Shown here: positions 1-44,419 of the stretch, one piece after another
Layout of the letters: each line of letters begins with the position of its first letter
Numbering within the stretch: position 1 is the first letter of the stretch
Program-made: the position numbers and the translations under genes
Origin: Aquificaceae bacterium
GTDB lineage: Bacteria; Aquificota; Aquificia; Aquificales; Aquificaceae
NCBI GenBank assembly: GCA_041640635.1
Contig: JBEPZX010000010.1
Span: forward strand, 1 to 44,419
Direction: 5' to 3'
DNA length: 44,419 bases
The notes under the pieces: model-generated
What the model saw: only the letters and a program-made list of their open reading frames with translations
What the model was told of the DNA's origin: nothing
Database searches by the model: none

Positions 1-1043
1 CTATAGAGGATGCCAAGGAAATATTCAGACGTATAAAGCAAAGCTTTGATGAACCTGAGGTTCTAGGTCTTGGAGTTACGGGTTACGGGAAGGACTTGCT
101 AAAGGATGTAATAGGTGCGGATGTGGCAATTGTGGAAACAGTGGCACACGCAACAGCTGGTTTGTTCTTCTTCCCAGATGCTGACTGCATATGCGATGTA
201 GGTGGGATAGATGTTAAGATAATAATACTAAAAAACGGCACGGTTGTCGATTTTAGACTGAATTCCCAGTGCTCCTCTGGTAACGGTGCCTTCCTGCAAG
301 GTGTAGCCGAAAGGTTTGGTATTCCTTTGGAAGATATAGCCCATCACGCTTTTTCTGCAAAAGCCATACCTAACTTTTCCATGGGTTGCGGTGTATTCTT
401 ACAAAGCGATATAGTCAATCAGCAAAGAAAGGGTTGGCAAGCCAACGAAATATTGGCAGGTTTGTGTAGCATACTTCCCTTAAATGTCTGGGTGTATGCG
501 GGTAATATAAACAACCTCTCGCAGGTAGGGAAAAAGTTTATACTACAAGGTGGAACCCACAAAAACTTGGCTGTGGTGAAAGCACAGGTAGATTTTATAA
601 AGTCCAAAGTGCCTAACACCGAAGTGTATGTTCACCCTTACCCTGGAGAGGCAGGTGCAATAGGTGCAGCTCTTGTAGCAATGGAAGCTACCAAAGACAA
701 ACCAAGGAGTTCTTTTAAAGGCTTTTCTGCTATAGAAAATCTTACCTATAAAACAACTACATCTAAAGAAACAGTTTGTAAATGGTGCCCTATAGAGTGT
801 CAAAGAAGCTTTGTGGACGTTCACGTAGGTGAGGGTGAAGGAAGACCATGGAGCAAGGTCCCCTTAGAAAAGGGCTACCTTAGGATAATTGTTAACAATG
901 CGTGTCCAAAAGGTTTGGTAGAAAGCCAGGAAGAACTAAAGTTTATAAAAGAAAAGATGGAAAAAATCAAGAAGGAGTTTCCCAATGTTGGGCTCTTTGT
1001 TAAAAAGGAAGCTTTCAAAAAAGCTCAATCGGTCGGAGCTTAG
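1..1043 (+). CDS. BadF/BadG/BcrA/BcrD-family ATPase (2-hydroxyacyl-CoA dehydratase activator-like), 5'-truncated by the window
   Basis: The frame is open from position 3 (IEDAKEIF...GLGVTGYGK). Motifs ETVAHA, DVGGIDVK, CSSGNGAFL, CGVF and GGT are typical of ASKHA CoA activases; C-terminal CKWC...C...C cluster. Confidence 0.85.
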   Translation, partial: IEDAKEIFRRIKQSFDEPEVLGLGVTGYGKDLLKDVIGADVAIVETVAHATAGLFFFPDADCICDVGGIDVKIIILKNGTVVDFRLNSQCSSGNGAFLQGVAERFGIPLEDIAHHAFSAKAIPNFSMGCGVFLQSDIVNQQRKGWQANEILAGLCSILPLNVWVYAGNINNLSQVGKKFILQGGTHKNLAVVKAQVDFIKSKVPNTEVYVHPYPGEAGAIGAALVAMEATKDKPRSSFKGFSAIENLTYKTTTSKETVCKWCPIECQRSFVDVHVGEGEGRPWSKVPLEKGYLRIIVNNACPKGLVESQEELKFIKEKMEKIKKEFPNVGLFVKKEAFKKAQSVGA

Positions 1044-2133
1044 GGTAGGCATTCCTAGGTTTTTAAATGTGTGGGGTACGCACCAGTTTTGGATAGGTTT
1101 TTTCAAAAGTTTGGGAATAGAAAAAATAGCATTTAGTTCAGAAACTTCAGAGGAACAGTACAGAACCTACGGAAGCAAACGCATAACTATGGATAGTTGC
1201 TTTCCAGTAAAAGCTTTGGCAGGACATATTGGGGAGCTTTTAGAGAAGGATATAAACATTCTGTTTGTACCAAAAATCTACTCTTTACCTTCCTTTTTGA
1301 GTGGTCACGTTATGGACAGTCTCAGTTGCACCCGTGTGCCCATGTCCGTGGAGAACATAAAGGCAGGATTCTTGCGGGAAAGGGATGAGTTTGGCTTAAG
1401 AGGTATAAAGTTTGTATCTCCTTTCGTTCCTTTTACAGAAAAACATCTTTTACCTAAATACCTTTATGATGAGTTAAAACATGCCATAGATGACTTAAGC
1501 TTAAGTGAAGTTGAAAAGGCAGTAGAGGAAGGTTTTAGGTATCTTGAGGATTTTGATAAAAGAATGAGAAACAAGAGCTTAGAAATCCTTCGCTTGTGTG
1601 TAAGGAAAAATATCCCAGCTTTGCTTATTTTGGCAAGACCTTACCATCTTGACTCGGGAATAGGTCACGACATAGACCAAGAGCTTCAAGCTTGCGGGTA
1701 TCCCGTGCTTTGGTATAATTACCTACCACTGGAAGATGAGATTTTAGATTGGTTGTTTGGTGAGGAGATAAAAGAAGGCATAATAAAGAGTCCCTTTGAT
1801 ATAAGCGATGTGTGGACATCATCTTACAGTGCCAACACCAATGAAATTATATGGGCTGCCAAATTTGCAGCTAGATTTCCGCACATAACAGCTGTTATCA
1901 GACTATCCAGTTACGAATGTGGTATGGATCAACCAACCTTTACACCTGTTCAAAAGATAGTTGAAGCCACTGGGACACTCTTTTTTAAGTTTGGAGAGCT
2001 TGACGAAACAAAACCTGCAGGAAGCGTAAAGATACGAGCAGAAACCATAGATTTTTATGTGAAAAAATACTCCAAAGAAATCATTGAGAAAAAACTCAGG
2101 TTATTAAATAAACCAATTCCAGAAATTTTGTAG
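985..2133 (+). CDS. CoA-activase-associated domain protein (DUF2229-like); probably the C-terminal part of the upstream activase
   Basis: LRVGIPRFLN, DSCFPVK, RPYHLD, SYECGMD and DETKPAGSVKIRAETI motifs. Overlaps the upstream ORF by 59 nt and has no clear SD. Confidence 0.75.
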   Translation: MLGSLLKRKLSKKLNRSELRVGIPRFLNVWGTHQFWIGFFKSLGIEKIAFSSETSEEQYRTYGSKRITMDSCFPVKALAGHIGELLEKDINILFVPKIYSLPSFLSGHVMDSLSCTRVPMSVENIKAGFLRERDEFGLRGIKFVSPFVPFTEKHLLPKYLYDELKHAIDDLSLSEVEKAVEEGFRYLEDFDKRMRNKSLEILRLCVRKNIPALLILARPYHLDSGIGHDIDQELQACGYPVLWYNYLPLEDEILDWLFGEEIKEGIIKSPFDISDVWTSSYSANTNEIIWAAKFAARFPHITAVIRLSSYECGMDQPTFTPVQKIVEATGTLFFKFGELDETKPAGSVKIRAETIDFYVKKYSKEIIEKKLRLLNKPIPEIL

Positions 2134-2470
2134 TGTTACCAACTTCTATCGGTGCTCTTGGTTCACTTACAATTTCTTCAATGAAGCGAGTCCTTCCTTT
2201 ATTCCTCACAACTTTCTTAAATACCCCAAAAAAGTCCAAAATTGAGTGTTTAGATTTGTAGTTTCCATATTTGATAAATCCTTTAGCCGATCCAACAAAC
2301 CTAATATATATCGTAGTCCGCAGCCTCAGAATTAGGGATGATTTGCGAAGCGCGAGGACTTTGTTGATACTCTTATCGATTCCTCAAACTTTATAATGAA
2401 AGACTCGGAAATTATGTAGAGAGTAGATGTTTGAGACGATTGAATAATTTGGTGTTAAAAATTTTCACTT

Positions 2471-2499
2471 TTGCAAAGTTTACCGTAGCTTTTTATAAT
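2471..2499 (+). promoter_or_regulatory. sigma70-type promoter
   Basis: TTGCAA (2471-2476), 17-nt spacer, TATAAT (2494-2499); ATG at 2510. Confidence 0.7.
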
Positions 2500-2509
2500 T
2501 ATTATTATC

Positions 2510-2830
2510 ATGAAGATTTATGAACTATCAGAAAAACAGAGGGAGTTTTTAAAGACCGTCTTTGAGATACAGGAATTACCAGAGGAAAAGGATTTAGAAG
2601 AATTTCTCTCAAGCAAAAGTTGCAAGCTTTACCAATGTAAAAGTTGTGGAAAGCTTATTTTCCATGACAATTACGAGTTTTGGAACTTAACGGACTGTTG
2701 CGATGATAATTCTAAGCTCGTAGATGATGGGCTTTTGTGTGAAGTTTGTTACTCAAAAACAGCTGAAAACTTAAAGGACTGGATATTTTTTAGACCTACG
2801 TGGGTAAAGGATGTAAATTTTAAAATTTAA
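2510..2830 (+). CDS. Small Cys-rich putative zinc-binding hypothetical protein
   Basis: 106-aa ORF with CKSC, CC and CEVC, directly after a strong promoter and at the head of a tight operon. Confidence 0.7.
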   Translation: MKIYELSEKQREFLKTVFEIQELPEEKDLEEFLSSKSCKLYQCKSCGKLIFHDNYEFWNLTDCCDDNSKLVDDGLLCEVCYSKTAENLKDWIFFRPTWVKDVNFKI

Positions 2831-2835
2831 GAGAT

Positions 2836-3276
2836 ATGCCTGCTTTTAAGAGTATAGATGAAGTTAAAGACTTCATAAAGCAGACTTCTGAAAAAACGGC
2901 TGTATACGTTGGTTGTGACTCAAGGCAGGTAAGAGATAAAACGGTATTTGTCAGCGTTGTAGTAGTTCACATAGACTCGTGCAGAGGAGCAAAAATCTTT
3001 TGGAAGGTGGAAAAGGTAAAAAGAATAAAGTCTCTAAGGCAGAGACTTATGGAAGAAGTAAGCAGAGCGGTTTTTTTGGCTCTTGAGATATCCGATGTTA
3101 TAGATGGAAGACCTTTTGAGGTTCACCTTGATATAAATCCTAATCCTAACCATAACTCAAGCGTTATATTAAAAGAAGCTATAGGCTATGTTATGGCTCA
3201 AGGTCTAAAGCCAGTAGTCAAGCCAAGAGCCATAGCGGCTACTACCGTAGCTGACTACATTACGGGAAGGTACTAA
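2836..3276 (+). CDS. RNase H-like YkuK family protein (DUF458)
   Basis: VYVGCDS, RQRLMEEV, EVHLDIN and KPRAIAATTVAD motifs. Confidence 0.8.
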   Translation: MPAFKSIDEVKDFIKQTSEKTAVYVGCDSRQVRDKTVFVSVVVVHIDSCRGAKIFWKVEKVKRIKSLRQRLMEEVSRAVFLALEISDVIDGRPFEVHLDINPNPNHNSSVILKEAIGYVMAQGLKPVVKPRAIAATTVADYITGRY

Positions 3277-4163
3277 TGAAGTGGATAGTTTTAGACAGGT
3301 TTAAGCTAAAAGTATTCGGACAAAAGGGAAAGGTTCTAGGCAAAGGAATACAGGAAGAACACACAGCCTTTTTACATAACCTTTTAAGCAACGACATAAA
3401 AGGAATGAAACCCTATACGCTAAGTTACAACCTAAGACTAAAGCAAAACGGAGCACCACTTCAAGAGTTCTACGTATACAAATTCCAAGACTACTATGTC
3501 TTAGACTCGGAAGGGAATGCACAAGATACTATAGAGGAGTTCAATAAAATTAAACTCTCTATGAGGGTGTATTTTGAAGTATTACCTTACCAGCATTTAT
3601 TCGTATTTGGTGAGGGAAGCAAAGAGTTTATTAGTGAGCTCTTTAACCAAGAAATTAATTCTATGCAGGTAGCACAGCTCCAAGATGCTATAGTAGCCAA
3701 CAACCCAATAAGGTTGAGGGAAGAAGGTTACGACATTATAGCAGAGGATATTGGAAAGTTTCTGGAAAAGTTGGACAAGAAAGATATGGTAGATGCAAGT
3801 TACATGGAGTATTTGAGAATTCAAAGGTGCATTCCAAAAATAGGGAAAGAACTAAGAGAAGGCTTTTCTCCCCTCGAAGCCAACATCCAAACGTATGCCA
3901 TAAGTTTAAACAAAGGTTGTTACGTAGGGCAAGAAGCCATAGCCCGTGTGCACTATAGAGGTAGAACACCACGCACCTTAGCCTTATTTAGCGGAGATGC
4001 GCCGGAAGGAACAAAAATAAGAGATGAGGAAAAAGAAGTAGGTATAATAACTTCGTCCTTTGATTCTGCATCCATGGGTTACATACTGAGGGATAGAGCA
4101 CAAGAAGGAAAGATCTACCTTTGGGCTAAAGGCAGTGTAACTCTAATAAAGGTGTGCCAATAA
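3276..4163 (+). CDS. ygfZ: Folate-binding YgfZ/GcvT family protein
   Basis: KGCYVGQE signature; FLHNLLSNDI. Confidence 0.85.
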   Translation: MKWIVLDRFKLKVFGQKGKVLGKGIQEEHTAFLHNLLSNDIKGMKPYTLSYNLRLKQNGAPLQEFYVYKFQDYYVLDSEGNAQDTIEEFNKIKLSMRVYFEVLPYQHLFVFGEGSKEFISELFNQEINSMQVAQLQDAIVANNPIRLREEGYDIIAEDIGKFLEKLDKKDMVDASYMEYLRIQRCIPKIGKELREGFSPLEANIQTYAISLNKGCYVGQEAIARVHYRGRTPRTLALFSGDAPEGTKIRDEEKEVGIITSSFDSASMGYILRDRAQEGKIYLWAKGSVTLIKVCQ

Positions 4164-4164
4164 A

Positions 4165-4857
<693 letters not shown>

Positions 4858-4933
4858 TTATACAAAGTATAAACAACTTTTATCGACTTTAATCTGCAAA
4901 GAAGTAAATTAAAAATTGAGGAGGTGAGGAGCA

Positions 4934-6343
4934 ATGATGGAACAACTGCTATTAAAAGAACATTTATCAAAAAAGGAAAAACTAGTTCTGTTTAGATGGA
5001 TACTAAAGGAGGAAATGGATGTTTTGGATGAGTATTGTGATATTGATAGCTTACCTAAAGGCTATAGATTGGAACTGTGTCACGTTCACGATGTAAAAAA
5101 GGTAAACATAGCAAGATTGTTGAGCGTCATAGAGTATTACGATCCAGATTTTATAAAAACCTTAGCTTTTACTGACCCGCGTGTTAGGACCTTTGTAGGA
5201 TATTACTTTGAGTTTTTGAAAACAAACCCATACGGTTACGAAGCTTTAGAGCCTTCTAACCTTTTTGGTAATTGGGACTTTATAAAGTACAAACTAAAAG
5301 TGCTTTTCCCTAATCTCTCCCTTGATGAAATAGAGAAATTCAAATTCAAAAGAAAAGAATTTATAGAGTATGTCAAGGAAAAAACGGGTGAGAGCTATGA
5401 AACCATAGAATCTAAGTTAAACAAAGCTACATGGTATGAAACGGTGCCCTATTTGCAACTTGAAGAAGAAATGTCTAAGATGTGGCATCCAGAACCTGTT
5501 ATGACAGATGAAGATTGGAACTTTATAAAAAGGCACGTAAAGGGAAGAAAGAACATCTTTATAAAGGAGAATGGTAAAGAAAAGTTTGTATATATAGATG
5601 TAGATCTTTCCGATGAAGAAATAGATAAATACAGAAAAGATAGAGAAAGCTTAAAAAAATTGCTAATGCAGCGCTACAACATAGATGAAAATGGTGCAGA
5701 GCAAGTCCTTAGGAAAGCGGGTTGGGAATCTGAAACTTATCATATAATACCACCTATACATACAGATGTGGTTTTGGATTATGGCAAAGAACATGAAAAG
5801 ATAAAGGAAGTAGAAACACAAGAATCATCAGAAAACTTTCACATGGTAGCTAACTTTATAAGATATTTAGGAGGTTTGGAGCTACAAATTCTCAACTACT
5901 ACGACCTTGTTTACGATAAATTAGAGGATCAAGTAAAGGAAATCTTAGACCTTATCATAAGAACACAAAGAAAGATACTTGGTAAACTCTTTGGTATTTT
6001 CTACACCTGTGACCCAATAATGGCTGAAGCTATACTTACCATAAATCCAGAGCGTTACGAATTCTTAAAGAGCCTTTCCGTTAAAGACACCGTAAGAGAT
6101 AAGGAGTTTAAGCTGTTTAGCAATCCAATAGCTTGGAAAAAGGTAAAAGAAAGAATAGTTATGAGGTTTCCAGAAATTACAGAGGAAGAGCTAGAGCAAT
6201 TAAAAGGACATAGAGAGAAACTTGTACAAATCCTAAAGACAAAAACCAATAACTCAGAAGAAACCATAGAAAAAGCATTAGAAGAGTGCGGATGGACAAA
6301 GGAAGAAGAAATACCAGCAGCTTTCAGGCAAATAGGACCTTAG
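4934..6343 (+). CDS. Hypothetical protein with three CsbD/YjbJ-like repeats and two half-ferritin-like segments
   Basis: 469-aa ORF with a GAGGAG SD. Internal repeats W-x2-(I/V)K...L(S/T)-x-(D/E)E...R...(A/C)(T/G)W at aa ~111-167, ~192-264 and ~398-454. Confidence 0.75.
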   Translation: MMEQLLLKEHLSKKEKLVLFRWILKEEMDVLDEYCDIDSLPKGYRLELCHVHDVKKVNIARLLSVIEYYDPDFIKTLAFTDPRVRTFVGYYFEFLKTNPYGYEALEPSNLFGNWDFIKYKLKVLFPNLSLDEIEKFKFKRKEFIEYVKEKTGESYETIESKLNKATWYETVPYLQLEEEMSKMWHPEPVMTDEDWNFIKRHVKGRKNIFIKENGKEKFVYIDVDLSDEEIDKYRKDRESLKKLLMQRYNIDENGAEQVLRKAGWESETYHIIPPIHTDVVLDYGKEHEKIKEVETQESSENFHMVANFIRYLGGLELQILNYYDLVYDKLEDQVKEILDLIIRTQRKILGKLFGIFYTCDPIMAEAILTINPERYEFLKSLSVKDTVRDKEFKLFSNPIAWKKVKERIVMRFPEITEEELEQLKGHREKLVQILKTKTNNSEETIEKALEECGWTKEEEIPAAFRQIGP

Positions 6344-6543
6344 AACTCTTTAAGTAGGCCCTTAATTTTGTCCTCCCAACTTGGGTGGACATAAGCAGCT
6401 TTTTTTAGTCTTCTTTTTCTATCTTTTGCCTTGTGAGTATTGTAGTGAGAGACGCCGCCTTTCCATCTTTTTATCTTCCCAGTAGCTGTTGTCTTAAATC
6501 TTTTCTTAGCAGATCTGTTCGTTTTCATCTTTACCTTAGCCAT
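6340..6543 (-). CDS. rpmI: 50S ribosomal protein L35
   Basis: KMKTNRSAKKRFKTTATGKIKR; GGAGG SD. Confidence 0.95.
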   Translation of the reverse strand: MAKVKMKTNRSAKKRFKTTATGKIKRWKGGVSHYNTHKAKDRKRRLKKAAYVHPSWEDKIKGLLKEF

Positions 6544-6567
6544 TTCTTACCTCCAAGGTTTTATATT

Positions 6568-7611
6568 TTAGCACAATACTTTACTCAAAGCCTCCAAAAA
6601 GGCATCATTTTCTTGATCTTTTCCTATGCTAACTCTTAAGGCATTGTCTAGAATATGAGACATGTCCCTTATTAAAACACCTTCTTGTATGAGCTTTTTA
6701 TGAAGCTCGCAAGCCTTCATGCTTTTTACCTTAAAGAGTATAAAGTTAGCTTCACTAGGGAAGACTTCCAGTTCTTTAAAAGATAAAAGTGCATTGTATA
6801 CTCTATCCCTTTCTTGAATGACTTTTTGAACGTTTTCCTGTATAAAATCGTAAAACTCAGTAAGTAAAAGCTTTGCTATTACTTGGGAAGGGTAAGTTAT
6901 GTTAAAGGGTAATCTCATTTTATTGATTTCGTAAGCTATCTCTTCTTTTGCTATCAATATTCCAACACGTAATCCAGCCATGCCTATTTTGGAAAGTGTC
7001 CTTAATATAACCATGTTATCCTTTTTTACAGCTTGATCCATAAAGCTTTTTTTTGAATAGTCAAAGTAAGCCTCATCGATAACACAAAATAGATTCAGAT
7101 GGTATATTTTCTCTATCTTTTCTTTTGAAAAACAATTACCGGTAGGATTGTTGGGATAAGAAAAGTAAGCAAGCGCAGGTTGTTTTTCTTGTATAGCTTT
7201 TATAGACTCTTCCAAATCTATATCAAAGTTCTTGTCCAATTTAACTTCTACAGGATCTCTTCCTAAAATTTTGGCTGATATTTGATACATAGGAAAAGTA
7301 GGAACGGGATAGAATACTCCTCTGTCAAATTCTCCAATTGCTATGGATAAGTAATATATGAGCTCATCTGAACCGTTACCTAAAACAATGTTTTCTGGAT
7401 TTACTCCGATCCTTTGGGATATTATTTGCTTAAGCTCTCTTGCGTGTGGATCGGGGTATTTATTGAGTGGTATTTTTGCAACTTCTTTTGCTATCTTTTC
7501 TTTTATGTAATCGGGAAAATCTATACTTAGTTCGTTTGATGAAAGCCTTACTTTAGCAACTGTAGTTTCCGTTTTATATGGACTTAGACTTTTTATTCGC
7601 TTACTTATCAT
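6568..7611 (-). CDS. hisC: Histidinol-phosphate aminotransferase
   Basis: LSSNE, YPDP, GNGSDELI, PNNPTG, DEAY and RTLSK-GMAGLRVG. Confidence 0.92.
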   Translation of the reverse strand: MISKRIKSLSPYKTETTVAKVRLSSNELSIDFPDYIKEKIAKEVAKIPLNKYPDPHARELKQIISQRIGVNPENIVLGNGSDELIYYLSIAIGEFDRGVFYPVPTFPMYQISAKILGRDPVEVKLDKNFDIDLEESIKAIQEKQPALAYFSYPNNPTGNCFSKEKIEKIYHLNLFCVIDEAYFDYSKKSFMDQAVKKDNMVILRTLSKIGMAGLRVGILIAKEEIAYEINKMRLPFNITYPSQVIAKLLLTEFYDFIQENVQKVIQERDRVYNALLSFKELEVFPSEANFILFKVKSMKACELHKKLIQEGVLIRDMSHILDNALRVSIGKDQENDAFLEALSKVLC

Positions 7612-7856
7612 ATTTCTTGTTTTTGAGTGGTTTCTTCCTCTTCCTCCTCTTCCTCCTCACCTCTTCCTAAATAGATTTCTAACTCTGCTACTGTAGATTC
7701 CATAAGCTTATCTTCAAGTATGCCTTTAATCAATCTGTTGAGTTTTTTCTCATCTCCTAAAGCAATTCCATTTAACACATAATAAAGTCGTTTAGGAAGA
7801 GAAATTGTTAATCTTTTATATCTAGGTCCACCTTTTTTTCTACCTTTTTTTGCCAT
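7608..7856 (-). CDS. Small ribbon-helix-helix-like protein with a basic N-terminus and poly-Glu tail
   Basis: KRLTISLPKRLY fits an RHH beta-strand plus helix; GGAGG SD; translationally coupled to hisC. Confidence 0.6.
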   Translation of the reverse strand: MAKKGRKKGGPRYKRLTISLPKRLYYVLNGIALGDEKKLNRLIKGILEDKLMESTVAELEIYLGRGEEEEEEEEETTQKQEI

Positions 7857-7857
7857 T

Positions 7858-10128
7858 TTAACCTCCTTTTTTGACGTTTTCTATTTTATCTATTGTATCA
7901 TAAGATAGAATTTTCTGAATTAAGTATTCTTTTTTCTCTCTTATTGCATTTTTATTCATAATGAACATGGATGATGCCAGTAGTATCTTATCATCCATCA
8001 AGTATCCACTTAAATTTGATTTCAAAACGTTCAGCATTTTATCGGTTTCTTTAACTGCCGATTCTTTTTTCAACTTTCTTTGCTCTGTAAGTATGTTCAA
8101 TGAGTGTTTCCTCCATTCGTATTCAGTGAAAAGGTCAAAGAGCTCTTTTACTTTGCTACCTAAAGGTGGAGGTGTTTTATTGTTTTCTTTTAGTATCCTT
8201 TTAATAAGGTTGGACCTGATGTGTCCTATACCCTTGATACCGCCCAAACTGGCATAATCTATACTGATTCCATACTTTATTGCATGCGCTATTTTGAGAA
8301 TCCCCAAAACACCATCGTCAAAGAATCCCACTTTTTTCATAGCCAGTAGCTTTCTGCATAGGTATATGGCATGCAATCCTAGATGAGAAAACTCACCCGG
8401 TGGGTTTTTTATGTTTGGGTAATTAAAAAGGAAGCCTTCTGTGTAGAAAAGAAGCTGGTCTGTGTTGTCTTCGTACTCAAAATCGTATGAAAACAAAAGC
8501 TCGTATATTTGGGAAACTTCTTCTTGATAGTTTCCCTTGTTTTCTACAAAAGGTCTTATAGCATCTAGCTTTGCCTTTAAAAGAGGTCTAACGGTAGCTA
8601 CTATAGGAAGTCCCGCTTGCTTTCTTCTTAGGTATTCTTCTAATGCTACAGGGGAGATATCTGCCGTTATACAGAAGTAGCCTTTTTTTGTAGGTGTGTA
8701 GTAATTTACGTAACCATTCCTCTCTAGGAAATCTAAGTTTTCGTCAATCTTTCTTTTGCTCATCTTGCCATAGATTAGCGTCTTGTTAAGAAAGTCCATA
8801 TATTGGGGCCCTTTGTAATGTATAGCAAGCAGCATTAGAAGAGAAAAGTACTCGTCAATATCTTCGCCTTCTTCCTTTTTGTAGCTACTCATACTGTTTG
8901 AGAGTTCTCTGTTGAGCTGTGCTTCATCTAATCCGTAAAGTAGTCTTACAGAGTATCCTATGTCTTTGATGCCAAGCCTACCTGCTCTGCCTTCCATCTG
9001 AATAATGTCAAGTCCATCGGGTGTAACCTTAAATTTACTGTCTAATTTTAGTACTCTTATTAAGATTAACACCTTATCCGCCGGTAAGTTCACACCATAG
9101 GCGAGTGTTTGTGTAGCTAAAAGTATGTTTAAGTTACCTTCTCTAAAGGCTTTTTCTATTTGTTTTCTTTCTTCTGCTGGGACATCGGCGTTATGAAAGG
9201 CTATCTCTGCTTCTTCTCTTTCCTCTTTTTCAAAGGGAAGGGTTTCGTTCATTATACCTATACGTTCTGAGTTTGCAAGTTCTAGCAAACACCAACCTAT
9301 TTTTTTTGAAGGTAAAAAAACGATCACCTTTTCATCTACTTGCCTTAGTGTGAATACAGCACTCAGGAGCTTTTTAATTAGTGTTTTTTGCTTTTCGCAT
9401 GATATATCTATATCTTCTTTGGTGAGAGGTGGAAAATTTTTTAGAAGCTTGTTTTCTCTATTTAGTGGAACTGGTCTCCAGTTGCTGTCCAGCAGAAGGT
9501 TTACATTTAACCACTGAGCCATTTCTTCTTTGTTGGGTATGGTAGCCGAGAGCGCCAAAATGTCTATGTTTTTATCCAATGCGTATATAACTAGTTCCTC
9601 TAGTATAGGTCTTTTGAAAATTTGGTGGATTTCATCTATAACTATGCAACTTACGTTATCTACCCAACTGGCTTTGTTTCTAAGAGCTATAACCAGGTAT
9701 TCGTAAGTGCAAACTAATAAATCACCCTTTAGGTCTTTGTAACTTTCAAGAACTTGGTCTCCTGTCCTTATTTCTACTTGATAGTAATTTCTGAGTTCAA
9801 TAGCTTTTTCGTAAACCAAAGCCTTTATGGGAGCCGTATAAACTTTGAGACCCTTGCGGTTTTTCATAAAAAGGTGAGCGATCAGGCTCTTTCCAGAGGA
9901 AGTAGGACTAGATACCAAAGCGCTTCCGTTTTTGTAGGTGTAGAAAAAAGCACTCTGCAAAGGATTTAAAAACTTATAGGGTATCCTACTATCCACATCA
10001 CATGACTTTACCAATGGCAGCTTTCTGTGCTCCAAATATTGGTCCCATAAAATGGATGCTTCACCTCTTGGTGGATTTAAACTATACCACGAGTCTTCTA
10101 AAAGCACTACTTTTGTAAATTTCGCCAT
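7858..10128 (-). CDS. Ski2/Hel308-like SF2 DEAD/DEAH-box helicase
   Basis: PTSSGKS, PIKALVYEK, DEIH, LSATI, TLAYGVNLPA and QMEGRAGR; HhH-like IKGIGHIRS. Confidence 0.85.
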   Translation of the reverse strand: MAKFTKVVLLEDSWYSLNPPRGEASILWDQYLEHRKLPLVKSCDVDSRIPYKFLNPLQSAFFYTYKNGSALVSSPTSSGKSLIAHLFMKNRKGLKVYTAPIKALVYEKAIELRNYYQVEIRTGDQVLESYKDLKGDLLVCTYEYLVIALRNKASWVDNVSCIVIDEIHQIFKRPILEELVIYALDKNIDILALSATIPNKEEMAQWLNVNLLLDSNWRPVPLNRENKLLKNFPPLTKEDIDISCEKQKTLIKKLLSAVFTLRQVDEKVIVFLPSKKIGWCLLELANSERIGIMNETLPFEKEEREEAEIAFHNADVPAEERKQIEKAFREGNLNILLATQTLAYGVNLPADKVLILIRVLKLDSKFKVTPDGLDIIQMEGRAGRLGIKDIGYSVRLLYGLDEAQLNRELSNSMSSYKKEEGEDIDEYFSLLMLLAIHYKGPQYMDFLNKTLIYGKMSKRKIDENLDFLERNGYVNYYTPTKKGYFCITADISPVALEEYLRRKQAGLPIVATVRPLLKAKLDAIRPFVENKGNYQEEVSQIYELLFSYDFEYEDNTDQLLFYTEGFLFNYPNIKNPPGEFSHLGLHAIYLCRKLLAMKKVGFFDDGVLGILKIAHAIKYGISIDYASLGGIKGIGHIRSNLIKRILKENNKTPPPLGSKVKELFDLFTEYEWRKHSLNILTEQRKLKKESAVKETDKMLNVLKSNLSGYLMDDKILLASSMFIMNKNAIREKKEYLIQKILSYDTIDKIENVKKGG

Positions 10129-10436
10129 ACCTGTTCCAGATACTTTAAGTCTTTATCAAAAATAAAAACCATATCTGGTATGTACTTGAGTTTGAGCTTT
10201 TTCAAAAGCATCTTTCTTATAAGTCCTTTAGCTTTTTCTAGAGATTTTTGTACTTCTTTTTCTTCTCCTTCTTGAAAGGTAGTAAAGTAAACTTTGGCAT
10301 TCTTTAAATCAGGTGTAACTTCCACACGAGTAACGATAGCCTTTTTAAGATTGGGATCGTCAAGCTCATAAAGAACGAGTTTGGCTATCTCTTCCATAAA
10401 TAATTTTCTTAGTTTTTCTACTCTTCTTGTTTCCAT
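10107..10436 (-). CDS. rbfA: Ribosome-binding factor A
   Basis: DP...VTRVEVTPDLKNAKVYF...LKYIPDMVFIFD. Confidence 0.92.
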   Translation of the reverse strand: METRRVEKLRKLFMEEIAKLVLYELDDPNLKKAIVTRVEVTPDLKNAKVYFTTFQEGEEKEVQKSLEKAKGLIRKMLLKKLKLKYIPDMVFIFDKDLKYLEQVWRNLQK

Positions 10437-10437
10437 T

Positions 10438-11520
10438 TTACCCTCTACTAATTAATTTAAATGGCGCTTTGAAAGTTTCTGATAGACCTTTTTTGTAAAG
10501 TTCCTTGTAACTTATCTCCCCTCTTAAGAACTGATAGTAAAGGCGTAAACCTCCAATTTTGCCAAACACAAAGGCAAAAAGTTGAAAGTTATATCCTATG
10601 CGAGCTATACGGCTTGCGTATTTAAACTCCTGAGCCAGGTCCTTGGTCAAATCCTTGTAGAGCTTTTTAGGGTTTGACGGACTTTCTGCGATAGCTTGAG
10701 CTGCTTTTTTGGCACTTAATACCGCGTAGTATATACCTTCACCTAATAAAGGGTCGACAAAATTTCCTGCATCCCCCACCAAAAGAGTTCTGTCTTTGCC
10801 TAAATGCAAGTCTTTTTCATCTTCTGCGTAAGGTATGTGCCATCCGTAGATTTTACCGTTTGTGCCACTGTATATTTTTAGAATCTCGAGTAAATTTTCC
10901 TTGAAGGTAGTTGCCACTCCTATACTTGCATAATTACCCTTTGGAAATTTCCATCCATATCCCCTTTTTACCAGTCCTATACTGATTTCCACACCTTTTG
11001 GATCCACCGAAAAGTTTGGAAAAAACTCAACAGATCTGTAGAACTTTTGCTTTCTATATCCTAAGATTTTTGCTACCTTTGAATAAAAACCATCGGCACC
11101 TATAAGGAAGTCGCATGTAAGTACTTTGTTTCCTAACTGTACTTTGTATTTACCGTCTTCAACGGAGAAACTTTCAAACTTGTCTATAACCAACTCAGCT
11201 CCCGTTTCTTGAGCCTTTTGTGCCAAAAAGGTATCGAAGGTAGCCCTATCTACTATATGAGCTATAGGTTCATCGCTACTTAATGAAAAACTTTTGTTTT
11301 TGTATTTGAGCGTTCCAGTATAGATAGTGTTTAGAATGAGTTTTTCCCATCCATAAGGAAGTTCCCGCTCTATCCTCTTTGACAGACAGCCGGCGCAGAG
11401 TTTAAAACGAGGTAAGGTCTGCTTTTCTACCAACAGAACTTTAAGACCTTGCTTAGAAAGGTGATAAGCACATGTAGCCCCCGCTGGTCCAGCACCTATC
11501 ACAATTGCATCATATTTCAT
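10438..11520 (-). CDS. Geranylgeranyl reductase family FAD-dependent oxidoreductase
   Basis: GAGPAG, PRFKLCAG, GADG, GYGWKFPKG and VGDAGNFVDPLLGEGI. Confidence 0.85.
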   Translation of the reverse strand: MKYDAIVIGAGPAGATCAYHLSKQGLKVLLVEKQTLPRFKLCAGCLSKRIERELPYGWEKLILNTIYTGTLKYKNKSFSLSSDEPIAHIVDRATFDTFLAQKAQETGAELVIDKFESFSVEDGKYKVQLGNKVLTCDFLIGADGFYSKVAKILGYRKQKFYRSVEFFPNFSVDPKGVEISIGLVKRGYGWKFPKGNYASIGVATTFKENLLEILKIYSGTNGKIYGWHIPYAEDEKDLHLGKDRTLLVGDAGNFVDPLLGEGIYYAVLSAKKAAQAIAESPSNPKKLYKDLTKDLAQEFKYASRIARIGYNFQLFAFVFGKIGGLRLYYQFLRGEISYKELYKKGLSETFKAPFKLISRG

Positions 11521-12124
11521 TTATAATCCTTAACGTAATGTTTTTTATTTCTTCAAAGACATCTTCGGTATCCTTTTCTGCGTCTATCAGAAACATGTTC
11601 CTTTCTTTTTTTTGCTGATGAAAGAGAACCACAAAAGCGTCTCTAACTTTCTTTAGAAACTCATACTCTTCAAATCGTGTTTTTTCCTTCTGTTTCAGCC
11701 TTTCAACGGCAACTTCCAAGGACACATTAAGTATAAAGGTAATGTCTGGCTTCTTCCCTCTAGTGGCTATATGGTTTAGTATGTTTACTGTTCCCAAGTT
11801 TATTTCTCTTGCGTATCCTTGGTAAGCAAGTGTGGAATCTATGAACCTGTCCACTATGACGATTTTTCCTTCTTTTAGATCTGGAAATATTCTTTCCCAA
11901 ACTAAGCTCGATCTTGCGCTTTCAAACAATAAAAGTTCAGTGGTAGAATCCATACTGTTTTTTATAATCAGCTCCCTTATGCTTTCTGCTAAAGGGGTGG
12001 ATCCGGGGTCTCTGTATAAGCTTACAGAGTAACCTTGATTGTTCAAAAACTCATACAGCTTTTTTGCTTGGGTACTTTTTCCGCTTCCATCTATTCCTTC
12101 AAATGTAATTAAAAATCCTTTCAT
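11510..12124 (-). CDS. tmk: Thymidylate kinase
   Basis: FEGIDGSGKSTQ and DRFIDSTLAYQG. Confidence 0.95.
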   Translation of the reverse strand: MKGFLITFEGIDGSGKSTQAKKLYEFLNNQGYSVSLYRDPGSTPLAESIRELIIKNSMDSTTELLLFESARSSLVWERIFPDLKEGKIVIVDRFIDSTLAYQGYAREINLGTVNILNHIATRGKKPDITFILNVSLEVAVERLKQKEKTRFEEYEFLKKVRDAFVVLFHQQKKERNMFLIDAEKDTEDVFEEIKNITLRIINEI

Positions 12125-12126
12125 TT

Positions 12127-13143
12127 TCAGTAAAGCACTCTTTTTATTCTCTTGGAAAGATTACACATTATCTCGTATGGAATAGTTCCTGCAAGTTTAG
12201 CAAGTTGCGTAAAGCTTTGGTGCTCACCAACAATTTCTATATAATCACCAACTTTTGCATCGCTTCCATCAAGGTCCACCATTGTCATATCCATAGTAAC
12301 ATTCCCAAGTATTTTAACAGGTTTACCTTTGTAGTAGAGGTACCCTATATTGGACAAGGATTTCATCAAACCATCAGCATACCCAAAAGCGACAACTCCT
12401 ATCTTCTTTTCTTTATCAGTCACATAAGTCCTAGAGTAGGAGATGGGAAAGTTGGATGGAACCTTTTTGACAGATAAAAGTTTTGCTTTTAGTGTATAGA
12501 CTCTACTTAGGTTAATAGGATAATTTGTTAAAGGATACTCTCCATGAAGTGCTAGCCCTATTCTTATGTGAGTAGCAAAAGGAACTTTATAAACTATTCC
12601 CGCTGAACTTTCTATATGGATGGACGGCATTTTTCTGTACAGTTTCAGTATCCTTTCGAACTTAGAAATTTGGTATTTTGAAAACTCCTCATCCGAAGGT
12701 GTGGACAGATGTGTCATAATTCCTTCTATTCTCGGATCGTTTATCGCTTCTTCCAAAAAACCTAACCTTCCCATGCCCGTATCCCATTTAACGTGAAACC
12801 TAACATCTAAACCTTCCAACGCTTTCAAGTGTTCACTATGAGATACAACAGGTGTTAGGTTGAATTTCTGGATATACTTTGCTTCCTGTTTCAGAATTCC
12901 ACCAAGAATTAAGATTTTTTTTCTGAAACCTGATTTTCTTAACTCTATTCCTTCTTCTACACAAGCTACTGCATAAGCATCTACATAATCTATGTTTTCC
13001 AAGACTTTAGCCAAATAAGTTGCACCTATGCCGTAACCGTCCGCCTTAATTACCGCTATTACTTTCTTTTTTGTAAATTCATAAAGGGCTTTTACATTTT
13101 CCTGTAAGGCTTTTTTGTTTATTTTCAAAATGCTTCTGGACAT
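12127..13143 (-). CDS. alr: Alanine racemase
   Basis: AVIKADGYG, DTGMGRLG, GYADG and TIPYEI. Start placed at ATG 13143, 8 nt after a TAAAAT box. Confidence 0.93.
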   Translation of the reverse strand: MSRSILKINKKALQENVKALYEFTKKKVIAVIKADGYGIGATYLAKVLENIDYVDAYAVACVEEGIELRKSGFRKKILILGGILKQEAKYIQKFNLTPVVSHSEHLKALEGLDVRFHVKWDTGMGRLGFLEEAINDPRIEGIMTHLSTPSDEEFSKYQISKFERILKLYRKMPSIHIESSAGIVYKVPFATHIRIGLALHGEYPLTNYPINLSRVYTLKAKLLSVKKVPSNFPISYSRTYVTDKEKKIGVVAFGYADGLMKSLSNIGYLYYKGKPVKILGNVTMDMTMVDLDGSDAKVGDYIEIVGEHQSFTQLAKLAGTIPYEIMCNLSKRIKRVLY

Positions 13144-13165
13144 ACACAAGAATTTTAAAGGACTA

Positions 13166-13194
13166 TTGACATGGTATAGAGGCTAGATTATTAT
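13166..13194 (+). promoter_or_regulatory. sigma70-type promoter for the outer-membrane protein gene
   Basis: TTGACA (13166-13171), N17, TATTAT (13189-13194). Confidence 0.55.
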
Positions 13195-13235
13195 AAAATT
13201 GATATTTAATTTCAATTTTATAAATGAGGTTAAAA

Positions 13236-13958
13236 ATGAAAAAGCTTCTTATCACATTATTCGCATCAGGTTCAGCTTTTGCTTTCTATCCTTTCACCGG
13301 TGAAGACACTCAAACGCTGGGCGGCTTTGGCAAACTTCAATGGGAACTGCAAGGCTCATACTTTAAAAACTATGGAAACTTGAAGCATACAGATATAGTT
13401 AACCAACTAACGCTAGGTGTAAAGGAAAATATAGACGTGGCAATTATAATACCTTACATAATTCAATCCAATGGAGAGAAAGTAAGTGGTTTTTCAGACA
13501 GTAGTGTATTTATAAAGCATATCTTGTTTAAAAATCAAAACCTTGGTTTAGGCTATAAACTGCAAGTTAACTTCGACACAGGAAAAAAGGAATTAGGTTA
13601 CGGAAAAACTACTTACAACTTAAATTTAATGTTTGAGTATAACATAGAAAACACTACACTAAATATAAATGGTGTTTACAATAAGTTTTCACACGTAGGT
13701 GAGGACTTAAGGGATACAAAAGGTATAGTTTTGGGTTTATACCAAAGCTTAAGGGAAAACATTAAAGTAGGTGGAGAGTTTAGGTATCTAGAGCATGAAT
13801 CTAAAAGCGTTGACAAAAAGGATACACATATACTTCTAGGTGCTGTTTATTCCCCACTTAACAATATAGACCTGAGCTTTGGAGTCCACAAAAGCTTAAA
13901 TAAACACCAAGATTTTGCCAATTATGGTATTTTGGTAGGTATTGCGTATAGATTTTGA
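13236..13958 (+). CDS. Outer-membrane beta-barrel protein, putative transporter
   Basis: Signal peptide MKKLL...AFA, alternating beta-strands and C-terminal YRF; GAGG SD before ATG 13236. Confidence 0.75.
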   Translation: MKKLLITLFASGSAFAFYPFTGEDTQTLGGFGKLQWELQGSYFKNYGNLKHTDIVNQLTLGVKENIDVAIIIPYIIQSNGEKVSGFSDSSVFIKHILFKNQNLGLGYKLQVNFDTGKKELGYGKTTYNLNLMFEYNIENTTLNINGVYNKFSHVGEDLRDTKGIVLGLYQSLRENIKVGGEFRYLEHESKSVDKKDTHILLGAVYSPLNNIDLSFGVHKSLNKHQDFANYGILVGIAYRF

Positions 13959-13966
13959 ATAAATAT

Positions 13967-14434
13967 CTACGTATGCTTTTTCCCCTTTTCTCTATGATAC
14001 AAAATCAAAACGAATATAACTACGGCGATAGACGCACCAAAAAGCAATGTATCTACTGGTTTTTCCCATTTCACAACGTTCTTTGTGAATGTTATTGCAA
14101 GAATTAGTATTATTACGCTTACCAGTTTGGCTTTTAGATCGTCTATGTTTTTTATCTCTAGCCATTCAGGAGTATTGAGTTTACCTATGAAAAGGTCATA
14201 GAGGCCTACGGCAAATATATATAGAACTACAGAAAGAAGGTGTATGTCCATAACGGATATTAACTTGGTAGATAAGATAGTTGCATCTCTTAGTTCTGGC
14301 TGAGTAAAAACTTTATAAAGAGTTTCAAGAAGTATGTACACACCATAAATACCCAAAAAACTAGCTCCTACAAACAAACTTATAGAAGGTAGTAAGGCTA
14401 CCATATGTCCTAATTCAAGAAGTTTTTTCAACAT
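13967..14434 (-). CDS. YqhA (UPF0114) family membrane protein
   Basis: GLYDLFI, WLEIKNIDDLKAKL and four hydrophobic segments. Confidence 0.8.
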   Translation of the reverse strand: MLKKLLELGHMVALLPSISLFVGASFLGIYGVYILLETLYKVFTQPELRDATILSTKLISVMDIHLLSVVLYIFAVGLYDLFIGKLNTPEWLEIKNIDDLKAKLVSVIILILAITFTKNVVKWEKPVDTLLFGASIAVVIFVLILYHREKGKKHT

Positions 14435-14854
14435 CTACTCAACCTCCCTGTCTATAAGTATGAATACGTTTTTATCTCCTACTTTTGCGTTCGCAAAACC
14501 TATAAGATCACCTTTTGATGTTTCTGCCTGTGGTGATTTACTTATTCTTGCGGTTAAAATAACATCACCTTCCATCACTATTTCGTGTGTGAGCTTATGC
14601 TTTCCAGTTATCTTAAAGCTGTAGGGTATTTTTGGATTTTCCACCCTCAATACCGCTATAGGCATTGGGCTTTCTAAGGTTCTAACTGATATAATGATGA
14701 AAAATCCGTCCTTAGGAATTTTCTTTTTTAACCCTTCAGACACTTCAACACGACCTTGTATTACCTGTTTTTTGTATTTGTCTATGTCTATATCCTTCGG
14801 TAAAGGTTGGCAAGCCGTAAATAGTGCAAATAAGAACACCAAAATAGCTTTCAT
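14435..14854 (-). CDS. Lipoprotein resembling the CcmI/CycH C-terminal domain
   Basis: Lipobox FTAC; MPIAV...PYSF...TARISKS...GDLIG pattern. Confidence 0.65.
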
Positions 14855-14906
14855 TGAAACTATTATTATAGATGTTCAGACTAATTTAGGTTATAATTTC
14901 ACATAC

Positions 14907-15773
14907 ATGAAAAAACACATAGATTTCATGAAATTAAGACCGTACGCCTATGCTGTGTCTTTTTTACTTTTGCTTCTATCTTCTGTATCTTTGTACCTAA
15001 AAGGTCTAAACCTTGGACTTGATTTTACAGGCGGAACGGTAATTGAAGTAAAGTATAAAAATAATGTCTCGATATCACAAGTTAGGAAAACCTTAGAAGA
15101 TGCTAATCTTAAAGTTGGTATTCAAGAATCTGAACAAGGAGCTTTTATTATAAAGCTTAAATTAGGCGAGAACTACAACCAAGCGCTGGCTTTGCTTAAC
15201 AAATTAGGTAACTACGAACTCATCAGAAGCGAAACAATAGGGGGTTTAGTTAGCAACGAGCTCAGACAGAAAGCCATATGGGCAATTGTCACAGCTCTTA
15301 TTGGAATAATGATATACCTCGGTTATAGGTTTGAACCTCTTTGGGCTTTAACCTCCATAATAGCTCTTATTCACGATGTAGTGATAGTAGTAGGAGCATA
15401 CTCTTTAACTCAAAGAGAAGTAAATTTAGATGTAGTGGCATCTCTTTTGATTGTAGCAGGGTATTCAGTTACCGATACAGTAGTGGTTTTCGACAGGATA
15501 AGGGAGAATCTAAGAATAAGAAAAGGGAGTAGTTTATATCAAACAATAAACCTCTCTATTAACGAAACCTTATCTAGAACTGTAATGACATCTCTCACAA
15601 CCTTTGTTGTTGCCATAAGCCTTTTCTTTTTAGGTGGTTCTGCTTTGTCAAACATTATGTTTGCATTTGTCATAGGTGTAATAGTAGGGACCTTTTCTTC
15701 TGTTTTTGTAGCTAGTGCCTTAGTACTGGATTTGAGGTCAAGGGTTTTAAAAGAAGTGCACCATAAGGTATAA
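14907..15773 (+). CDS. secF: Protein translocase subunit SecF
   Basis: [31 protein letters not shown] and TLSRT. True start is ATG 14907 (MKKHIDF), not 14694. Confidence 0.95.
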
Positions 15774-15782
15774 TTTTTCTTA

Positions 15783-16358
15783 ATGAGAGAAAGAATAATA
15801 CTTATAGCCAATATTGTAGGATTTGTTCTATTGATAACGGCTGGATGGATCGGTTGGGATTACTTTTCAGAAAGAAGAAGGTCGGAGTACTCTCTTAAAG
15901 AGTTTGAGCTTAGAAAAGCTGTGGAAGCAGGCAATATAAATACAGCAAAAAAAATAATTGAAGATTTAGAAAAGAGTGAGCAATTTAAACCTTTAGCTCT
16001 TTCCTATCGATTGCAAATGGAAAAAAATGTAGATTCTAGGAGTGTGCTCAAGGATATCGTGGATTCTATAAAAGATTCTCAACTAAAAGCTCTCTATACA
16101 GAGAGATATGCTTACGAACTCTATAAATTCAACCAAGAGGAACAAGCTCTTAAGGAGTTGGAGAAAATAAGCAACGAAAATTTTAATTACAGCTCTGCCA
16201 TGCTATTAAAAGCGCAAATACTAAAAAGCTTAAATAGAAATCAAGAAGCGGATAAAATTCTACAAGCCCTTATGAAGGATGGAAAGGAAACCTATTTTGA
16301 TAACCTGGCTTATGCCCTTCTTCTAAAGGGAGGTAATGATGCACAACTTGCTGATTGA
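15783..16358 (+). CDS. Membrane-anchored TPR-like protein (YfgM-like)
   Basis: One N-terminal TM segment ending GWDYF, followed by helical repeats; adjacent to secF. Confidence 0.55.
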   Translation: MRERIILIANIVGFVLLITAGWIGWDYFSERRRSEYSLKEFELRKAVEAGNINTAKKIIEDLEKSEQFKPLALSYRLQMEKNVDSRSVLKDIVDSIKDSQLKALYTERYAYELYKFNQEEQALKELEKISNENFNYSSAMLLKAQILKSLNRNQEADKILQALMKDGKETYFDNLAYALLLKGGNDAQLAD

Positions 16359-18303
16359 GATAGGAACAGAAGAACTCCCAGCAGGCATTATTGAGCAAAT
16401 AGTTAGTTATTTGGAGGATAAGATAAAGGAAATACTAAAACCAGAAACTAGTCATGTGTTTTTTACTCCCAGAAGAATTACCCTTTTGCTAAAGAATTTC
16501 GAGGATATAGAAAAAGAAGACGAAGAAATTATAATTGGCCCACCCAAGAAAGCTTGTTATGATGATAAAAATGAACCAACAAAGGCACTTCTAAAGTTTC
16601 TTGAAACTAACAAAGCCAATTTTGAAGATATTATAGAGGTAGAAAGGAGAGGTGGTATATACATAGCAATAAAAAAGGTGAACAAAAATAAAAAGCCTAC
16701 TCAATTATTGATGGAAATCTTTGAAGATATTCTTCTTTCCGCTCCTGTTCCCAAGAGTATGAGGTGGACGTCAAGCCCAAAAATAAAGTTCCCAAGACCT
16801 ATAAGGTGGATATGTGCCTTATATAATGACCAAGTCTTGCCTATCAAGTTTGGATATTTGAGCTCTGGTAGAAGGACATACGGTCACAGATTCCTTTCAA
16901 AAAGTGAAATAGAGATAACAAATCCTTTGGAGTATGAAGAAAAACTAAAGTCAAATTATGTTATTCCTAATTACGAAGAAAGACTAAATACTATTAAAGA
17001 ACTAGTAGAAGAGAAAGCAAGGTCTTTGGGTGGTTCTGTAGAGTATGTGGAAGGTCTATACGAAGAAGTAGCTAATCTTGTAGAGTACCCTTTTGTGGTT
17101 ATTGGGAAGATAGAAGATAGGTTTTTGGCACTGCCAGAGAGAGTAATTGTAACGGTGCTTGCCCACCATCAGCGATTTTTCTGCGTTAGAGGAAAAGACT
17201 CCTTACTACCTTACTTTATAGCTGTAAGTAACAACTTACCAAGGGACGAGAGAATAGTTAAAGGATACGAAAAGGTGATAAAGGCAAGATTGGAGGATGC
17301 ATTATTTTTCTATAAAGAAGACCTAAAAACCAGGCTTGATGATTTAGTCCCCAAGTTGTCACAGGTACTTTTCCACCCCAAAGCTGGTAGCATGTTAGAA
17401 AAGACTAACAGAGTAATGGAACTCTCTGAGAAAATATCAAAACACATAGGTCTTACGCAAGACTACATACATAAGGTAAAAAGAGCAGCCTATCTTTCTA
17501 AAGCTGACATACTTACCAACATGGTGAGAGAACTAGATGAACTACAAGGTTACATGGGATATGTGTATGCAAGAGCTCAAGGAGAAGATGGAGACGTAGC
17601 TAGAGCTATATGGGAGCAGTACCTATCAGATCCCTTAACTCTTATAGGTAAAGTTTTATATCTAGCCGACAAAATAGATAACATTTATACGCTTATTAGC
17701 GTGGGAGAAATGCCTACAGGAAAATCTGACCCTTATGGCTTAAGAAGATCTGCACAAGGTATTTTTACAATTTTAGAAAAAGAAATGTGGGATCTAGATA
17801 TAGGTAAGTTATTCCCAACAGTACCAGAAAGTTTAATAGAGTTTTTAAGAAATAGATTAAGGGCTTACATGGATAATTTCCCATACGATATTGTAGAGGC
17901 TGTTTTGGAGGTGTGTTCACCATTAAGGGCTGGATACTGTATAAATACAGTCAAAAATATTGCCAAATTAAAAAATGAAGAGAAATTTAAAAGTATAGTT
18001 CAAGCGTACAAAAGGATTTTTAAAATATTACCTAAAAATTTTAAAAATGGACAAGTGAGAGAGGATCTCTTGATGGAGAGGGAGGAGCTAAGTCTTTGGG
18101 AAAAGCTCAAGTCACTAGAAGGATGTTGTAACAACTTAACTGACCTTTACGTATTGGAAGAACCTATAAACAAGTTTTTCGACAATGTATTAGTCATGGA
18201 CAAGGATGAAAAAATAAGGAACAATAGATTATCCCTACTCTTAAGAATAAAAGAGCTATTTAATAACTATGCAGATTTTAGCAAAATTGTTTATGAAGAA
18301 TAA
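16336..18303 (+). CDS. glyS: Glycine-tRNA ligase beta subunit
   Basis: LLIEIGTEELP, TPRR, MRW, HQRFF, ELQGYMG and DPYGLRR. Confidence 0.95.
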   Translation: MMHNLLIEIGTEELPAGIIEQIVSYLEDKIKEILKPETSHVFFTPRRITLLLKNFEDIEKEDEEIIIGPPKKACYDDKNEPTKALLKFLETNKANFEDIIEVERRGGIYIAIKKVNKNKKPTQLLMEIFEDILLSAPVPKSMRWTSSPKIKFPRPIRWICALYNDQVLPIKFGYLSSGRRTYGHRFLSKSEIEITNPLEYEEKLKSNYVIPNYEERLNTIKELVEEKARSLGGSVEYVEGLYEEVANLVEYPFVVIGKIEDRFLALPERVIVTVLAHHQRFFCVRGKDSLLPYFIAVSNNLPRDERIVKGYEKVIKARLEDALFFYKEDLKTRLDDLVPKLSQVLFHPKAGSMLEKTNRVMELSEKISKHIGLTQDYIHKVKRAAYLSKADILTNMVRELDELQGYMGYVYARAQGEDGDVARAIWEQYLSDPLTLIGKVLYLADKIDNIYTLISVGEMPTGKSDPYGLRRSAQGIFTILEKEMWDLDIGKLFPTVPESLIEFLRNRLRAYMDNFPYDIVEAVLEVCSPLRAGYCINTVKNIAKLKNEEKFKSIVQAYKRIFKILPKNFKNGQVREDLLMEREELSLWEKLKSLEGCCNNLTDLYVLEEPINKFFDNVLVMDKDEKIRNNRLSLLLRIKELFNNYADFSKIVYEE

Positions 18304-18318
18304 AAGAGGAGGTTAGAA

Positions 18319-20874
18319 ATGAACAAACGCTATATCGTATGGTTAGATGAAGTAGGAATAGAAGACATTGGACTTGTAGGAGGAAAAAATGCCTCCTTGG
18401 GTGAAATGATAAGATCTTTATCTTCCTTAGGTATAAATATTCCTTACGGTTTTGTAGTAACCTCCGAAGCTTATTACGAGTTTGTAAGATACAATAGTTT
18501 GGAAAAAAAGATTAAAGGAACTTTGTCAGGTTTAGATCCGAATAACGTAGAAGACCTTGCAAAAAGAACTTATGAAGTAAGAGAGCTTATAAAAGGTGGA
18601 GAGTTCCCACCAGAAATTGAAGAAGGCATAAAAGAATACTACAATAAGTTGTCAAAAAAGTACGGATCATTTGCTATTGATGTAGCTGTAAGATCATCAG
18701 CTACAGCTGAGGACTTGCCTCATGCCTCTTTTGCAGGTCAACAAGATACCTATCTAAATATAGTTGGAGCCGAAAATGTGTTAACCGCAGTAAAAAATGG
18801 CTTTGCCTCTTTGTTTACAGATAGAGCTGTCTCTTACAGAGAATCTTTTGGTTTTGACCACTTTAAGATAGGGATAGCTATGGGTGTTCAAAAGATGGTT
18901 AGATCCGATATGGGAGCTTCAGGAGTTATGTTTACTCTAGATACCGAATCTGGTTTCAAGGACGTTGTTGTTATAAACGCCACATATGGTTTAGGAGAGC
19001 TTTTAGTTCAGGGGGCTGTAACACCCGATGAGTATATGGTCTTTAAACCAACACTTCAAGCAGAATATTCGGCAATTATAGAGAAAAAATTGGGTAGGAA
19101 AGATAGAAAACTTGTTTATGGAACAGGTAACGAAAGAACTAAGCTTGTAAATGTACCATTGGCAGATCAGAAACGCTTTGCTCTTACAGACGAGGAGATC
19201 CTTAAACTTGCTAAATGGGGGATGCTCATTGAGGATTATTACTCAAAGAAAAATGGTAAATGGACGCCCATGGATATAGAATGGGCAAAGGATGGTATAT
19301 TAAATGAGTTATTTGTAGTTCAAGCGAGACCCGAAACTGTCCATTCACGAAAGGAAAACAATGTACTAAAAGTTTACAAATTTAAAGCCAGTGTGGAAGA
19401 TAGGGCAAAAAGCAGGATACTTTACGGAATAGCTGTAGGCGAAAAAATTGCTCATGGGAAAGTTTGTATTATTCATGATTTAAAAGATGCTGTCCGTTTC
19501 AAGGATGGGGATATTTTAGTTACAGATATAACAGATCCTGACTGGGAACCTATTATGAAGAAAGCGTCGGCAATTATAACCAATAGAGGAGGGAGAACAG
19601 CTCATGCTGCTATAGTAGCAAGAGAATTGGGGATACCAGCGATAGTTGGAACACACAAAGCTACAGAAGTATTAAAAAATGATATGGAAATTACTGTTTC
19701 GTGCGCTGAAGGAGAAATAGGTTATGTTTACGAAGGTTACATTCCATATGAAATTGAAGAGATAAACTTAAATCAATTACCCAAGCTAAGGACAAAAATA
19801 ATGATGAACGTAGGAAATCCTGAATCTGCTTTTAAGTATTCCTTTATCCCCAATGATGGTGTAGGGCTTGCACGTGAGGAGTTTATAATAGCAAACTATA
19901 TAAAAATTCATCCTTTAGCTTTACTGCACTATGAGGATATAAGAAAGCTTTATGAAGATCTAATTCAGAAAAAACTAGTTGATGATAAAGGAAATGTCCT
20001 AATGTCTATAATTTATGCACATGCTCCAGGAAGTCTTAAGGAGAAACTTGCTAAAGGCAAAGAAAAAAGGAACATAAATTTAAGAAGACTTATAGAGGAA
20101 GTGGATGGTCTTACATTTGGATACGAGGATAAAGCACAGTACTTCGTTAAAAAGTTATCTTACGGTATAGCGAAGATAGCAGCAGCTTTCTATCCAAACC
20201 CTGTGATAGTTAGATTCTCCGATTTTAAATCCAACGAATACAAGGGCTTAATAGGTGGAGAGCTCTTTGAGCCAGAAGAAGAAAACCCTATGCTTGGATG
20301 GCGTGGTGCATCAAGGTACTATTCGGATATTTACAAAACCGCTTTTGGTTTAGAGTGTCAGGCAATTTTGAGAGTAAGAAATAAGATGGGTCTTACAAAT
20401 GTAAAGGTTATGGTACCATTCTGTAGAACTCCTGAGGAAGGTGAAAAAGTACTCCAAGTTATGCAAGAGTATGGTCTAAGAAAAGGCGATAACAATCTCG
20501 AAGTTTATGTAATGGCAGAGCTTCCTAGCAATATGGTACTTGCTGACAAGTTTGCTCAAATCTTTGATGGTTTCTCAATAGGTTCCAATGACCTTACTCA
20601 GCTGACTTTGGGCTTAGATAGAGATTCAGGGCTCATAGCACACCTTTATGATGAAAGGAACGAAGCAGTAAAACGTCTAATCTCTCAACTTATAAAAACG
20701 GCAAAGGAGTATAATAAGAAAGTAGGAATATGCGGACAAGGACCCTCGGACTTTCCGGAGTTTGCCATCTTCCTTGTAGAAGAAGGTATAGACAGCATAT
20801 CCCTAAATCCAGATTCTGTTATAAAGACTACCTTGGTCATATCAGAAGTGGAGGCAAAAATGGGAGTTCAATGA
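18319..20874 (+). CDS. ppsA: Phosphoenolpyruvate synthase
   Basis: VGGKNASLGEM, RSSATAEDLP, GGRTAHAAI, EENPMLGWRG and SIGSNDLTQ. Confidence 0.96.
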   Translation: MNKRYIVWLDEVGIEDIGLVGGKNASLGEMIRSLSSLGINIPYGFVVTSEAYYEFVRYNSLEKKIKGTLSGLDPNNVEDLAKRTYEVRELIKGGEFPPEIEEGIKEYYNKLSKKYGSFAIDVAVRSSATAEDLPHASFAGQQDTYLNIVGAENVLTAVKNGFASLFTDRAVSYRESFGFDHFKIGIAMGVQKMVRSDMGASGVMFTLDTESGFKDVVVINATYGLGELLVQGAVTPDEYMVFKPTLQAEYSAIIEKKLGRKDRKLVYGTGNERTKLVNVPLADQKRFALTDEEILKLAKWGMLIEDYYSKKNGKWTPMDIEWAKDGILNELFVVQARPETVHSRKENNVLKVYKFKASVEDRAKSRILYGIAVGEKIAHGKVCIIHDLKDAVRFKDGDILVTDITDPDWEPIMKKASAIITNRGGRTAHAAIVARELGIPAIVGTHKATEVLKNDMEITVSCAEGEIGYVYEGYIPYEIEEINLNQLPKLRTKIMMNVGNPESAFKYSFIPNDGVGLAREEFIIANYIKIHPLALLHYEDIRKLYEDLIQKKLVDDKGNVLMSIIYAHAPGSLKEKLAKGKEKRNINLRRLIEEVDGLTFGYEDKAQYFVKKLSYGIAKIAAAFYPNPVIVRFSDFKSNEYKGLIGGELFEPEEENPMLGWRGASRYYSDIYKTAFGLECQAILRVRNKMGLTNVKVMVPFCRTPEEGEKVLQVMQEYGLRKGDNNLEVYVMAELPSNMVLADKFAQIFDGFSIGSNDLTQLTLGLDRDSGLIAHLYDERNEAVKRLISQLIKTAKEYNKKVGICGQGPSDFPEFAIFLVEEGIDSISLNPDSVIKTTLVISEVEAKMGVQ

Positions 20875-20901
20875 AAATAAAAAATAAAGGGGGGATTTTG
20901 C

Positions 20902-21804
20902 ATGAAGTTGAGTATTCCCAAATTTAAATTACCTAACTTTGGTGTATTGTCTTCTTTGGGACATAGAAAAATCAAAACGTCCTTGGCTATCCAAATAACG
21001 GACAGGTCTTTAAGGATTTTGGAGCTGAGTGATACTTTGGAGCCTAAATTCGAACCTGTCTTCCATTTGTGGGAAAACGGTGATCTAAAAGAGAAGCAAA
21101 AGGTACTTAAAGACTATGTAAACAAGTATAACCTTGCAGGAAGAGATGTAATTTCTGTATTAAATACGAATGATGGTTTTCTCCAATATATTAGGTATCC
21201 AGCCACGTTAAGTCGGAAAGATCTTATTAACTCCATAGATTGGGCTGTTAAAAGAAAACAAGCGGAAATAGGAGAAGAGACATTTTACGATTACTACATA
21301 ATAAAGGAAGAAGCGGAGGATAAAAATATAGGTGTGGTGACCGTTTTTGCAAGAAAGGATGTAGTAAACAACCTGCAAAAACTAATCGAAGGCGCTGGTC
21401 TAAACTTGAAAATATTAGATTACGAAATCGTTGCTTTAATCAATTATGGACTTATGGAAAATTTGCCAAAGCCCTTCTCCATACTCTATGTAGATTATGA
21501 CTACTTTGTACTTGTAAGCTATACAGGTAATTTCATAAATTACTCTTTTATGCATATAAATCTTGATTCTTACATCAAGACAGAAGATGTGGACATTTTA
21601 GAAAACTTTTTTGCCGAAGTAAGAAACCATCTAGTAGTTGGTGATATCTTAAATGTTTATCTTGCTGGACCAATTCTTGAAGAGAAGCAAATGTTAGATA
21701 TGATTATGGAAAACTTACCTATAATAGGGCTTCTGGATCTTCCAAATCTTAAACCAGGATTTTTAATTCCGTATATATTATGTAGAAGGGGAAGAGAAAT
21801 ATGA
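20902..21804 (+). CDS. pilM: Type IV pilus assembly protein PilM (divergent)
   Basis: First gene of a pilMNOPQ-type cluster; AGLNLKILDYEIVAL and VYLAG. Confidence 0.7.
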   Translation: MKLSIPKFKLPNFGVLSSLGHRKIKTSLAIQITDRSLRILELSDTLEPKFEPVFHLWENGDLKEKQKVLKDYVNKYNLAGRDVISVLNTNDGFLQYIRYPATLSRKDLINSIDWAVKRKQAEIGEETFYDYYIIKEEAEDKNIGVVTVFARKDVVNNLQKLIEGAGLNLKILDYEIVALINYGLMENLPKPFSILYVDYDYFVLVSYTGNFINYSFMHINLDSYIKTEDVDILENFFAEVRNHLVVGDILNVYLAGPILEEKQMLDMIMENLPIIGLLDLPNLKPGFLIPYILCRRGREI

Positions 21805-22463
21805 TAAAAATCAACCTTATTAAAAAGGAAAAAGCTAAGACCTCAGTTGCTACAGAACTTTCAAAATTGCAAAATTTAAAAACTCTGAAGGTAGAAGATT
21901 TATTAAAGCTTGATAAGGGTATATACTATGTATCCGCGATTCTCTGGTTAATACTTGTATTAAACGGCTTATACTACTTTAGATTATCCAGCGAAAGAAA
22001 TGCCTTAAACGAAAGTTTGGAAAAAATCAAAGTAAGAAAAGCACAGTTAGAAGCTCAGAGAAAAGGTTTACTGGAAAGTGAGAAGCAAATACAAGAAAGT
22101 ATTAAATCCCTTCAGTCTAAGATAGAGGACATTGAAAAAAGTAAGGATATTTTAATAGGTCTAAAAAATTACTATTCTCCATTTAAAAATTACTTAAATC
22201 TGTATACTGCTAAAATTCCAAATAACACATGGGTGTATGAATATAAGCAAACTGTCGATATTAACAGCAACCGCTTATCCACAGAAATAAAATTTGCATC
22301 CCTTGATCCAAACGGTATAGGGTCTTATGGTAACTTAGCAAAAGTTTATTCTTCTAAATACTACATAACAAATGTGGAAAGAAAGGTTGGGCAGCATGGC
22401 TTTGCTTATTATTCTGCCAATTTAAATTTGGAGAGCCAGCTAATACAAGAAAATAAACCTTAG
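21801..22463 (+). CDS. pilN: Type IV pilus assembly protein PilN
   Basis: MIKINL N-terminal motif, a TM segment, a coiled coil and IPNNTWV. Confidence 0.75.
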   Translation: MIKINLIKKEKAKTSVATELSKLQNLKTLKVEDLLKLDKGIYYVSAILWLILVLNGLYYFRLSSERNALNESLEKIKVRKAQLEAQRKGLLESEKQIQESIKSLQSKIEDIEKSKDILIGLKNYYSPFKNYLNLYTAKIPNNTWVYEYKQTVDINSNRLSTEIKFASLDPNGIGSYGNLAKVYSSKYYITNVERKVGQHGFAYYSANLNLESQLIQENKP

Positions 22464-22472
22464 GAGGGGGAA

Positions 22473-23192
22473 ATGTTAGAAAAATTAAGTGAGCAATTTA
22501 AAGGTTTACCATCATGGCAAAAATACTTAATACTGGCAATTTTGCCCATAGCTTTGTCCATATACTTATGGAGTTCTCTAATTCTACCGTTAAGAGATGA
22601 AGTTTCCAAATTGGAATTTAAGAAACAGGAAGAAGAGCGGGCATTAAAAAAACTGGAAGCTTCTTTACATGGAGATCCTCTGGAAGGTTTGAGGAAACAG
22701 GAAGAAGCATTGAAGCAAGAGTTGGCATCTAAAGAGCAAGAATTGGATCAATTAGTAGGTAGTATACCTACAGAAAAAGATATGGGGAAGGTGGTCAACT
22801 ATATAACAGCCTTAGCGAACAGAAATGGAGTAACCATACTTAGTTTAAAAATAGCATCCCCTCAGGAAGTTACATACGTAGTAGAAAATATTGGTGATAG
22901 CAAAATTGTTAAAGAACTATCAACACAGGTATCTTCTCAGCAAACACCAACGCAACAAAAACCAAAACAACAAAAAACTGAGCAAAAAGTTCTAACAGGT
23001 GTTACGTACTACAAAGTGGAGACATCCATTAATTTAACAGGGAAATTCAAGAACATAAGATCTTTCTTAGATGGCTTAAGTCAGGGTGGCTTTGTCTCAT
23101 ACCCTCTTTCTATTGGTATGAAGAAAACTGAGGGAGAGTCTGTACAAGCTGAGTTAGTTATTGTTATAAATCTGAAGAAGGGAGGTGTATAA
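22473..23192 (+). CDS. pilO: Type IV pilus assembly protein PilO
   Basis: TM segment, coiled coil, IPTEKD and LTGKFKNIRSFL. Confidence 0.75.
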   Translation: MLEKLSEQFKGLPSWQKYLILAILPIALSIYLWSSLILPLRDEVSKLEFKKQEEERALKKLEASLHGDPLEGLRKQEEALKQELASKEQELDQLVGSIPTEKDMGKVVNYITALANRNGVTILSLKIASPQEVTYVVENIGDSKIVKELSTQVSSQQTPTQQKPKQQKTEQKVLTGVTYYKVETSINLTGKFKNIRSFLDGLSQGGFVSYPLSIGMKKTEGESVQAELVIVINLKKGGV

Positions 23193-23416
23193 TGGTAATT
23201 ATACAGTTTTTGATCTTAGCGTTTGCGTCTTTATTGGTGGCACAAGAGCCTTTCAGAAGCTTGGAAAATACTGTGGGATATATAGTTATTCAAAGGGGAA
23301 CACAAACTGAAAACTATATAGTAACTGAGGAAAAGGATGGTTCCGTAAAGTTAGTAAAAACAGTAAAAAATCCTAAAGAGTTTCTAAAAAAGTCAGATGA
23401 AGGAGTGAAAAGATGA
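23192..23416 (+). CDS. Small exported protein in the PilP position
   Basis: 74 aa with a signal-peptide-like N-terminus and GGAGG SD; translationally coupled between pilO and pilQ. Confidence 0.55.
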   Translation: MVIIQFLILAFASLLVAQEPFRSLENTVGYIVIQRGTQTENYIVTEEKDGSVKLVKTVKNPKEFLKKSDEGVKR

Positions 23417-25134
23417 GGAAGTTATTGCACGTATTCATAATAGTTTTATTAATGCTTAGTAATGTAAATGGGCAAACAATAAAAGAAATGCAGTTTGAAA
23501 ACGTGAAGTTGGAAACGGTTCTTAAGGCATTATCACAGGCAGCAGGTATAAGCGTAGTATTTGATCCAGCAATTTCTCAGGATCTTCAAAAAACGGTTAG
23601 TATAAGCGTCAACAGACCTATATCGGTGAATGAATCTTTGAATATAATACTCAAAGAGTATAACTTAATAGCTGTACCAGTAAATCAAAAAGTTTATAGA
23701 ATAACAAAAGCGGGCGAGATAACAATAGTGATCAAAGGCTTGTCTGACCCACAAGTAAACCAAATAATAACCTTTTTGAAAGAAAGGGTAAGCCCTACTG
23801 CGGAGATAGTAGTGGATAGAACAGCTGGAGTAATATTTATAAGAGATGAGGAGAAAAACATTAAGAGGTTGGAATCTATATCTAAAGATATTAGATCTAT
23901 TGCGGAAAAAATTTCCCCTTTGGATAGGGAGACTAAGGTATTTTACTTTAAGGGCATAAGTTTAAATGAAGCAATTCAGATACTAGAAAAGTATAAGACA
24001 AAAGATACCTTATTTACACCTGTAGAAACTTTTAATGCTTTGATCATAACTGACTCCATCGATAATATCAAAAAGTACGAGGGTATATTTGGCGATTTTC
24101 TAGCAGAAAGGCCGAAAGAAAGAAGACCTGTTACTAAAATTTTCTATCTTAAGTACATAAGTCCAGAGGAATTTATTAAACTAATAGAACCACTAAGATC
24201 AGAAGCGGGGCTTGTCTTAAGTGGAGGTACTTTTGTACAACAAGCTACTCAACAACAAACACAACAGCAAGCAACAACTCAATTAAGGACGCCTATAATT
24301 AAGGAATTTAACGCGGTTATGGTTACGGATTTCCCAGAGGTAATAGATAAGATAAAAGAACGTTTTTCAGAATACATTAGTGATGCACCGGTAAGGGTTC
24401 TTATAGAAGCCCGCATAATAGAGGCGAACGAAGATGTGACATTTCAATTAGGCTTGAGTTTTAATGCTATTATAACTGATGCAACAAGAGTACCAAGTCA
24501 ATACTCTGTTGGAGCAGGTTCCAATGTTGGTGTAAATCTGCCTCTGCCTAATTGGTGGAAAGAGTTAGGACCGGCACCTAGGGCTGGATCTTTGTTAGTA
24601 GCAAGTTACCAAAAAGGTATACTAAATGCCCTTAATCTGAGATTGGCAGCATATGAAAAACTAGGAAAGTCTAAAAGTATAGCCAAACCTTCTATAGTAA
24701 CCATAAATGGGCAGAAGGCAACAATAAAGCAAGGTGTGGAAATCCCGTATAGAACAACAGCTGTCGGAGGAGGAGGTACAGCTATACCTACAATTCAGTT
24801 CAAAGAGGTAGTTTTGCAGCTAGATGTAACACCTGTTGTGTCACCTGATGGGAGAGTACTTTTAGATGTAGAGCTAAAGAGGGATATACCGTTAGATGTA
24901 GGGCTTACGGAACCTCCACTGAGAAAAAATGAAGTTAAATCTAAGCTTATAGTGGAGGATGGGCAAACTATAGTAATAGGAGGTGTAATAGACGATACTT
25001 CCACACAAACTAATGAAGGCTTACCAGGTGCGGTTAGGGTACCATTGCTTAAATGGATATTTGGACAAGAAGCTAGGTTTCAAAGCAATAGGGAGCTTTT
25101 GATTTTTATAACACCTATAGTAATGAAGCAGTAA
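23413..25134 (+). CDS. pilQ: Type IV pilus secretin PilQ
   Basis: VLIEARIIE, ATIKQGVEIPY, DGQTIVIGG, VPLLKWIF and ELLIFITP. Confidence 0.9.
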   Translation: MRKLLHVFIIVLLMLSNVNGQTIKEMQFENVKLETVLKALSQAAGISVVFDPAISQDLQKTVSISVNRPISVNESLNIILKEYNLIAVPVNQKVYRITKAGEITIVIKGLSDPQVNQIITFLKERVSPTAEIVVDRTAGVIFIRDEEKNIKRLESISKDIRSIAEKISPLDRETKVFYFKGISLNEAIQILEKYKTKDTLFTPVETFNALIITDSIDNIKKYEGIFGDFLAERPKERRPVTKIFYLKYISPEEFIKLIEPLRSEAGLVLSGGTFVQQATQQQTQQQATTQLRTPIIKEFNAVMVTDFPEVIDKIKERFSEYISDAPVRVLIEARIIEANEDVTFQLGLSFNAIITDATRVPSQYSVGAGSNVGVNLPLPNWWKELGPAPRAGSLLVASYQKGILNALNLRLAAYEKLGKSKSIAKPSIVTINGQKATIKQGVEIPYRTTAVGGGGTAIPTIQFKEVVLQLDVTPVVSPDGRVLLDVELKRDIPLDVGLTEPPLRKNEVKSKLIVEDGQTIVIGGVIDDTSTQTNEGLPGAVRVPLLKWIFGQEARFQSNRELLIFITPIVMKQ

Positions 25135-25226
25135 GGCTTTAATTGAAGGAATATAACTTATTGTTGTACCATAGGTTAGTTTGTGGTTAAAAATATTTGT
25201 AAACTACAAAATTCAGGTGTTTAACT

Positions 25227-25532
25227 TTAGCCCTTTTTAAGAGTTGTTAAATCTCCTTTCGTGGACTTTTTTTTACTCACTTTAAATGTGATTGTAAAAT
25301 GCTGTGGTATATCGCATGGTTTCCCAGTCTTAAAATTTTTCCCTTTTCTGCCCTTTCTTTTTACCTTACGAAAAGTGCCAAAGTTAACAATTTTTATCAC
25401 GTCATCATCAACCAAAGACTCTTCTAAGTAAGTAAATATGCTGTTTACAATCCTTTTTAATTTACTTTTCGTTATTGAGCTTTCTTCTGAAAGCTTTAAA
25501 AAGATACTTTCAATTAAATCTGATCTTTTCAT
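25227..25532 (-). CDS. HU/IHF family DNA-binding protein
   Basis: NFGTF...RKGRKGKNFKTG; sits downstream of rpsA, where ihfB usually lies. Confidence 0.85.
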   Translation of the reverse strand: MKRSDLIESIFLKLSEESSITKSKLKRIVNSIFTYLEESLVDDDVIKIVNFGTFRKVKRKGRKGKNFKTGKPCDIPQHFTITFKVSKKKSTKGDLTTLKKG

Positions 25533-27112
25533 AACTTCATTTTCTTTTTAAGAATATCCCCAAGAGTGAAACCTACATCTGCTGATTGTTCAGATAAATT
25601 CTCTTCCATCTCAATTTTACGATTTTCCTCTTTCATACTTAGGGTTATCTTTTCGTTTTTAATGTCCATATCAATAATCCTTACATCCACAGTTTGTCCA
25701 ATTTCGATTTGGGCTCCTTTTGGGATTTCTGACAGAGGTAAAAGCCCATCTACTCCTTCAGGAAAACCTAAGAATACTCCAAAAGGATGCCTACTCTTTA
25801 CTTGTAATGATACTTTGTCACCTACTTTATACTTTTGTGATATTAGCTCCCATGGGTTAACAGTTAGTTGTTTTATACCAAGTTTGACCAAATCACCTTC
25901 GACACCCAAAACAACAAATTCTCTTTCCTCTCCAACATTTAAAACATCCTCCATTCTTCCAATTTTTGACCAGCTTAAGTCATTTTTATGTACTATACCT
26001 TTTACTGAACTTCCCAAATCAATAACTGCTCTTGCACCTTCTATTTTTTCTACCTTACCTTTAATCTTACTGCCTACAGGGTTACTCTTTATGTACTCTT
26101 CCCAGGGTTTTGGTAAAGCTTTCTTGATGCTCAGCAAAAGCCTTCTCTTATTTGGATCAAATTCGAGTACTTTAGCTTTTACCTGTGTACCTCTTTTATA
26201 AGAAAGATCACCGTAAGCAATTTCATTTTTAGGCACAAAACCTTCTAAACCTTCTTCTATTTCCAAGATTAAGCCTTTGTCCGTAGTTTCTATAACATTA
26301 CCTTGAATAATATCTCCTTTTTTAATAATTTGTGATGCTTTTTCCCAAGGATTTTCCTTTGTTTCCCTAAGACTTACAAATATAAATTCTCCATTTTTCG
26401 CTATTTTCTTTATTTTTACCTTAAGGCGCTCATCTATTTCAGCGTAGTTATATGGGTTTTTGTCTCTTCCCCAAGATAATTCTTCCTTTGGCAAAAATGC
26501 TCTAAGTACACCACCAACTAGTAAGGTAATTCCTTTTTGCGGATCTATTTTTATAACTTTTCCATCTACTATGTCTCCCACTTTGAGCTTCTCAAGAAGC
26601 TTTTTCTTTTTCTTTTCATCCCTTTCCTTCATATAAGGTTTTTCAGAGACCTTTATATTTATTCCATCTTTATCTTTTCTAAATTCTGTTATTTTGACAG
26701 TTACTCTTGAGCCTACCTTTAGACCCTTTCTGCCTTCATTCTTAGGCATATAAGCATCTAAGCCATTCAAATCAATCACATAGTGATCTTCCTTTACTTG
26801 TTTTACTCTTCCAGATACAAAAGTTCCCTTTTCGTAGTGAGACTTTAATACGTAATAAAGCTTACCTTCTACGTACTTTTTATGGGAAAGTACGGGTTGT
26901 CCATTCTTCCCTAATCTAACTACTACAGCTTTTATATAATCACCTTCTTTTATATTTTCTGGTAGTTCTTCTCTTGGTATAATAGCTTCAACTTTGAAAC
27001 CTACATCTACATAAACCGCATTCTCGGTTATTTTCAATATGGTTCCATTAACGACTTCGTTTTTTCTAAAGGTTTTAAATTGTTTCTCCAAAAGTCTTTC
27101 AAATTCGCCCAT
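25529..27112 (-). CDS. rpsA: 30S ribosomal protein S1
   Basis: Multiple S1 repeats with PWE linkers; C-terminal FTLGDIL; GGAGG SD. Confidence 0.9.
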   Translation of the reverse strand: MGEFERLLEKQFKTFRKNEVVNGTILKITENAVYVDVGFKVEAIIPREELPENIKEGDYIKAVVVRLGKNGQPVLSHKKYVEGKLYYVLKSHYEKGTFVSGRVKQVKEDHYVIDLNGLDAYMPKNEGRKGLKVGSRVTVKITEFRKDKDGINIKVSEKPYMKERDEKKKKKLLEKLKVGDIVDGKVIKIDPQKGITLLVGGVLRAFLPKEELSWGRDKNPYNYAEIDERLKVKIKKIAKNGEFIFVSLRETKENPWEKASQIIKKGDIIQGNVIETTDKGLILEIEEGLEGFVPKNEIAYGDLSYKRGTQVKAKVLEFDPNKRRLLLSIKKALPKPWEEYIKSNPVGSKIKGKVEKIEGARAVIDLGSSVKGIVHKNDLSWSKIGRMEDVLNVGEEREFVVLGVEGDLVKLGIKQLTVNPWELISQKYKVGDKVSLQVKSRHPFGVFLGFPEGVDGLLPLSEIPKGAQIEIGQTVDVRIIDMDIKNEKITLSMKEENRKIEMEENLSEQSADVGFTLGDILKKKMKL

Positions 27113-27176
27113 TACATCCTCCAGGATGTAGTATTATAACTCAAAACTAGGTTATAATTTTATTTTTAAATATATC

Positions 27177-28286
27177 ATGAAGAGGCTTCTTTACATTCTA
27201 CCCATAGTTATTATACCTCTAGTTACAATTTATCTATTAAGGCATAAAGGAAATGACAAATATTACACTGTAGAAGAACGACTTGTAAAAAAACTAGTGT
27301 ATGCTTCTGGTATAGTTAAGCCAGCTGATTACGTGATCATAAGGTCCGAAGTCTCTGGCTATGTAAAGGAAATTTTCGTAAAAGAGAACCAAGCGGTAAC
27401 AAAGGGACAAAAACTAGCGTTAATAGACTCAGGATCGTTGGTTTATAAACTTCAAGAAATTCAATCTAGACTAGGCTTGGTGGAAGATAGGTTAAACCCA
27501 AATTCCGATTATATTAAAGCTTTACAAGAAGATATAAGAAAACTTGAAATTAAGTTACAGCAAGACAAATTAAATTTAGAAAGAAGGGAAAACCTATTTC
27601 AGAAAGGTCTAATACCAAAGGAGCAGTATGAAAATGCTAAAACTAACTATGAAATAACGCAAAAAGAATACGAAAAGGCTTTGGCTGTCTATAGGGATAC
27701 TATAGGATCTCTGAAAAAGGAAAGACAGTTTCTTCAATCCCAATTAAATCAAATAAAACGTGAACTTGATAAGTACTACATTACAAGTCCAATAAACGGT
27801 TTTGTCCTAAAAAAGTATATCAATATAGGTGATTACATTAATGCAATTTCACAAGATAACAAACTGTTCAGTATAGGAAGCAAAAAAAAGTGGGAAGTTA
27901 TTTTAGATGTAGATGAAGAGTTCCTAGGTTTTATTAAAGAAGGCATGATAACTTACATAACTCTTGATACTTATCCTAACGAAACTTTCCAAGGTACGGT
28001 CGAAGAAATAGTAAGAGATGTAGATAAAGGAAGAAGAGTGTTTCAGGTAAAAGTCTCTGTAAACTTACCTGAAAGAACACCGGCAAATGCTACAGCAGAA
28101 GCTAACATAGTTGTTTACGAAAAAAAAGCTCCTGTTATACCAAAAGAAGCTCTCAAAAATGGAAAAGTTGTGAAGTTTGATGGTGTTCGTCTTAGTGAAG
28201 TTAATGTAAAAGTAGGAATAGAGCTAGATAACTACCTAGAGGTATTGGAAGGATTGAAAGTAGGTGACAAGATAAAGTTGGAATGA
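27177..28286 (+). CDS. Efflux periplasmic adaptor (MacA/HlyD-like)
   Basis: SEVSGYVKEIFVKE, a coiled coil, ITSPING and EVLEGLKVGD. Confidence 0.85.
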   Translation: MKRLLYILPIVIIPLVTIYLLRHKGNDKYYTVEERLVKKLVYASGIVKPADYVIIRSEVSGYVKEIFVKENQAVTKGQKLALIDSGSLVYKLQEIQSRLGLVEDRLNPNSDYIKALQEDIRKLEIKLQQDKLNLERRENLFQKGLIPKEQYENAKTNYEITQKEYEKALAVYRDTIGSLKKERQFLQSQLNQIKRELDKYYITSPINGFVLKKYINIGDYINAISQDNKLFSIGSKKKWEVILDVDEEFLGFIKEGMITYITLDTYPNETFQGTVEEIVRDVDKGRRVFQVKVSVNLPERTPANATAEANIVVYEKKAPVIPKEALKNGKVVKFDGVRLSEVNVKVGIELDNYLEVLEGLKVGDKIKLE

Positions 28287-29530
28287 GATACATACTTTTC
28301 ATAGCTTTGAAGTTACTTTTAGAAAGAAAAAGGCAGACAACGGTTTCAACGCTAGGCGTGGCCATAGGTGTTTCTGCTTTCATAGCTATGAGTTCTCTTA
28401 TGATGGGATTTCAAGGGTACTTTATACAGCAAGTCATAGATTTGGAACCACATATAACTATAAAACCTACTGAAGAAATTGATGAGAAAAGAATAGTCAA
28501 AAAATTTGACGGCGAGTCTTTAGTTGAGATTTATGGCTCAAAGCCTAAAGAAAAAGACAAAATCATAGGGTGGAAAGACTTGGTAGAAGAGCTCCAGAAA
28601 GAGAACAGGATATCTGGTGTAGCACCTAGGTTAGTAACAAGGGGAATACTAAAGTACGGTGTAAAAGAAAAACCGGTCACTATATTAGGTATAGATCCCA
28701 ACCTAGAACCAAAGGCATCCATCGTAGAAAAGTTTCTAGAGAACAAGAATTTACACTTATTAAAATCTGATAAGGACACTGTAATAATAGGAAAGCTAGT
28801 CGCAAAGAGTTTGGGTATAAGGGAAATAAATAAAAAGCTTATTCTTGTGACACCGAATGGAAACTCTCAGTTGGTTAAAGTTGTTGACTTCTTTAATTCA
28901 GGTATAACCAACATAGATGATGCGCGTGTTTACATAAATATGAAAACACTTCAAGCCCTTATGGAAAGACCAAATGAGTCTAACCAAATAATACTTAAGG
29001 TAAAAGACGTTAATGAAGCAGAAAAAATTTCAAAGAACCTTCAAAAACGCCTTCCCTTCCAAGTGGAAAGTTGGCAAAGAGCTTATGCTAACTTTTTATC
29101 CATATTTAAAATCCAAAACATCATAACATACATGATAGTTATAGCTATACTCACAGTATCCGCATTTGGGATCTTAAATATTATTTCAATGACCGTCATG
29201 GAAAAAAGAAAGGATATAGCCATACTTATGGCTATGGGATACTCAAGAATGGATATTCTCTTAATATTCTTATGCCAAGGTCTAATAATTGGGGCTATTG
29301 GTGCTATTATAGGCTGTATTGTAGGTTTTGGACTACAGGAATATATGGAAAGTATAGAGTTGGATGTAGAAGGAATAGTTAGAACAAAGGGTTTTGTACT
29401 AGACAGGAGTCCCATGTACTATCTTTATGGATCTTTGTTCTCTTTACTTTTTTCTATTCTCGCAAGCTTTTATCCTTCCTACAAGGCAAGTAAGTTGAAT
29501 CCTGTAGATATATTCAGGAGTGGCGGTTGA
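28283..29530 (+). CDS. ABC transporter permease (MacB/LolC-like)
   Basis: GVAIGV, MTVMEKRKDIAILMAMG and PSYKASKLNPV. Confidence 0.88.
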   Translation: MRYILFIALKLLLERKRQTTVSTLGVAIGVSAFIAMSSLMMGFQGYFIQQVIDLEPHITIKPTEEIDEKRIVKKFDGESLVEIYGSKPKEKDKIIGWKDLVEELQKENRISGVAPRLVTRGILKYGVKEKPVTILGIDPNLEPKASIVEKFLENKNLHLLKSDKDTVIIGKLVAKSLGIREINKKLILVTPNGNSQLVKVVDFFNSGITNIDDARVYINMKTLQALMERPNESNQIILKVKDVNEAEKISKNLQKRLPFQVESWQRAYANFLSIFKIQNIITYMIVIAILTVSAFGILNIISMTVMEKRKDIAILMAMGYSRMDILLIFLCQGLIIGAIGAIIGCIVGFGLQEYMESIELDVEGIVRTKGFVLDRSPMYYLYGSLFSLLFSILASFYPSYKASKLNPVDIFRSGG

Positions 29531-30195
29531 AGATCCTAGAAGTAAAAAATATAGTGAAGAAAATTGGTCAAGAAGAGATACTAAAGGGTATAAACCTTTC
29601 AATAGAAAGAGGAGAATTTGTCTCTATAGTCGGTGCTTCAGGCTCAGGTAAGAGCTCACTTCTATATATACTAGGTCTCTTAGATAGACCAACTGAAGGT
29701 GAAGTATACATTGATAACAAGAAAATAGATTTTGATAGTGATGTATCTTTAATAAGAAATAGAAGAATTGGTTTTGTGTTTCAATTTCATTATTTACTTC
29801 CCGAGTTTACATTGTTAGAAAATGTTATGTTACCACTCATAAAAGCCAAGGTGGATAGAAAAAAGGCTGAACATATAGCTTACGAACTTCTTCAGATGTT
29901 GGGTTTAAACGGAAAAGAAAAGAGAAAAATATATCAAGTGTCTGGCGGAGAGATGCAAAGAGTTGCTATAGCCAGGGCTTTGGCAAACGACCAAGATATA
30001 ATCCTGGCGGATGAACCAACTGGGAACTTGGACTCAAAAAATACTTATAAGGTCATGGAAATATTCCAAGAGGTGAATAGTAAAGGGAAGACAATAGTTA
30101 TGGTTACTCACGAAATGGATCTTGCTCAAATGACAAAAAGAATTATAACAATGAAAGATGGAACAATAACAGATGATAAAAGACTCGAGCTATGA
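29527..30195 (+). CDS. ABC transporter ATP-binding protein (LolD/MacB-like)
   Basis: GASGSGKS, VSGGEMQRVAIARAL and DEPTGNLD. Confidence 0.92.
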   Translation: MKILEVKNIVKKIGQEEILKGINLSIERGEFVSIVGASGSGKSSLLYILGLLDRPTEGEVYIDNKKIDFDSDVSLIRNRRIGFVFQFHYLLPEFTLLENVMLPLIKAKVDRKKAEHIAYELLQMLGLNGKEKRKIYQVSGGEMQRVAIARALANDQDIILADEPTGNLDSKNTYKVMEIFQEVNSKGKTIVMVTHEMDLAQMTKRIITMKDGTITDDKRLEL

Positions 30196-30286
30196 ATTCC
30201 AACGGGATTTCCAGGACTTATTTGTATAAAATCCTTAGCAAGCCCATTTTATTTTGCATTAAATTAATAAATACCGGAGGAAAGGT

Positions 30287-30574
30287 ATGAAAAAACTGGA
30301 GGTGGTAATAGATAGTCTTCACTTAAACAAAATTATAGAAGCTCTAGAAAAGGAAGGCGTTACTGGATACACTATAATAAAAGATGCTATTGGAAAAGGT
30401 GAAAGAGGTATAATGGCTGGGGATGAACTCACAGACGTTTTTAAGAACAGCTACTTATTTACAGTTTGCAATGAAGAATTAGCAGAGAAAGTCTTGCCAA
30501 AGGTAGAGTACCTTCTTAAAAAATACGGTGGAATATGTATAGTTTCTGATGTAAAAGCGATAGGAGTAAAATAG
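30287..30574 (+). CDS. P-II-like protein (non-canonical, SbtB-like)
   Basis: KKLEVVI, GVTGYTI, GKGERG and YGGICIVSDV; GGAGG SD. Confidence 0.75.
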   Translation: MKKLEVVIDSLHLNKIIEALEKEGVTGYTIIKDAIGKGERGIMAGDELTDVFKNSYLFTVCNEELAEKVLPKVEYLLKKYGGICIVSDVKAIGVK

Positions 30575-30681
30575 AAAACTTTTTAACTTTCTGTATGTTG
30601 TCCTTTGTAAAGGAAGAGACTAAAAAGTTTTCTGTGTTGAAGAAAAAGCTGTTTAAATTGGTTACTTTTTCAGGTAATATC

Positions 30682-30698
30682 TTAACAAATTTTTAACA
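30682..30698 (+). promoter_or_regulatory. Pho-box-like direct repeat upstream of phoU
   Basis: TTAACA-N5-TTAACA with 11-bp period, upstream of a TAAAAT box and AGGAGG SD. Confidence 0.5.
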
Positions 30699-30732
30699 GT
30701 GCTTAGTTTAAAATATAAATAGGAGGGTTATA

Positions 30733-31395
30733 ATGAAGCTTTTTCAAGAGATAGAAGAGACAAAACACTTGGTTATTGATATGGCCAAGTTGGCAAAGGT
30801 AGCTGTGGATAACGCATCAGCTTCTCTAAACAAACAAGACATAGATCTAGCAGAGCAAGTTATAAAGGGAGATGATCAAATAGATTTGATGGAGGTAGAA
30901 ATAGAAAAAAGGTGTATAAGAATGATAGCTCTTTACCAACCTGAAGCATCTGACCTGAGACTTATAATGGGCATTTATAAGATCGTTTCTGACCTAGAAA
31001 GGATAGGTGATGAAGCGGAGAATATAGCACATAGATCCATACTTTTGGCAAAGGAACCTCCGCTTAAACCTTATGTAAACTTAAATCTTATGTCAGAACA
31101 CGTAAAAACAATGATAGAAGATGCTGTAATAAGTTTTTTCCAAAAAGATGTGGAGCTTGCTAAAAAAGTAATTCAAAGGGATGATTTAGTAGATGAACTT
31201 TATCATCAACTCGAAAGGGAGCTAATAACCTATGTTCTTGAGAATCCAATGAACATAAGCAGGGTAATAAATCTATCCTTTATAGCAAGGCACTTTGAAC
31301 GTATAGCTGACCATGCGGAAAATATAGCTGAAATGGCTATATATTGGACGGAAGGTGAGATAGTAAAACATCAACATATTAAGGAAAAGGGTTGA
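30733..31395 (+). CDS. phoU: Phosphate signalling protein PhoU
   Basis: QPEASDLR, DLERIGD and ERIADHAENIAE. Confidence 0.95.
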   Translation: MKLFQEIEETKHLVIDMAKLAKVAVDNASASLNKQDIDLAEQVIKGDDQIDLMEVEIEKRCIRMIALYQPEASDLRLIMGIYKIVSDLERIGDEAENIAHRSILLAKEPPLKPYVNLNLMSEHVKTMIEDAVISFFQKDVELAKKVIQRDDLVDELYHQLERELITYVLENPMNISRVINLSFIARHFERIADHAENIAEMAIYWTEGEIVKHQHIKEKG

Positions 31396-33161
31396 GATTA
31401 TATGTAGGCTTTTTCTTATTTTTTCTAGCGTTTGTCGTTTTGAATGTAACCTTTCTGGATAGTCTCAGAAAAATCTGGGGGAAAGGTTTTCCACTTATTC
31501 TTTTTATTATCAATTTGGACTTACTTATTCTTATAATAGTTTTTGCCATATTCTTTAGAAAGTTTATAAAAACTTACCTTTTTGAGAGAAAAGGTAAGCT
31601 CAGAGTAAAGCTTTCTAATGCTCTGTTTTTTTATGTAATAGTTCCTATAATTTTTCTAAATTTTGCCGTGGCATTGTTGCTTTTTCAATATACAAAGACT
31701 ATGTTAGCTTCACCTCTAAAAGATGTTTACATTAGAGCTGAACAGCTCTTTCAAAAGGTAAGTGAGTTAGAGGAAAATAAAATAAATACTTATAGAAACT
31801 TCTTTAGTGTCGTTTTGCTGCAAGGACAAAATCCAGAAGATTATAAAGAATTATTCAAGGACATTAAATCCGTAAACAAGGTGAAATCTTGTAAAGAAGA
31901 AACTACTCAAGAACTTTTTGTGTTGTGTGTAGAAAACTACCAATTGGTTATTTCTCGCGACAAAGAAACTATAAGGCTTCTCAACACCATAAGCAGTACG
32001 GCAAAACACTTAAGAAACATAGTAAAATCGAGAGACTTTATTACTGGTGTTCATGTCTACTTTATAATTTTTATAACTTTCATAACTTTTTTGGCTTACA
32101 TATGGTTCGCAAACCTTGTAGCTAGATACATAAGTTTCCCAATAGAAAAGCTCTCTCAAAAGGCTCAGGAAATAGCAAGAGGTAACTTTGATGTGAGCTT
32201 AGGGATTCCTAAGAGAAATGATGAAATTGACTTACTGACAGAGTCTTTTATAAAAATGAAAGAGGATTTGAAGAAACTTTACCAGAGGTTGGAAAAAGAA
32301 AAGGAAATACTAAAAAAGCTTATAGAAAACTTACCTGTAGGAATAGCTTATATTCAAAAAACGGACCCACCTATTATAAATGAAGCTTTTTACCAATTAA
32401 CTGACTTAAAGAATTTAGGAGAGCTGGAAAAGGCGGATTTAACTAAAAAGTCAAATCTAGAAGTTAGAAAGATACAGATAGGAGAAGGAATAGCTTACGT
32501 TGTTTACGATATAGAACCATATATCCTATCTGAGAGATTTAAAACATGGCAAGAAGCTGTGAAACGCATTGCTCATGAGATTAAAAATCCTTTAACACCT
32601 ATAAGTCTAAATCTAGAGAGAATAATCTATCTTATGCAAAAAGAGGTAGTAGACAAAGAGAAAATTACAGAGTCTGTACAAATTATGTTGCGTGAAATAG
32701 AGAGGATAAAAAAACTTATAAATCAGTTCAGAAGTCTTTCTACTGAAGGTAAACCTACCTTTCAAAGGTTGAGCTTAAGAAATTTGATTGAAGATCTAAA
32801 AAAGTTATACACGGTTTTAAATATAGATATACAGGGGGACAAAATTGTAAACGGTGATATAAACCTTCTTAAAGATATGTATATGAATTTATTTAACAAC
32901 AGCTTGGAATGGGGATCAACAAGCGTACAAATACAAATAGAAGAAGAGAAAATAATATACAAAGACAATGGAAAAGGTATAGAGAAAGGTATGGAGGAAG
33001 TAATATTTTCCCCATATCATTCCGAAAATCCCCAAGGATTTGGACTTGGATTATCTATAGTCAAACATATAGCAAACTTACATGGATGGAAACTAAAAGC
33101 TATACCAAGTGAGGAAGGTTTTATAGTTATTTTTAACCTTTCCAATCAAGCAGAAGGCTAG
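31392..33161 (+). CDS. NtrY-like membrane sensor histidine kinase with HAMP domain
   Basis: TM segments, HAMP, WQEAVKRIAHEIKNPLTPI, DNGKG and GFGLGLSIV. Confidence 0.88.
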   Translation: MRLYVGFFLFFLAFVVLNVTFLDSLRKIWGKGFPLILFIINLDLLILIIVFAIFFRKFIKTYLFERKGKLRVKLSNALFFYVIVPIIFLNFAVALLLFQYTKTMLASPLKDVYIRAEQLFQKVSELEENKINTYRNFFSVVLLQGQNPEDYKELFKDIKSVNKVKSCKEETTQELFVLCVENYQLVISRDKETIRLLNTISSTAKHLRNIVKSRDFITGVHVYFIIFITFITFLAYIWFANLVARYISFPIEKLSQKAQEIARGNFDVSLGIPKRNDEIDLLTESFIKMKEDLKKLYQRLEKEKEILKKLIENLPVGIAYIQKTDPPIINEAFYQLTDLKNLGELEKADLTKKSNLEVRKIQIGEGIAYVVYDIEPYILSERFKTWQEAVKRIAHEIKNPLTPISLNLERIIYLMQKEVVDKEKITESVQIMLREIERIKKLINQFRSLSTEGKPTFQRLSLRNLIEDLKKLYTVLNIDIQGDKIVNGDINLLKDMYMNLFNNSLEWGSTSVQIQIEEEKIIYKDNGKGIEKGMEEVIFSPYHSENPQGFGLGLSIVKHIANLHGWKLKAIPSEEGFIVIFNLSNQAEG

Positions 33162-33446
33162 AAAGGTGAATTTCGTTTTAAATGTGTGCTATGATCTGAG
33201 CTAAGTAACTTTTGAAAGTATTGGTGTTTTTGTAAACTGGAACACCGCATATTGAAAGCTGTTTATAAAATGGTGTTTCACAGGTTTATTCATCTATATA
33301 AATGTGCTTATCTAATAAACATATTAGGCATTTTTTGTTGTTTAAATTGGTAAAAACATGCTTTAGTGTTTTTCCCTTGGGATTATTAATGTTGAGTTGT
33401 AAGGAGTTTTTAGCTATTTTATATTTATTAAATTTATCATCATAAG

Positions 33447-33475
33447 TTGACAACGACCTTGTTTAGATTCATACT
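33447..33475 (+). promoter_or_regulatory. sigma70-type promoter of cimA
   Basis: TTGACA (33447-33452), N17, CATACT (33470-33475); ATG at 33485. Confidence 0.65.
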
Positions 33476-33484
33476 TTTTAATTT

Positions 33485-35062
33485 ATGGAAAAAGTATTTG
33501 TTTATGATACTACCCTTAGGGACGGATCTCAAGCGGAAAGTATAAATTTTTCAATAGAAGATAAGCTTAGGATTATAGAAAAACTTGATGATTTTGGAGT
33601 TGATTACATAGAGTGTGGTTGGCCTGGCTCAAATCCAAAGGACACCGTATTATTTGAAAAACTAAAGAGTAAAAAAACCAAGTATGCAAAAATTGTAGCA
33701 TTTGGTTCTACTAGGAGGCCAGGTAAAAGAGTTGAAGAGGATCCACAAATTGAAAATTTATTAAAATCTGGTGCATTAGTTATAACCATATTTGGCAAAA
33801 GTTGGGACTATCATGTAACAGAAGCGCTAAAGACATCTTTGGAAGAGAATTTAAATATGGTATACGAGAGCGTGAAATACCTAAAAGATCGCGTAAAAGA
33901 AGTTGTTTTTGATGCTGAACATTTCTTTGATGGATACAAAAGGAACCCTAATTATGCCATAGAAGTCTTAAAAGTAGCGTTTGAGGCAGGAGCTGATTGG
34001 TTAGTTTTGTGTGATACTAATGGAGGTACACTTCCACACGAAGTTTATCAAATAACTAAAGAAGTAGTTAATAAATTCCCGGATGGGAAGATTGGTATAC
34101 ATGCTCATAACGATTCAGACACAGCAACGGCTAATTCTTTGATGGCTGTATTAGCTGGTGCACGTCAGGTACATGGAACAATTAATGGAATAGGTGAAAG
34201 AACAGGAAATGCAAATCTTTGTTCCATAATACCTAATCTACAGCTTAAGATGGGCTTTGATGTGATATCTGCTGAAAATTTGAGAAAATTAACTGAGTTA
34301 GCCAATTTTGTAGCAGAGATAGCTAATATACCGCTTCCTAAGAACATGCCCTATGTAGGAAGTAGTGCCTTTGCTCATAAAGCAGGAGTCCATGCTTCTG
34401 CAGTTATGAAAAGAAGCGATACTTATGAACATATTGATCCGAGCTTAGTAGGCAATAAGCGCAAAGTATTGGTTTCTGATCTTTCAGGTAAAAGCAATAT
34501 TATTTATAAGTTAAGAGAAATGGGAATAAACGTAGATGAAAAGTCTCCAGAAGTTATAAAGCTAGTGGAAAAGATAAAGGAAATGGAAAAGGAAGGTTAC
34601 CATTTTGAAGCTGCTGAAGCTTCTTTAGAGCTTTTATGCAAGAGACATTTTGGTTTGATAAAAGAATACTTTACGCTAGATGCTTACAGGATACTTATAG
34701 CAAGGCGGTCTACAGATGAACAACCTGTATCTGAAGCTACAGTTAGACTTTACATAGATGAGATAAAACAACACACAGCAGCTTTAGGTAATGGTCCCGT
34801 TAACGCTTTAGATAGAGCGCTTAAAAAAGCCTTGTTGGAATTCTATCCAAACTTAAAGGATATGCAGCTAGTAGATTATAAAGTGCGAATCGTGAATGAG
34901 TCAGCTGGCACATCTGCGAAGGTTAGAGTGCTCATTGAGTCTACTGATGGAAACAGAGTATGGGGAACAGTAGGTGTGTCTGAAAATATAATCGAAGCTT
35001 CTTGGATAGCTCTTACAGATAGTTTAGTTTATAAGCTCGTTAAGGATGAGGAAAATTTATAA
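33485..35062 (+). CDS. cimA: Citramalate synthase (LeuA/CimA family)
   Basis: [39 protein letters not shown] and [15 protein letters not shown]. Confidence 0.88.
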
Positions 35063-35084
35063 TTCTTTAAAAGGAGAAATAAAC

Positions 35085-37333
<2,249 letters not shown>

Positions 37334-37395
37334 AACTGAAATATGAAATTTTCAGGTATAATGTTTATAAACCTTAATTCGTGGGGGGTAGAAAG

Positions 37396-37887
37396 ATGAA
37401 GAAGTATGTGGCCCTAGCAATAGCATCTGTAGCTTTTTTGGCTTCCTGCCAGCAAAAACCGACTGAGCAACAACAACAGCAACCAGCTGGGGAGCAGCAA
37501 CAACAGCAACAACAACCTGCTGAACAACAACAGCAACAACCACCACAAGAGCAAAAACAGGAACAACAGCCACAGCAACCTGCTGAACAAAAACAAAAGC
37601 CTGAAACAAAACAGCAGAGCTCAACTCAAGGCCAAGTCAAAGATATGTTAGCATTTGCACAACAGAAAGGTTGTATGGCATGTCACGACATAAAGGCTAA
37701 AAAAGTAGGACCTGCTTATATAGATGTTGCTAAAAAGTATGCCGGAAAACCCAATGCGTTAGCTGAAGTTTCAGAAAAAATTAAAAAGGGTGGTGCTGGT
37801 GAATGGGGAAGCGTACCTATGCCACCTCAGAACGTAACAGATCAAGAAGCAAAGGACTTAGCAGCATGGGTGTTATCTCTTAAATGA
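37396..37887 (+). CDS. Lipoprotein cytochrome c551/c552 with a Gln/Pro-rich linker
   Basis: Lipobox FLASC, poly-Q linker, QKGCMACH...KKVGPAY...WGSVPMPPQ. Confidence 0.9.
   Translation: MKKYVALAIASVAFLASCQQKPTEQQQQQPAGEQQQQQQQPAEQQQQQPPQEQKQEQQPQQPAEQKQKPETKQQSSTQGQVKDMLAFAQQKGCMACHDIKAKKVGPAYIDVAKKYAGKPNALAEVSEKIKKGGAGEWGSVPMPPQNVTDQEAKDLAAWVLSLK
37444..37630 (+). repeat. CAA/CAG-rich low-complexity coding repeat (units like EQQQQQPA)
   Basis: Repeated caacaacagcaacc(t/a)gctg units are visible in the DNA. Confidence 0.8.
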
Positions 37888-38126
37888 GTTTTTTACGCTT
37901 AGTAAATGAATTTGCTAACTTACATTTTAAAAAGCCTATAGAGTACGAATATGCCGATTTGAGGGATGCCTTGATTGCATCCCTCTTTTTGGAATTTTTT
38001 GGCGTAGATAATCCATTGGGCATCTACACTATAGATATTTATCCTTACCTTTTGGAGGAGTTTCACAATTGGCACAAGACTTTGGGACTTGAAAGGTCTC
38101 CCATTTCCACTTTTCCATGTTGTTAA
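37884..38126 (+). CDS. CC-star-type small protein (normally CstA/ArsA-associated)
   Basis: FGVDNP...PYLLEEFHNWH...GLERSP...CC*; overlaps the ArsA gene. Confidence 0.7.
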   Translation: MSFLRLVNEFANLHFKKPIEYEYADLRDALIASLFLEFFGVDNPLGIYTIDIYPYLLEEFHNWHKTLGLERSPISTFPCC

Positions 38127-38923
38127 ACAAACTCTTAGTCTTTGGTGGTAAAGGCGGCGTAGGTAAAAGCACCTTAGCTTGTTCTACAGCTGTAAAACTT
38201 TCGGAAAAAGGGAAAACACTTGTAGTTTCTTTGGATCCAGCACACTCTCTATCTGATATTTTTTCCGTAGAGGTCAAAAGAGAACCTACGAAGATATTAG
38301 AAAACCTATGGGCTGTAGAACTTGATGCTTTGCAACTTTCTAAAGAGTATACCACAAGGGTTTTTGAAAGCGTAAAGAGCTTACTTTCACCTAAGGCACA
38401 GGAAGGTTTTTTGAAGATGGCTGATGTAGTTTCTCAATCTAACACATCCTTGGAAACAGCTTCTCTTAACAAGGTAATGGATTACTTTGACGAATACAAT
38501 TACGTAATACTCGATTTTGCACCTACTGGAAACATGATGAGGTTTTTCTCCAATGTAGACCTATTGGAAGAGTGGATGAATTTGCTAATAGCTATTGCAA
38601 AAAAGCAGGAAAAGGTGGAAAAGTTTATGGGAAGAGATTACCCTCTTCTGGATTTGCTACAGGAAAGGTTGAGAAAGGTTAAGACTTTTAAAAAGGTTTT
38701 AAAGGAAAAATCCATAATATATGCCGTAGCTAATGAAGAACCTATGTCTATAAAAGAAGCCAATTCTATAAAGGAAAGGTTTAAGGACCTAAAGGTTTAC
38801 ATAGTTATAAACAAATCTACAAAAGAAGAATTGGAAGGCTTAAGAGTTCCTTTTAGAGAAAACCTATATGGAATACAGGCTTTAAAGTCCCTTGATATAA
38901 GCCAGGTATTGCTTACATTATAG
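38117..38923 (+). CDS. ArsA/Get3 family ATPase, single domain
   Basis: GGKGGVGKST, SLDPAHSLSD and DFAPTG. Confidence 0.88.
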   Translation: MLLNKLLVFGGKGGVGKSTLACSTAVKLSEKGKTLVVSLDPAHSLSDIFSVEVKREPTKILENLWAVELDALQLSKEYTTRVFESVKSLLSPKAQEGFLKMADVVSQSNTSLETASLNKVMDYFDEYNYVILDFAPTGNMMRFFSNVDLLEEWMNLLIAIAKKQEKVEKFMGRDYPLLDLLQERLRKVKTFKKVLKEKSIIYAVANEEPMSIKEANSIKERFKDLKVYIVINKSTKEELEGLRVPFRENLYGIQALKSLDISQVLLTL

Positions 38924-38928
38924 ATGTT

Positions 38929-40293
38929 ATGATAGACACGCACTGCCACCTGGATCTTATAAAAAAAGAAGATTTTGAGCAAGCCATTTCTGACCCTAAC
39001 TTGGAGTACTTAATAACCATAGGTTACGATAAAAGGACTATAGAAAATGCCATTAAACTAGCGCAGAACTATGAACATGTTTACTGTGCTATAGGGTTTC
39101 ATCCTCATGAAGCCGACAAAGTAACAGACGAGGACTTGGATTGGCTTAAACAAGTTGCAAAGGAAAATAAAAAGGTTGTGGCTTTGGGAGAGATGGGTCT
39201 TGATTACTACAAAAATTACTCACAGAAAGAAAAACAACAGGAAGTTTTTAGAAAGCAAATAAGGTTAGCCATAGAGCTTGGACTGCCTATAGTAGTTCAC
39301 TCAAGGGATGCGGAAGAGGATACCATCAGGGTCCTGGAAGAAGAACAAGCGTACAAAGTAGGTGGCGTAATGCATTGCTTTACAGGTAGTTATGAATTTA
39401 TGAGAAAATGCGTAGAGTTAGGCTTCTATATTTCTTATTCTGGTATAGTTACTTACAAAAATGCTCAAACACTGAGAGAAGTAGTAAAAAGGACACCTAC
39501 AACTAGGTTGCTTATAGAAACGGACAGCCCTTTTTTAGCACCGGAGCCTGTGAGGGGCAAACCTAATAAACCTTCTAACTTGCGCTATATAGCAGAAGCT
39601 ATTGCTCAACTTATCCCAAACACATCAATAGAAGATGTAGATAGAATGACTACTCAGAATGCAAAGCTACTTTTTAATCTTGGGAACACGAATAAAAAGG
39701 AATCAATTACTTACGTTATTAACAATAAGCTTTATATAAACTTGACTAACAAATGTAATCTACACTGTGTCTTTTGTCAAAGAGAAAGGGAAAGAAACTT
39801 TTGGGTGAAAGGTTATTGGGTGTGGGTAAGTAGGGATCCAAGCGTAGAAGAAGTAATAAAAGAAATAGGGGATCCTCAAAAATATGACGAAGTTGTTTTT
39901 TGCGGGTATGGTGAACCTACTCTTTCTTTAGATAAGCTTAAAGAAATAGCCAAGTATGTGAAGCAGAGAGGTGGAAAGGTTAGGGTTGACACCAATGGAC
40001 TTATGTTTACCTTTGCGTCAAGAGAAAAACTCAAGGAACTTAAAGGACTAGTTGATGTTTGGTCAGTAAGTCTGAACGCTCAAGATGAAGAAACATACAA
40101 TAAAGTGTGTAAACCTATACAACCTAACGCTTACCAAAAGGTAAAGGAATTTATAAAAGCAGCTGTGGAGGAAGGATTTGAAGTAATAGCTACAGCTGTA
40201 GAATTTGATGGAGTGGATATGGAAAAAACAGAGGAGGTTGCACTGTCTCTTGGTGCCAAGTGGCGTGGAAGGATTTTCGAAAGTGTAGGATAA
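38929..40293 (+). CDS. tatD: TatD DNase fused to a TatD-associated radical SAM domain
   Basis: DTHCH, GEMGLDY and ETDSPFLAP, followed by LYINLTNKCNLHCVFC and VFCGYGEP. Confidence 0.9.
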   Translation: MIDTHCHLDLIKKEDFEQAISDPNLEYLITIGYDKRTIENAIKLAQNYEHVYCAIGFHPHEADKVTDEDLDWLKQVAKENKKVVALGEMGLDYYKNYSQKEKQQEVFRKQIRLAIELGLPIVVHSRDAEEDTIRVLEEEQAYKVGGVMHCFTGSYEFMRKCVELGFYISYSGIVTYKNAQTLREVVKRTPTTRLLIETDSPFLAPEPVRGKPNKPSNLRYIAEAIAQLIPNTSIEDVDRMTTQNAKLLFNLGNTNKKESITYVINNKLYINLTNKCNLHCVFCQRERERNFWVKGYWVWVSRDPSVEEVIKEIGDPQKYDEVVFCGYGEPTLSLDKLKEIAKYVKQRGGKVRVDTNGLMFTFASREKLKELKGLVDVWSVSLNAQDEETYNKVCKPIQPNAYQKVKEFIKAAVEEGFEVIATAVEFDGVDMEKTEEVALSLGAKWRGRIFESVG

Positions 40294-40297
40294 AACT

Positions 40298-40331
40298 AAA
40301 AAAGGCGGGACCGTCTATGCCATAGTCCCGC
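40298..40331 (-). terminator. Intrinsic terminator between convergent genes
   Basis: GCGGGAC (40305-40311) pairs with GTCCCGC (40325-40331); the A-run on the left gives a U-tract on the minus strand. Confidence 0.7.
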
Positions 40332-40360
40332 TAAAGAGATAGCGCACCATGCAGGGTTTG

Positions 40361-41680
40361 TTAGGTGTAGTTTCTAATTACGATTATCAAGCCAGTACCT
40401 ATAAACACAATTGCCCATATGACTACAACAAGTACGGAAAGTTCTCCAAGGTGGAATTCCCATTCCTTTGCCTGGTAGACTTGCCCTTTTTCCGTTTTAC
40501 CAGCTCTGTATGCCATCCACCACGCATACGCGTAAAGTACCAAACCACCCAGCGTTGTACCCACAAATAGCAAAGGAGACAACCACTCCAGGTTTACCTT
40601 GTAGTCATAAATGGAGTATCCAAACTGACCAGCAGCTGCCATTCTTATGTATTCTCTGAATATCGCTATGAGAATTATAACAACACCACCGATGAGTAGT
40701 GATGGCACCGCCATAGCTTTTGGGTTCTTCTGAGCTGTGACCAAGAAAGCAGCGCATACCAAAAGACCCGCTATGCTTAGGAAAGCTGGAATGCTAGTTT
40801 TTACTCCCCACTGAGCGGGTGTGGTGAAAACATACAGAACGTAGGTTACTATCCAAGGAACACCGGCTACTAAAGCAAGCTTTGCTCCTACTTTGGCAGT
40901 CCAGTCCAGATAGTTTTGATCCATATCCTTTCTACCGCTGAAGTACCATCCATACAGCATCATGAAAATACCTGTTACCGAAGCTGCTGGGAATACTAAA
41001 AAGGATAAAAACCTGAAAATATTGAAGGCATATATGTTCCAACCGCTGTGGTTCATTGTGGTACCACCGGATGTGTACCACTCGACCCACTTCTCTGGAT
41101 ACAAGGACTGGTAGTTTACAACATGGATTATAAAGCCTACCACCAGAAGGAATATGACACCTAAGATAGAAAACACGGTAGCCGCGGATGGTTTACCTTT
41201 CATAAAGTAGGCACCCCATATCATGTAGTAGCCTACCAGTAGTAGTACGATAAACATTATGTACCAAGCGGCTGATAAGTTAGCAGAAGAATACCAAAGT
41301 GGGTCATATATCACCTGGTAGAAAAGGAGCGGAGCTACACCCAAGACTATGGCTAAAGATACACTGACCTTTGCCAGTTCCAAAGTAGCCTTTGCAAGCC
41401 TTTGCCAGTTCTCATCTTTGCGGGTAAAGCCGTATATAGCTACAAAAAGTCCACCTACTGATGTGTATACAAATAGGATATGTAGAGCCCATGTGAGCAC
41501 TTGGAGTATTTGCATAACTACGGGGAAGAAGGGAGAACCAGCAGGGTCAGCCATAGATTTTAGCATCTGCCCTATGGCTTGCTTGTCTGCGGCAAGCGCT
41601 AACTTTCCACCGATTAACAAAAGAGCCAAAATACCTACCAAAAACCATCTCACTATGCTTTGATACATTACCATACTCAT
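40361..41680 (-). CDS. Polytopic membrane protein, divergent CydA-like subunit
   Basis: About 10 TM segments; WALHILFV, GVAPLLFYQVIY and FREYIR. GGAGG SD supports ATG 41680, overlapping the upstream stop. Confidence 0.7.
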   Translation of the reverse strand: MSMVMYQSIVRWFLVGILALLLIGGKLALAADKQAIGQMLKSMADPAGSPFFPVVMQILQVLTWALHILFVYTSVGGLFVAIYGFTRKDENWQRLAKATLELAKVSVSLAIVLGVAPLLFYQVIYDPLWYSSANLSAAWYIMFIVLLLVGYYMIWGAYFMKGKPSAATVFSILGVIFLLVVGFIIHVVNYQSLYPEKWVEWYTSGGTTMNHSGWNIYAFNIFRFLSFLVFPAASVTGIFMMLYGWYFSGRKDMDQNYLDWTAKVGAKLALVAGVPWIVTYVLYVFTTPAQWGVKTSIPAFLSIAGLLVCAAFLVTAQKNPKAMAVPSLLIGGVVIILIAIFREYIRMAAAGQFGYSIYDYKVNLEWLSPLLFVGTTLGGLVLYAYAWWMAYRAGKTEKGQVYQAKEWEFHLGELSVLVVVIWAIVFIGTGLIIVIRNYT

Positions 41681-43092
41681 CACTTTACCTCCTTAGCTAC
41701 AGACTCTTTGGGCACTTCTATCTTTGCAGAAACACTACCACCTTTTGAAATCATGTCAGCTATGTAAGCGGCAAGAGCTCTGAGTTCTTGATCCGTTCCA
41801 ACGAATCTTGGCATGTAGTGTGGCGGGTTATCCCTGTTGTAACTAGCTAAGAAGTTGTAAACTGTGTTGGCGTCCGCCATACCTTCAAACTTCTTACCAA
41901 AAGGTCTTAGTCCTGTGGAACCTGTTACGTTGTGACAACCGGAGCACTGCAATACAGCCACAGCTTTTCCAGCCATAATCATGTTCTGGTCGTTTATGTT
42001 CTTTAGACCTTCTGGAACGAACGCGCTGAGCTTCAAAAGTCCCTTTTCATTTATGGCAGGAACTTCAGATTTTATACCTTTTGCGGGGACGTCTCTAGCG
42101 ATTATTTGATTGACCCATACAAACTCTCCAGCTACGTAAGGTTTCCTTAAAGTTTCCCTTATCTTTTCCTCTGGGTATACTCCCATAAAGAATATGAGAA
42201 CGTATATGGGATACGCTACATAGTGTCTTGCAAGATTGGGGTTTATAGCGGTTAATACGAAGTGAGTAAGTACTAAGAGCACTATAAGTGCTATCAATGC
42301 ATACATCCAAGTAGGAACAACTCCGGACAGTATAACGTGAGACCTTTCAGGTAAAGTGGAGTAGTACCACGCAAAGAACATAAGACCAAACACTACACCA
42401 CCTATACCCCAGTAGGACATAACTCTAACGATTTCTTTTCTTATGTTTTCTTGAATTTTGCCTTTTATTAAAGAGGCTATTACGATACCTATGGTACCGG
42501 CTATGGCAAACATGAAGCTACTACGCATTAAGAGGTGTGGGAAGTAGTTCTTGTTGTAAAATGCATCAAGTATGTTGCCCGTGGTGAACCATTTTTCGTG
42601 TCCGGGTGATAGCATAAAGGATAGGATACCTACTATGATGTACATGGTTGCCCAAGAACCTACGGCGAAGGTCCAGGAAAGTCTCAACCAGCTTTTCTCA
42701 TCTATTTTGCCTAAGGTGTAGAAGAGTATATAAACCAGTGTAACTTCAGCTACAAACCATATCCACTCTGCAGCCCAAACCCAAACGAAGTTATGAATGA
42801 GTGCCGATATACCTCTTGGGTTTGCAACGGTAGCCGAAAACCATATCCCGGGACCGGTTATGGATCCAGAGACGTAAGAGAATACCAGTAGTGATAGCAG
42901 GTACTTTTTGATGTAGTCGTATATCTGCTTCTCTCCTGTCTTGTAGGCTTTTGTGGCAAGGTAAGCAAGCAAAATAGAAGCACCAACCGACGTATGGGAA
43001 GCCATAACGTGGATGCTAGCTATGATGGCGATTACTGTGGCACTACCTATTGTAGGCACGTACCACATAGGGTACAGACCCAGCACATCCAT
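41680..43092 (-). CDS. Cytochrome bd oxidase subunit I-like protein with a C-terminal cytochrome c domain
   Basis: HVMASH, GSITGPGIWF, WAAEWIWFVAE, IRETLRKPY and CSGCH...YMPRFVG; AGGAGG SD. Confidence 0.8.
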   Translation of the reverse strand: MDVLGLYPMWYVPTIGSATVIAIIASIHVMASHTSVGASILLAYLATKAYKTGEKQIYDYIKKYLLSLLVFSYVSGSITGPGIWFSATVANPRGISALIHNFVWVWAAEWIWFVAEVTLVYILFYTLGKIDEKSWLRLSWTFAVGSWATMYIIVGILSFMLSPGHEKWFTTGNILDAFYNKNYFPHLLMRSSFMFAIAGTIGIVIASLIKGKIQENIRKEIVRVMSYWGIGGVVFGLMFFAWYYSTLPERSHVILSGVVPTWMYALIALIVLLVLTHFVLTAINPNLARHYVAYPIYVLIFFMGVYPEEKIRETLRKPYVAGEFVWVNQIIARDVPAKGIKSEVPAINEKGLLKLSAFVPEGLKNINDQNMIMAGKAVAVLQCSGCHNVTGSTGLRPFGKKFEGMADANTVYNFLASYNRDNPPHYMPRFVGTDQELRALAAYIADMISKGGSVSAKIEVPKESVAKEVK

Positions 43093-43151
43093 GATGACAC
43101 CTCCTTGTTAAATGATTGTTAATCTTAACGCAAACATAACATAAATATAAC

Positions 43152-43165
43152 GTGATATTAATCAT
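43152..43165. promoter_or_regulatory. FNR/Crp-family-like palindrome upstream of the CydA-like operon
   Basis: GTGAT-ATTA-ATCAT versus consensus TTGAT-N4-ATCAA, about 60 nt upstream of the ATG at 43092. Confidence 0.45.
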
Positions 43166-43212
43166 ATGTCAAGCTGGTTTTCGTGTCTGCTCCACATACC
43201 TTCTGGTTTAAC

Positions 43213-43397
43213 GTCTTTTTTTTGCAAGAAGTCTCTGGTTTCTATAAGCTGGAAATGAATTGCAGTTGACAAGTGTTTAGTTTCGGTATATAATAGCCTT
43301 ACTGACGTAGGGCTGGGACAGTCCGAAGTTACGCCTGCGGAGAGTGCAAAAAGCACTCGTTGAAGCAGGAAGCCTCCACAGGTGGATGGTAGTTCAC
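43213..43397 (+). mobile_element. Non-autonomous IS200/IS605-family mini-element with no tnpA or tnpB
   Basis: Left-end-like CAAGAAG-TCTCTGGTTTCTATAAGCTGGA-AATGAATTG (43225-43262) and right-end-like GGAAG-CCTCCACAGGTGGATGG-TAGTTCAC ending at 43397. The left boundary is inferred. Confidence 0.7.
43266..43294 (+). promoter_or_regulatory. Perfect-consensus sigma70 promoter inside the mini-element
   Basis: TTGACA (43266-43271), N17, TATAAT (43289-43294). Confidence 0.85.
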
Positions 43398-43415
43398 AAT
43401 TCCAAGGTATGAAGG
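43301..43415 (+). ncRNA. TnpB omega-RNA (reRNA)-like scaffold plus flanking guide
   Basis: Stems GGGCTG/CAGTCC, CCTGC/GCAGG, GAGTGC/GCACTC and TCCAC/GTGGA; terminal GTTCAC; matches my recollection of tnpB 3'-end RNAs. Both ends are estimates. Confidence 0.7.
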
Positions 43416-43897
43416 TAAAGGTATTAAAAGGGAGCATTTTGGAAGTACAAGCTGATGCTATAGTAAATCCTGCCAACTCGTACGGTTTGATGGGCGGTGG
43501 TGTTGCCGGTGTCATAAAAAGATACGGTGGAGAGGAGATAGAAGAGGAAGCTATTTCAAAGGCTCCCATACCTGTAGGTTCTGCCATACACACAAGCACT
43601 GGAAAGCTAAATTTCAAATACGTTATACACGCACCTACTATGGAAGAGCCCGCCATGCCTACTACTGAGGAAAAAGTGAGAAAAGCGGTAAGAGCTGCAT
43701 TGGAGCTGGCAGACAGTTTGGAGGTAAAGGTTTTAGCTATGCCAGGTATGGGAACAGGTGTAGGGGGGTTGGAAAAAAGCACAGCGGCTAAGTGTATGAT
43801 AGAAGAAATTAAAAACTACGAAGTAAAGAACATCCAAGAAATTATCCTTGTGGACATAGACGATGAAATGGTAAAACAGTGGCAAAGTAACATTTAA
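43409..43897 (+). CDS. Macrodomain (ADP-ribose-binding/hydrolase) protein
   Basis: DAIVNPANS, GGGVAG, VIHAPT and PGMGTGVGG. The GTG at 43382 lies within the RNA element, so ATG 43409 is preferred. Confidence 0.88.
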   Translation: MKVKVLKGSILEVQADAIVNPANSYGLMGGGVAGVIKRYGGEEIEEEAISKAPIPVGSAIHTSTGKLNFKYVIHAPTMEEPAMPTTEEKVRKAVRAALELADSLEVKVLAMPGMGTGVGGLEKSTAAKCMIEEIKNYEVKNIQEIILVDIDDEMVKQWQSNI

Positions 43898-44419
43898 TGA
43901 AACTAATTTTCTCCGGTGGTTTTATAAATCAGGAAGGGCTTTACGAAGCGTCTATCGAAAGCGTGGAGTTTCCCAAATCTTTAGAGGAAGTAAAAGGAGA
44001 TGGCTTTTATGTTTTTTCCTACGACTTAACCAAAGATTTAACAAGTATTGAGATAAAAGAAAGTGGATTTCCAAAGATAGCAAAGCTAAAAATTGCGGAC
44101 ATAAAACCTTACTCTTTTGGGTATAAAGGCGCATACACTCTAAATTTTGCGGAATCTTCCCTTTCAAAAGAGGAGTTCAAGCAAGCAGTAAGGAAAATAA
44201 AACAATACATAGAAAATGGGGTTGTTTATCAGGTAAACCTGACCAACAGGTTCGATTTTGAGTTCTCTGGAGATATTGAAAGTTTCTTTTTAGATTTTTT
44301 CCACAGACAGCCTACGCCTTACGCTTTCTATCTGGAGCTAAAGGAGTTCTGTATCATTTCCGGTTCTATGGAGCTCTTTTTGGAGAAAAAGGGAAACTTA
44401 CTCACCAGCAAACCAATAA
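43897..44419 (+). CDS. pabB: Aminodeoxychorismate synthase component I / chorismate-binding enzyme, 3'-truncated
   Basis: Absent from the ORF track because there is no stop in the window. My translation: MKLIFSGG...IKQYIENGVVYQVNLTNRF...QPTPYAF...SGSMELFL...SKPI; TAATG coupling to the macrodomain gene. Confidence 0.8.
   Translation, partial: MKLIFSGGFINQEGLYEASIESVEFPKSLEEVKGDGFYVFSYDLTKDLTSIEIKESGFPKIAKLKIADIKPYSFGYKGAYTLNFAESSLSKEEFKQAVRKIKQYIENGVVYQVNLTNRFDFEFSGDIESFFLDFFHRQPTPYAFYLELKEFCIISGSMELFLEKKGNLLTSKPI

What the first reader, a model, noticed from the sequence alone, without database searches (positions are those of the whole stretch)
43213..43420. Stand-alone TnpB omega-RNA cassette: an IS200/IS605 mini-element reduced to left end, perfect promoter and guide-RNA scaffold
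Seen: a perfect TTGACA-N17-TATAAT promoter followed ~15 nt later by a GC-rich structured stretch (GGGCTG/CAGTCC, CCTGC/GCAGG enclosing GAGTGC-AAAAA-GCACTC, TCCAC/GTGGA) ending in TAGTTCAC. GGAC (43316-43319) could pair with the terminal GTTC as a pseudoknot. A second imperfect hairpin with a CTAT loop lies just upstream, and there is no tnpA or tnpB coding sequence in the window. Established: IS200/IS605 right ends encode the TnpB omega-RNA, and the flanking DNA supplies the guide. Inference: this is a protein-free guide-RNA expression unit that could load a TnpB or a nuclease-dead TldR-like protein encoded elsewhere. The predicted guide starts at 43398 (AATTCCAAGGTATGAAGG).
Basis: partly seen in the sequence, partly recalled or inferred. 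Interest (0 to 1): 0.9.

Follow-up and report, generated by a model that had tools for sequence, protein, structure and literature searches.

The report
Gene-less IS605 mini-transposon with guide RNA
This 186-base stretch is a real, partly worn, protein-free offshoot of a TnpB transposon that keeps the parent's promoter and guide-RNA scaffold and probably now also drives the host gene behind it; elements of this kind are already described.

Summary
Confirmed, and of a known kind. Window 43212-43397 is an internal-deletion derivative of the genome's one IS200/IS605 element (contig C8: Y1 tnpA with an internal stop, 379-aa tnpB with all three RuvC residues). It keeps the left end and tnpA promoter (87% identical) fused to the omega-RNA and right end (93%). 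An empty/filled pair of sites in two genomes fixes TAM TTTAA, end TCAC and no duplication. The RNA's 5' helix, pseudoknot and k-turn arm covary. Such ORF-less omega-RNA elements (PATEs, standalone omega-RNAs) are in print. Limits: the perfect promoter is inherited, not new; both end hairpins are decayed; the only TnpB found carries Pro8 at an otherwise invariant Arg and a 4-residue deletion; no second target or TldR was found; no RNA data were available. Two additions. The insertion splits a probable -10 box of the downstream macrodomain gene, so the element may serve as its promoter. Across relatives, 31 of 61 tnpB-less omega-RNAs (0 of 89 tnpB-linked) carry a GA(U/A)A(A/G)(C/U)CAA-type leader loop, mostly on a covarying hairpin; this copy lacks it, and I did not find it in print.

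The parts
43207..43211 (+). Target motif (TAM) TTTAA, host sequence just outside the left end
   Evidence: Same motif before the C8 element. Empty site G000 C2:107046 against the filled site in G001 C131 puts the boundary at TTTAA|C with no duplication. TTTAA precedes 19 of 22 orphan elements with this left end.
43212..43265 (+). IS200/IS605 left end with subterminal hairpin (CTAT loop) and GCAA/TTGC outer pairing; hairpin decayed in this copy
   Evidence: 43217-43295 is 87% identical to C8:27432-27354. Folded as DNA: -3.7 kcal/mol in a different fold, against -9.9 for the C8 left end.
43266..43294 (+). Sigma-70 consensus promoter TTGACA-17-TATAAT, inherited from the parent's tnpA promoter
   Evidence: 12 of 12. 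Same boxes and near-identical spacer upstream of tnpA on C8. Activity not tested.
43295..43306 (+). Deletion junction and predicted transcription start (about 43301, inferred)
   Evidence: C8 left-end similarity stops at 43295 and right-end similarity starts at 43305. Three G001 mini-elements share the junction, with 9 nt against 12 nt here.
43307..43397 (+). TnpB omega-RNA scaffold, which is also the right end of the element
   Evidence: 43305-43379 is 93% identical to the 3' end of the C8 element. Model R1, which includes this copy in its training set, scores it 83 bits. Covariation.
43310..43324 (+). 5' helix GGGCT/AGTCC; loop bases 43316-43319 pair with 43392-43395 as a pseudoknot
   Evidence: Helix 97% paired, 2 of 5 pairs with changes on both sides. 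Pseudoknot 100% paired, 1 of 4 pairs with a change on both sides. Same arrangement as the ISDra2 pseudoknot (PMC10097598 section 9).
43334..43369 (+). Long arm with a RAGATH-18-like kink-turn (GUU bulge; G.A, A.G, A.G pairs; C:G closing pair)
   Evidence: Rfam RAGATH-18 at 43334-43371, 38.5 bits, E 5.9e-5, below gathering score 44.9. Positions fit the k-turn rules tabulated in PMC8191799; my assignment from the sequence.
43370..43397 (+). Right-end hairpin, shortened in this copy, and terminal GTTCAC
   Evidence: 6-nt deletion and 1-nt insertion against sister copies. -2.9 kcal/mol as DNA against -4.9 to -10.5 in five other copies.
43398..43417 (+). Predicted guide (host flank); with the TAM it would match only the empty insertion site
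   Evidence: Follows from the TCAC end. None of the 26 other genome sites with a seed match of 9 nt or more has TTTAA before it. 0 of 32 exact 16-nt viral matches has it.
43409..43897 (+). Host macrodomain (ADP-ribose-binding) gene, followed by a pabB/trpE-like gene; probably transcribed from the element's promoter
   Evidence: NCBIfam NF001666 at 271 bits, above cut-off 246. No terminator-like site in 43000-44419. 5 of 8 orthologues have a TANNNT box 7-10 nt before the ATG; the two flanks of the insertion together form such a box 8 nt before the ATG.

Best explanation
A non-autonomous, ORF-less IS200/IS605 element (PATE, standalone omega-RNA locus). Shown: it arose by internal deletion from the IS605 family still present on C8; the deletion set the tnpA promoter directly before the omega-RNA; copies with the same junction sit at other TTTAA sites in a sister genome, so the short form has moved, by inference through TnpA in trans. 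Inferred: the promoter makes an RNA from about 43301 that folds into a TnpB scaffold (97 nt) plus a 16-20 nt guide from the host flank. A cognate TnpB could load it in trans and cut the empty TTTAA-plus-flank allele, which restores or spreads the insertion by recombination. This copy is probably no longer excisable (both end hairpins decayed, the genome's tnpA has an internal stop). The same transcript probably reads through into the macrodomain gene. I put identity at about 0.95, transcription at about 0.75, and present-day loading into an active TnpB at about 0.35.
For: Parent element with matching ends. TnpB family call above cut-off, NF040570 320 against 100; nearest natural solved relative ISDra2 TnpB, 220 bits. 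Boundaries from an empty/filled pair. Same-junction copies at three other sites in G001, one of them at the site where G000 holds the full element. Summed contig depth over the element 4,500-5,500 against 106-1,545 in flanking bins of run X1, with junction variants, as expected of a repeated element (not a copy number). Covariation of helix, pseudoknot and k-turn arm. Family pattern: 22 of 61 orphan omega-RNAs have a promoter of 10 or more of 12 within 110 nt, against 0 of 57 in a window shifted 230 nt upstream. Concept in print.
Against: No RNA evidence either way was obtainable. The C8 TnpB has Pro at a position that is Arg in 8 of 8 homologues and a 4-residue deletion next to the TAM-contact loop, so it may be inactive. 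G032, a 99% complete single-contig genome, holds an intact promoter-plus-omega-RNA element but only a broken tnpB remnant by this query; G001 (66% complete) gave no tnpB or tnpA match. No empty allele of the window's own site was found. The window's right-end hairpin, part of the RNA, is shortened. Promoter retention here has a second explanation, the downstream gene.
Confidence: 0.75

Rival explanations
1. Exapted promoter. The element inserted into the -10 box of the macrodomain gene and is kept mainly because its promoter now drives that gene and the pabB-like gene; the omega-RNA is a passenger 5' leader. An in-frame GTG at 43382 with AGGA 11 nt upstream could supply a start site. Not exclusive of the best explanation.
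For: 5 of 8 orthologues have TANNNT 7-10 nt before the ATG, 2 follow a tRNA-like sequence, 1 has neither. The flanks here form such a box 8 nt before the ATG. No other plus-strand promoter-like site and no terminator in 43000-44419. Promoter perfect while both end hairpins decay. The copy-specific indels shorten the AGGA-to-GTG distance and put the GTG in frame; the frame has a 1 in 3 chance, so this is weak.
Against: The empty allele was not seen, and the inferred native box has no good -35 partner. The RNA core is also intact, 93% identical to C8. Sister copies keep consensus promoters at unrelated sites.
Confidence: 0.35
2. Inert scar. A recent deletion product whose promoter and fold are simply inherited; nothing selects on it and it is decaying.
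For: Left- and right-end hairpins decayed. Parent tnpA broken, tnpB suspect. A strongly decayed copy, promoter included, exists in G001 C76.
Against: Changes in this copy spare the promoter boxes, the pseudoknot and the k-turn, though the numbers are too small for a test. The gene behind it appears to need a promoter.
Confidence: 0.2
3. Domesticated guide for a nuclease-dead TldR-like regulator or for defence, aimed at a host promoter or a phage.
For: The guide covers the start of a host gene.
Against: Only one tnpB-like gene was found in a 98% complete genome and it keeps the catalytic triad. No TAM-flanked second target in the genome or in viral contigs. Guides differ at every insertion site, as expected of flank-derived guides.
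Confidence: 0.04
4. An IS607-type RAGATH-18 (reRNA) locus.
For: Only Rfam match of note is RAGATH-18, E 5.9e-5.
Against: Below the gathering score. The parent transposase is Y1 type (PF01797, 149 bits). TnpB scores 383 bits on the IS200/IS605 model against 189 on IS607 (neither reaches its cut-off). TAM is TTTAA, whereas IS607 TnpB TAMs are mostly AGGAG or GAGGG (PMC13565253).
Confidence: 0.02

Closest known systems
PATE-like ORF-less IS200/IS605 elements of Geobacillus stearothermophilus (Meers et al., bioRxiv 10.1101/2023.03.14.532601; passages read)
   Same: No protein gene, both ends kept, omega-RNA encoded, said to need TnpA and TnpB in trans.
   Different: Different host and ends. The passages I read do not describe an internal promoter placed at the RNA's 5' end or a leader hairpin; extended data not seen. 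This copy has decayed ends.
Standalone omega-RNAs of OMEGA systems (Altae-Tran et al. 2021, not seen; as summarised in PMC10691335, passages read)
   Same: Mobilised omega-RNA loci without effector or transposase, in genomes that hold the effector; reported to work in trans.
   Different: Work in trans is not tested here. From memory, not from a call, the in-trans demonstration was with IscB.
ISDra2 TnpB and its omega-RNA (PMC10097598, section 9 and passages)
   Same: Terminal bases pair with the loop of the 5' helix as a pseudoknot; guide from the right flank; C8 TnpB matches ISDra2 TnpB at 220 bits.
   Different: Scaffold is shorter here (about 91-97 nt against 116), has a k-turn arm, and would be transcribed from its own promoter instead of being cut from tnpB mRNA.
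RAGATH-18 reRNA of IS607 TnpB (PMC11061315, outline and sections 5 and 10; k-turn in PMC8191799, passages)
   Same: Same k-turn sequence module.
   Different: Below the Rfam threshold; here the module lies in a Y1-transposase IS605 element, whereas that paper reports RAGATH-18 only with IS607 TnpB.

Membership tests
IS200/IS605 PATE (ORF-less element) | Left and right ends homologous to an IS200/IS605 element with Y1 TnpA | tested here: met
   87% and 93% identity to the C8 element ends; PF01797 on C8.
IS200/IS605 PATE (ORF-less element) | No tnpA or tnpB coding sequence between the ends | tested here: met
   186 bp in all; only the tnpB tail overlapping the RNA matches.
IS200/IS605 PATE (ORF-less element) | Insertion 3' of a fixed motif, no target duplication | tested here: met
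   Empty/filled pair for a sister copy; TTTAA in 19 of 22. The window's own empty site was not found.
IS200/IS605 PATE (ORF-less element) | Subterminal hairpins at both ends | tested here: inconclusive
   Present in sister copies, decayed in this one.
IS200/IS605 PATE (ORF-less element) | Mobilised in trans | tested here: inconclusive
   Same-junction copies at different sites show past movement; present mobility not testable, and the genome's tnpA has an internal stop.
TnpB omega-RNA | Homologous to the structured 3' end of a tnpB element, with terminal pseudoknot | tested here: met
TnpB omega-RNA | Expressed and bound by TnpB; guides cleavage | not testable with these tools
   No RNA holder listed; no assay possible.
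RAGATH-18 (Rfam RF03064) | Score at or above gathering threshold 44.9 | tested here: not met
   38.5 bits in the window, 35.7 on C8.
RAGATH-18 (Rfam RF03064) | Kink-turn with C:G closing pair and A:G at 3b:3n | tested here: met
   Read from the sequence at 43334-43369 against Table 1 of PMC8191799.
RAGATH-18 (Rfam RF03064) | Association with IS607 TnpB | tested here: not met
   Y1 TnpA; IS200/IS605 TnpB model scores higher.
TldR guide RNA | Cognate TnpB-like protein with inactivated RuvC | tested here: not met
   One tnpB found, D179/E266/D347 intact.
TldR guide RNA | TAM-flanked target elsewhere, usually in a promoter | tested here: not met
   None in the genome or among 32 viral matches.

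The most novel reading that the evidence does not exclude
These mini-elements are not mere deletion debris but a repeatedly evolved class of dedicated guide-RNA genes. In this phylum and in co-occurring hot-spring organisms, several left-end types have each been joined to a promoter and, in half of the cases, to a 5'-terminal hairpin with a conserved GA(U/A)A(A/G)(C/U)CAA-type loop that full-length elements lack. That loop would be an undescribed RNA signal that stabilises the RNA or routes it into TnpB in trans, letting protein-free elements parasitise the nuclease. The window's copy would be the minimal, hairpin-free form, further co-opted as promoter of a host operon.
Probability: 0.3. Interest if true: 0.6.

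Novelty: new member of a known kind. Interest (0 to 1): 0.3.

Why it matters
The element itself is an ordinary but clean example of a PATE with an omega-RNA. It offers a compact (about 91-97 nt), k-turn-containing scaffold with a defined TTTAA motif from a probable thermophile, and a natural test of whether TnpB loads a separately transcribed guide in its host. The family survey matters more than the copy: if the leader hairpin is real and functional, standalone omega-RNAs are under selection as expression units, which bears on their role, called unknown in PMC10691335, and could help guide-RNA design. The k-turn module also extends RAGATH-18-like structure beyond IS607.

Tried and rejected
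RNA evidence: no RNA holder listed; this says nothing on expression. Reads of the one DNA run, as contigs, showed the filled left junction but no empty allele. Empty allele by exact 20-nt flank in metagenomes: 5 matches, all unrelated loci. Exact 23-nt scaffold pattern in metagenomes: 0. Searches used a pattern with one N too many; their zeros mean nothing. It was corrected for genomes but the viral scan was not repeated, so viral copies are untested. Guide targets in viruses: 32 exact 16-nt matches, none with TTTAA. TldR and IS607 readings rejected (see rivals). The macrodomain gene's neighbourhood differs among relatives and G001 gave no match, so no orthologous empty site was available. The leader loop as a general host promoter signal: 66 pattern matches in 43 of 178 genomes; of 30 loci viewed, 12 were followed by an omega-RNA, 1 was a truncated element, 17 looked like background. 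The loop as a remnant of full-element leaders: 3 of 38 upstream segments matched, none as a leader hairpin, and many of the 38 are not true leaders. Rfam on 10 orphan loci gave only sub-threshold RAGATH-18, a tRNA and a weak match overlapping it. Earlier notes for this genome and look-alikes: none. No structure prediction or complex prediction was run.

Full report
Observation. The promoter is TTGACA 43266-43271, 17 nt, TATAAT 43289-43294, 12 of 12. The genome (1.43 Mb, 52 contigs, 98% complete) has 16 such perfect sites with 16-18 nt spacers, so a perfect site is uncommon but not unique. The scaffold alone folds with z -2.4. Rfam gives RAGATH-18 at 43334-43371, 38.5 bits, under the gathering score. 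The host is probably a hot-spring member of the Aquificales: inferred from the titles of the genome records holding the same RNA motif, many of them Aquificaceae, and from the one run that holds the stretch.

The parent element. BLAST finds the two halves of the stretch 1.5 kb apart on contig C8: 43217-43295 at 87% and 43305-43379 at 93%. Between them lie a Y1 tnpA with an internal TAG (PF01797) and a 379-aa tnpB (NF040570 above cut-off; IS200/IS605 model 383 bits, IS607 model 189, both under their cut-offs). These were the only tnpA and tnpB found by Pfam and tblastn. The TnpB keeps D179, E266 and D347 and its zinc finger, so it is not TldR-like. It does carry Pro8 where 8 of 8 aligned homologues have Arg, and a 4-residue deletion against its closest homologues right after the motif that aligns with the ISDra2 TAM-contact residues T123/N124. 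Its activity is therefore uncertain. The perfect promoter is the parent's tnpA promoter.

Boundaries and mobility. The stretch matched 9 of 61 relatives, own genome included. The same-genus genome G001 has three short elements with the same junction (9 nt from -10 box to scaffold, 12 here). One lacks the left-end hairpin. Its site is empty in our genome (C2:107046), which fixes the motif TTTAA, a first base C, a last TCAC and no duplication. The window element is thus 43212-43397, 186 bp. Another G001 copy, decayed, occupies the site where our genome has the full element. In run X1, summed contig depth over the element is several times that of the flanks, with small indels at the junction; this fits a repeated element but is not a copy number. 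In the window copy both end hairpins are weakened, so it is probably stuck.

RNA structure. In 15 aligned copies the 5' helix, the pseudoknot between its loop and the terminal bases, and both stems of the long arm are 98.6% paired, with 7 of 19 pairs changing on both sides (the sequences are related, so the shuffle counts are not probabilities). This is the ISDra2 arrangement (PMC10097598, section 9). The long arm has a standard k-turn by the rules in PMC8191799 (passages). PMC11061315 reports RAGATH-18 only with IS607 TnpB (section 5); here a sub-threshold version sits in a Y1 IS605 element.

Guide and neighbour. The guide is host flank. No second TAM-flanked target was found among 26 other seed matches of 9 nt or more in the genome or 32 exact 16-nt viral matches. 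Its natural target is the empty site, as in the restorative model of Meers et al.. The flank leads into a macrodomain gene at 43409. In 5 of 8 orthologues a TANNNT box lies 7-10 nt before the ATG, and the two flanks of this insertion together form one 8 nt before the ATG. The insertion therefore probably broke the gene's own -10 box. With no terminator and no other plus-strand promoter-like site, the element's promoter is the obvious replacement. The empty allele was not seen, so this is inference.

Family survey. A model built from 11 copies, mostly short elements, matched 67 of 148 genomes of the order, 200 matches. I held loci for the 30 returned and fetched 80 more of the listed matches by hand, added 96 pattern matches from genome contigs and earlier loci, and merged duplicates: 161 distinct hits, 89 tnpB-linked, 62 orphan, 10 with too little upstream DNA. 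One orphan (L075) was dropped as a false hit. Of 61 orphans, 22 have a promoter of at least 10 of 12 within 110 nt, with several unrelated spacers, against 0 of 89 linked copies (partly trivial, since that DNA is coding) and 0 of 57 in a shifted window. 31 of 61 carry a GA(T/A)(A/G)(A/G)(C/T)CAA or GAAACCAA loop, against 0 of 89 and 0 of 57; it mostly lies 12-17 nt after the -10 box, so its stem would start the transcript (one of the 31, L204, is an offset match and was left out later). Across 22 distinct instances the first four stem pairs are kept in 72 of 88 cells, against 45 on average when arms are shuffled (0 of 2000) and 23-46 when slid. Copies within a genome and kin inflate all these counts, the model favours short elements, and 'orphan' rests on one TnpB query plus motifs. 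The window copy has no such hairpin. Against a strict link to TnpB: G032, complete, has an intact cassette but only a broken tnpB remnant by this query.

Comparison with the literature. Meers et al. describe ORF-less PATE-like elements and state that PATEs often encode omega-RNAs that need TnpB in trans (passages). PMC10691335 summarises standalone omega-RNAs that work in trans and calls their role unknown (passages). PATEs with IStron ends appear in bioRxiv 10.1101/2023.11.20.567912 (passages). I found no description of the leader hairpin in searches; the library lacks most subscription papers, and supplements and extended data, which may hold such detail, were not seen. Earlier agent reports in this scan reached the same 'known kind' verdict for similar elements in other genomes; these are unchecked notes, not support.

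Verdict. Real; a new member of a known kind. Most likely a selfish, now immobile guide-RNA cassette whose promoter also serves the next host gene. Interest 0.3 for the element. The family-wide leader hairpin is the lead worth following.

Noticed in passing
L012:1478-1502:+, L143:1058-1082:+, L073:1457-1481:+, L069:1481-1505:+ and 18 further distinct instances: 5'-terminal hairpin with covarying stem and conserved GA(U/A)A(A/G)(C/U)CAA-type loop in tnpB-less omega-RNA elements of several left-end types; not seen upstream of tnpB-linked omega-RNAs and absent from the window copy. Function unexplained.
   Followed up: partly
L110, L123, L127, L014, L116, L146, L172, L132, 100-250 nt upstream of the scaffold: A second class of ORF-less elements with another left end, a TTGCAT-17-TAAAAT-like site and a longer leader with a GGTGGAG/CTCCACC stem; no Rfam match other than sub-threshold RAGATH-18 in those scanned.
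   Followed up: partly
G000 C8:27434-25760 (L006) and G001 C76 (L021): The same chromosomal site holds the full-length element in one genome and a decayed mini-element in the other: deletion in place, or replacement of one form by the other.
   Followed up: partly
L016:1500-1636 (G001 C131): Mini-element that has lost the whole left-end hairpin but keeps a perfect promoter, scaffold and right end, with a compensated pseudoknot.
   Followed up: partly
window 43382-43409: Copy-specific indels in the right-end hairpin put a GTG in frame with the macrodomain gene, 11 nt after AGGA; a possible alternative start.
   Followed up: no
L282 (G028 C1:901428): Left end, promoter and half of the leader hairpin without omega-RNA, directly before an AGGAGG-like site and an ORF: a possible second case of a captured promoter.
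   Followed up: no
G009: 35 omega-RNA model matches in one genome, at least 7 with the promoter-and-loop pattern: an expansion of short elements.
   Followed up: partly
window 43144-43172, minus strand: Near-consensus promoter (11 of 12) for the divergent operon at 43092-40361, whose first gene is a 470-aa membrane protein with a C-terminal CxxCH motif and no NCBIfam match.
   Followed up: no
G000 C3:44762(-) and C23:2764(-); C17:26420(-) and C19:36(-): Two pairs of similar sequences on different contigs, seen while scanning for hairpins; possibly paralogues or assembly duplicates.
   Followed up: no
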